Shown here piece by piece: positions 1 to 64,000 of a stretch of DNA of 64,000 nucleotides. Within the stretch, counting starts at the first letter, position 1. Each line of letters opens with the position of its first letter. The stretch lies in assembly GCA_964016885.1 (NCBI GenBank), contig OZ024745.1, forward strand, positions 10,540,001 through 10,604,000, written 5' to 3'. The notes under the pieces were generated by a model that had not been told where the DNA came from, did not search any database, and was given only the letters and a program-made list of their open reading frames with translations. Both the position numbers and the translations under genes were made by a program. Origin of the DNA: Eledone cirrhosa (taxonomy: Eukaryota).

Positions 1-37
1 GCGTGGAAGATGGATGTTAAACGATGATGATGATGAT
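1..37 (+). mobile_element. 3' tail of RTE LINE or RTE-tailed SINE
   Basis: gcgtggaagatggatgttaaacgatgatgat matches the RTE 3' terminus at 41761-41810 (minus strand). Confidence 0.7.
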
Positions 38-232
38 CAGACAACATGCTTCACGGTGTATAGTTACAGTCCTTTATGGTTTGAGTTCAAATCCCATTGA
101 GGTTAGCTTTGCCGTTCTTTCTTACGTTGGTCAATAAAATAAAGTACCAGTAATCCACTGGGGTTTATTTAATCAACTTCCCCCTCACTTAAAATCGAAG
201 GCCTTGTCTCTAAATTAGAAATAGTTATTAGT
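38..232 (+). mobile_element. tRNA-derived SINE family B (degenerate copy)
   Basis: B-box gagttcaaatccc followed by ctttgcc...gtcaataaaataaagtaccagtaa; similar to copies at 28760 and 48983. Confidence 0.65.
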
Positions 233-329
233 AATTATAGGAATGTGTTGGATTGGAAGAATTGGCAGAGTGTCAGACAACGTGTTGCAGCAGTACTTGA
301 CTTGTGAAGGTGCAGGGTTTAGCAGTTGT

Positions 330-445
330 TCGGCTCAAGATTGTAAAGTTGTGAATTTGATTTCCAGCACCATGTTGTATCCTTGAGCAAGACACTTTAT
401 TTCACATTGTTCAAGCCACTCAGCTGACAAAAAATGAGTAGTACC
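330..445 (+). mobile_element. CORE-type tRNA SINE family A fragment
   Basis: gttgtgaatttgatt...tccttgagcaagacactttatttcacattg is shared with 38843-39186. Confidence 0.65.
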
Positions 446-511
446 TATTTTTCAATGGGCAAAACTTGTCACTCACTTTATCACTTTGAATCTCTTGGAG
501 AACTATGTTAT

Positions 512-717
512 CCCTTTCGCATTTAAACTAGCTGTATGCAGCCAAAATTCTCTCACCTCATTCTTTTCAAACTGGCCATAACTGGTCGCTCATACTGATG
601 TTAAGGTATTGTTCTCAAAATGAATAACATCATCAAAATCTCACAGATTCAATATTATGTGAGGTAAAGACTTCACCGTGAAAATACAATAGTAAATATA
701 ATGTAAATATTAAAGGG
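512..717. mobile_element. piggyBac-type MITE (~205 bp), copy 1
   Basis: Terminal inverted repeats ccctttcgcattta / taaatattaaaggg; flanked by TTAT on both sides; homologous to 19231-19438. Confidence 0.8.
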
Positions 718-1134
718 TTATGAACCTCATTTTTTAATTTACATTATTCTTACAATAGTTGCAGCTTTAATGTTTACAGTGAAGAGTTATTAGTTATTTT
801 ACCACTGTTTAATTGTTTAGTCTAGAATGTTCAGCCATTCTCTCAACTTGGTGAAAAATAAAACAAAAATCTGTCTCACCTGTTGTCTGGTTTGTTGGAT
901 TTTACACCTGCCTTTGTGTTGTTTAACGAGACACAAGAAATATGTGCTTCAAAAATTTAAATAACAATTAAAAATATAAAATGTGTGTGTGTGTACGAAG
1001 TGCTTGCATGAATCTGTCTCCATATATAAATGTATGTGTGTATGTTGTGTTAGTGTGTATGTTGTGGTAGTGTGATGATTTGATAACAAGGTTGACATGG
1101 AAGAAACATGAAAATTACTGCCGTTGATCCTGCT

Positions 1135-1243
1135 GTTGATGATGATGATGGTGATGGTGATGATGAGTTGGTGGTGGTGATGATGATGATGAGTTGGTGG
1201 TGGTGATGATGGTGATGATGAGTTGGTGGTGATGATGATGATG
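1135..1243. repeat. (GAT/GGT)n microsatellite
   Basis: Direct reading. Confidence 0.9.
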
Positions 1244-1960
1244 TAGTTTCTAGTCTATTCTAGTTTCCTTTGGCAGGAATATTTCTTTGAACACTTCAAA
1301 TTTTGATTTGAAGAAATATTTAAGAAGTTGTCTTTAATTAGTTCGCTGATAAACCAGCAATTGTCATTTTATATAAATATTTTGTAATTGTGTATCCTTT
1401 GGCAAAAATCAAACAAAATAACAAAAGCTTGTTTTCATGTATCTGAGAGAATACTTAGTACTGCCACCAGAGGTTAGGTTTTTTAAATTTTGTTCTCAAT
1501 ATTCTTTGTTATTTAATGGTAACACTTTCTAGCCATGTATATCTTAATCTATGGCACCACTAATTTATTTTCATCTGGAATGTTGATTTTTCCATGTTTT
1601 CCAGTATATTCTGAGTTAGTGTTGTAAATCTAAGAATCTTGTGCTTCTTTTAATGGAAGAAAATAAAAACTGAGCAAATGTTTAGAAAATGGTGGGATCT
1701 TACATTGGAATGGTTAATGTAACATTAGTATTGTTTAGATTGCTGTGGAATGGTTAGCACAACCATTGTATTGGCATGTTTTAGTAAAACTAGTACTATG
1801 AGTTATTCAGTGTTACATTGTTTAAATTTCTCTGTAATGACCACCACAGTATTGGTCAGTTTTAGTATAATTAGTACTCTATGTGTTGGAGTTATTTAGT
1901 GTTGCATTGTTTCTTTCTCCAGGTTGATGAATCAAGGAGTTGATTGGGTTCACTCCAGAT

Positions 1961-4900
1961 TCATGTAACTCTCACCAAATATATAGTGAGATCCCCTCTC
2001 TATCTCCTGTCATGTAACTCTCACCAAATATATAGTGAGATCCCCTCTCTATCTCCTGTCATGTAACTCTCACCAAATATATAGTGAGATCCCCTCTCTA
2101 TCTCCTGTCATGGAACTCTCACCAAATATATAGTGAGATCCCCTCTCTATCTCCTGTCATGTAACTCTCACCAAATATATAGTGAGATCCCCTCTCTATC
2201 TCCTGTCATGTAACTCTCACCAAATATATAGTGAGATCCCTTCTCTATCCCCTGTCATGGAACTCTCACCAAATATATAGTGAGATCCCTTCTCTATCCC
2301 CTGTCATGGAACTCTCACCAAATATATAGTGAGATCCCTTCACTATCCCCTGTCATGGAACTCTCACCAAATATATAGTGAGATCCCCTCTCTATCTCCT
2401 GTCATGGAACTCTCACCAAATATATAGTGAGATCCCTTCTCTATCCCCTGTCATGGAACTCTCACCAAATATATAGTGAGATCCCTTCTCTATCCGCTTT
2501 CATGGAACTCTCACCAAATATATAGTACAATCCCTTCTCTATCCCCTGTCATGGAACTCTCACCAAATATATAGTGAGATCCCTTCTCTATCCCCTGTCA
2601 CGGAACTCTCACCAAATATATAGTGAGATCCCTTCTCTATCCCCTGTCATGGAACTCTCACCAAATATATAGTGAGATCCCTTCTCTATCCCCTGTCATG
2701 GAACTCTCACCAAATATATAGTGAGATCCCTTCTCTATCCGCTGTCATGGAACTCTCACCAAATATATAGTGAGATCCCTTCTCTATCCCCTGTCATGGA
2801 ACTCTCACGAAATATATAGTGAGATCCCTTCTCTATCCCCTGTCATGGAACTCTCACCAAATATATAGTGAGATCCCTTCTCTATCCCCTGTCATGGAAC
2901 TCTCACCAAATATATAGTGAGATCCCTTCTCTATCCCCTGTCATGGAACTCTCACCAAATATAGAGTGAGATCCCCTCCCTATCCCCTGTCATGGAACTC
3001 TCACCAAATATATAGTGAGATCCCTTCTCTATCCCTTGTCATGGAACTCTCACCAAATATATAGTGAGATCCCTTCACTATCCCCTGTCATGGAACTCTC
3101 ACCAAATATATAGTGAGATCCCCTCTCTATCCCCTGTCATGGAACTCTCACCGAATATATAGTGAAATCCCTTCTCTATCCCCTGTCATGGAACTCTCAC
3201 CAAATATATAGTGAGATCCCTTCACTATCCCCTGTCATGGAACTCTCACCAAATATATAGTGAGATCCCTTCTCTATTCCCTGTCATGGAACTCTCACCA
3301 AATATATAGTGAGATCCCCTCTCTATCCCCTGTCATGGAACTCTCACCAAATATATAGTGAGATTCCTTCTCTATCCCCTGTCATGGAACTCTCACCAAA
3401 TATATAGTGAGATCCCTTCTCTATCCCCTGTCATGGAACTCTCACCAAATATATAGTGAGATCCCTTCACTATCCCTTGTCACGGAACTCTCACCAAATA
3501 TATAGTGAGATCCCTTCACTATCCCCTGTCACGGAACTCACCAAATATATAGTGAGATCCCTTCTCTATCCCCTGTCATGGAACTCTCACCAAATATATA
3601 GTGAGATCCCTTCTCTATCCCCTGTCATGGAACTCTCACCAAATATATAGTGAGATCCCTTCTCTATCCCCTGTCATGGAACTCTCACCAAATATATAGT
3701 GAGATCCCTTCACTATCCCCTGTCATGGAACTCTCACCAAATATATAGTGAGATCCCTTCTCTATCGCCTGTCATGGAACTCTCACCAAATATATAGTGA
3801 GATACCCTCCCTATCCCCTGTCATGGAACTCTCACCAAATATATAGTGAGATCCCTTCTCTATCCCCTGTCATGGAACTCTCACCAAATATATAGTGAGA
3901 TCCCTTCTCTATCCCCTGTCATGGAACTCGCACCAAATATATAGTGAGATCCCCTCTCTATCCCCTGTCATGGAACTCTCACCAAATATATAGTGAAATC
4001 CCTTCTCTATCCCCTGTCATGGAACTCTCACCAAATATATAGTGAGATCCCTTCACTATCCCCTGTCATGGAACTTCTACCAAATATATAGTGAGATTCC
4101 TTCTCTATCCCCTGTCATGGAACTCTCACCAAATATATAGTGAGATCCCTTCTCTATCCCCTGTCATGGAACTCTCACCAAATATATAGTGAGATCCCTT
4201 CACTATCCCTTGTCACGGAACTCTTACCAAATATATAGTGGGGGGATTCCTTCTCTATCCCCTGTCATGGAACTCTCACCAAATATATAGTGAGATTCCT
4301 TCACTATCCCCTGTCATGGAACTCTCACCAAATATATAGTGAGATCCCTTCTCTATCCCCTGTCATGGAACTCTCACCAAATATATAGTGAGATCCCTTC
4401 ACTATCCCCTGTCATGGAACTCTCACCAAATATATAGTGAGATCCCTTCTCTATCCCCTGTCATGGAACTCTCACCAAATATATAGTGAGATCCCCTCTC
4501 TATCCCCTGTCATGGAACTCTCACCAAATATATAGTGAGATCCCTTCTCTATCCCCTGTCATGGAACTCTCACCAAATATATAGTGAGATCCCTTCACTA
4601 TCCCCTGTCATGGAACTCTCACCAAATATATAGTGAGATCCCTTCTCTATCCCCTGTCATGGAACTCTCACCAAATATATAGTGAGATTCCTTCTCTATC
4701 CCCTGTCATGGAACTCTCACCAAATATATAATGAAATCCCTTCTCTATCCCCTGTCATGGAACTCTCACCAAATATATAGTGAGATCCCTTCACTATCCC
4801 CTGTCATGGAACTCTCACCAAATATATAGTGAGATCCCCTCTCTATCCCCTGTCATGGAACTCTCACCAAATATATAGTGAGATCCCCTCCCTATCCCCT

Positions 4901-7900
4901 GTCATGGAACTCTCACCAAATATATAGTGAGATCCCTTCTCTATCCCCTGTCATGGAACTCTCACCAAATATATAGTGAGATCCCTTCACTATCCACTGT
5001 CATGGAACTCTCACCAAATATATAGTGAGATCCCTTCTCTATCCCCTGTCATGGAACTCTCACCAAATATATAGTGAGATCACCTCTCTATCCCCTGTCA
5101 TGGAACTCTCACCAAATATATAGTGAGATCCCTTCTCTATCCCCCGTCATGGAACTCTCACCAAATATATAGTGAGATCCCCTCTCTATCTCCTGTCATG
5201 GAACTCTCACCAAATATATAGTGAAATCCCTTCTCTATCCCCTGTCATGGAACTCTCACCAAATATATAGTGAGATCCCTTCACTATCCCCTGTCATGGA
5301 ACTCTCACCAAATATATAGTGAGATCCCTTCTCTATCCTCTGTCATGGAACTCTCACCAAATATATAGTGAGATCCCCTCTCTATCCCCTGTCATGGAAC
5401 TCTCACCAAATATATAGTGAGATTCCTTTTCTATCCCCTGTCATGGAACTCTCACCAAATATATAGTGAGATCCCTTCTCTATCCCCTGTCATGGAACTC
5501 TCACCAAATATATAGTCAGATCCCTTCACTATCCCTTGTCACGGAACTCTCACCAAATATATAGTGAGATCCCTTCACTATCCCCTGTCATTGAACTCTC
5601 ACCAAATATATAGTGAGATCCCTTCTCTGTCCCCTGTCATGGAACTCTCACCAAATATATAGTGAGATCCCCTCTCTATCCCCTGTCATGGAACTCTCAC
5701 CAAATATATAGTGAGATCCCTTCTCTATCCCCTGTCATGGAACTCTCACCAAATATATAGTGAGATCCCTTCTCTATCCCCTGTCATGGAACTCTCACCA
5801 AATATATAGTGAGATCCCCTCTCTATCCCCTGTCATGGAACTCTCACCAAATATATAGTGAAATCCCTTCTCTATCCCCTGTCATGGAACTCTTACCAAA
5901 TATATAGTGAGATCCCTTCACTATCCCCTGTCATAGAACTCTCACCAAATATATAGTGAGATCCCTTCTCTATCCCCTGTCATGGAACTCTCACCAAATA
6001 TATAGTGAGATCCCCTCTATCCCCTGTCATGGAACTCTCACCAAATATATAGTGAGATCCCCTCTCTATCTCCTGTCATGGAACTCTCACCAAATATATA
6101 GTGAAATCCCTTCTCTATCCCCTGTCATGGAACTCTCACCAAATATATAGTGAGATCCCTTCACTATCCCCTGTCATGGAACTCTCACCAAATATATAGT
6201 GAGATCCCTTCTCTATTCCCTGTCATGGAACTCTCACCAAATATATAGTGAGATCCCCTCTCTATCCCCTGTCATGGAACTCTCACCAAATATATAGTGA
6301 GATTCCTTCTCTATCCCCTGTCATGGAACTCTCACCAAATATATAGTGAGATCCCTTCTCTATCCCCTGTCATGGAACTCTCACCAAATATATAGTGAGA
6401 TCCCTTCACTATCCCTTGTCACGGAACTCTCACCAAATATATAGTGAGATCCCTTCACTATCCCCTGTCACGGAACTCTCACCAAATATATAGTGAGATC
6501 CCTTCTCTATCCCCTGTCATGGAACTCTCACCAAATATATAGTGAGATCCCTTCTCTATCCCCTGTCATGGAACTCTCACCAAATATATAGTGAGATCCC
6601 TTCTCTATCCCCTGTCATGGAACTCTCACCAAATATATAGTGAGATCCCTTCACTATCCCCTGTCATGGAACTCTCACCAAATATATAGTGAGATCCCTT
6701 CTCTATCACCTGTCATGGAACTCTCACCAAATATATAGTGAGATACCCTCCCTATCCCCTGTCATGGAACTCTCACCAAATATATAGTGAGATCCCTTCT
6801 CTATCCCCTGTCATGGAACTCTCACCAAATATATAGTGAGATCCCTTCTCTATCCCCTGTCATGGAACTCGCACCAAATATATAGTGAGATCCCCTCTCT
6901 ATCCCCTGTCATGGAACTCTCACCAAATATATAGTGAAATCCCTTCTCTATCCCCTGTCATGGAACTCTCACCAAATATATAGTGAGATCCCTTCACTAT
7001 CCCCTGTCATGGAACTTCTACCAAATATATAGTGAGATTCCTTCTCTATCCCCTGTCATGGAACTCTCACCAAATATATAGTGAGATCCCTTCTCTATCC
7101 CCTGTCATGGAACTCTCACCAAATATATAGTGAGATCCCTTCACTATTCCTTGTCACGGAACTCTTACCAAATATATAGTGGGGGGATTCCTTCTCTATC
7201 CCCTGTCATGGAACTCTCACCAAATATATAGTGAGATTCCTTCACTATCCCCTGTCATGGAACTCTCACCAAATATATAGTGAGATCCCTTCTCTATCCC
7301 CTGTCATGGAACTCTCACCAAATATATAGTGAGATCCCTTCACTATCCCCTGTCATGGAACTCTCACCAAATATATAGTGAGATCCCTTCTCTATCCCCT
7401 GTCATGGAACTCTAACCAAATATATAGTGAGATCCCCTCTCTATCCCCTGTCATGGAACTCTCACCAAATATATAGTGAGATCCCTTCTCTATCCCCTGT
7501 CATGGAACTCTCACCAAATATATAGTGAGATCCCTTCACTATCCCCTGTCATGGAACTCTCACCAAATATATAGTGAGATCCCTTCTCTATCCCCTGTCA
7601 TGGAACTCTCACCAAATATATAGTGAGATTCCTTCTCTATCCCCTGTCATGGAACTCTCACCAAATATATAGTGAAATCCCTTCTCTATCCCCTGTCATG
7701 GAACTCTCACCAAATATATAGTGAGATCCCTTCACTATCCCCTGTCATGGAACTATCACCAAATATATAGTGAGATCCCCTCTCTATCCCCTGTCATGGA
7801 ACTCTCACCAAATATATAGTGAGATCCCTTCTCTATCCCCTGTCATGGAACTCTCACCAAATATATAGTGAGATCCCCTCCCTATCCCCTGTCATGGAAC

Positions 7901-10900
7901 TCTCACCAAATATATAGTGAGATCCCTTCTCTATCCCCTGTCATGGAACTCTCACCAAATATATAGTGAGATCCCTTCACTATCCACTGTCATGGAACTC
8001 TCACCAAATATATAGTGAGATCCCTTCACTATCCCCTGTCATGGAACTCTCACCAAATATATAGTGAGATCCCTTCTCTATCCTCTGTCATGGAACTCTC
8101 ACCAAATATATAGTGAGATCCCCTCTCTATCCCCTGTCATGGAACTCTCACCAAATATATAGTGAGATTCCTTCTCTATCCCCTGTCATGGAACTCTCAC
8201 CAAATATATAGTGAGATCCCTTCTCTATCCCCTGTCATGGAACTCTCACCAAATATATAGTCAGATCCCTTCACTATCCCTTGTCACGGAACTCTCACCA
8301 AATATATAGTGAGATCCCTTCACTATCCCCTGTCATTGAACTCTCACCAAATATATAGTGAGATCCCTTCTCTGTCCCCTGTCATGGAACTCTCACCAAA
8401 TATATAGTGAGATCCCCTCTCTATCCCCTGTCATGGAACTCTCACCAAATATATAGTGAGATCCCTTCTCTATCCCCTGTCATGGAACTCTCACCAAATA
8501 TATAGTGAGATCCCTTCTCTATCCCCTGTCATGGAACTCTCACCAAATATATAGTGAGATCCCCTCTCTATCCCCTGTCATGGAACTCTCACCAAATATA
8601 TAGTGAAATCCCTTCTCTATCCCCTGTCATGGAACTCTTACCAAATATATAGTGAGATCCCTTCACTATCCCCTGTCATAGAACTCTCACCAAATATATA
8701 GTGAGATCCCTTCTCTATCCCCTGTCATGGAACTCTCACCAAATATATAGTGAGATCCCCTCTATCCCCTGTCATGGAACTCTCACCAAATATATAGTGA
8801 GATCCCCTCTCTATCTCCTGTCATGGAACTCTCACCAAATATATAGTGAAATCCCTTCTCTATCCCCTGTCATGGAACTCTCACCAAATATATAGTGAGA
8901 TCCCTTCACTATCCCCTGTCATGGAACTCTCACCAAATATATAGTGAAATCCCTTCTCTATCCCCTGTCATGGAACTCTCACCAAATATATAGTGAGATC
9001 TCTTCACTATCCCCTGTCATGGAACTCTCACCAAATATATAGTGAGATCCCCTCTCTATCCCCTGTCATGGAACTCTCACCAAATATATAGTGAGATCCC
9101 TTCTCTATCCCCTGTCATGGAACTCTCACCAAATATATAGTGAAATCCTTTCTCTATCCCCTGTCATGGAACTCTCACCAAATATATAGTGAGATCCCTT
9201 CACTATCCCCTGTCATGGAACTCTCACCAAATATATAGTGAGATCCCTTCTCTATCCTCTGTCATGGAACTCTCACCAAATATATAGTGAGATCCCCTCT
9301 CTATCCCCTGTCATGGAACTCTCACCAAATATATAGTGAGATTCCTTCTCTATCCCCTGTCATGGAACTCTCACCAAATATATAGTGAGATCCCTTCTCT
9401 ATCCCCTGTCATGGAACTCTCACCAAATATATAGTCAGATCCCTTCACTATCCCTTGTCACGGAACTCTCACCAAATATATAGTCAGATCCCTTCACTAT
9501 CCCCTGTCATTGAACTCTCACCAAATATATAGTGAGATCCCTTCTCTGTCCCCTGTCATGGAACTCTCACCAAATATATAGTGAGATCCCCTCTCTATCC
9601 CCTGTCATGGAACTCTCACCAAATATATAGTGAGATCCCTTCTCTATCCCCTGTCATGGAACTCTCACCAAATATATAGTGAGATCCCTTCTCTATCCCC
9701 TGTCATGGAACTCTCACCAAATATATAGTGAGATCCCCTCTCTATCCCCTGTCATGGAACTCTCACCAAATATATAGTGAAATCCCTTCTCTATCCCCTG
9801 TCATGGAACTCTTACCAAATATATAGTGAGATCCCTTCACTATCCCCTGTCATAGAACTCTCACCAAATATATAGTGAGATCCCTTCTCTATCCCCTGTC
9901 ATGGAACTCTCACCAAATATATAGTGAGATCCCCTCTATCCCCTGTCATGGAACTCTCACCAAATATATAGTGAGATCCCCTCTCTATCTCCTGTCATGG
10001 AACTCTCACCAAATATATAGTGAAATCCCTTCTCTATCCCCTGTCATGGAAATCTCACCAAATATATAGTGAGATCCCTTCACTATCCCCTGTCATGGAA
10101 CTCTCACCAAATATATAGTGAAATCCCTTCTCTATCCCCTGTCATGGAACTCTCACCAAATATATAGTGAGATTTCTTCACTATCCCCTGTCATGGAACT
10201 CTCACCAAATATATAGTGAGATCCCCTCTCTATCCCCTGTCATGGAACTCTCACCAAATATATAGTGAGATCCCTTCTCTATCCCCTGTCATGGAACTCT
10301 CACCAAATATATAGTGAAATCCTTTCTCTATCCCCTGTCATGGAACTCTCACCAAATATATAGTGAGATCCCTTCACTATCCCCTGTCATGGAACTCTCA
10401 CCAAATATATAGAGATCCCTTCTCTATCCCCTGTCATGGAACTCTCACCAAATATATAGTGAGATCCCCTCTCTATCCCCTGTCATGGAACTCTCACCAA
10501 ATATATAGTGAGATTCCTTCTCTATCCCCTGTCATGGAACTCTCACCAAATATATAGTGAGATCCCTTCACTATTCACTGTCATGGAACTCTCACCAAAT
10601 ATATAGTGAGATCCCTTCTCTATCCCCTGTCATGGAACTCTCACCAAATATATAGTGAGATCCCCTCTCTATCCCCTGTCATGGAACTCTCACGAAATAT
10701 ATAGTGAGATTCCTTCACTATCCCTTGTCACGGAACTCTTACCTAATATATAGTGGGAGGATTCCTTCTCTATCCCCTGTCATGGAACTCTCACCAAATA
10801 TATAGTGAAATCCTTTCTCTATCCCCTTTCATGGAACTCTCACCAAATATATAGTGAGATCCCTTCACTATCCCCTGTCATGGAACTCTCACCAAATATA

Positions 10901-13814
10901 TAGTGAGATCCCTTCTCTATCCTCTGTCATGGAACTCTCACCAAATATATAGTGAGATCCCCTCTCTATCCCCTGTCATGGAACTCTCACCAAATATATA
11001 GTGAGATTCCTTCTCTATCCCCTGTCATGGAACTCTCACCAAATATATAGTGAGATCCCTTCTCTATCCCCTGTCATGGAACTCTCACCAAATATATAGT
11101 GAGATCCCTTCACTATCCCTTGTCACGGAACTCTCACCAAATATATAGTGAGATCCCTTCACTATCCCCTGTCATTGAACTCTCACCAAATATATAGTGA
11201 GATCCCTTCTCTGTCCCCTGTCATGGAACTCTCACCAAATATATAGTGAGATCCCCTCTCTATCCCCTGTCATGGAACTCTCACCAAATATATAGTGAGA
11301 TCCCTTCTCTATCCCCTGTCATGGAACTCTCACCAAATATATAGTGAGATCCCTTCTCTATCCCCTGTCATGGAACTCTCACCAAATATATAGTGAGATC
11401 CCCTCTCTATCCCCTGTCATGGAACTCTCACCAAATATATAGTGAAATCCCTTCTCTATCCCCTGTCATGGAACTCTTACCAAATATATAGTGAGATCCC
11501 TTCACTATCCCCTGTCATAGAACTCTCACCAAATATATAGTGATATCCCTTCTCTATCCCCTGTCATGGAACTCTCACCAAATATATAGTGAGATCCCCT
11601 CTATCCCCTGTCATGGAACTCTCACCAAATATATAGTGAGATCCCCTCTCTATCTCCTGTCATGGAACTCTCACCAAATATATAGTGAAATCCCTTCTCT
11701 ATCCCCTGTCATGGAACTCTCACCAAATATATAGTGAGATCCCTTCACTATCCCCTGTCATGGAACTCTCACCAAATATATAGTGAAATCCCTTCTCTAT
11801 CCCCTGTCATGGAACTCTCACCAAATATATAGTGAGATCTCTTCACTATCCCCTGTCATGGAACTCTCACCAAATATATAGTGAGATCCCCTCTCTATCC
11901 CCTGTCATGGAACTCTCACCAAATATATAGTGAGATCCCTTCTCTATCCCCTGTCATGGAACTCTCACCAAATATATAGTGAAATCCTTTCTCTATCCCC
12001 TGTCATGGAACTCTCACCAAATATATAGTGAGATCCCTTCACTATCCCCTGTCATGGAACTCTCACCAAATATATAGAGATCCCTTCTCTATCCCCTGTC
12101 ATGGAACTCTCACCAAATATATAGTGAGATCCCCTCTCTATCCCCTGTCATGGAACTCTCACCAAATATATAGTGAGATCCCTTCACTATTCACTGTCAT
12201 GGAACTCTCACCAAATATATAGTGAGATCCCTTCTCTATCCCCTGTCATGGAACTCTCACCAAATATATAGTGAGATCCCCTCTCTATCCCCTGTCATGG
12301 AACTCTCACGAAATATATAGTGAGATTCCTTCACTATCCCTTGTCACGGAACTCTTACCTAATATATAGTGGGAGGATTCCTTCTCTATCCCCTGTCATG
12401 GAACTCTCACCAAATATATAGTGAGATTCCTTCACTATCCCCTGTCATGGAACTCTCACCAAATATATAGTGAGATCCCTTCTCTATCCCCTGTCATGGA
12501 ACTCTCACCAAATATATAGTGAGATCTCTTCACTATCCCCTGTCATGGAACTCTCACCAAATATATAGTGAGATCCCTTCTCTATCCCCTGTCATGGAAC
12601 TCTCACCAAATATATAGTGAGATCCCCTCTCTGTCCCCTGTCATGGAACTCTCACCAAATATATAGTGAGATCCCTTCTCTATCCCCTGTCATGGAACTC
12701 TCACCAAATATATAGTGAGATCCCTTCACTATCCCCTGTCATGGAACTCTCACCAAATATATAGTGAGATCCCTTCTCTATCCTCTGTCATGGAACTCTC
12801 ACCAAATATATAGTGAGATCCCCTCTCTATCCCCTGTCATGGAACTCTCACCAAATATATAGTGAGATCCCTTCTCTATCCCCTGTCATGGAACTCTCAC
12901 CAAATATATAGTGAGATCCCTTCACTATCCCCTGTCATGGAACTCTCACCAAATATATAGTGAGATCCCTTCTCTATCCTCTGTCATGGAACTCTCACCA
13001 AATATATAGTGAGATCCCCTCTCTATCCCCTGTCATGGAACTCTCACCAAATATATAGTGAAATCCCTTCTCTATCCCCTGTCATGGAACTCTCACCAAA
13101 TATATAGTGAGATCCCCTCTCTATCCCCTGTCATGCAACTCTCACCAAATATATAGTGAGATCCCTTCTCTATCCCCTGTCATGGAACTCTCACCAAATA
13201 TATAGTGAAATCCTTTCTCTATCCCCTGTCATGGAACTCTCACCAAATATATAGTGAGATCCCTTCACTATCCCCTGTCATGGAACTCTCACCAAATATA
13301 TAGTGAGATCCCTTCTCTATCCTCTGTCATGGAACTCTCACCAAATATATAGTGAGATCCCCTCTCTATCCCCTGTCATGGAACTCTCACCAAATATATA
13401 GTGAGATTCCTTCTCTATCCCCTGTCATGGAACTCTCACCAAATATATAGTGAGATCCCTTCTCTATCCCCTGTCATGGAACTCTCACCAAATATATAGT
13501 CAGATCCCTTCACTATCCCTTGTCACGGAACTCTCACCAAATATATAGTCAGATCCCTTCACTATCCCCTGTCATTGAACTCTCACCAAATATATAGTGA
13601 GATCCCTTCTCTGTCCCCTGTCATGGAACTCTCACCAAATATATAGTGAGATCCCCTCTCTATCCCCTGTCATGGAACTCTCACCAAATATATAGTGAGA
13701 TCCCCTCTCTATCCCCTGTCATGGAACTCTCACCAAATATATAGTGAGATCCCCTCTCTATCCCCTGTCATGGAACTCTCACCAAATATATAGTGAGATC
13801 CCTTCTCTATCCCC
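1961..13814. repeat. 49-bp minisatellite array, ~240 copies
   Basis: Unit ggaactctcaccaaatatatagtgagatcccttctctatcccctgtcat repeated head to tail with point variants. Confidence 0.99.
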
Positions 13815-14594
13815 AGTTTACAAGAGTAGACTGTATTTTCTCATGTTGAGTGGTCTGGCTAATAGAAATTTAATCTTTTTTGATACTAAATTGTTTGAAA
13901 CTGTCCCTACTTTTGATACAAAACTTTATTTTAAATTGCTTATATTTATCTAAAAATCTTCCTTGATAATTTTATGTGCAAGCCTTTAAGTTATCCTCCA
14001 AACAGCAGCGAAATAATGAAAGTTATATTAGTAAATCCCTCGTTATTTGAAAATCAGTAGCAGTGTCTATCATTAGAAATATGGAAATGGAAGGGTTGTC
14101 TTTGCTAAGGACAAGTTAGTGACACTTTATAACCCTTTTGGGCAGTAGGCCAGCACTCTCATAATTCAGCTTTCTCTGATTCTCAACTCACATAGTCAGA
14201 CGATGATATTGATGATAAATTTGTCATTCAATTTCTTTTTTCATCCTCCATGAGCAGGGAAATTCACTTTGAAATTTAAGAGTTCTCTTAATAAATTCTC
14301 CAAGATGTCTAATTAGTAACCTAATAAATAAACTGACAATTTTATGTGAGAAGATGACAGCTAAAAGCTGGTAACTAATTATTTCTAAAAGTGAAGTAGT
14401 AGAGAGGTAATAGAATATGTTGACATTAACCACTGCTCTATAAATTCTTCCACACACACTCAAGTGCTGAAGAAAATTTACTGTTTACACTTGGAAGTTT
14501 TATTTTATATTTTAAAATGTTCCTCTGCTGTGTTTCTGTCATGGCTGCCAGGTTAATATGAGAGAGAGAAGGGGATTGGATTTAATGAGTGGTC

Positions 14595-14705
14595 TGCAGC
14601 AATGTGAAATAAAGTATCTTGCCAAGACCCGTGCCACCCAGTCCGAGAATTGATCTCACAACCTCACCATCATGAGTTCAATATTCTGACTATTAAGCCA
14701 CATAC
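14595..14705 (-). mobile_element. CORE-type tRNA SINE family A, degenerate minus-strand copy
   Basis: gcaatgtgaaataaagtatcttgcc...gagaattgatctcacaacct...taagccacat is the reverse complement of the head and core of 38843-38960. Confidence 0.65.
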
Positions 14706-14939
14706 TTTCTCACACACACACACACACACTCACATACACACCTACCTTCACATACACACACACCTACCTTCACATACACACACACCTACCTTCACACACA
14801 CACACACCTATCTTCACATACACACACCGACCTTCAAATACACACCTACTTCCACACACACACCTACCTTCACACAAACACACACCTTCATATACACACA
14901 CACCTTCACAGATACACACACACACACACATTCACAACA

Positions 14940-17279
14940 CTTTGGACCTACTCTTCACCACTACTCCTGAAATGGTCATTAGTGTTACTGCTGAGGAACC
15001 TTTAGGTGACTCTGATCATGCTATGATCATTGCCAATCTATCTCTGATGGGCAGTAACAGGAACCACAACCATCTCCAAACTGCTCACTTTGACTGGAAT
15101 AAAGCAGACTGGAACTGTTACTGCACCGAGTTGCAACGGCCAAACTGGCTTGAGTTCTACGACTCTGGAGATGTCAACACTGTACTCCAGAACATCCTGA
15201 GCTCAATATGGACAGCATGTGCAGCATCGGTGCCACGTAAACGGAAAAAACATCCCAAAAGTGCAATTTGGGAGACTGCAACAGTACGTCTTGCCAGAAA
15301 AGAATGGCGCAATGCTGAACATGAGTACAAACTTCACAAATCAGACATTAATAGGAAGAGGCAAATTAGATCGTCCAACCACCTCAAACAGGTGACAAAA
15401 AAGGCAGTGCTTCAATTTGAGCAGCGCAGAGCAACCAGCCCTGACAGTAAGGTGCTCTGGAAGTATGTTCACTCCAGGCAGAGGCCTCACTCTCCAGTTG
15501 GTCCTCTTCACAATCCCCACACAAGCCAGTTTACTGACGACCCCAAGGAATGCGCAGAGCTCATTGCTGAATGCTATGCAGGCATTTTCACTATTGAAGA
15601 CCAGAGTGTACCATCTCCACCACCTATGACACCGGACTCTAATACAACCATGGAATTTACACCTGCAATGCTGCGACGTCACCTAAAAAATGAACGCAAC
15701 CATGCCTCTCCTGGTCTTGATGGTGTTACGTACCTGCTTCTTAAACGTGGTGGCTACTTCCTTCTGCACCAGTTATCACGCTTCTTCCAATTCTGTCTGA
15801 ACAACGGTGCTACTCCAGAACAGTGGAAAACTGCCAGTGTCATTCCTCTGTTCAAAAAGGGTGACAGCACATCACCTGTGAACTATCGTCCAGTCAGTCT
15901 TACTAGTTGCATTGCCAAACTGATGGAATCCTGTGTCAGAGAAACACTTTGGAACTTCTGGAACTCTCACAGTCTTATCCGGCCCTCGCAATTTGGATTT
16001 ATTTCCAGCTGCTGTGATCAACTTATCGAGTTTCTTGAAGACATCACCCGGATTACTGATGGCGGTTCATGGGTGGATGTTGTTTACCTTGACTTTGCTA
16101 AAGCTTTCAATTCTGTGCCACACAAAAGGCTTATGGCAAAACTCTCTGCAATGGGTGTGAAGGATGATCTTTTTAACTGGTTGAAGTCCTTCATTCTCAG
16201 TCGAAGAGAGGTAGTCACTGTTCTGGGACAGCATTCCTCACCATATGAGATGTCATCTGGTGTACCACAGGGATCTGTTCTTGGCCCCCTTTTGTTTGTG
16301 GCATATATTAATGACATAGATGCCAACTTAAAGAATGCCACAGTACTAAAGTACGCAGATGACATTAAGCTGTACCTTGAGATAAAAAGGATAGATCCTG
16401 AACACTATAGATCTTGCTTGCAGTCTGACCTGGACACAATCCAACAATGGATCTCAGACTGGCAACTCAAGCTAGCTGTGGACAAGTGCACCACCATGCA
16501 TTTTGGGAGTAAAAACCCAGCGTCCACATACTCCCTCCACAGCACTAATATCAAGAAGTCTTCTTGTGAACGTGACCTGGGCATTACGGTCAGCAGCGAT
16601 TTGTGTTTGACAAAGCACGTCTCTAAAATTGTCAAGAGGGCCGAGGGTGTCTTAGCATCACTCAGCAAGACCTTTGTCAGCCGCTCTCCAGCTATCTATT
16701 TAAGGCTGTAGACGGTTATGGTGCGGCCACACTTAGAATTTGTATCACCAGTCTGGAACCCCTATCTTGCTCAGAACATTGACCGCCTGGAAACTGTTCA
16801 GAGACGTGCAACCGAGCGAATACCCTCCATCAGGCATCTACCATACTCTGAGCGCCTTGCAACTGACTTGGTAAACACCCACAAAATTGTTAACCATCTT
16901 GCCAACAACAACCCTGAGTACCTTTTTGATTTCCATGTGTCTAACACGTGGGCATGTCCACAAAGTCAGAAAACAGCACAGTTCCCATGACTTTCGGAAA
17001 CATTTTTTCATGTTCAGAGTTGCTGAAGCATGGAACAAACTACCTGCATCAGTTGTTAGCTGTCGAGACACTGCATCCTTTAAGGCCTCCATGCTTCCCG
17101 AGATTCGCCAACACTACACCTAATGTTCCCCCTCCATACACATACACACATGTATATCATGACTCACACTATTCACTTCCCTGACATTTGTGTATTATTC
17201 TATGTACTATACATACACCTTTGACGAGTTGTAGTGCACCTGAGCACTATACACAATAATTTCATTATTATTATTATTA
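14940..17279 (+). mobile_element. 5'-truncated CR1-group LINE (C-terminal end of APE endonuclease, RT, 3' UTR, (ATT)n tail), inserted in a CA-rich microsatellite
   Basis: ORF 14942..16711 has GDSDH, SPGLDG, NYRPVSLTS, YLDFAKAF, GVPQGSVLGPLLF, KYADD and ERDLG. It continues after a premature stop as VRPHLEF..VWNPY, then shifts frame to RGH...FRVAEAWNKLP. Tail is ttcattattattatt. Confidence 0.95.
14942..17123 (+). pseudogene. Disrupted CR1-type ORF2 (reverse transcriptase)
   Basis: In-frame TAG at 16709-16711 and a frameshift near 16945, so the C-terminus is split across ORFs 16718..16990 and 16887..17123. Confidence 0.85.
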
Positions 17280-17603
17280 CAAATACACACACACACACCT
17301 TCACAAATACACACACACACCTTCATAAATATACACATCAATATACATGTTTAATTTATAAAGACTATTCAAATTATCTGTATTTAAGACCCTCAAGCTA
17401 CGACTATTGTATACAAGGCCTTTAAGTAATTAGTACAGCTTTGTAGCTACAGTAAATTATGTATATATATAATGAAGTCTATTTGTTCAAATCATTTGTA
17501 TTAACCAAAAACTATTCTGTATTCTTAATGTTTTGAATAATTTATCAAAATGTCTGCAAGTAGTTTTATAGTTTTACTCTAAAGGAATTTGTTTATACTT
17601 CAG

Positions 17604-17717
17604 GTGTTCGAAAAGTACTTAAAAGTGGTAACAAAGTAATGTATGACCTTGAGAAGAAGATCAATGATGCCATATTTCCTGGCTTACAAGGAGGTCCTCA
17701 CAACCACCAGATTGGAG
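17604..17717 (+). CDS. SHMT: Serine hydroxymethyltransferase, internal exon ([38 protein letters not shown])
   Basis: Acceptor tttatacttcag and donor G|gtaagc; 114 bp, phase 1-1; contains the SHMT signature [11 protein letters not shown]. Confidence 0.95.
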
Positions 17718-17951
17718 GTAAGCTTTTAATGGAACAATCTTTGCCAAAATCACTATTCGTTGATATATAGTGTTTTTTTTCTTTTTCCTTTTTCTCCTTG
17801 GACCTGAATTGATGGAATCAGTGGGTGGGTGGTGGAAGTGGTGAGCGTAGTGATTTACAACATGTCTTGGGCATTTCAAAATATGGCAGAGACCATCCCT
17901 TCTCTAAGTCTGAATGTATCCGATTTCTTCCAGATTATATATATGTGCATG

Positions 17952-17954
<3 letters not shown>

Positions 17955-18017
<63 letters not shown>
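17955..18017. repeat. (TA)n microsatellite
   Basis: Direct reading. Confidence 0.95.
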
Positions 18018-18021
<4 letters not shown>

Positions 18022-18840
18022 ACAACCCTGAGTACCTTTTTGATTTCCATGTGTCTAACACACGTGGGCATGCCAACAAAGTCAGAAAACATTTTTTCCT
18101 GCTCAGAGTTGCTGAAGCATGGAACAAACTACCTGCATCAGTTGTTAGCTGTCGAGACACTGCATCCTTTAAAACCTCCATGGAACAAACTACCTGCATC
18201 AGTTGTTAGCTGTGGAGACACTGCATCCTTTAAAACCTCCATGGAACAAACTACCTGCATCAGTTGTTAGCTGCCGAGACCCTGCATTCATTAAAAGCTC
18301 CATGGAACAAACTACTTGCATCCGTTATTAGCTGTCGAGACACTGCATCCTTTAAAACCTCCATGGAACAAACTACCTGCATCTGTTGTTAGCTGTCGAG
18401 ACACTGCATCCTTTAAAACCTCCATGGAACAAACTACATGCATCAGTTGTTAGCTGTCAAGACGCTGCATCCTTTAAAACCTCCATGGAACAAACTACCT
18501 GCATCAGTTATTAGCTGCCAAGACACTGCATCCTTTAAAACCTCCATCGAACAAACTACCTGCATCAGTTGTTAGCTGTTGAGACACTGCATCCTTTAAA
18601 ACCTCCATCGAACAAACTACCTGCATCTGTTGTTAGCTGTTGAGACACTGCATCCTTTAAAACCTCCATGCTTCCTGAGATTCGCCAACAGTACACCTAA
18701 TATTCCCCCCTCCATACACACGAACACATGCATATCATGACTCATACACTCTAACTTCCCTGACATTTGTATATTATTCTATCTACTATGCATGCACCTT
18801 TGATGAGTTGTAGTGCACCTGAGCACTGTACACAATAATT

Positions 18841-18870
<30 letters not shown>
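18018..18870 (+). mobile_element. 3' fragment of the same CR1 family, with an internal 61-bp tandem expansion
   Basis: Near-identical to 16905-17279, including the 3' UTR and (ATT)n tail. Confidence 0.93.
18118..18670. repeat. 61-bp minisatellite x9, derived from CR1
   Basis: catggaacaaactacctgcatcagttgttagctgtcgagacactgcatcctttaaaacctc at 18118, 18179, 18240 ... 18606. Confidence 0.95.
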
Positions 18871-18878
<8 letters not shown>

Positions 18879-19230
18879 TGTGTGTGTCTGTGTATTTATA
18901 TATATGTATATATTTTCAAATTGCTCACAGAATACATGAAAAAACATTTTTTAAATATTAAATATTTCATAAGATTGTTATACCGTCTTAAACTGGTTTT
19001 ATTTAATGCAACAATTATAAAATTACTCATTCTGTCAGATTAGGGAAAAGATAATCATTTTCACCTTCATTTTTAAACTTTAAGCTTTGTTTTGTATGGG
19101 ACTTTACCCATTTCTTCAACTATATATATTTAGTATAAAACAAAGTTTTATACACTTAACATGTTTGTGCTACCAATGGATTCAGGGTCCACTCATGACC
19201 ACCACTGTATAATGGAGTAGGCACTTTTAA

Positions 19231-19438
19231 CCCTTTAGCATTTAAACTGGCCGTATCCAGCCAGAATTCTCTCACCTCTTTCTGTTCAAACCAGCTGTAA
19301 CTGGCCGCTCATACTGATGTTAATGTATTGTCTTCAAAATAAGTAATATCAAAATCTCATAGATTCAATATTATGTGAGATAAAGACTTTACCATGAAAA
19401 TATAATAGTAAATATAGAGTAATGTAAATGTTAAAGGG
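19231..19438. mobile_element. piggyBac-type MITE, copy 2
   Basis: TTAA-ccctttagcattta ... taaatgttaaaggg-TTAA. Confidence 0.88.
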
Positions 19439-20275
19439 TTAAACAAGCCCTTCATTCAGGCATGTGGACAAAAATATAGAGTGGTGGCCATGGCTGGACA
19501 GAGTGCATTGAGTAGGTTTTCTCATTTGCGGGTTCAGCTTGATTTGGAGATTGTTCCTCCTGATAGGATCCTCCGGAAGGCATGTCTGAGGAAGAGGAAA
19601 AGAAGGAAGAAGAGGGAGAAGTGAAGGGAGCGGAAGAAGAAAAATAAACTATTATTTTAGATATTGTATTGTAAAAGCCACATAGAATGTTAAGGACATT
19701 AAATAAATCCTGTTACAAGGGATACGAGAAGAAATCATAGAAGTTCTTGTATATATTCTCACACAAACAGTTAAGATAAGTCGGACACTCAGCTTGACAA
19801 CCTGTGTAGGGTAATTCATGTGAAATGATTGAGTCAATGTTTAATAACTTGTTGACAAAGTAAACAATTTACTAAGATTAAGAAAAACAATTTAACAAAG
19901 TCATCAGTAATAGATGATCATTAATGGATTTCACAGGCTTAACATGTTGCAGTAAAATACTACCATTAAAATTGACCGTTTTATTCACAAAATTTAAAAG
20001 ATTGAATTTAGATGATTGATTTCATCGGGAAAAGCAAAAAAATATCTTTAAAAAAAGTGTTGAATTTATTGTGTGTAAATTCACATTTATTTCATTTCTG
20101 TATTATTGTTGTTCAGTTTATTCAGTTTATTTTGTTAAGCTGACTTTCAACAAATCCTGTCTTTGGCTATTACATTCTGTGTTAAATAGCTGAAACTCCA
20201 TTAAAAGTTCACTATTGTTTCATATTTTTAGGTTTTACAAAACAAAATAATTGAATATTTATGTTTATTTCTCAG

Positions 20276-20398
20276 CATTGGCTGTTGCCTTAAAACAAGC
20301 TCAAACAGAAGAATTTGTAGAATATCAAAAGCAGGTTCTACGCAATGCCCACGTAATGGCTGAAGAATTTATAAGACGGGGTTATTCCCTGGCCACAG
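20276..20398 (+). CDS. SHMT: Serine hydroxymethyltransferase, internal exon (A-LAVALKQAQTEEFVEYQKQVLRNAHVMAEEFIRRGYSLAT-G)
   Basis: Acceptor tttatttctcag and donor G|gtagga; 123 bp; splices in frame to both neighbouring exons; AVALKQA and YQKQV motifs. Confidence 0.95.
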
Positions 20399-20647
20399 GT
20401 AGGACAGAGGTTTTTTTTTTTTCTTAAACAATTTTATTTCTTTTTTTTTTCTGTCCTATTTTTAAATGGGACACTTAAAAAATATTTTCGATATTTCTGT
20501 TTCCATTAATTTAAAGTATGAGGAATACCACTTTTCAGCAAAATTGGTTGAATTAAGTTGAGAAACGTACACCTCTTATTACTGTCCTCCCATCCTGGCC
20601 AAGAATGCAAGCACCCTAGTGTTGAAATATGGTAGTACTGGTCCCAC

Positions 20648-20898
20648 AATAAAATGCACCCTGTGTACTCTGTAAAGTGGTAGTGTTGATGTCATGATAA
20701 AATGCACCCTGTCCTCTCTGTAAAGTGGTAGTGTTGGTGTCATGATAAAATGCACCCTGTTCTCTCTGTAAAGTGGTAGTGTTGGTGTCATGATAAAATG
20801 CACCCTGTCCTCTCTGTAAAGTGGTAGTGTTGGTGTCATGATAAAATGCACCCTGTTCTCTCTGTAAAGTGGTAGTGTTGGTGTCATGATAAAATGCA
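20648..20898. repeat. 48-bp minisatellite x~5 in SHMT intron
   Basis: Unit taaaatgcaccctgtcctctctgtaaagtggtagtgttggtgtcatga. Confidence 0.93.
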
Positions 20899-21037
20899 CT
20901 AGGCCTACCCTGTAAGTTAGTCACTACGACAAAAAGCACCTCTGGACAACATTTATGATAGGTTTAACAAAAAATGGGATGGTATTATTATATTGGTAAT
21001 AATTATATTTTTCTGATTTCTTTCTTTTCCGTTTAAG

Positions 21038-21265
21038 GTGGTACCGAAAACCACTTGGTACTTCTTGATTTACGCCCAAATCAACTGGATGGTGCATCTG
21101 TTGAAAAGATCCTTGAGGAAATTAACATTGCAGTCAATAAAAATACATGCCCTGGAGACAAATCTGCTTTGAAACCCAGTGGTATACGTATTGGAACCCC
21201 TGCACTCACTTCACGAATGTTTAAAGAAGATGACTTCAGACAGGTTGTTGAATTCATCCACCAAG
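21038..21265 (+). CDS. SHMT: Serine hydroxymethyltransferase, internal exon ([14 protein letters not shown]...[27 protein letters not shown]...FIHQ-G)
   Basis: Acceptor ttttccgtttaag and donor G|gtttgt; 228 bp; GGTx[11 protein letters not shown] and [13 protein letters not shown] are canonical SHMT motifs. Overlaps the listed ORF 21055..21303. Confidence 0.97.
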
Positions 21266-21479
21266 GTTTGTCTTTTTTGTTTATTTATTTTAAAATAAAA
21301 TAAACATTTTACTGCTTATTTTTTTCTTCATTGTACTTGAGGTCGTCATATTTTACAAACAATGACACGTTTTGTTTAAGCAATTAGTTTTATGGCTGAA
21401 AGATGTTATGACAAGCCACTCCAATGTGGAATAGAAGTAGAACCTGTTGTTAGCCAGACAGATTTAAGACAAGTAGACA

Positions 21480-21846
21480 TAAAACCACGTTTACAACAGA
21501 GAGTTGCTTCTGCACATGTATCAGCCTGCAGCCTCCCGATTCACAGCCATCTGCTTCATCAGTATGGACATATCCTCTGCCTCCTGCCAGATCATCCTAT
21601 AAGGGACTTTTGTTCGGTGCAGCAGCTGCAGGTTGGAAGAAACCTTGCAGCAGGCCCTGCACTGGATGGCTGGATGACATCAAGGAAGATCTCTGAGACT
21701 CGACATCACTTTGGAGGATGTAGAGGGCTGGTACAGGACTACCAACAATGGAGTGGACTGGTGGACCTGGTTGACTCTACACATGATGTCTGTGGGATCA
21801 CTGACCTAGGTTGACCCCGGTCTCATCGAGCAAGAAGACGACGACA
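21480..21846 (+). mobile_element. Degenerate 3' fragment of a non-LTR element (RTE-like)
   Basis: Translates in part as LLHQYGHILCLLPDHPI, resembling the RTE C-terminal L+xxGH+xR motif; ends in a gaagacgacgac tail. Confidence 0.5.
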
Positions 21847-22308
21847 CCATAAAACATTAGTTGTAGTAGTAACCATGGTTTTGAACTCCTGACTATGTGG
21901 CTAGTAAGTAGTGTAACTTAACTTTTAGTCTACTTCATACATTGGTTCCATTTTGTCTTGGGTGGGTGAGAAATACCAGCTTGTTCAGAGATGTCAGTTT
22001 TTAAACATTAACTTTAAAACAACGTACCTCAGTCCCTAAACTCCATATGTCAATACCGCACCCTTATGACTCTCAGGAGTTACAGGTGGGATCTGTACAA
22101 ACATGTCAGACTAGAATAAACTTTATTGATTGAAATAAAACCCATTAGAATCTACATATTTTTGCCTATAATATACAAGTTTATTTATTCTGGTAACATA
22201 GAATTCCTAAGTTTTGAGGACAATGAATTCTTTGAAGGCATTTTTTGGAGTTGTAAGATTATTGTCACCTAAAAATGAAACAATTTTACATACCTTGTGT
22301 AAGACATA

Positions 22309-22445
22309 ACTTGTGTATTACATTACTTGTGTATTACATTACTTGTGTATTACATTACTTGTGTATTACATTACTTGTGTATTACATATCTTGTGTATTA
22401 CATACCTTGTGTATTACAAACCTTCTGTAAGACATACCTTGTGTA
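22309..22445. repeat. 16-bp tandem repeat (acttgtgtattacatt)
   Basis: Direct reading; about 8 copies, degenerate at the end. Confidence 0.85.
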
Positions 22446-22674
22446 AGTTTTTATTCTAAAAAAAAAGATGAAACAAAATAACTTAAAAACCTAAAACCTT
22501 CATTCATTTCTGAATAAACTAATATTTCCAAATTTTAAGCAATTTCTCACCAGTTTCACAAATAAATGATTAAGAGCAGGTGACTTTCAGTTGGTTTATA
22601 TGAGAAGTGTCAACTACACTTTCATAAAAGCCAGGTATATATATTATGGTGTCTAGAGTCAAGTGTTTATATAA

Positions 22675-22822
22675 GGTGGTGTTGTATATCTGAGTGTGGA
22701 ATGTAATGTGTTGTCTTTTATATATGGTGGTGTTGTATATCTGAGTGTGGAATGTAATGTGTTGTCTTTTATATATGGTGGTGTTGTATATTTGAATGTG
22801 GAATGTAATGTGTTGTCTTTTA
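22675..22822. repeat. 51-bp tandem repeat x3
   Basis: ggtggtgttgtatatctgagtgtggaatgtaatgtgttgtctttt... at 22675, 22726 and 22777. Confidence 0.9.
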
Positions 22823-23174
22823 TTTACTTGGAATCTAATACAGAAGCTGGAATTAATCAATAGATTTATCAGCTTGAAAGGTGTATATATGTGTGTTAAT
22901 GTGTGTGTGTGTGTTTGTGTGTGTATATGTGTGTGTGTGCGAACCCATACTATCGTTACCCCAATGATCCAAGCCTGGACAGTGTGGGAGAACTCTCTCC
23001 AATGTGCAGGACCCCAGGTGCAAGCTGCCTCATTGTCCCAGCAGAAACGCAGAATGGAGAAAAGTGTTACCCCAGAGGATAGCAAGACCAAGCAGAAGTA
23101 TGCCTGATGGTGCTAGTCAAGAAGTCTTGTGTTGTGGCCATATTTCAAAAGACAATGACCTATAAATCAGCTTT

Positions 23175-23551
23175 ACCATGCTCCTTGAGTTTATACCATT
23201 CTATGGGGTCTATTAATGCTTATATCTACAAATGTGAGAGAAAGGCAGAACTTGGACAAGCTGAGCGAGAAGATGGGTTTAAGGGGATTCCAAGGAGAGA
23301 AGACTGCATTGGTTTGGACATGTAACGAGCATAGACATTGACCGATGGGTGAAGAAATACCAGGAAATCTCAGTGGAAGGAAGTTGCTAATAGAGGACGA
23401 CAAAGAAAGACCTGGGCAGAGGGTGTGAGAGCTGACCTCAAATAGCTGAGGCTGGAAGAGGAGATAACAAAGGAACACAACAAGTGGAGAGATGCCGTAC
23501 TGAGAAGAACCTGTCCAACCCATGCAAGCATGGAAAAATGATGATGATGAT
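23175..23551 (+). mobile_element. Degenerate RTE LINE 3' fragment
   Basis: Encodes RRRLHWFGHV- and RGRQRKTW-like remnants; ends in cccatgcaagcatggaaaaatgatgatgat, like the RTE tail at 41761. Confidence 0.7.
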
Positions 23552-23561
23552 ATACTATGGC

Positions 23562-25395
23562 ATTACAGTGGCTACATCAGCTACATCTGTAGTATTACAG
23601 TAGCTACATCTGTAGTATTACAGTAGCTACATCTGTAGTATTACAGTAGCTACATCTGTAGTATTACAGTAGCTACATCTGTAGTATTACAGTAGCTACA
23701 TCTGTGGTATTACAGTGGCTACATCTGTGGTATTACAGTAGCTACATCTGTGGTATTACAGTGGCTACATCTGTGGTATTACAGTGGCTACATCTGTGGT
23801 ATTACAGTAGCTACATCTGTAGTATTACAGTAGCTACATCTGTAGTATTACAGTAGCTACATCTGTGGTATTACAGTGGCTACATCTGGTATTACAGTGG
23901 CTACATCTGTGGTATTACAGTGGCTACATCTGTAGTATTACAGTAGCTACATCTGTGGTATTACAGTGGCTACATCTGTAGTATTACAGTAGCTACATCT
24001 GGTATTACAGTAACTACATCTGTAGTATTACAGTAGCTACATCTGTGGTATTACAGTGGCTACATCTGTGGTATTACAGTGGCTACATCTGTGGTATTAC
24101 AGTGGCTACATCTGTAGTATTACAGTGGCTACAGCTGTGGTATTACAGTAGCTACATCTGTGGTATTACAGTGGCTACATCTGGTATTACAGTGGCTACA
24201 TCTGTGGTATTACAGTAGCTACATCTGTAGTATTACAGTAGCTACATCTGTAGTATTACAGTAGCTACATCTGTGGTATTACAGTGGCTACATCTGTGGT
24301 ATTACAGTGGCTACATCTGGTATTACAGTAGCTACATCTGTGGTATTACAGTGGCTACATCTGTAGTATTACAGTAGCTACATCTGTGGTATTACAGTGG
24401 CTACATCTGTAGTATTACAGTAGCTACATCTGTAGTATTACAGTAGCTACATCTGTGGTATTACAGTGGCTACATCTGTGGTATTGCAGTGGCTACATCT
24501 GGTATTACAGTAGCTACATCTATGGTATTACAGTGGCTACATCTGGTATTACAGTGGCTACATCTGTGGTATTACAGTGGCTACATCTGTGGTATTACAG
24601 TAATACATCTGTAGTATTATAGTGGCTACATCTGTGGTATTACAGTGGCTACATCTGGTATTACAGTAGCTACATCTGGTATTACAGTAGCTACATCTGT
24701 GGTATTACAGTGGCTACATCTGTGGTATTACAGTAGCTACATCTGTAGTATTACAGTAGCTACATCTGTGGTATTACAGTGGCTACATCTCTGGTATTAC
24801 AGTGGCTACATCTGGTATTACAGTAGCTACATCTGGTATTACAGTAGTACATCTGTGGTATTACAGTGGCTACATATGTGGTATTACAGTAGTAATCTGT
24901 GGTATTACAGTAGTACATCTGTGGTATTACAGTAGTACATCTGTGGTATTACAGTGGCTACATCTGGTATTACAGTAGCTACATCTGTGGTATTACAGTA
25001 GCTACATCTGTAGTATTACAGTAGCTACATCTGTGGTATTACAGTAGCTACATCTGGTATTACAGTAGCTACATCTGTAGTATTACAGTAACTACATCTG
25101 TAGTATTACAGTAACTACATCTGTAGTATTACAGTAGCTACATCTGTGGTATTACAGTGGCTACATCTGGTATTACAGAAGCTACATCTGTGGTATTACA
25201 GTGGCTACATCTGGTATTACAGTAGCTACATCTGTGGTATTACAGTAGCTACATCTGTGGTATTACAGTGGCTACATCTGGTATTACAGTGGCTACATCT
25301 GTGGTATTACAGTGGCTACATCTGTGGTATTACAGTAGTACATCTGTGGTATTACAGTAGCTACATATGTAGTATTACAGTATTGTAGCTACATA
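23562..25395. repeat. 23-bp (with 21-bp variants) minisatellite, ~80 copies
   Basis: Unit tacatctgt(a/g)gtattacagt(a/g)gc. Confidence 0.97.
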
Positions 25396-25619
25396 TGAAA
25401 TAGAATGTCTTTAAGAAGATATGAACCACTGACCTTTCTGTTGGCAGTTTGACAGCTCTCGGTCATCTCTAACTGTTAATTTAACTCTTAATGTTCTGTA
25501 TGCGCAAGACACAGTCATCTGATCTGGTTTGTTTCACAGCAGGACAACTTGTCTAACCCATACTGGCGTGGAAATATGAACGTTAAATGGTGATAATGAT
25601 AATAATGATGTCCTGTACT

Positions 25620-26038
25620 ACATTAAACAGCATTTCCAAGACAACACTGCAACTTGTATCACATTAAACCCCATTTCCAAGACAACACTGCAACTTGTAT
25701 CACATTAAACCCCATTTCCAAGACAACACTGCAACTTGTATCACATTAAACCCCATTTCCAAGACAACACTGCAACTTGTATCACATTAAACCCCATTTC
25801 CAAGACAACACTGCAACTTGTATCACATTAAACTCCATTTTCAAGACAACACTGCAACTTGTATCACATTAAATCCCATTTCCAAGACAACACTGCAACT
25901 TGTATCACATTAAACCCCATTTCCAAGACAACACTGCAACTTGTATCACATTAAACCCCATTTCCAAGACAACACTGCAACTTGTATCACATTAAACCCC
26001 ATTTCCAAGACAACACTGCAACTTGTATCACATTAAAC
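25620..26038. repeat. 41-bp minisatellite x~10
   Basis: Unit acattaaaccccatttccaagacaacactgcaacttgtatc. Confidence 0.96.
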
Positions 26039-26287
26039 AAGTTTTTACTTTAGTCTGCTGCTGTGAACTTCCTTTTCACAACAATCTGTCCTGCAATACA
26101 GATACTATAATCATTTCGATTACAAAAGCTGTTAGATATTTCTGCTGCTAAATCATCAAAGCTTGAGACTAGTTAATGGAACACAGGATGTTAAGAGTTA
26201 AAAATAACATCCATTAACTAGGAACAGTAAATGGAATATTGGCAGGAATGAGATGAAATGGCAGAATCCCTATTGTGTAAACAATTC

Positions 26288-27143
26288 TGTGATTGTGTGT
26301 GTATGTCTGTCTATGTGTCTGTTTGTTTATGTGTATGTGTTTGTATTTGTGTGTGTATGTCTGTCTATGTGTCTGTCTGTTTGTGTGTGTTCTGTGTGTA
26401 TATTTGTGTGTATGTCTGTTTCTTTTTATTTGTGTGTGTAATTGTGTGTATTTGTGTGTGTGTGTGTCTGTGTATGTGTCTGTACGTGTGTGTGTGTCTA
26501 TATATATGTGTCTATGTGTGTGTCTGTATATATGTGTGTGTGTCTATGTGTGTGTGTCTATATATGTGTGTGTATGTCTGTATATGTGTGTGTCTGTGTG
26601 TGTGTCTGAATATATGCGTGTGTCTATGTGTGTGTGTGTGTGTCTGTCTGTATATATGTGTGTGTGTGTGTGTCTGTATATGTGTGTGTCTATATATGTG
26701 TGTGTGTCTATATGTGTGTGTGTGTCTGTGTCTATGTGTGTGTGTGTCTGTATATATGTGTGTGTGTCTATATATGTGTGTGTGTCTGTATATGTGTGTG
26801 TGTGTATGTATGTGTGTGTGTGTGTCTGTATATATGTGTGTGTGTGTGTCTATATATGTGTGTGTGTGTCTGTGTGTGTCTGTATATATGTGTGTGTGTG
26901 TCTATGTGTGTGTGTCTGTATATGTGTCTGTGTGTCTATATGTGTGTGTGTGTCTATATATGTGTGTGTGTGTGTCTATATATGTGTGTGTGTGTGTCTG
27001 TATATATGTGTGTGTGTGTGTCTGTGTGTGTCTGTATATATGTGTGTGTCTGTATATATGTGTGTGTGTGTCTATATGTGTGTGTGTGTCTATATATGTG
27101 TGTGTGTGTCTGTATATGTGTGTGTGTGTGTCTATATGTGTGT
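26288..27143. repeat. Compound (TG)n/(TA)n/TC microsatellite
   Basis: Direct reading. Confidence 0.95.
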
Positions 27144-27461
27144 AAGCTATTTCATCTGAACTGGTTAAGCTATTGACCCAATAAGTGTCTAACATATGGC
27201 AAATCATAAAAAGTCTGAAGGATATTTTAATGACACTTCAATAGACCTTTGAAGTATTAGAATATAAATACCTTCAATAGAAATACCTTCAATATACTTT
27301 GATAAGTAAAAAACCTTCAATTAACATTGGCAGACATTATCAGAAGATCTGCTGCTATCACAGTTGTGGCTTTCACATGTCATGGGTTGCTTCTTTTTAA
27401 ATATTGTTTTTGTTGATTTATTTTATGGGTGAATCTATTGACATAGATAAAAGAAGTTATA

Positions 27462-27813
27462 TTGCTGTTGATGGAAGCTACATGTAGCAGTGCTGACATG
27501 TGGTAGTGGTGACATCAATGATGAGATAGTGTTGTTAGGTTGATGGTAGCCACATGTAGCAGTGCTGACATGTGGTAGTGGTGATATCAATGACGAGATA
27601 GTGTTGTTAGGTTGATGGTAGCCACATGTAGCAGTGCTGACATGTGGTAGTGGTGATATCAATGACGAGATAGTGTTGTTAGGTTGATGGTAGCCACATG
27701 TAGCAGTGCTGACACGTGGTGGTAGTGGTGATATCAATGACGAGATAGTGTTGTTAGATTGATGGAAGCTACATGTAGCAGTACTGACATGTGGTAGTGT
27801 TGATATCAATGAC
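27462..27813. repeat. 72-bp minisatellite x~5
   Basis: tgatggtagccacatgtagcagtgctgacatgtggtagtggtga... at 27541, 27613 and 27685. Confidence 0.9.
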
Positions 27814-27973
27814 AAGTGTTGTGGACAGTAATGGTTGGTGGTAAACTTTACAGGTGATTATTACACCTGTCCCAGTTTTTGAGGCAAAGTTTATATATTT
27901 CCTATGGTTTTTAGATATACCTTTAATGAATCTATCCCTCAAAACCTCGGAAATTATTTAGCATTTAGTTAAC

Positions 27974-28109
27974 TGGTGTTAGGAAGGGCATCCAACCAGT
28001 ATAATAATGGTGTTAGGAAGGGCATCCAACCAGTATAATAATGGTGTTAGGAAGGGCATCCAACCAGTATAATAATGGTGTTAGGAAGGGCATCCAACCA
28101 GTATAATAA
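27974..28109. repeat. 34-bp tandem repeat x4, derived from the RTE/SINE tail
   Basis: Unit tggtgttaggaagggcatccaaccagtataataa; the core matches 39080-39099. Confidence 0.93.
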
Positions 28110-28360
28110 ATGCCAAAATTATGAGCACAACAAATAAGAATTAATGAGGGAGAGACACCATCAGAGTTATCAGGTTTGGAGGTGAATATTGCACTTGTCT
28201 CACTTTGGTGGTGACATTTGTTTTTTATATGGTTTTTGATGTGTTTTCAACATATATGGTCTTGAAAACTGCCATAAATTAGTTATGACTGCAGTGAGTA
28301 GGACATTGACAAAGTGACAGGGTGTGGGGCCCTGACTGCAGTGAGTTAACAACATTTTAA

Positions 28361-28566
28361 CCCTTTAACATTTACATTACTCTATATATACTATTGTATT
28401 TTCGCCGTAAAGGCTTTATTTCTCATAATACCTCACATGAGATTTTGATATTATTTATTTTGAGAACAATGCCTTAACATCAGTAGGAGTGGCCAGTTAC
28501 AGCTGGTTTGAACAGAAAGAGGTGAAAGAATTCTGGCTGGATACGGCTGGTTTAAATGCTAAAGGG
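28361..28566. mobile_element. piggyBac-type MITE, copy 3 (opposite orientation)
   Basis: TTAA-ccctttaacattta ... taaatgctaaaggg-TTAA; interior is the reverse complement of 19231-19438. Confidence 0.88.
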
Positions 28567-28759
28567 TTAAATAGCAATCCAGTATAAACTACTTTAATTA
28601 TTCAACATCATATTTAAACTTTGAATTATAATCTTATTATTGGGATAGGTTGGTAAAGTAAAGTACCAGTAACACATTGGAGTCAATTTAATTTGCCCCT
28701 CCTCCCCCAATTATTGGCCTTGTACCTAAATCAGAAACCATTATTATTATTATTTTAAC

Positions 28760-28955
28760 CAGGCAGTGGATTGGCAGTATCGGTAGAGGGTTGGACGCCA
28801 TGCTTTGATGCATAGAGTTATTGCCCTTTCCATTCTGAGTTCAAATCCCGCCAAGGTTAACTTTGCCTTTCATCCTAGGGGGTCGATAAAATAAAGTACC
28901 AGTAATGTACTGGGTAATTGCTGGCCTTGTGCCTAAAGTAGAAACAATTATTTAT
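28760..28955 (+). mobile_element. tRNA-derived SINE family B
   Basis: A-box-like tggcagtatcggtaga and B-box gagttcaaatcccg, then central ttgcctttcatcctagggggtcgataaaataaagtaccag. A 3' partial copy precedes it at ~28645-28753. Confidence 0.8.
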
Positions 28956-29053
28956 TTTAACCAGTCACTATTATTATTGTCATCAGCTTTATTCCTCTAC
29001 TTGTTGCCATCACTACCAGCTCTGTCATCTTCTCTCAACATATTACTCTTCTG

Positions 29054-30248
29054 CATCACCACCACCATCACTGCCATCACCACCACCATCACTGCCATCA
29101 CCATCATCATCACCACCACCACCACCATCACCATCACAGCCATCACCACCACTACCATTGTCATCACTGCCATCACCATCACAGCCATCATCACCACCAT
29201 CATCACCATCACAGCCATCATCACCACCATCGCCATCACCACCACCACCATCATCACCACCACCACCATCACCACCACCACCACCATCGCCATCACAGCC
29301 ATCATCACCACCACTATCATCACCATCACAGCCATCACCATCACAGCCATCATCACCACCATCATCACCATCAAAGCCATCACATCATCACCACCACCAT
29401 CACAGCCATCACCACCACCACCACCATCACCACCACCACCATCACCATCACAGCCATCACCACCACCATCACAGCCATCACCACCACCACCACCATCACA
29501 GCCATCACCACCACCACCACCATCACCACCACCACCATCACCATCACAGCCATCATCACCACCATCATCACCATCACCGCCATCACATCATCGCCACCAC
29601 CATCACAGCCATCACTACCACCACCGTCGCCATCACCACCATCGCCATCACAGCCATCATCACCACCACCATCATCACCCTCACCATCATCACCATCACA
29701 ACCATCACCATCACAGCCATCACCACCACCATCATCGTCATCACTTTCACCACCACCATCACCACCACCACCATCACAGCCATCACCACCACCACCATCG
29801 TCATCACAGCCATCACACCACCACCACCACCACCACCATCACCACCACCACCATCACAGCCATCACCACCACCACCATCGTCATCACAGCCATCACACCA
29901 CCACCACCACCATTGCCATCACCACCACCACCACCATCGCCATCACAGCCATCATCACCACCACCATCATCACCCCCACCATCATCACCATCACAACCAT
30001 CACCATCACAGCCATCACCACCACCATCATCGTCATCACTTTCACCACCACCATCACCACCACCACCATCACAGCCATCATCACCACCACCACCATCGTC
30101 ATCACAGCCATCACACCACCACCACCACCATTGCCATCACCACCACCATTGCCATCACCACCACCATCATCACCATCACAGCCATCACCATCACAGCCAT
30201 CATCATCACCACCACCATCATCGTCATCACTTTCACCACCACCACCAC
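29054..30248. repeat. (CAC/CAT)n compound trinucleotide tract with internal duplications
   Basis: Direct reading; explains the poly-H/T/P ORFs. Confidence 0.95.
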
Positions 30249-31078
30249 TGACTATTCATTATCAGATATAATCATTATTGCCATTAACCCCCCCCCCCCT
30301 CCCTCTGACTCCATTATGATTGACCATTATTGATCATTATCATCATCATTATCATATGTCATCATCACCACCTCTTTACCTCTTTTCTTTTCTGTCTCTC
30401 ACTGCTTCCTCCCTCCCTCCCTCTCTCTACCCCCCTCACTACCTCCTCTCTCGCTACCCCTCTTTACTTCCCCTCTCTACCTCCTCTCTCGCTACCCCTC
30501 TCTCCCTTTATCTACCTCCCTCTCTCTTCCAAATTAGTTCTGATACAATCCTGGTTTTTAAGCCACCTTTAATGTCATCTCCTCTGAGAGTTTTAGTAAT
30601 TTGTGAGAGCTGATATTGTTGAAGCCCACAGAGGTGATGACAAAGGAACTCAATAAGTGAATGGATGATGGCCCTCAAAGACACACCCAACACATGCAAG
30701 CATGGAAAAACAACTCCCTCATATCACACTCCTTTTGTGGTCATATTTCTAACAAAAGACACTGCCTATAATTTCCAAATTATTTTGACAATTGTCAAGA
30801 ATTTGAAGGGTTATATTAAAATAACTAACTTAATCTGGTGTTTAAAACATAACTTTACAAAGGTTCTAACATAAAAATATGATGGAAGGTTTTTAGATAA
30901 ATATAGATACTTGAATTAATATTGTTATATTTGGAGAGGGTCATGTTATCCTAATATTGCCAAAAAATAGTAAAACACACTGCTTGATTTGGTTTTTGCT
31001 TCAGTATATTTATATAAATAATTTAGCTGGCAGTCAATGTTTATCATTAACCAACAGTTAAAAATATAAATGTAATTT

Positions 31079-31122
31079 ATCAAAGTTCTTTCGTCACACA
31101 GTTCTGTGACATCGTCAGTGAT
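31079..31122 (-). ncRNA. Minimal type I hammerhead ribozyme motif
   Basis: Minus strand reads ATCA CTGACGA T GTCACA-GAACTG-TGTGAC GAAA GAAC TT^ TGAT: intact core, 6-bp stem II, 4-bp stem I. Confidence 0.6.
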
Positions 31123-31459
31123 TATCGCTGTTTCCTCCTGTTGCGCATGCATTTGTGTGTGTGTATTAACAAATACATCTTACCTTAAATATTCCGTACC
31201 ATAGAAAGAGGAGCTGTTTCAGGTAGTTTGGTACCAAAAGGGTTAAGAAGGAAGGGATTTGTTGGATAAGGTAGTCTTAAATATATTAAACCTGAAACAA
31301 AAATATAGGATAGTCACAGCTTAAGTGTCTTTGATCATAGATCTGGTCAAGAGGACCAACGTAGGGCTAAACAACTAACAAAAGATTGATGTTATGGTGT
31401 CAGTCTGTTGATCACATGATTCTACAATAAAACCTTCCTACTACAGCCATTCTGTTGAA

Positions 31460-31494
<35 letters not shown>

Positions 31495-31734
31495 AACCTC
31501 CATCTCTGCTTTAGTTTGCTTGAATGTTTCACTTTCTATTTCACAGTTGAATAAATTGCTGTAGGAAAGGCATCAGCATCACCACTTCACATCTTCCATG
31601 CTTGCATGAGTTAGATAGGTTATCATGTTTAATGGCCAGACTAGTCAGATGACCATGTCTTATACATTCCTTTATGGCAGGGTTTCTATGATTGGAGGTC
31701 CTTCCTAATCCTAACCACTTTGCAGTGTGTTCCA

Positions 31735-32030
31735 GGTGTTTCATCATGGCACCACCACTAACACCTGATAGAATGCCTTGTTACTTTTCATCATGGCACC
31801 ATCACTACCACTTTACAGTGTGGACTGTACAATTTATCATGGCACTGGTACTACCACATTACAGTATGAGCTGAGTGCATTTTATCATAGTACCAGCACT
31901 ACCACTTTAGTGTAGGCTGTGTATATTTTAGCATGGCACCACTATTAACATCTTACAGTGTGTGCTGGGTATATTTTATTGTGGTATCACACACTACCAC
32001 TATACATTGTTGGTTCAGTGCATTTTATCA
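31735..32030. repeat. Old, degenerate ~47-bp tandem repeat
   Basis: Recurring catggcacc...actaccactttacagtgtg...catttta; preceded by the RTE-tail-like ccttcctaatcctaaccactttgcagtgtg. Confidence 0.6.
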
Positions 32031-32750
32031 TCACATTTATCTGTAAAAGGAAGTGTGCTGCTCATAAACTCTCTCCTATGAGAGAGCATGCCTGGAGAGA
32101 TTGATGTGAAACAGTAAAAAAAAAACGGTTGTTTGTATAAATGTGAACATATCCATAGATGTCTGTTTATTCCTTAAATATCCAATAAACTTTGAAGTTA
32201 TAGGAACAAACTTCATGCTAGGGCACCCTTCTTTCTAGGGGACTGATATCACCTTGGTAACTGAAAACAACTCATAAACTCAGTTTGCTGTGAACTTCTC
32301 TAGAAATGTGACTACTATGTAAGTGTATGCATGTATATGTGTGTGTATGTATGTATGTGTGTATATGTGTATGCATGTATATGTGTATGTATGTATGTGT
32401 TTGTATGTATGTATATCTATGTATGTATGTGTTTGATGTATGTATATGTGTATGTATGTATATGTGTTTGTATGTATGCTTGAACACCGGTTATAGAACT
32501 TGAAAGTTGAAAGAATATATGTATCTGTATACACATACACACATACAGATATACATACATTTATATAGTCTTACCCATACTAACTATATAAATATATATA
32601 TATATATATGTATATATCTATATCTGTATGTATATATATATAAAGCTGTTGACTTAAGAAGCAACAAGAAAGCTTGAAATGTGTGTATCCTAATGCAAAT
32701 GAGTAATGGTTGACGAAAGTTGCCCTGAAGACGGAAAATATTGGACAGAA

Positions 32751-35700
32751 ATAGTGGCTAGTGTTTCTTTAGTGTAGTGGTTAATACACTTTAACATGGT
32801 GGCTAGTGTTTCTTTAGTGTAGTGGTTAATACACTTTAACATGGTGGCTAGTGTTTCTTTAGTGTAGTGGTTAATACACTTTAACATGGTGGCTAGTGGT
32901 TCTTTAGTGTAGTGGTTAATATACTTTAACATGGTGGCTAGTGGTTCTTTAGTGTAGTGGTTAATACACTTTAACATGGTGGCTAGTTGTTCTTTAGTGT
33001 AGTGGTTAATACACTTTAACATGGTGGCTAGTTGTTCTTTAGTGTAGTGGTTAATACACTTTAACATGGTGGCTAGTGGTTCTTTAGTGTAGTGGTTAAT
33101 ACACTTTAACATGGTGGCTAGTGGTTCTTTAGTGTAGTGGTTAATATACTTTAACATGGTGGCTAGTGGTTCTTTAGTGTAGTGGTTAATACACTTTAAC
33201 ATGGTGGTTAGTTGTTCTTTAGTGTAGTGGTTAATACACTTTAACATGGTGGTTAGTTGTTCTTTAGTGTAGTGGTTAATACACTTTAACATGGTGGCTA
33301 GTGGTTCTTTAGTGTAGTGGTTAATACACTTTAACATGGTGGCTAGTGGTTCTTTAGTGTAGTGGTTAATACACTTTAATATGGTGGCTAGTGGTTCTTT
33401 AATGTAGTGGTTAATACACTTTAACATGGTGGCTAGTGGTTCTTTAGTGTAGTGGTTAATATACTTTAACATGGTGGCTAGTGGTTCTTTAGTGTAGTGG
33501 TTAATACACTTTAACATGGTGGCTAGTGGTTCTTTAATGTAGTGGTTAATATACTTTAACATGGTGGCTAGTGGTTCTTTAGTGTAGTGGTTAATACACT
33601 TTCACATGGTGGCTAGTGGTTCTTTAGTGTAGTGGTTAATATACTTTAACATGGTGGCTAGTGGTTCTTTAGTGTAGTGGTTAATACACTTTAAGATGGT
33701 GGCTAGTGGTTCTTTAGTGTAGTGGTTAATACACTTTAAGATGGTGGCTAGTGGTTCTTTAGTGTAGTGGTTAATACACTTTAACATGGTGGCTAGTGGT
33801 TCTTTAGTGTAGTGGTTAATACACTTTAACATGGTGGCTAGTGGTTCTTTAATGTAGTGGTTAATATACTTTAACATGGTGGCTAGTGGTTCTTTAATGT
33901 AGTGGTTAATACACTTTAACATGGTGGCTAGTGGTTCTTTAATGTAGTGGTTAATATACTTTAACATGGTGGCTAGTGGTTCTTTAGTGTAGTGGTTAAT
34001 ATACTTTAACATGGTGGCTAGTGGTTCTTTAGTGTAGTGGTTAATACACTTTAACATGGTGGGTAGTGGTTCTTTAGTGTAGTGGTTAATACACTTTAAC
34101 ATGGTGGCTAGTGGTTCTTTAGTGTAGTGGTTAATATACTTTAACATGGTGGGTAGTGGTTCTTTAGTGTAGTGGTTAATATACTTTAACATGGTGGGTA
34201 GTGGTTCTTTAGTGTAGTGGTTAATACACTTTAACATGGTGGGTAGTGGTTCTTTAGTGTAGTGGTTAATATACTTTAACATGGTGGGTAGTGGTTCTTT
34301 AGTGTAGTGGTTAATACACTTTAACATGGTGGCTAGTGGTTCTTTAGTGTAGTGGTTAATACACTTTAACATGGTGGGTAGTGGTTCTTTAGTGTAGTGG
34401 TTAATATACTTTAACATGGTGGGTAGTGGTTCTTTAGTGTAGTGGTTAATACACTTTAACATGGTGGGTAGTGGTTCTTTAGTGTAGTGGTTAATATACT
34501 TTAACATGGTGGGTAGTGGTTCTTTAGTGTAGTGGTTAATACACTTTAACATGGTGGCTAGTGGTTCTTTAGTGTAGTGGTTAATACACTTTAACATGGT
34601 GGGTAGTGGTTCTTTAGTGTAGTGGTTAATATACTTTAACATGGTGGCTAGTGGTTCTTTAGTGTAGTGGTTAATATACTTTAACATGGTGGCTAGTGGT
34701 TCTTTAGTGTAGTGGTTAATATACTTTAACATGGTGGCTAGTGGTTCTTTAGTGTAGTGGTTAATATACTTTAACATGGTGGGTAGTGGTTCTTTAGTGT
34801 AGTGGTTAATACACTTTAACATGGTGGCTAGTGGTTCTTTAGTATAGTGGTTAATACACTTTAACATGGTGGCTAGTGGTTCTTTAGTGTAGTGGTTAAT
34901 ACACTTTAACATGGTGGCTAGTGGTTCTTTAGTATAGTGGTTAATATACTTTAACATGGTGGCTAGTGGTTCTTTAGTATAGTGGTTAATACACTTTAAC
35001 ATGGTGGCTAGTGGTTCTTTAGTGTAGTGGTTAATACACTTTAACATGGTGGCTAGTGGTTCTTTAGTATAGTGGTTAATATACTTTAACATGGTGGCTA
35101 GTGGTTCTTTAGTGTAGTGGTTAATACACTTTAACATGGTGGCTAGTGGTTCTTTAGTGTAGTGGTTAATACACTTTAACATGGTGGCTAGTGGTTCTTT
35201 AATGTAGTGGTTAATATACTTTAACATGGTGGGTAGTGGTTCTTTAGTGTAGTGGTTAATACACTTTAACATGGTGGCTAGTGGTTCTTTAGTATAGTGG
35301 TTAATACACTTTAACATGGTGGCTAGTGGTTCTTTAGTGTAGTGGTTAATATACTTTAACATGGTGGCTAGTGGTTCTTTAATGTAGTGGTTAACACACT
35401 TTAACATGGTGGCTAGTGGTTCTTTAGTGTAGTGGTTAATATACTTTAACATGGTGGCTAGTGGTTCTTTAGTGTAGTGGTTAGTGGTTCTTTAGTGTAG
35501 TGGTTAATATACTTTAACATGGTGGTTAGTGGTTCTTTAATGTAGTGTTTAATATACTTTAACATGGTGGATAGTGGTTCTTTAGTGTAGTGGTTAATAT
35601 ACTTTAACATGGTGGCTAGTGGTTCTTTAGTGTAGTGGTTAATATACTTTAACATGGTGGCTAGTGGTTCTTTAGTGTAGTGGTTAATACACTTTAACAT

Positions 35701-38066
35701 GGTGGCTAGTGGTTCTTTAGTGTAGTGGTTAATACACTTTAACATGGTGGCTAGTGGTTCTTTAGTGTAGTGGTTAATATACTTTAACATGGTGGTTAGT
35801 GGTTCTTTAATGTAGTGTTTAATATACTTTAACATGGTGGATAGTGGTTCTTTAGTGTAGTGGTTAATATACTTTAACATGGTGGCTAGTGGTTCTTTAG
35901 TGTAGTGGTTAATACACTTTAACATGGTGGCTAGTGGTTCTTTAGTGTAGTGGTTAATACACTTTAACATGGTGGCTAGTGGTTCTTTAGTGTAGTGGTT
36001 AATACACTTTAACATGGTGGTTAGTTGTTCTTTAATGTAGTGGTTAATATACTTTAACATGGTGGCTAGTGGTTCTTTAGTGTAGTGGTTAATACACTTT
36101 AACATGGTGGCTAGTGGTTCTTTAGTGTAGTGGTTAATACACTTTAACATGGTGGTTAGTTGTTCTTTAGTGTAGTGGTTAATACACTTTAACATGGTGG
36201 CTAGTGGTTCTTTAGTGTAGTGGTTAATACACTTTAACATGGTGGCTAGTGGTTCTTTAGTGTAGTGGTTAATACACTTTAACATGGTGGCTAGTGGTTC
36301 TTTAGTGTAGTGGTTAATACACTTTAACATGGTGGCTAGTGGTTCTTTAGTGTAGTGGTTAATATACTTTAACATGGTGGCTAGTGGTTCTTTAGTGTAG
36401 TGGTTAATACACTTTAACATGGTGGCTAGTGGTTCTTTAGTGTAGTGGTTAATATACTTTAACATGGTGGCTAGTGGTTCTTTAATGTAGTGGTTAATAC
36501 ACTTTAACATGGTGGCTAGTGGTTCTTTAGTGTAGTGGTTAATACACTTTAACATGGTGGCTAGTGGTTCTTTAGTGTAGTGGTTAATACACTTTAACAT
36601 GGTGGCTAGTGGTTCTTTAGTGTAGTGGTTAATATACTTTAACATGGTGGCTAGTGGTTCTTTAGTGTAGTGGTTAATATACTTTAACATGGTGGCTAGT
36701 GGTTCTTTAGTGTAGTGGTTAATACACTTTAACATGGTGGTTAGTTGTTCTTTAGTGTAGTGGTTAATACACTTTAACATGGTGGCTAGTGGTTCTTTAA
36801 TGTAGTGGTTAATACACTTTAACATGGTGGTTAGTTGTTCTTTAGTGTAGTGGTTAATACACTTTAACATGGTGGCTCGTGGTTCTTTAGTGTAGTGGTT
36901 AATACACTTTAACATGGTGGCTAGTGGTTCTTTAGTGTAGTGGTTAATACACTTTAACATGGTAGCTAGTGGTTCTTTAGTGTAGTGGTTAATACACTTT
37001 AACATGGTGGCTAGTGGTTCTTTAGTGTAGTGGTTAATACACTTTAACATGGTAGCTAGTGGTTCTTTAGTGTAGTGGTTAATACACTTTAACATGGTGG
37101 CTAGTGGTTCTTTAGTGTAGTGGTTAATACACTTTAACATGGTTCTTTAGTGTAGTGGTTAATACACTTTAACATGGTGGCTAGTGGTTCTTTAGTGTAG
37201 TGGTTAATACACTTTAACATGGTGGCTAGTGGTTCTTTAATGTAGTGGTTAATATACTTTAACATGGTGGCTAGTGGTTCTTTAGTGTAGTGGTTAATAC
37301 ACTTTAACATGGTGGCTAGTGGTTCTTTAATGTAGTGGTTAATATACTTTAACATGGTGGCTAGTGGTTCTTTAGTGTAGTGGTTAATACACTTTAACAT
37401 GGTGGCTAGTGGTTCTTTAGTGTAGTGGTTAATACACTTTAACATGGTGGCTAGTGGTTCTTTAGTGTAGTGGTTAATACACTTTAACATGGTGGCTAGT
37501 GGTTCTTTAGTGTAGTGGTTAATACACTTTAACATGGTGGCTAGTGGTTCTTTAATGTAGTGGTTAATATACTTTAACATGGTGGCTAGTGGTTCTTTAG
37601 TGTAGTGGTTAATACACTTTAACATGGTGGCTAGTGGTTCTTTAGTGTAGTGGTTAATACACTTTAACATGGTGGCTAGTGGTTCTTTAGTGTAGTGGTT
37701 AATACACTTTAACATGGTGGCTAGTGGTTCTTTAATGTAGTGGTTAATATACTTTAACATGGTGGCTAGTGGTTCTTTAGTGTAGTGGTTAATACACTTT
37801 AACATGGTGGCTAGTGGTTCTTTAGTGTAGTGGTTAATACACTTTAACATGGTGGCTAGTGGTTCTTTAGTGTAGTGGTTAATATACTTTAACATGGTGG
37901 CTAGTGGTTCTTTAGTGTAGTGGTTAATATACTTTAACATGGTGGCTAGTGGTTCTTTAGTGTAGTGGTTAATATACTTTAACATGGTGGCTAGTGGTTC
38001 TTTAGTGTAGTGGTTAATACACTTTAACATGGTGGCTAGTGGTTCTTTAGTAGTTAATACACTTTA
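32751..38066. repeat. 45-bp minisatellite array, ~118 copies
   Basis: Unit atggtggctagtggttctttagtgtagtggttaatacactttaac. Confidence 0.99.
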
Positions 38067-38737
38067 ATACATGAAAAGATGAATGTAAAAGCAATGTTGA
38101 TGAGGTTATAAATATATAATGTTTGTGACCTACATGATAAACACCTCCTATACACCCTGTAAAGTGGTTGGTGATAGGAAGTGCGTCCAGTTGCAGAAAA
38201 TCCATCAAACTGTTGGAGACTCTTCCTTCAGCACTGTTAAAGACATGACAAACTTCTTAGTGCTGGTATTTCAGGAAAATACCTGTGTCAGCACTCAGTA
38301 GGGTACAAGTACGTGAGAGAGATGTAGGTTTCTGGCCCAGCCTGGGGTTACTACCTCCACACAGACAGGTGATGACCTGCCTAACCCTTGCTAGCAGAGA
38401 TGTTAAACAATGATGATGTGACACACAGGCTATGTTGGAATGCATTAGAAACACTCTAGTAGTGAGGTCGTCCCTGAGATATACAGCCATACCATCATAC
38501 GCTCTGGATTAACAATTTCATCCATTTTGGCATAAAATAAAAACTATCATATGTATGCTAGTAAAATAATAAAGGGATAAAAGAATGTCTGTATATACAT
38601 ATATATATGTGTGTGTGTGTATATAGGTGCTTATATATTTAGTGTGTATGTGTAAGTATCATCATCATTGTTTTAATGTCTGCTTTCTCTGCTAGCAAGG
38701 GTGTGTGTGTATATATATATGTGCATATATATGTGTG

Positions 38738-38805
<68 letters not shown>

Positions 38806-38842
38806 TATATACACACACACACATATATATATATATATATGT

Positions 38843-39184
38843 AGGAGGCACATGGCTTAGTGGTTAGAGCATTGGCCTTGCAATCGAAAGGTTGTGAGTT
38901 CAATTCTCAGACCAGGTGATGTGTTGTTTCCTTGAGCAAGACACTTTATTTCACATTGCTCCAGTTTACTCAGCTGTAGAAATGAGATGATAGAGACAGG
39001 GGTCCCTATCATTCCACTGCAAAGTGGTCGTGGAGGTGCCACGGCAAAAAAGCACCCAGCACTCACTGTAAATGAGGTTGGTGTTAGGAAGGGCATCCAG
39101 CTGTAGAAATCAAGCCAGTATCAGTTCCCGTCCCACCCTTGCAAGCAGGGAAAAAGCGGACGTAAAATGAAATGATGATGATGA

Positions 39185-39187
<3 letters not shown>
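38843..39187 (+). mobile_element. Full-length CORE-type tRNA SINE (family A) with RTE-derived 3' tail
   Basis: A box tggcttagtggttagagc and B box gagttcaattctc; CORE-like tccttgagcaagacacttt; tail ggtgttaggaagggcatccagctgtagaaa...gcggacgtaaaatga(tga)n; sits in (TA)n. Confidence 0.88.
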
Positions 39188-39221
<34 letters not shown>

Positions 39222-39266
39222 TAAACAAATAATGAATAAACAATTCCTTATATTAAACAAAAAAAG

Positions 39267-39420
39267 TTCATTATTTAACGATCGTTTCTAGGATATATAT
39301 GTGTTAGAATTGGCATGCATATTCAACAGATCTATGTACAAAATTATACAAAATTATACAAACTATCAAGATTAAATATACATACCAACACATATATACG
39401 CCGTCTTCAGAAATAATGAA
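39267..39420 (-). ncRNA. Type I hammerhead ribozyme with palindromic stem III and long stem II insertion (putative Naiad pLTR)
   Basis: Minus strand reads TTCATTATTT CTGAAGA CGGCG-TATATATGTGTTGG...CTAACACATATATA-TCCTA GAAA CGATCG TTA AATAATGAA. Confidence 0.8.
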
Positions 39421-39689
39421 GTATATTTATTGATAATAACAACAATTCAAAATTTCCTGGTCCGTTTGGGAACAAAAATTGACCAATGAAAACACAAAGG
39501 GTTAAATGCAGTTCGGTGTGTGTATATACATGTAAAACCCTTACACATATTTTACAAAAATGTATGTATAATTTGTATACGCATACTAAAAGGATGGATG
39601 CAAATACAAAATTTCAAGGTTAATGTCTCTGTAAGTTTATAATGCACAGATAAGATGCGTATAGAGACACAGATATGAAATTAAGTATA

Positions 39690-40085
39690 TAAATATATTT
39701 TTTTTCATACTCACACATATCCGTACAATCACACATACACGCGCGTATATGCATAAATATACACATAACCACGAACATACAAACAACACACACACACCCC
39801 CACTCACATTTATATATGTGGATATAAAATCATAAGCACATGGATATTAATTCACTCACATAAACACTGGCACACACATTTAGATCAAGATACAGAAATT
39901 AGGTGGGAGGGGGGGGGAGAGGTCAGTATTCAACGGTCTGAGCAGACTGCCTAATATAGATGTATCTATAAACTAAGGAAATAAAAAATAATAAATAATA
40001 AATAAACATTAAAGAGGAAAGAATAGAAAGAAAAAAGAAAAAAGAAATATATCAAGAAAACATATATACATATATATATATATAT

Positions 40086-40117
<32 letters not shown>

Positions 40118-40302
40118 ATACACACATATATATATACATATATATACACATAGACACACACACACACATACATATATATATACACACATATACAAACACA
40201 TACATACATATACACACATCCACACTAAGAACATACATACACCCACATATATAAACATATACATATACACACATACATACATATACACATATACATACAA
40301 AT

Positions 40303-40359
<57 letters not shown>

Positions 40360-40677
40360 TATGTATATACACATACATATACACACACATGTATATATAT
40401 AATCACACATACTATATAGACACACATATATTTAACCACACTCATACATGCACATATACTACACTTACATACTAATATACATACAGATATACACATACAT
40501 AGCTATATATACACACAAATATATACAGACTTACATACATACATACAGACAAATACTTACGCATCTATATATCGGTATATACATACAAACACCACTACAC
40601 TATCACACAACTTAGACATACAAAGAGAAAGGTATATACCTATACATACATACATATACAAATAGAAAAACATATAG

Positions 40678-40752
<75 letters not shown>

Positions 40753-40903
40753 CATACATATACACATACACACACATACACATACACACACATACATACA
40801 TGTACACACACATAGAAATATATACGCATACATACATACACACATATATATAAAGTCATACACACATACACCTACACGAACATACACATACACATATATA
40901 AAG

Positions 40904-40936
<33 letters not shown>

Positions 40937-40988
40937 TACACACACACACATATATATAAAAAAAATAAATAATAAAGATATATACGTA

Positions 40989-41044
<56 letters not shown>

Positions 41045-41385
41045 CATATATATATACACACACACATACATGCACACATACATAGACATACATGTACATA
41101 CATACACATACATAGATATACATACATATGTATATACACACATAGACATATACATACATACACACACAACTTACATACACACATATATATACATGTATAT
41201 TCATACATAGAATTAGATATATAATCATACATACATATGCACTTACATATACTCATATATACAAATACATACGCATCCATATATGCGTATATACATAGAA
41301 ACACCACTACAACCTCACCCAACTCAGACATACAAATAAAAATAAAAAGGCATATGCATATACATATATACACGCATTAATAGAG

Positions 41386-41449
<64 letters not shown>

Positions 41450-41678
41450 ATTCACATATATAAATACATACCCTCACACACATACCACCATAAATACACA
41501 TACAAACACCCACATATACATATATATACACACATATATATATATATATATATACACACCCATAAAAAACAGACATGCACATATATATATATTTTTTTAC
41601 ACTTATATATACACATATTATATACACATACACACCCTCACATATAGACACATACACATAAGTTATATTATAATAATA

Positions 41679-41743
<65 letters not shown>

Positions 41744-41760
41744 AACATATACATACATAT
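39690..41760. repeat. Compound (TA)/(CA) microsatellite-rich tract (probable Penelope 3' UTR)
   Basis: Direct reading; contains a duplicated island (accactaca...caact.agacataca) near 40590 and 41302. Confidence 0.8.
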
Positions 41761-44300
41761 CATCATCATCATCATCAACGTTTAACGTCCGTGTTCCACG
41801 CTTGCATGGGTTTGGACGGGGGTAGTCCCACTTGAGGCAAGAGTGATTGTCTTGCTCGCATAGGACTGTCTGGCAGGTTTTCTACAGTTGGATGCCCTTC
41901 CTAACACCAACCACATTTACAGTGTGGGTCTGGGAGGTTTTTACCGTGTTGCCTACACGGCCACATTACAGCGTGGACTGTGTGTTTTTTTGTCGTGACA
42001 CCTACACGATCTCATTTGTTTCGGCCCGGATGGCGCGGCACCAACATAACTTTACATAGGACGGGGTGGTGTGGATGGGGTGGGGGTGGTGGTGGTGGGA
42101 CGGGGTGTATTTTGTTAGAGATGCCTACTGGCAAGGCGGGTCTTCTCTGTTACTGAGTACCGCCAAAGGTCTCGGTCCAGTGACATTGTCTTGGAGAGGT
42201 GTAAGTGTGTGAGGTCGGAGTTTATCAGCTCGTCCCAGGTTTTTCTAGGTCTGCCTATTCCGTGGCTACCGTCTATCTTTATTGCCCTGCACTTTGTTAT
42301 ACAGCTATCGACTTTCATGCGCATCACGTGTCCATACCAACGTAGCCTTCTCTCGAGTAAACAACATCTGATCCCTCTTATCTCTAATTTTTTCCTTAGT
42401 TCGTTTATGCTTTGCCGTTCACGTATATTACTGTTACACATCCAGCGGAGCATGCAAGCTTCGTTCCTCTCTAGTCTGCGTATATCCTCTGCACACAATG
42501 CCCAGGTCTCACTGCCATGCAACATTGCTGTTCGTATGCAGGCATCGTACAACCTGCCTTTCATTTTTAGGGAGAACCCTTTAGCAGCTAATAGTGGTAT
42601 AAGCTCTCTGAACTTTTTCCAACCAGTTCTGACTCTAGCTACAGTACTTTCAGAGCACCCTCCCCCACTGCTGATTTTATCGCCCAGGTAACGGAAGCTG
42701 TCCACTATTTCTATAGAACCCTCTGCGCAATTGAAAGAGCTAGTATTGTGTGGGCACTTGCTGCTACTTATTGCACCAGAACACCGGCCACATGTAAAAT
42801 CTATGTTCTTAGTTAGCTTACCTGTGATCCCACTACATCTTTTATGCACCCATACTTTGCATTTAGGACACAAAATGGAGTTTCTACCTACGCCTTTCCT
42901 ACACACCGAGCACGACCATTTCCCAGAAGGGACCGCCGCCTTGTTTTCTTTCCTACAAACTAGAACTTTGGTCTTAGCCAGGTTAATTTTAAGTCCTTTT
43001 GACTCTAGGCCGTGCTTCCATGTTTGGAATTTCTTCTCTAGCTCGGCCATTGATTCCGCTATGAGTGTCAGGTCGTCTGCGTATAGGAGTTCCCATGGGC
43101 AGCCTGTCTTGAACTCCTCTGTTATAGCCTGAAGGGCAATAATAAATAGTAGGGGGCTGAGAACAGAGCCCTGATGGACGCCAACTTTTACGCTAAACTC
43201 TTCACTATATTCGTTGTTAATTCTAACCTTGCTGACTGTTTCTTTATACATGGCTTGTATAGCCCTCAGAAGCCATTCGTCAACGCCTAGTTTTCTAAGA
43301 GCCCACCAGATAATGGAGCGGGGGACTCTGTCGAAGGCTTTCTCCAAGTCGACAAAAGCTAAGTAGAGGGGTTTACCTTTAGCTAGGTACTTCTCCTGTA
43401 GTTGTCGTACTATGAAAAGAGCGTCTGTGGTACTTTTGCCTGACACAAACCCGAACTGCATTTCATCTAGGTCAATTCTCTCTCTGATTAGTTGCGCTAT
43501 TACTTTTTCTGTGACCTTCATGACCTGGTCGATTAATTTAATGCCTCTATAGTTGCTCCTATCTAGGGCGTCTCCTTTACCCTTATAACAGTTAACGATG
43601 ATGCTGCTATGCCAGTACTTCGGAACAGCCCCATTCTGTACGACTTGGTTAACTATGCGGGTGACCATGGTGTGTCCCACCGTGCCAGATGCCTTCAGCA
43701 TCTCAGCAACTATTTCCGAAGGCCCAGCCGCCTTACCTGTCTTCATATCCTTGATTGCCTTACTTATTATACTCCCCTCGACTAACACTGCTGGTCCCTC
43801 TATTGGGTCGACATGGGGGAGACTGTCTTTCTCCCATTTATTCTCCTCATTTAGTAGCCTTTCATAGTGACACTTCCAAGCTGCCTTCTTATCAGTGTCG
43901 GTGATGGCAAGTATGCCATCATCGTTAAGTACACACTTCTCCCCGACAATATCACGGTTTTCCTTGACGCATTGCCTAGCAATCCTGAACACCTCACGTT
44001 TTTGGTCATCGCGTTGTAGGACATGCTTGAACTTTCTTTCCTCAGCTTCCCTTCTTGCTAAGTACACTTCTCTCCTAGCTTCCCTCCTGGCCACTTGATA
44101 GTCTACTCTACTTCCCCCATCCCGCCATACTTTCCAAGCCTGCTTTTTGGCCTTAATTGACTCCTCCACCTTACTGTTCCACCACCATGTTACTCTCCTC
44201 CTGCCTACAGGCCTGCTCCAGCCACAGACTTCGTCTGTGGCCAACAGCAGGTTTGCTTTCAGAAATTCCCACTGTCCCTCTATATTGTCCGACTCTAAGT
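41761..44300 (-). mobile_element. 5'-truncated RTE-clade LINE with (GAT)n tail
   Basis: Uninterrupted RT ORF, ~350-bp 3' UTR, ends ggacgttaaacgtt(gat)n; inserted in TA/CA microsatellite. Confidence 0.95.
42115..44244 (-). CDS. RTE reverse transcriptase (N-truncated) with inserted PHD-like zinc finger
   Basis: GKAAGP, NYRGIKL, QFGF, FVDLEKAFD, GVHQGSVLSPLLF, LLYADDL, FRYLG, HGSETW, RRLRWYGHVMR and GRPRKTW. Confidence 0.93.
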   Translation of the reverse strand: MATDEVCGWSRPVGRRRVTWWWNSKVEESIKAKKQAWKVWRDGGSRVDYQVARREARREVYLARREAEERKFKHVLQRDDQKREVFRIARQCVKENRDIVGEKCVLNDDGILAITDTDKKAAWKCHYERLLNEENKWEKDSLPHVDPIEGPAVLVEGSIISKAIKDMKTGKAAGPSEIVAEMLKASGTVGHTMVTRIVNQVVQNGAVPKYWHSSIIVNCYKGKGDALDRSNYRGIKLIDQVMKVTEKVIAQLIRERIDLDEMQFGFVSGKSTTDALFIVRQLQEKYLAKGKPLYLAFVDLEKAFDRVPRSIIWWALRKLGVDEWLLRAIQAMYKETVSKVRINNEYSEEFSVKVGVHQGSVLSPLLFIIALQAITEEFKTGCPWELLYADDLTLIAESMAELEKKFQTWKHGLESKGLKINLAKTKVLVCRKENKAAVPSGKWSCSVCRKGVGRNSILCPKCKVWVHKRCSGITGKLTKNIDFTCGRCSGAISSSKCPHNTSSFNCAEGSIEIVDSFRYLGDKISSGGGCSESTVARVRTGWKKFRELIPLLAAKGFSLKMKGRLYDACIRTAMLHGSETWALCAEDIRRLERNEACMLRWMCNSNIRERQSINELRKKLEIRGIRCCLLERRLRWYGHVMRMKVDSCITKCRAIKIDGSHGIGRPRKTWDELINSDLTHLHLSKTMSLDRDLWRYSVTEKTRLASRHL

Positions 44301-44304
44301 GTTC

Positions 44305-44345
44305 TTACACACATACGAATATAGACATATATTCACACATAGACA

Positions 44346-44389
<44 letters not shown>

Positions 44390-44890
44390 CATACATATAC
44401 ACAGACACATATATACACTCACATATATATGTGTGTGCACACACACATATATACACACATACACACACATACACATAAACACATATATGTGTATACATGC
44501 ACACACACACATATATCCACATAGATACGAAGATAGACATATAAATAGAGAGACATACATATATATACAACACACATACACACACATACATACACACACA
44601 TATATATATACATATATATATATATACACATATATATATACATACACATATACATATATATACATATACATATCCATATACACATACACATACACACATT
44701 CACATACACATACATATACACATGCATATATACACATATATACATACATACGCACACTCATATATACACACACAATCTTACATTCATATTTGCATGCGCA
44801 TATATGTATTTTTATATTCAGATATAAATACCCAAACATATATAGACACCTACCTACATATATATTCATACATACACGCTTACAAATACA
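44305..44890. repeat. (TA)/(CA) compound microsatellite
   Basis: Direct reading. Confidence 0.9.
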
Positions 44891-46022
44891 GATGATAATA
44901 GTATGGGGGAAAGGGGGGGTTTGGAGAAGGGGATCATAGTAAATATATGTTTCAAGAAACATAGAATATTTTCCGTATCTTGATTCAATGTATGTTTTTA
45001 CATAGTTTCAGTGTTAGGAAATACAATAAACAAGAAATAAGGCAAAATCTATGCATCTCAAAATAAACAAGTATACCATTAATTATATGTTAACTAAACC
45101 AAAGATAGTTAACATATTGATTTCTAAGGTGTAAATTAGTTAGGTTTATAATATTTGAAGCAGAATTTTGAAGTTAAATAGTAGTAGAGTATTAATTATA
45201 GTATAACTAAATTAAAGTTGATAACGTTATGGTATCAATATTAGGAAATGAATTTAGTAATAGGGAAAAAACAAATAAAGTATTACATCGGTAGTAGAAT
45301 ATAAATTATAGGTTAACTAAATTAAAAATTATATATTTATTTCTATAGTATATGTTAATTAGGTATATAATAAATAAAACAGATATTGTATTATCAATAG
45401 CAGAATATAATTATATGCAAATAGAAATCAAAAATTAATACATATACATATACATATACATACACATACATATATACATATATATACACATATATATATA
45501 TATACATATATACACATATATATACACACACACACATAACATACACATATACTTATACATATTTTTTTCAAAAAATTGCATAGAGTATATTAACTAGGTA
45601 TATATCCAAAACACATCCCATTCTATGATTACATGACATTCTGCAATTCGTCTGTATAAGGATACTAATTTTAAGCAAATTAAATTAAATTTTTAGGTTG
45701 ATTAAAATTAAAACCAAATTATAAATATATTTCTAAAATGTATATTAATTAGGTCTATAATACTAAAAATTATTTCTCTGTCATTGGATACACGATATTA
45801 TTATGTTATATTTTATCTGTAAAAGAATTATAATAAAAGGTTTAAATAAATTAAAATTAATCTATAAATTAAATTACTAAGTATATATTAGTAATATTTA
45901 AAGGTTTATCACAATTTATGATTACATAATATTTTATATTCTCATCTGTAATAAAATTTTAATTAAATTAAATTTATAGGTTAATTAACATTTAAATTAA
46001 ATTAATTTCTAAAATAATGTTA

Positions 46023-47699
46023 TTAATTAGGTTTATAATATTTAAATGTTTTTTTTAGTTTATGATTACACGATATAATTAATTCCTGTCGTTTATTTAA
46101 TAAGATATCCTTAGACTTCATTATTTCAAATAGTTCTTGGGAACATAATCTACATTCATTTCTATTATTTTGATAAGGGGTGGCTCTTTTGAGGACACTC
46201 CAGGTCAAATCATATTCTATATTCTTATTTTTATAACTATTGATTTTTTCTGCTAGAGATGTTGTATTAGCCAGTGCGGCATTTTTAAAACTATGCTTGT
46301 GGGTATTAAACCTTGTCTTAAAATTGTTAGAGGTAGCTCCTATATATGAGCAAATAGAATCTTTAGTTTTAACATTACATTTATAGACTATGTTGTTAAC
46401 AAGACAATTCCCTTTTAATGGGCAGTTTGCTTTGTTTCTACAGTTACATCCTTTCGTTAATTCTGTATTTGAGGAGATATTATGGTTAATTTGATGTACT
46501 GGTGGTATACTTATGGTTTTCTTACATTTATAAGCATTATAGGCACTTATATTTTGTTTTATGTTATTTGTTGTAGAGTATGAGAATTTAACTGTAGACC
46601 TATTTAAGATTTGATGGTATTTGTGGTTTGGCGGGAAGTTTTTCTCAAGGATATAAAAAAATTTTTTAGCAATATTATCCTTAACTTGTAAATTAAATGG
46701 AGCATTATACCAAGTAACCCGTCTATTACGGTTTCTATGTTGTTTATTATTTTTATTATTTTTATAGGTTGTATCGTGATTTTTACTAGGAGGATTAATG
46801 TTAATGATCTCACCACAACCATTTTTAGTTATATTTGTAGATTTAGGTGTTTTATCCTTTTTATTAGGAGTTTTATTATTAATATTTATTAGAGTTGTAT
46901 GATGAGTATTTTTTTGAGAGTTACTATACTTTATATTAGAAGATTTGGTATTTTGGGGTATAGTGTGGGTGGCATTTAGGTGTGTACTTTTCATTTGGTG
47001 TTTGTTGGTAATATTATGTTGTATGCTTTCAGTATTTTTAGTAGAAGGTATATACTCTAATCTATTTTTGTGGCCACTTCTATCTAGAGCTTCGTTATAG
47101 AAGGTCGCATTTTTATCAAATACATCTTGGTTAGAAGAAAGGTTAGAAATTCTAAGTGATATATTATATGCAAGGTTTTTAAGGATAGATTTAGGGTGAT
47201 TAGATTGTGAGTGTATGTAATGTAAGTTTTGGTTAGGTTTATGGTAAGGTTGGTAGATACCCGTAGCTAAATCTAAAGTTATATCTAGGAAGTTTACTAC
47301 TTTACTTGTTTTTTCAAAAGTAATATTAAGATTATAATAGTCTTTAAGGAAAGTTCTAATATGTTTTTTGTTTTTTTCAATTTCTGAAAGGCTAAGGTTG
47401 TTAGAAAGAAGAAGACAGTCATCACGATATAAACCACCTTTGAGGTGGGGAAAAGAGGCATTTATGTTGAAAAGGAGAAAGAGGCCCACAAGATCAGTAA
47501 TTTGGGCGGAATCGCTTGAACCCATAGTAATATCAAAAAGATTACTATATGTGTTTCTGGTCCAGTATTCATTCTGAAATTCAATAAGTGTTAGTCTAGC
47601 ATGTGTAATAATATTAATGTCATCCAAAGTTAAGTTAGATCTATTTTTAGCAAATATCAATGCTTTGTTCAGGAGTATAGGTGATATAGAAGAATAGTA

Positions 47700-47700
<1 letters not shown>
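46023..47700 (-). CDS. Penelope-like element (Naiad-type) RT + GIY-YIG endonuclease, 5'-truncated
   Basis: FDITMGS..AQITDLVG, GLYRDD, VNFLDITL, YIHSQSNHP, CNCRNKANCPLKGNC, IVY..YIG..FKTRFNTH, CRLCSQE and LNKRQE..CNH. The first ~12 aa of the listed ORF are microsatellite. Confidence 0.92.
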
Positions 47701-47734
<34 letters not shown>

Positions 47735-47739
47735 TATAT

Positions 47740-48027
47740 GGTGGTTAGAGCATTGGCCTTGCAATCGAGAGGTTGTGAGTTCAATTCTCAGACCGGGTGA
47801 TGTGTTGTTTCCTTGAGCAAGACACTTTATTTCACATTGCTCCAGACTGGGGTCCCTATCATTCCACTGCAAAGTGGTTGTGGAGGCGTCACGGCAAAAA
47901 AAGCACCCTGCACTCACTGTAAATGAGGTTGGTGTTAGGAAGGGCATCCAGCTGTAGAAATCAAGCCAAAATCATTTCCCATCCCACCCTTGCAAGCAGG
48001 GAAAAGCGGACGTAAAATGATGATGAT

Positions 48028-48030
<3 letters not shown>
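47740..48030 (+). mobile_element. CORE-type tRNA SINE family A with RTE tail, second near-identical copy
   Basis: Closely matches 38860-39187, apart from a ~30-bp internal deletion and a clipped 5' end. Confidence 0.88.
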
Positions 48031-48063
<33 letters not shown>

Positions 48064-48296
48064 TATATATATATACACACACACCTATATATACACACAC
48101 ACACACATATATATACACACACACACACATATATATAGACACACATATATATATACACACACACACATATATATATACACACATATATACACACACACAT
48201 ATATACACACACATATATATATACACACAAGCATATATATACATATACACTCACACATATATATACACACACACACACATATATATACGCACACAC

Positions 48297-48331
<35 letters not shown>

Positions 48332-48387
48332 TATATATATATATATTACATATACACACACATATATATATATACATATACACACAC

Positions 48388-48422
<35 letters not shown>

Positions 48423-48433
48423 CATGTATATAT
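48030..48433. repeat. (TA)/(CA) compound microsatellite
   Basis: Direct reading. Confidence 0.93.
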
Positions 48434-48822
48434 ACGTCTAGAAGTTGTCTTAGATGTAACCTAATCATGCAACTCATTTCACTTGGTTACTTTTATTCTA
48501 TAATCCACCCCCCTCCCCACCTCCTACTCTATATCTTCACATAGACCCCCCCCCCCCCTCCTACTCTATATCTTCACATATAAATGCTGGTCTATAATAT
48601 GACTGTTGCGATATCTTTTGAAAGTGTTAAGTGCCAAACCAATTTCACCAATTGTTTCTTAATCTTGGCACTTTTCCCTGTCATTTTGTCAGTCTTATAG
48701 CCCCCTCCCCCTTGCTTCACATGTTTAACCATGCAAGAAATTCCTACATAATAGCTCCTGTATCTTTGATTTAATATATAATATATATATATAATCATCA
48801 TCATCATCATTTTACGTCCGCT

Positions 48823-48855
<33 letters not shown>

Positions 48856-48856
48856 T

Positions 48857-48904
48857 AACCCATGCTAGCGTGGAAAACGGACGTTAAACGATGATGATGA
48901 TGAT
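48857..48904 (+). mobile_element. Very short RTE-tail insertion
   Basis: aacccatgctagcgtggaaaacggacgttaaacgatgatgat. Confidence 0.7.
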
Positions 48905-48980
48905 ACATGTATAATGTATTTTTTAACTGTTACAAAATTTATTTTTATGTTCGTTATTTATATTTTTTATCATTTTCTCT

Positions 48981-49311
48981 TATCGGTAGAGGGTTGGATG
49001 TCATGCTTTGACGCATAGAGTTCCGGCCCTTTCCATTTTGAGTCCAAATCCCGCCGAGGTCAACTTTGCCTTTCATCCTTACGGGGTCGATAAAATACAG
49101 TACCAGTAATGTACTGGGGTAATTGCTGGCCTTGTGCCAAAAGTAGAAACAATTATTTTTGGTGGATTGGCAGTAGAATCGGTAGAACGTCAGACACCTT
49201 GCTTTATAGCAATTATGTCCCTTTGTTCTGAGTTCAAATCCTACTGAGGTTAGCTTTGCCTTTCATCGTTACAGGGTCATTAAAATAAAATACCTGTAAT
49301 GTACTGGGGTT
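48981..49311 (+). mobile_element. Two tandem tRNA-derived SINE family B copies
   Basis: Both carry a B box (gagtccaaatccc / gagttcaaatcct) and ctttgcctttcatc...ggggtc...taaaata..tacc.gtaatgtactgggg. Confidence 0.8.
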
Positions 49312-49487
49312 AAAAAGGTTAAAATATATTTTCATAACTTACCACAATACCTTTTTTAGTTATTTTATTTTTTGGGGACCCTTTTACCATACCACCTGTT
49401 ATACCATACCACCTGTTATACCATACCACCTGTTATTCTTACCATACCATCATTTCTTCTGTTATAATACAGAGAACTGTACTATAA

Positions 49488-52420
49488 CAGCAACACCACC
49501 CCATTGCGCAGGCTGGGTACATTATATTGACACCAGCAACACCACCCCACTGTGCAGGCTGGGTACATTATATTGACACCAGCAACACCACCCCACTGTG
49601 CAGGCTGGGTACATTATATTGACACCAGCAACACCACCCCACTGTGCAGGCTGGGTACATTATATTGACACCAGCAACACCACCCCACTGTGCAGGCTGG
49701 GTACATTATATTGACACCAGCAACACCACCCCACTGTGTAGGCTGGGTACATTATATTGACACCAGCAACACCACCCCACTGTGCAGGCTGGGTACATTA
49801 TATTGACACCAGCAACACCACCCCACTGTGCAGGCTGGGTACATTATATTGACACCAGCAACACCACCCCATTGTGCAGGCTGGGTACATTATATTGACA
49901 CCAGCAACACCACCCCACTGTGCAGGCTGGGTACATTATATTGACACCAGCAACACCACCCCACTGTGTAGGCTGGGTACATTATATTGACACCAGCAAC
50001 ACCACCCCACTGTGTAGGCTGGGTACATTATATTGACACCAGCAACACCACCCCACTGTGCAGGCTGGGTACATTATATTGACACCAGCAACACCACCCT
50101 ACTGTGTAGGCTGGGTACATTATATTGACACCAGCAACACCACCCCACTGTGTAGGCTGGGTACATTATATTGACACCAGCAACACCACCCCACTGTGCA
50201 GGCTGGGTACATTATATTGACACCAGCAACACCACCCCACTGTGTAGGCTGGGTACATTATATTGACACCAGCAACACCACCCCACTGTGTAGGCTGGGT
50301 ACATTATATTGACACCAGCAACACCACCCCACTGTGAAGGCTGGGTACATTATATTGACACCAGCAACACCACCCCACTGTGTAGGCTGGGTACATTATA
50401 TTGACACCAGCAACACCACCCCACTGTGTAGGCTGGGTACATTATATTGACACCAGCAACACCACCCCACTGTGTAGGCTGGGTACATTATATTGACACC
50501 AGCAACACCACCCCACTGTGTAGGCTGGGTACATTATATTGACACCAGCAACACCACCCCACTGTGTAGGCTGGGTACATTATATTGACACCAGCAACAC
50601 CACCCCACTGTGTAGGCTGGGTACATTATATTGACACCAGCAACACCACCCCACTGTGTAGGCTGGGTACATTATATTGACACCAGCAACACCACCCCAT
50701 TGTGCAGGCTGGGTACATTATATTGACACCAGCAACACCACCCCACTGTGTAGGCTGGGTACATTATATTGACACCAGCAACACCACCCCACTGTGTAGG
50801 CTGGGTACATTATATTGACACCAGCAACACCACCCCACTGTGTAGGCTGGGTACATTATATTGACACCAGCAACACCACCCCACTGTTTAGGCTGGGTAC
50901 ATTATATTGACACCAGCAACACCACCCCACTGTGTAGGCTGGGTACATTATATTGACACCAGCAACACCACCCCACTGTGTAGGCTGGGTACATTATATT
51001 GACACCAGCAACACCACCCCACTGTGTAGGCTGGGTACATTATATTGACACCAGCAACACCACCCCACTGTTTAGGCTGGGTACATTATATTGACACCAG
51101 CAACACCACCCCACTGTGTAGGCTGGGTACATTATATTGACACCAGCAACACCACCCCACTGTTTAGGCTGGGTACATTATATTGACACCAGCAACACCA
51201 CCCCACTGTGTAGGCTGGGTACATTATATTGACACCAGCAACACCACCCCACTGTGCAGGCTGGGTACATTATATTGACACCAGCAACACCACCCCACTG
51301 TGTAGGCTGGGTACATTATATTGACACCAGCAACACCACCCCACTGTTTAGGCTGGGTACATTATATTGACACCAGCAACACCACCCCACTGTGTAGGCT
51401 GGGTACATTATATTGACACCAGCAACACCACCCCATTGTGCAGGCTGGGTACATTATATTGACACCAGCAACACCACCCCACTGTGTAGGCTGGGTACAT
51501 TATATTGACACCAGCAACACCACCCCACTGTGTAGGCTGGGTACATTATATTGACACCAGCAACACCACCCCACTGTGTAGGCTGGGTACATTATATTGA
51601 CACCAGCAACACCACCCCACTGTGTAGGCTGGGTACATTATATTGACACCAGCAACACCACCCTACTGTGTAGGCTGGGTACATTATATTGACACCAGCA
51701 ACACCACCCCACTGTGTAGGCTGGGTACATTATATTGACACCAGCAACACCACCCCATTGTGCAGGCTGGGTACATTATATTGACACCAGCAACACCACC
51801 CCACTGTGTAGGCTGGGTACATTATATTGACACCAGCAACACCACCCCACTGTGTAGGCTGGGTACATTATATTGACACCAGCAACACCACCCCACTGTG
51901 TAGGCTGGGTACATTATATTGACACCAGCAACACCACCCCATTGTGCAGGCTGGGTACATTATATTGACACCAGCAACACCACCCCATTGTGCAGGCTGG
52001 GTACATTATATTGACACCAGCAACACCACCCCACTGTGCAGGCTGGGTACATTATATTGACACCAGCAACACCACCCCATTGTGCAGGCTGGGTACATTA
52101 TATTGACACCAGCAACACCACCCCATTGTGCAGGCTGGGTACATTATATTGACACCAGCAACACCACCCCACTGTGCAGGCTGGGTACATTATATTGACA
52201 CCAGCAACACCACCCCACTGTGTAGGCTGGGTACATTATATTGACACCAGCAACACCACCCCACTGTGCAGGCTGGGTACATTATATTGACACCAGCAAC
52301 ACCACCCCACTGTGCAGGCTGGGTACATTATATTGACACCAGCAACACCACCCCACTGTGTAGGCTGGGTACATTATATTGACACCAGCAACACCACCCC
52401 ACTGTGTAGGCTGGGTACAT
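49488..52420. repeat. 46-bp minisatellite array, ~64 copies
   Basis: Unit gacaccagcaacaccaccccactgtg(c/t)aggctgggtacattatatt. Confidence 0.99.
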
Positions 52421-52856
52421 CCAGACAATTCAATAAAGCAGCTTCACTATCACCACCAGCTTTTGGTAATGTAAACATTTTTGTATTCTAGTCCTGTAGA
52501 AAACATTTCTCTATATAATAAACATATCTGTGTGTGTGTATATATACACACACACACATATATACATAAAGAGAATGTGTTCATATACGTATAGAAAATG
52601 TACGTATGAAAATAATATATATATTGTATGTGTGTGTATATATATACACACACTATACTATACGTATATGAATACATTCTCTTTAGCTAGCTTCGTAAAC
52701 CAATATTTATATATTTATTTTCATATGTATGTTTTATATATGTATATTTGCGTATGTATATACATATGTATGTATATATATTTTTATACATTCATTTTAT
52801 ATATCTATATCTCTCTCTCTATATATATATATATTCTCTTTGATTAAATTCATAAA

Positions 52857-52906
<50 letters not shown>

Positions 52907-52939
52907 TGTTATATATATATATATATATATATTATATTG

Positions 52940-52976
<37 letters not shown>

Positions 52977-52980
52977 TATA

Positions 52981-53522
52981 ATATATAGTAAGAAACACAG
53001 TAAACCGTGTGTCTAAAATTACAAGGGTTGAAAAACCACATATGCTTGAAATATTTAACCAAGAAACAGACAGAATGACGAAATGAAAATAAAAATATAT
53101 TATCAAATAATACAAACCGCCTCAATAACCATTATATCTCTCGGACAGATTATCCCTAATCTGTTTCGCCCCGAGTGTGTTTGTAACAGATAATCCTGGG
53201 CTTCATCAGCGAGAGATTGCGATTAAATGCCACAAACACTATTTGCCAACGTTCACACAGAAAGATGAATTCATCACCTCGTGCTTCGCCAGCCAAACGT
53301 GGTAAGCGCGTGTTGAACAGAAATAACAGTCCAACACGCACAACTTAATAGCTCATCCTGTAAGAGAGCCGAAATATATATATATGAATTAGAACCCTGT
53401 AACCATTAAGCTCTAAGTATAAAGTATAAATACTGAGCCGATTAACAATATATAGTAAGAAACACAGTAAACCGTGTGTCTAAAATTACAAGGGTTGAAA
53501 AACCACATATGCTTGAAATATA
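52981..53522 (-). mobile_element. Non-coding hammerhead-bearing element with ~73-bp terminal direct repeats (Penelope pLTR or retrozyme-like)
   Basis: atatatagtaagaaacacag...cacatatgcttgaaatat occurs at 52981-53053 and 53449-53521, bracketing a full hammerhead. Confidence 0.75.
53136..53217 (-). ncRNA. Type I hammerhead ribozyme
   Basis: Minus strand reads ATCTCTCG CTGATGA A GCCC...GGGC GAAA CAGATTA-GGGA-TAATCTG TC^ CGAGAGAT: 8-bp stem I, 7-bp stem III plus the core A-U pair, GUC triplet. Confidence 0.9.
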
Positions 53523-54244
53523 TTTCGGCTCCCCTATACATGGCTTGTACCGCTTTCACAAGCCATTCATCTACTCCTAGTTTTCTAAGAGCCCACCAGA
53601 TTACTGCACGTGGAACTCTGTCAAAGGCTTTCTCAAGGTCGACAAATGCCAAGTAGAGTGGCTTACTTTTAGCTAGGTACTTTTCCTGTAATTGCCTCAC
53701 AAGGAAGAGGGCATCAGTGGTGCCTTTCCCTGGTACAAACCCAAATTGCATCTCGTCTATATTCACCCGGTCCCTAATCAGCTGTGCTATAACTCTTTCT
53801 GTTACTTTCATGACCTGGTCCATCAACTTTATACCTCTATAGTTTCCTCTATCTAGTGCATCACCTTTACCTTTGTAGCAGTTGACAATGATGCTACTGC
53901 ACCAATCTTTTGGTATGGCCCCCTCTAGTATTACCTGGTTAACGATACGTGTGGTTATAGTGTGACCTACAGACCCAGATGCCTTCAGCATCTCGGCAGC
54001 TATACCCGATGGACCGGTTGCCTTCCCTATCTTCATATCTCTGATTGCCTTACTTACTACGCTGCCACTGACTTGTACTGCTGGTCCCTCTATAGGGTCT
54101 ACGTGGGGTAGGGTCTCTTCTTCCCATGCATTCTCCTCATTTAGTAATCTATCATAATGACTCTTCCATGCATCTTTCTTCTCAGCACTTGTGAGGGCAA
54201 GCTCACCTTTATCATTCCGGATACACTTCTCCGGATACACTTCT
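53523..54244 (-). mobile_element. Internal RTE RT fragment (subfamily related to 42115..44244)
   Basis: ORF 53413..54240 has LPHVDPIEGPAV, NYRGIKLMD, QFGF and FVDLEKAFDRVPR; truncated at both ends before the YADD motif. Confidence 0.92.
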
Positions 54245-54334
54245 GTATATATATATATATTTTATAAATATATTATAAACGGAAAAAATGAAACGAAATT
54301 TCATTTCCCACTCTTAGTACGGCTGTTACTTAAA

Positions 54335-54858
54335 TATAAGTATGTATACGTACATACATATATGTATACAGATGTACAGTATGTATATATATACATACAT
54401 GCACACATATATATATATGTACATATGGATTCATCGAACATTTATTATAAAGCTTGGTGTGTTTGTAAACAAACATCCCGTATTAAGCCGTAGTGTCTAG
54501 CAACCACCGTTGCTCGTTTGTTCAACACTGACAAAGGAACGCCGTTAATATGCATAAGGAAAGTATATACTTTCAGACGTTCAATCATCTGGCAGGAAGG
54601 TATACGTTGCTGACGATAGTTAATAAGCTTGAAACTAGTACAGCGTTCCTTTGTCAGTGTTGAACAAACGAGCAACGGTGGTTGCTAGACACTGTACGGC
54701 TTAATTCGGGATGTTTGTTTACAAACACACCGAGATATTATAATAGATGTTCGGTGAATCCATGCGTACATATATATATGTGTGCATGTATGTATATATA
54801 TATATACATACTACTGTACGTCTATATACATATATGTATGTACGTATACATACTTATA
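54335..54858. repeat. Long inverted repeat (~210-bp arms, ~96-bp spacer), probable inverted Penelope pLTR
   Basis: 54335-54544 is the near-perfect reverse complement of 54641-54858. Confidence 0.9.
54604..54646 (+). ncRNA. Minimal type I hammerhead ribozyme
   Basis: ACGTTG CTGACGA T AGTT-AATA-AGCT T GAAA CTAG TA^ CAGCGT; palindromic ACTAGT stem III; GUA triplet. Confidence 0.8.
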
Positions 54859-54888
54859 AATATATTATATATATATACATATTTATAT

Positions 54889-54924
<36 letters not shown>

Positions 54925-54926
<2 letters not shown>

Positions 54927-56223
54927 AGGAGGTTATAGTAGGTAACAGAGGAAGGCAACATCCACACCTGCTTCTATAAAAAATCCGCCAGCAGGGACCT
55001 GTTCGTACATTTCAGATCGGCCCTCCCACTCGGTGCCAAGTTCGGATACATAAAGAACGAACTGGCACGTATCAAGAACAAATGCACCGACGCCAGAGAC
55101 CGAGACACACACACCACACATTTCCTGGAAGTACTCAAACTGAACGGATACACGACATCCACCACAAACCGTGCCAGAAAGAACAGAGGACACCACACCC
55201 GAGGCACTAACACTTGCTTCCTGAAGCTCCCACACTTCAGTGAAGAAACAACAACAGCCATCCGCAGAGCCATCAGACGAGAAGGTCTGGATATTCAACT
55301 GGCCCATTCGGGTCCTTCTTTGCGTGGACGGCTAGCTAAGAGACACTCCACCAGACATGACAACTGCTGCAGACTAGCCAACTGCCCCATCAACGACACA
55401 GACCTATGCCACCAGGCTTACGTAGTTTACAGACTAGAGTGTGACAAATGCAACAACTTCTACGTAGGTAGCACCACCAGACCACTCCACATAAGAATAA
55501 AGGAACACCTCAATACTAACGCTTCCTCATTTAAGAAACACCTAGTTAAATGCAAAAACACTGATAAAAACATAACAGTTAGGATAGAAACTAAAGAAAG
55601 AAACCTCGGTAATCTTAGAATCAAGGAAGCACTCATTATAGATAGAACACATCCACCAATCAATAATAGACTAGAGCTCAACACCCAATTTATAACCTGA
55701 TAGGGCCTCTAGCCCCACTTTACACACCCCACACACACGCACGCACACACCTCCACTTATTCTCTCTCACACATACACACACAAAACCAGTTCTAACACC
55801 AGATAACACCTACCCCCCACTTTTACGATTAGACCTATCTTCCCACACTCACACACACACATACCTACACCTTCATGCTTTCTCCCACACACATATACAG
55901 GCACGCATATAAAATTTAAAAAACACAACAAAAACATAAACAAACCCCTCTTAAAGGGAGACTACTCTTTACCCACCTAATTTTAATTCTTTGATATTAA
56001 AGTTAGAACTCTATACTATTTCCGGTCAGCATGGCTTCATTGGAAATTTAGACGCTGGTCTGAGACTTTTACTTCCCTCCGAAGAAGAGATATTATCTCG
56101 AAAATTAAGGACATTTAAATAAATTCAAGGTGAAAGACGAATTCTCATCAATATCTCTCACTATTGCATTCTTTTTCTATGTCCATATCTGCATTGTCTT
56201 GGCCTTATTACACATATTCTAAC

Positions 56224-56227
<4 letters not shown>
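54925..56227 (+). mobile_element. 5'-truncated Penelope-like element (non-Naiad; Neptune/Nematis-like Cys linker)
   Basis: GIY-YIG ORF plus a ~520-bp 3' UTR with a hammerhead-like motif; bounded by (TA)n on both sides. Confidence 0.8.
54942..55700 (+). CDS. Penelope-like element C-terminal fragment (RT thumb, Cys linker, GIY-YIG endonuclease)
   Basis: The frame is open from 54942 (IHTCFYKKSASRDLFVHFRSALP...LKLNGY...LKLPHFSE) into ORF 55320..55700 (CCRLANCP..C...VVYRLECDKCNNFYVGSTTRPLHIRIKEH...IKEALII...INNR). Confidence 0.88.
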   Translation, partial: VTEEGNIHTCFYKKSASRDLFVHFRSALPLGAKFGYIKNELARIKNKCTDARDRDTHTTHFLEVLKLNGYTTSTTNRARKNRGHHTRGTNTCFLKLPHFSEETTTAIRRAIRREGLDIQLAHSGPSLRGRLAKRHSTRHDNCCRLANCPINDTDLCHQAYVVYRLECDKCNNFYVGSTTRPLHIRIKEHLNTNASSFKKHLVKCKNTDKNITVRIETKERNLGNLRIKEALIIDRTHPPINNRLELNTQFIT

Positions 56228-56267
<40 letters not shown>

Positions 56268-56271
<4 letters not shown>

Positions 56272-56362
56272 CTGAGCAAGACAACCAATTTTACCTCAAG
56301 TGGGACAATTCCCATGCTAGCGTGGAAGGTGGACGTTAAACGATGATGATGATGATGATGAT
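56268..56362 (+). mobile_element. RTE 3' tail fragment
   Basis: gagcaagacaa...cctcaagtgggac...cccatgctagcgtggaaggtggacgttaaacgatgat matches the 41761-41860 reverse complement. Confidence 0.75.
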
Positions 56363-56716
56363 ATATACATATTTATATACATTTTATATATATATACATT
56401 TTATATATATATATATATAATGATGGGATTAAATTGCTATTTTGATCTTTTGTGACTAAATAGTTCTATTGACTGGCTTTTCTAAATAACCATTGTTTTC
56501 TTAAAATGGTCAATGGTGCATGTGTGTGTCTGTGTGTGTCTGTCTCTGTGTGCCAGTGTGTGTGTCTCTGTGTGTGTCTCTGTGTGTGTGTGTGTGTGTC
56601 TCTGTGTGTGTCTCGGTGTGTGGTGTATTATCATTAGCAGTGGCATCAGACTTCCCACCATTGTCCTTGGCACCACTCTCTATTGTGTCTAGAAATAGAT
56701 ACTGGCTACTTGTTAA

Positions 56717-58497
56717 TGATAATAATTATGGTGATGGTGATGGAGGTGGTGATGGAAGTGGAGATGATGGTGATGGTGATGATTGTAGTGATGGCGGTGA
56801 TGGAGATGATGATGGTGATGATGGTGATGGTGATGATGGTAGTGATGGAGATGATGGAGGTGGAGATGATGGTGGTAATGATGGTGGTGATGGTGATGAT
56901 GGTAGTGATGGAGATGATGGAGGTGGTGATGGAGATGATGGTGGTGATGGAGATGATGGTGGTGATGGTGGCGATGGAGATGGTGGTGGTGGTGGAGGTG
57001 GAGGTGGTGGTAATTATCATTCTCCACTTTAGTTTTTATCATTTGAAGCAATCACCACCACTACCATCACTATCACTATCATCACCACCACTACCATCAC
57101 CACTACCATCACTATCACTATCATCACCATCACTACCACCACTACCATCACCACCACTACCATCACTATCACTATCATCACCATCACTACCACCACTCCC
57201 ATCACCACCACTACCATCACTACCATCACCACCACTACCATCACCATCACTACCATCACCATCACTACCACCACTACCATCACCACTACAATCACTACCA
57301 CCACTACAATCACTACCACCACTACCATCACCATCACCACTACCATCACCATCACTACCACCATTACAATCACTATCACCACTACCATCACCATCACTAC
57401 CACCACTACTACCATCACCACTACCATCACCACTACCATCACCATCACTACCACCACTACCATCACCACTACCATCACCACCACTACCATCACTATCACT
57501 AACATCACCATCACTACCACCACCACCACTACCGTTACCATCACCACCACTACCACTACCATCACCACTACCACCACTACCATCACCACTACCATCACCA
57601 CCACTACCATAACTATCACCACTACCACTACCATCACCACTACCACCACTACCATCACCACTACCACCATAACTATCACCACTACCACTACCATCACCAC
57701 TACCACCACTACCATCACCACTACCATCACCACCACTACCATAACTATCACCACTACTACTACCATCACCACTACCATCACTACCATCACCACCATCACC
57801 ATCACTACCACCACCACTACCATCACCACCACTACCATCACCACCACTACCATCACCACTACCATCACTACCATCACCACCACTACCATCACCACTACCA
57901 TCACCACCACTACCATCACCATCACCACCACTACCATCACCACCACTACCATCACCACCACTACCATCACCATCACCACCACTACCATCACCACCACTAC
58001 CATCACCACCACTACCACTACCATCACCATCACCACCACTACCATCACCATCACCACCACTACCATCACTACCACTACCATCACCACTACCATCACTACC
58101 ATCACCACCACTACCATCACCACTACCATCACTACCATCACCACCACTACCATCACCACCACTACCACTACCATCACCACTACCATCACTACCATCACCA
58201 CCACTACCATCACCACTACCATCACTACCATCACCACCACTACCATCACCACTACCATCACTACCATCACCACCACTACCATCACCACTACCATCACTAC
58301 CATCACCACCACTACCATCACCACCACTACCACTACCATCATCACTACCATCACCACCACTACCATCACCACTACCATCACTACCATCACCACCACTACC
58401 ACCACCACCACTACCACTACCATCACCATCATCACCACTACCACCACCACCACTACCATCACCATCACCATCATCATCACTATCATTATCATCATTC
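56717..58497. repeat. (GAT/GGT)n tract followed by a long (CAC/CAT/CTA)n tract
   Basis: Direct reading; 56717-57012 and 57050-58497. Confidence 0.95.
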
Positions 58498-58803
58498 TTT
58501 TTGTCTGTATCAATGTCAGCATTACCAATTCTCCTTTCACAGAGATGGGGAAGAGGAAGGGGAGGATGGGGTGTTGGGAGGGGAAGGAGGTGGGTGTTTG
58601 GAAGGGAGGAGGAGGTGGGTGTAGGGAAGGGAGGAGGAGGTGGGTGTAGGGAAGGAGGAGGATGTAATTTAACTGTTGGCTTCAGTGCTTTTGTCATTAT
58701 CTGTCACTACAGGTGGGTGACCTTGTCCAGGGGTGGGGTGGGGTGGCATCCCAGCTTATCTGTCATGAACATTACTCCCCTCCTCCTTCTCACTTTAATT
58801 TAA

Positions 58804-59145
58804 CCCTTTAGTACCAACCCGGCTTTAGTACAGCTCTGGTTCTATGAAATAAAACCACCCATTTTAAAGGTTTCCAATTTAAATTAAAATCTTCCAACAT
58901 AATTTTATATAAGTATCCTACATTAAGTTACTATCTTAGTAATGAAATAATTAATTTTAGTAAATCCCACAAAATTCTTCATTAATCGATTAAAATAGAG
59001 TATCATTAGAAATATGGTCATGAAACGGTTATCAAAGGATCTTACATAAAATTATGATAGAATGTTTTCAAATAAAAATAAACACTTAAACAGTTTTGAA
59101 ATGCAGAACCCTGGGCCAATTTCAGGAAGCTTGGTAACATAAGGG
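58804..59145. mobile_element. Possible second piggyBac-type MITE family (degenerate)
   Basis: TTAA-ccctttagtaccaa ... ttggtaacataaggg; a similar right end (ttggtaccaaaagggttaa) occurs near 31228-31246. Confidence 0.45.
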
Positions 59146-59694
59146 CTGCTAATGAGAAAGTTATATTACTAAATTTTTGCAAATTCTTGATTTTGAAAAT
59201 TATTTGAAAATGTTATCCAGTTTCTTTCATTAGAAATATGGTAATGAAGGTGTTAAGGTGTCATAATTAATTGAAATACTGGATGGACTTGGGGGAAACC
59301 TTATGATAAATGTTGTTTTGTGTTCTTTAGCAAGACATAACTCTGCTTGTCGCATTCAATCTGCTTGAATAAAAGAATGCCTGGCAAAAATACCCAATGA
59401 TGACTGCTCTATGGAAATTTATTAATGAAATGGGCACTACCATTTTTAATGTACTTAAAGTAAAAAAAAATTTAATTAAAATTACACCCTTTGTGATGAG
59501 AAATCATTATTTAAATGACCGATCCTGTTACTCATTCCTGAAATTTTAATTAAAATCAATAAAATCTGGAATGCATTTTTATGGTTGAGTGGTTCACAGG
59601 AAATGTATTTTGATATGAAAACAATTGTTTCAATAACATAAAAAAATAAGGTTGTTCAAGAAACTGCCCCATGGCAAAGTTTACTAAAGATAAA

Positions 59695-62600
59695 TAGCCA
59701 GTGGTACATCATCATCATCACCATAGCCAGTGGTACATCAACATCATCATCATCACCATAGCCAGTGGTACATCATCATCATCATCACCATAGCCAGTGG
59801 TACATCATCATCATCACCATAGCCAGTGGTACATCAACATCATCATCATCATCACCATAGCCAGTGGTACATCATCATCATCACCATAGCCAGTGGTACA
59901 TCAACATCATCATCATCACCATAGCCAGTGGTACATCATCATCATCATCATCACCATAGCCAGTGGTACATCATCATCATCATCACCATAGCCAGTGGTA
60001 CATCATCATCATCATCATCACCATAGCCAGTGGTACATCAACATCATCATCATCACCATAGCCAGTGGTACATCATCATCATCATCACCATAGCCAGTGG
60101 TACAACATCATCATCATCACCACCATAGCCAGTGGTACATCATCATCATCATCATCACCATAGCCAGTGGTACAACATCATCATCATCATCACCATAGCC
60201 AGTGGTACAACATCATCATCATCATCACCATAGCCAGTGGTACATCATCATCATCATCACCACCATAGCCAGTGGTACATCATCATCATCATCAACATAG
60301 CCAGTGGTACATCATCATCATCATCAACATAGCCAGTGGTACATCATCATCATCATCAACATAGCCAGTGGTACATCATCATCATCATCAACATAGCCAG
60401 TGGTACATCATCATCATCATCAACATAGCCAGTGGTACATCATCATCATCATCAACATAGCCAGTGGTACATCATCATCATCATCACCATAGCCAGTGGT
60501 ACATCATCATCATCATCACCACCATAGCCAGTGGTACATCATCATCATCATCATCAACATAGCCAGTGGTACATCATCATCATCATCATCACCATAGCCA
60601 GTGGTACATCATCATCATCATCAACATAGCCAGTGGTACAACATCATCATCATCACCATAGCCAGTGGTACATCATCATCATCACCACCATAGCCAGTGG
60701 TACATCATCATCATCATCAACATAGCCAGTGGTACATCATCATCATCATCAACATAGCCAGTGGTACATCATCATCATCATCATCAACATAGCCAGTGGT
60801 ACATCATCATCATCATCACCACCATAGCCAGTGGTACATCATCATCATCATCATCAACATAGCCAGTGGTACATCATCATCATCATCATCATAGCCAGTG
60901 GTACATCATCATCATCATCACCATAGCCAGTGGTACAACATCATCATCATCATCACCATAGCCAGTGGTACATCATCATCATCATCACCACCATAGCCAG
61001 TGGTACATCATCATCATCATCATCAACATAGCCAGTGGTACATCATCATCATCATCACCATAGCCAGTGGTACAACATCATCATCATCACCATAGCCAGT
61101 GGTACATCATCATCATCATCACCACCATAGCCAGTGGTACATCATCATCATCATCACCACCATAGCCAGTGGTACATCATCATCATCATCACCACCATAG
61201 CCAGTGGTACATCATCATCATCATCACCACCATAGCCAGTGGTACATCATCATCATCATCACCATAGCCAGTGGTACATCATCATCATCATCACCATAGC
61301 CAGTGGTACAACATCATCATCATCAACATAGCCAGTGGTACATCATCATCATCATCAACATAGCCAGTGGTACATCATCATCATCATCAACATAGCCAGT
61401 GGTACATCATCATCATCATCATCAACATAGCCAGTGGTACATCATCATCATCATCACCATAGCCAGTGGTACAACATCATCATCATCACCATAGCCAGTG
61501 GTACAACATCATCATCATCAACATAGCCAGTGGTACATCATCATCATCATCATCACCATAGCCAGTGGTACATCATCATCATCATCAACATAGCCAGTGG
61601 TACATCATCATCATCATCACCATAGCCAGTGGTACATCATCATCATCATCATCACCATAGCCAGTGGTACATCATCATCATCATCACCATAGCCAGTGGT
61701 ACATCATCATCATCATCACCATAGCCAGTGGTACATCATCATCATCATCATCACCATAGCCAGTGGTACATCATCATCATCATCACATAGCCAGTGGTAC
61801 ATCATCATCATCATCACCATAGCCAGTGGTACATCATCATCATCATCAACACCATAGCCAGTGGTACATCATCATCATCATCACCATAGCCAGTGGTACA
61901 TCATCATCATCATCATCACCATAGCCAGTGGTACATCATCATCATCATCAACATAGCCAGTGGTACATCATCATCATCATCATCACCATAGCCAGTGGTA
62001 CATCATCATCATCACCATAGCCAGTGGTACATCATCATCATCATCACCATAGCCAGTGGTACATCATCATCATCATCAACACCATAGCCAGTGGTACATC
62101 ATCATCATCATCACCATAGCCAGTGGTACATCATCATCATCATCACCATAGCCAGTGGTACATCATCATCATCATCAACATAGCCAGTGGTACATCATCA
62201 TCATCATCACCATAGCCAGTGGTACATCATCATCATCATCATCACCATAGCCAGTGGTACATCATCATCATCATCACCATAGCCAGTGGTACATCATCAT
62301 CATCACCATAGCCAGTGGTACATCATCATCATCATCAACATAGCCAGTGGTACATCATCATCATCATCATCAACATAGCCAGTGGTACATCATCATCATC
62401 ATCACCATAGCCAGTGGTACATCATCATCATCATCATCACCATAGCCAGTGGTACATCATCATCATCATCACCATAGCCAGTGGTACATCATCATCATCA
62501 TCACCATAGCCAGTGGTACATCATCATCATCATTCACCATAGCCAGTGGTACATCATCATCATCATCACCATAGCCAGTGGTACATCATCATCATCATCA

Positions 62601-64000
62601 CCATAGCCAGTGGTACATCATCATCATCATCACCATAGCCAGTGGTACATCATCATCATCATCATCATCATAGCCAGTGGTACATCATCATCATCATCAC
62701 CATAGCCAGTGGTACATCATCATCATCATCACCATAGCCAGTGGTACATCATCATCATCATCACCATAGCCAGTGGTACATCATCATCATCATCACCATA
62801 GCCAGTGGTACATCATCATCATCATCATCACCATAGCCAGTGGTACATCATCATCATCATCACCATAGCCAGTGGTACATCATCATCATCATCATCACCA
62901 TAGCCAGTGGTACATCATCATCATCATCACCATAGCCAGTGGTACATCATCATCATCATCATCATAGCCAGTGGTACATCATCATCATCATCACCATAGC
63001 CAGTGGTACATCATCATCATCATCACCATAGCCAGTGGTACATCATCATCATCATCACCATAGCCAGTGGTACATCATCATCATCATCACCATAGCCAGT
63101 GGTACATCATCATCATCATCACCATAGCCAGTGGTACATCATCATCATCATCACCATAGCCAGTGGTAACATCATCATCATCATCACCATAGCCAGTGGT
63201 ACATCATCATCATCATCACCATAGCCAGTGGTACATCATCATCATCATCACATAGCCAGTGGTACATCATCATCATCATCACCATAGCCAGTGGTACATC
63301 ATCATCATCATCACCATAGCCAGTGGTACATCATCATCATCATCACCATAGCCAGTGGTACATCATCATCATCATCATCCATAGCCAGTGGTACATCATC
63401 ATCATCATCATCCATAGCCAGTGGTACATCATCATCATCATCACCATAGCCAGTGGTACATCATCATCATCATCACCATAGCCAGTGGTACATCATCATC
63501 ATCATCACCATAGCCAGTGGTACATCATCATCATCATCATCATAGCCAGTGGTACATCATCATCATCATCACCATAGCCAGTGGTACATCATCATCATCA
63601 TCACCATAGCCAGTGGTACATCATCATCATCATCACCATAGCCAGTGGTACATCATCATCATCATCACCATAGCCAGTGGTACATCATCATCATCATCAC
63701 CATAGCCAGTGGTACATCATCATCATCATCACCATAGCCAGTGGTACATCATCATCATCATCACCATAGCCAGTGGTACATCATCATCATCATCATCATA
63801 GCCAGTGGTACATCATCATCATCATCATCATAGCCAGTGGTACATCATCATCATCATCACCATAGCCAGTGTACATCATCATCATCATCACCATAGCCAG
63901 TGGTACATCATCATCATCATCATCATAGCCAGTGGTACATCATCATCATCATCACCATAGCCAGTGGTACATCATCATCATCATCACCATAGCCAAGTGG
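59695..64000. repeat. Minisatellite catagccagtggta(cat)n-ca(c/a), ~30-36 bp variable unit, running off the window end
   Basis: Direct reading; more than 125 units with variable CAT number. Confidence 0.98.

What the first reader, a model, noticed from the sequence alone, without database searches (positions are those of the whole stretch)
54335..54858. Long inverted repeat whose arm begins exactly at a hammerhead cleavage site
Seen: a minimal hammerhead (54604-54646, +) sits in the spacer of a ~210-bp inverted repeat. Its predicted cut (GUA^, after 54640) coincides with the start of the right arm (cagcgttcc...). The left arm ends at ggaacgccg (54544), the inverted copy of those first nucleotides. 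Known: Penelope elements often have inverted pLTRs. Inference: the inverted copy is a cDNA that ran to the ribozyme-generated 5' end of the RNA, which would be a genomic footprint of in vivo cleavage. Within a host pre-mRNA it would also form long dsRNA, a potential ADAR substrate (relevant if the host is a coleoid cephalopod).
Basis: partly seen in the sequence, partly recalled or inferred. Interest (0 to 1): 0.75.

Follow-up and report, generated by a model that had tools for sequence, protein, structure and literature searches.

The report
Head-to-head retrozyme insertion, cut-site coincidence
The inverted repeat and the hammerhead motif are real, but they are one back-to-back insertion of a repeat present in thousands of copies, likely pasted in by a Penelope-type enzyme, and because other copies break all along the repeat, the match to the predicted ribozyme cut site is likely chance.

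Summary
The inverted repeat (54335-54545 / 54640-54858) and the type I hammerhead motif are real. Both belong to a ~425-nt tandem non-coding family with at least 15,025 monomers: a non-LTR retrozyme. The cleavage-footprint idea fails for this family. Of 77 junctions between -7 and +10 of the predicted cut, 3 start at +1 (uniformity p=0.32), and flanking windows show no step. The join here lies at +3..+5 on a microhomology that recurs elsewhere with swapped ends (L221). What is fixed is the 3' end, at two sites 59 nt apart, mostly followed by TA runs. Where both outer ends are canonical, 89 of 94 head-to-head insertions have one of each; the neighbouring Penelope-like family does so in 12 of 12. 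Likely mechanism: both nicked target strands prime reverse transcription, at different internal sites, on uncleaved or circular RNA, and the truncated cDNAs are joined. No RNA data. The scan found this architecture before on other DNA of this genome, and reported cut-site pile-ups in other families.

The parts
54275..54542 (-). Inverted, 5'-truncated retrozyme arm, consensus c277 (long 'tail' end) back to c3; haplotype A
54275..54334 (-). Unpaired 59-nt tail (c219-c277) between the family's two fixed 3' ends; includes a predicted ~12-bp hairpin
54541..54858 (+). Direct, 5'-truncated retrozyme arm, c333 through the predicted cut to c217/218 (short end); haplotype B
54541..54545 (.). Head-to-head junction: 2-nt exact, 4-of-5 imperfect microhomology; the same join recurs at L221 with the ends swapped
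54596..54652 (+). Type I hammerhead motif with extended stem I; core 54610-54616, GAAA 54631-54634, predicted cut after 54640; intact in this copy
54245..54274 (.). TA-rich target tract at the tail end
54859..54924 (.). TA-rich target tract at the short end; the neighbouring Penelope-like element sits in it
54925..54939 (-). 15-nt inverted stub of the neighbouring Penelope-like element, ending at that family's tail end (u1310)
54941..56230 (+). Separate, younger 5'-truncated Penelope-like element (GIY-YIG part of the ORF 54942-55700, pLTR, short end u1270); comparison case, not shown to be the driver

Best explanation
54275-54858 is two 5'-truncated copies of a ~425-nt tandem hammerhead repeat joined back to back in a TA tract, likely made by a Penelope-like enzyme that would prime reverse transcription from both nicked target strands. 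Shown: the family and its copy number; two fixed 3' ends; scattered 5' ends; one tail end plus one short end per inverted insertion; microhomology at joins; copies running through the intact hammerhead. Inferred: the two fixed ends are internal RT start sites (by analogy with PMC11167929), one per target strand. The template is a multimeric uncleaved or circular RNA, usually the same molecule or locus for both arms. Each cDNA stops at an essentially random point and the two are joined at a short microhomology. The join falls 3-5 nt from the predicted cut by chance, helped by a local microhomology. The ribozyme is likely under selection in source lineages, for another step such as making monomers or circles, but leaves no detectable footprint in this family's breakpoints.
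For: 8,950 exact copies of the 22-mer after the cut; 15,025 of a 17-mer; 16 cut-to-cut monomers of 422-448 nt. 3' ends: 125 of 409 at c214-222 and 127 of 409 at c274-278, TA-rich sequence following in 107 of 125 and 119 of 127. 155 head-to-head joins against 2 tail-to-tail. One tail plus one short end in 75 of 79, and 89 of 94 after rescuing arms broken by microsatellite (p 3e-21 against 50%). The neighbouring Penelope-like family shows the same in 12 of 12 pairs. Overlap of >=2 nt at 59 of 90 clean joins against 16% in a random-join null. Cut window: 3 of 77 at +1, chi-square p=0.32 over -7..+9. 123 intact crossings of the cut against 0 of 99 5' ends at +1..+5 in the C1 sample. Junctions per 1,000 anchors: 5.1 at -7..+10 and 4.1 at -37..-21. 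Arms share the A/B haplotype in 74 of 81, tandem neighbours in 98 of 100. L129 has the same retrozyme-to-Penelope junction in both arms, and L146 joins a retrozyme arm head to head with a Penelope arm. Stem I pair -34/+3 reads TG 244, GT 57, AT 14 of 334 copies.
Against: 57 of 151 head-to-head insertions keep at least one non-canonical outer end that I could not resolve. No sequence likeness between the retrozyme and the neighbouring element's pLTR (scores 18 and 28 against shuffled means near 23), so the driver is unidentified. In vitro, PAc showed no strand difference in RT start site (PMC11167929). The C1 sample was chosen for an intact +1..+22, which depletes starts at +2..+22. It also shows 12 of 99 5' ends at -37..-21 against 3.9 expected (post hoc p 7e-4), unexplained though not borne out by the normalised genome count. 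Four of six window rates rest on 30 loci each and on estimated denominators. Overlaps come from BLAST ends and may be inflated relative to the exact null. At -44/+11, 16 of 334 copies are unpaired A.G, and covariation counts copies, not events. Circular and linear templates are not told apart.
Confidence: 0.8

Rival explanations
1. One reading: the left arm is a cDNA that ran off a ribozyme-cleaved 5' end. One version fits a single heteromeric dimer RNA that begins at the cut, primed at c277 of monomer n and c218 of monomer n+1.
For: The arm ends within 5 nt of the cut. Different haplotypes in the two arms would fit two different monomers. The motif is intact and covaries. Unreviewed scan notes report pile-ups at cut sites in other families of this genome.
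Against: No excess in this family: 22 junctions at +1..+5 of 65 in -7..+9, against 20.3 expected. By simple arithmetic about 5% of two-armed insertions should have an arm ending within 5 nt of the cut. The same microhomology is reused at L221, where the arm runs to -1.
Confidence: 0.1
2. Fold-back: one cDNA snaps back on itself and copies itself to make the inverted arm.
For: Arms usually share a haplotype (74 of 81). L129's left arm is an inverted duplicate of part of the right arm and ends at a non-canonical site. Some of the 57 unresolved ends could be of this kind.
Against: It does not predict that the second arm ends at the other fixed site in 89 of 94 cases. Here the left arm carries 59 nt that the right arm lacks, and a different haplotype.
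Confidence: 0.06
3. A MITE, or a DNA-level rearrangement of a satellite after insertion.
For: Some later DNA-level change exists: L079 repeats a dimer unit, and L046 has blocks of near-identical monomers.
Against: Inner boundaries differ from copy to copy and half of sampled loci are not inverted (34 of 68). Polarity is 155 head-to-head to 2 tail-to-tail. The outer ends are two different fixed sites.
Confidence: 0.03

Closest known systems
Metazoan non-LTR retrozymes (Cervera and de la Pena 2020, PMC7229834, passages; Li, Clavereau and Pollet 2026, bioRxiv 10.64898/2026.07.22.740005, parts 1-3 of 5)
   Same: Short, low-GC, non-coding tandem monomers with one type I hammerhead each; thousands of dispersed copies; weak palindromic helix III and a U.U at the base of helix II, both described for axolotl motifs; proposed to be moved by Penelope-like elements.
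   Different: Expression, cleavage and circles are untested here, and no parent pLTR was found. In the parts read, these papers do not describe head-to-head insertions, two fixed 3' ends or breakpoint statistics ('inverted' occurs 0 times in PMC7229834).
Insertion units of endonuclease-bearing Penelope-like elements (Craig et al. 2021, PMC8557442, passages and section 11)
   Same: 5' truncation, partial tandems, an inverted 5'-truncated copy, a tail at one end only, (TA)n targets, non-autonomous head-to-tail derivatives.
   Different: No ORF; the tail is 59 nt rather than 30-40; the paper states one-sidedness qualitatively, here it is counted (89 of 94).
PAc Poseidon element in vitro (Frangieh et al. 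2024, PMC11167929, abstract and main text)
   Same: Two internal RT start sites that define the tail; both target strands cut and extended; AT-rich targets; hammerhead cleavage not needed and uncleaved RNA the main substrate.
   Different: No strand difference in start site in vitro, whereas genomic pairs here are almost always mixed; start sites here are not in an AC-rich loop; the identity of the two ends as RT starts is inferred.
L1 twin priming (recalled, no call)
   Same: Both target strands prime, giving a head-to-head join with microhomology.
   Different: The second priming site is fixed rather than random, the arms overlap in sequence, and there is no poly(A).

Membership tests
Non-LTR retrozyme | Tandem monomers of a few hundred nt with one type I hammerhead each | tested here: met
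   16 monomers of 422-448 nt; arrays of 7 or more units
Non-LTR retrozyme | No coding capacity, low GC, no LTRs | tested here: met
   Only a low-complexity 110-aa stop-to-stop frame overlaps the element at >=100 aa; AT-rich monomer without LTR layout. PBS and PPT were not searched.
Non-LTR retrozyme | Many dispersed copies | tested here: met
   8,950, 15,025 and 31,398 exact motif hits, the last including a sister subfamily
Non-LTR retrozyme | Expressed as linear and circular RNA | not testable with these tools
   No run on record as RNA was listed
Type I hammerhead ribozyme | Conserved core, NUH triplet and three helices | tested here: met
   Core CUGACGA in 249 and CUGAUGA in 23 of 303; triplet GUA 271 and GUU 14 of 303; both-sided changes at -34/+3 and -44/+11
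Type I hammerhead ribozyme | Match to a curated model | tested here: not met
   No Rfam hammerhead family among 81 matches at E<=5 in 50000-60000; assignment rests on the motif and covariation
Type I hammerhead ribozyme | Self-cleavage | not testable with these tools
   Needs an assay; helix III suggests dimer dependence (PMC4209133, passages)
Penelope-type insertion | Fixed 3' ends with a one-sided tail, 5' truncation, inverted 5' copy | tested here: met
Penelope-type insertion | Microsatellite target | tested here: met
   TA-rich sequence after 226 of 252 canonical ends
Penelope-type insertion | Kinship to the pLTR of an autonomous partner | tested here: inconclusive
   No likeness to the one family compared; two chimeric loci with relatives of it; other families not compared
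MITE | Constant terminal inverted repeats and interior | tested here: not met
   Variable inner joins, tandem arrays, two different outer ends
Hydra clade (neighbouring element only) | DKT motif and no CCHH in the endonuclease (PMC8557442, section 11) | tested here: not met
   The protein printed has DKG and a CxxC..H..H pattern, read by eye; clade not resolved

The most novel reading that the evidence does not exclude
In vivo the two internal RT start sites of Penelope-type insertion are strand-assigned: each insertion uses one site on one target strand and the other site on the other, in a non-coding retrozyme (89 of 94) and an autonomous family (12 of 12) alike. The complex can even carry two different RNAs (L146; 7 of 81 discordant arm pairs), and it reads through an uncleaved or religated ribozyme. 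The inverted pLTR with a one-sided tail would then be the direct record of an asymmetric dimeric complex.
Probability: 0.5. Interest if true: 0.6.

Novelty: new member of a known kind. Interest (0 to 1): 0.3.

Why it matters
The headline claim, a genomic footprint of in vivo cleavage, is not upheld for this family, so the locus itself is ordinary. Two by-products have value. First, a counted negative: a conserved, covarying hammerhead leaves no mark on breakpoints, which agrees with the in vitro report that cleavage is not needed and points to uncleaved or circular templates. Second, the near-strict pairing of one tail end with one short end bears on how Penelope inverted repeats and tails form, which PMC8557442 names as an open task, and it can be tested in the existing PAc assay. 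Retrozyme-Penelope chimeras add support to the proposed dependence of animal retrozymes on Penelope-like elements.

Tried and rejected
Rfam: no hammerhead match, only weak miRNA-type matches to hairpins and AT repeats. An apparent peak at +4 (16 of 78) fell to 7 of 77 once subfamily variants were accepted; a peak of 10 at -3 lies upstream of the cut, and 12 at +10 is an anchor-edge effect. An apparent hump at -37..-21 (about 130 junctions) vanished on normalising, because that anchor has 31,398 hits against 15,025. RNA: no RNA holder listed; two runs guessed to be RNA laid nothing, which is no evidence either way. In contigs of run X3 the +3 variant looked commoner than the -34 variants, but depths are unphased, so I did not use this. 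The neighbouring Penelope family as parent: no pLTR likeness. A shared tail hairpin: present in the retrozyme (z -1.1), absent from the neighbour's tail. A conserved in-frame stop in the neighbour's ORF: it is private to 1 of 7 copies. Pile-up of one arm's 5' end at the partner's start site: not evident in 36-nt bins, apart from 17 of 117 tail arms at c217-252. Host gene: 34 of 59 higher-complexity frames were scanned; only RT domains, a PHD beside an RT, an SHMT piece and a below-cutoff YoaL match. Paper searches found no report of the pairing rule or of cut-site breakpoint tests; subscription papers and all supplements were not seen and may bear on this.

Full report
Observation. The inverted repeat is real: 54335-54545 against 54640-54858, 198 matches, 13 mismatches, 4 gaps. 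A type I hammerhead motif lies at 54604-54646 on the + strand with the predicted cut after A54640. Stem I continues past an internal loop, helix II has a U.U at its base, and helix III is short and palindromic. Rfam did not detect it and it folds no better than shuffles, so the assignment rests on the motif and on covariation.

Family. The spacer and right arm match many loci at 95-98%. The 22 bases after the cut occur exactly 8,950 times, a 17-mer 15,025 times, and a stem II 17-mer 31,398 times, partly in a sister subfamily with 466-502-nt monomers. Sixteen cut-to-cut monomers of 422-448 nt gave a 432-position reference, numbered from the cut. The window holds c277 to c3 on the minus strand (54275-54542) and c333 to c217 on the plus strand (54541-54858). 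The direct copy's family sequence reaches back to 54541. The inverted arm therefore ends at +3..+5, on a 2-nt exact (4-of-5 imperfect) microhomology, not exactly at the cut.

Test of the cleavage footprint. (a) Only 13 of 8,950 copies have three non-family bases before +1. By eye 9 are true starts (6 inversions, 3 genomic joins) and 4 are deletions or a duplication. (b) A pattern that catches any break between -7 and +10 gave 85 hits, all examined: 62 inversions, 15 genomic joins, 8 internal indels dropped. Of the 77 junctions, 3 start at +1, and the 65 in -7..+9 are uniform (p=0.32). A first pass showed 16 of 78 at +4; this came from a subfamily variant and fell to 7. (c) Five further windows of the same design gave 65, 186, 114, 57 and 137 hits; the first 30 loci of each gave estimated junction totals of 39, 130, 57, 48 and 68. 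Measured denominators give 4.1 per 1,000 at -37..-21 and 5.1 at -7..+10. Denominators estimated by hand from anchor ratios give about 8-9 at -72..-57, 4-4.5 at -17..-1, 3.6-3.9 at +13..+29 and about 5 at +63..+79. There is no step at the cut. (d) In a C1 sample of 76 loci, 3 of 99 5' ends lie within 10 nt of the cut (4.6 expected) and none at +1..+5, while 123 copies cross the cut intact. That sample is biased against starts at +2..+22 and shows a post hoc excess at -37..-21 (12 against 3.9). (e) The window's join recurs at L221 with different flanks and with tail and short ends swapped; other joins recur likewise. Overlaps of 2 nt or more occur at 59 of 90 clean joins against 16% in a null; 65 of 155 joins with gaps or long overlaps were not counted.

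What is fixed. 252 of 409 3' ends fall at c214-222 or c274-278, and 226 of these are followed by TA-rich sequence. Head-to-head joins outnumber tail-to-tail 155 to 2. Of 151 with both outer ends in view, 79 had two canonical ends: 75 mixed, 2 short-short, 2 tail-tail. After rescue, 89 of 94 are mixed and 57 stay unresolved. The window is a mixed pair. The adjacent Penelope-like family (3,124-nt unit, copies about 99.5% alike) has ends 40 nt apart, and 12 of 12 pairs, which I picked by orientation and not by ends, are mixed. Its copy in the window has a 15-nt inverted tail stub.

Template. Arms share diagnostic variants nearly as tandem neighbours do (discordance 67 of 795 and 36 of 821, against 0.45 for random pairs). 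The A/B haplotype agrees in 74 of 81 arm pairs and 98 of 100 neighbours (Fisher p=0.08). The window is one of the 7 discordant pairs, so its left arm was not copied from its right. L129 carries one retrozyme-to-Penelope junction in both arms, and L146 joins a retrozyme arm to a Penelope arm. These two loci link that enzyme lineage to the retrozyme, but there is no pLTR kinship. Arrays of 7 or more units and the read-through of the cut require a circular or uncleaved multimeric RNA; the data do not separate the two.

Ribozyme. Common variants fall at tolerated places (N7, GUA to GUU, loop II). Pair -34/+3 reads TG 244, GT 57, AT 14, and -44/+11 reads AT 289, TG 21, AG 16 of 334 copies. These are few lineage events, so the support is moderate. 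In a read-through RNA of this locus the left arm is predicted to pair with the 3' strand of stem I and block the fold.

Mechanism and comparison. PMC11167929 (abstract and main text) shows a Penelope-like protein cutting and extending both strands of AT-rich DNA from two internal start sites that define the tail, with no need for hammerhead cleavage. PMC8557442 (passages and section 11) describes the inverted 5'-truncated copy, the one-sided tail and TA targeting. PMC7229834 (passages), PMC4209133 (passages) and bioRxiv 10.64898/2026.07.22.740005 (parts 1-3 of 5) define non-LTR retrozymes, dimeric hammerheads and the proposed Penelope link. The element works like a Penelope insertion and meets the sequence criteria of a non-LTR retrozyme; expression and cleavage are untested. 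The counted pairing rule was not found in print (open-access library only, no supplements read). Scan notes on other DNA of this genome already describe the twin-arm, one-tail layout, and some report cut-site pile-ups in other families; these are unreviewed, and I tested the step idea only in this family. The host species was not determined.

Verdict. Real feature, central interpretation not supported, new family of a known kind. Interest 0.3.

Noticed in passing
window 52980-53521 (-): A second hammerhead-bearing unit: 467-nt period with 75-nt terminal redundancy, TA run at its 3' end, a motif near 53150-53225 with a long helix III, and a ~14-nt inverted piece at its 5' end. No overall likeness to the main family, though by eye both share a 12-nt AC-rich word.
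   Followed up: partly
window 54925-56230; L284-L295: Very young Penelope-like family (2,755 first-look candidates), 860-aa ORF open in 2 of 3 spanning copies, DKG and CCHH present, Cys-rich linker of unusual spacing, degenerate hammerhead-like motif near 56075-56115; clade unresolved.
   Followed up: partly
L129 1425-2952; L146 1245-2822: Retrozyme-Penelope chimeras: the same junction in both arms (L129), and a head-to-head join of the two elements with no TA tract between (L146).
   Followed up: partly
L079 143-2073: Array with a two-monomer period: units 2 and 4 share 10 rare variants, units 1 and 3 share one. Either a dimer template or later duplication.
   Followed up: partly
consensus c396-412 (window about 54604-54620): 12 of 99 5' ends in the C1 sample against 3.9 expected; could mark an RNA start or be an ascertainment effect; not seen in the normalised genome count. 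Octamer-like and TATA-like words lie upstream (labels recalled).
   Followed up: partly
L388-L403: Sister subfamily with 466-502-nt monomers, the same hammerhead core, changes that keep stem I paired, and the same tail end in L389 and L391.
   Followed up: partly
window 53522-54243 (-): Internal fragment of a LINE reverse transcriptase (RVT_1), RTE-like by recall, with a 14-nt tandem duplication at 54216-54243.
   Followed up: no
window 21037-21300 (+): Serine hydroxymethyltransferase C-terminal fragment (E 1.6e-30); exon, pseudogene or foreign piece not determined.
   Followed up: no
window 42118-44304 (-) and 14690-16708 (+): Long RT frames; the first has a PHD finger after the RT.
   Followed up: no
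window 56700-58700: Long trinucleotide-type arrays in opposite orientations, meeting near 57010-57050.
   Followed up: no
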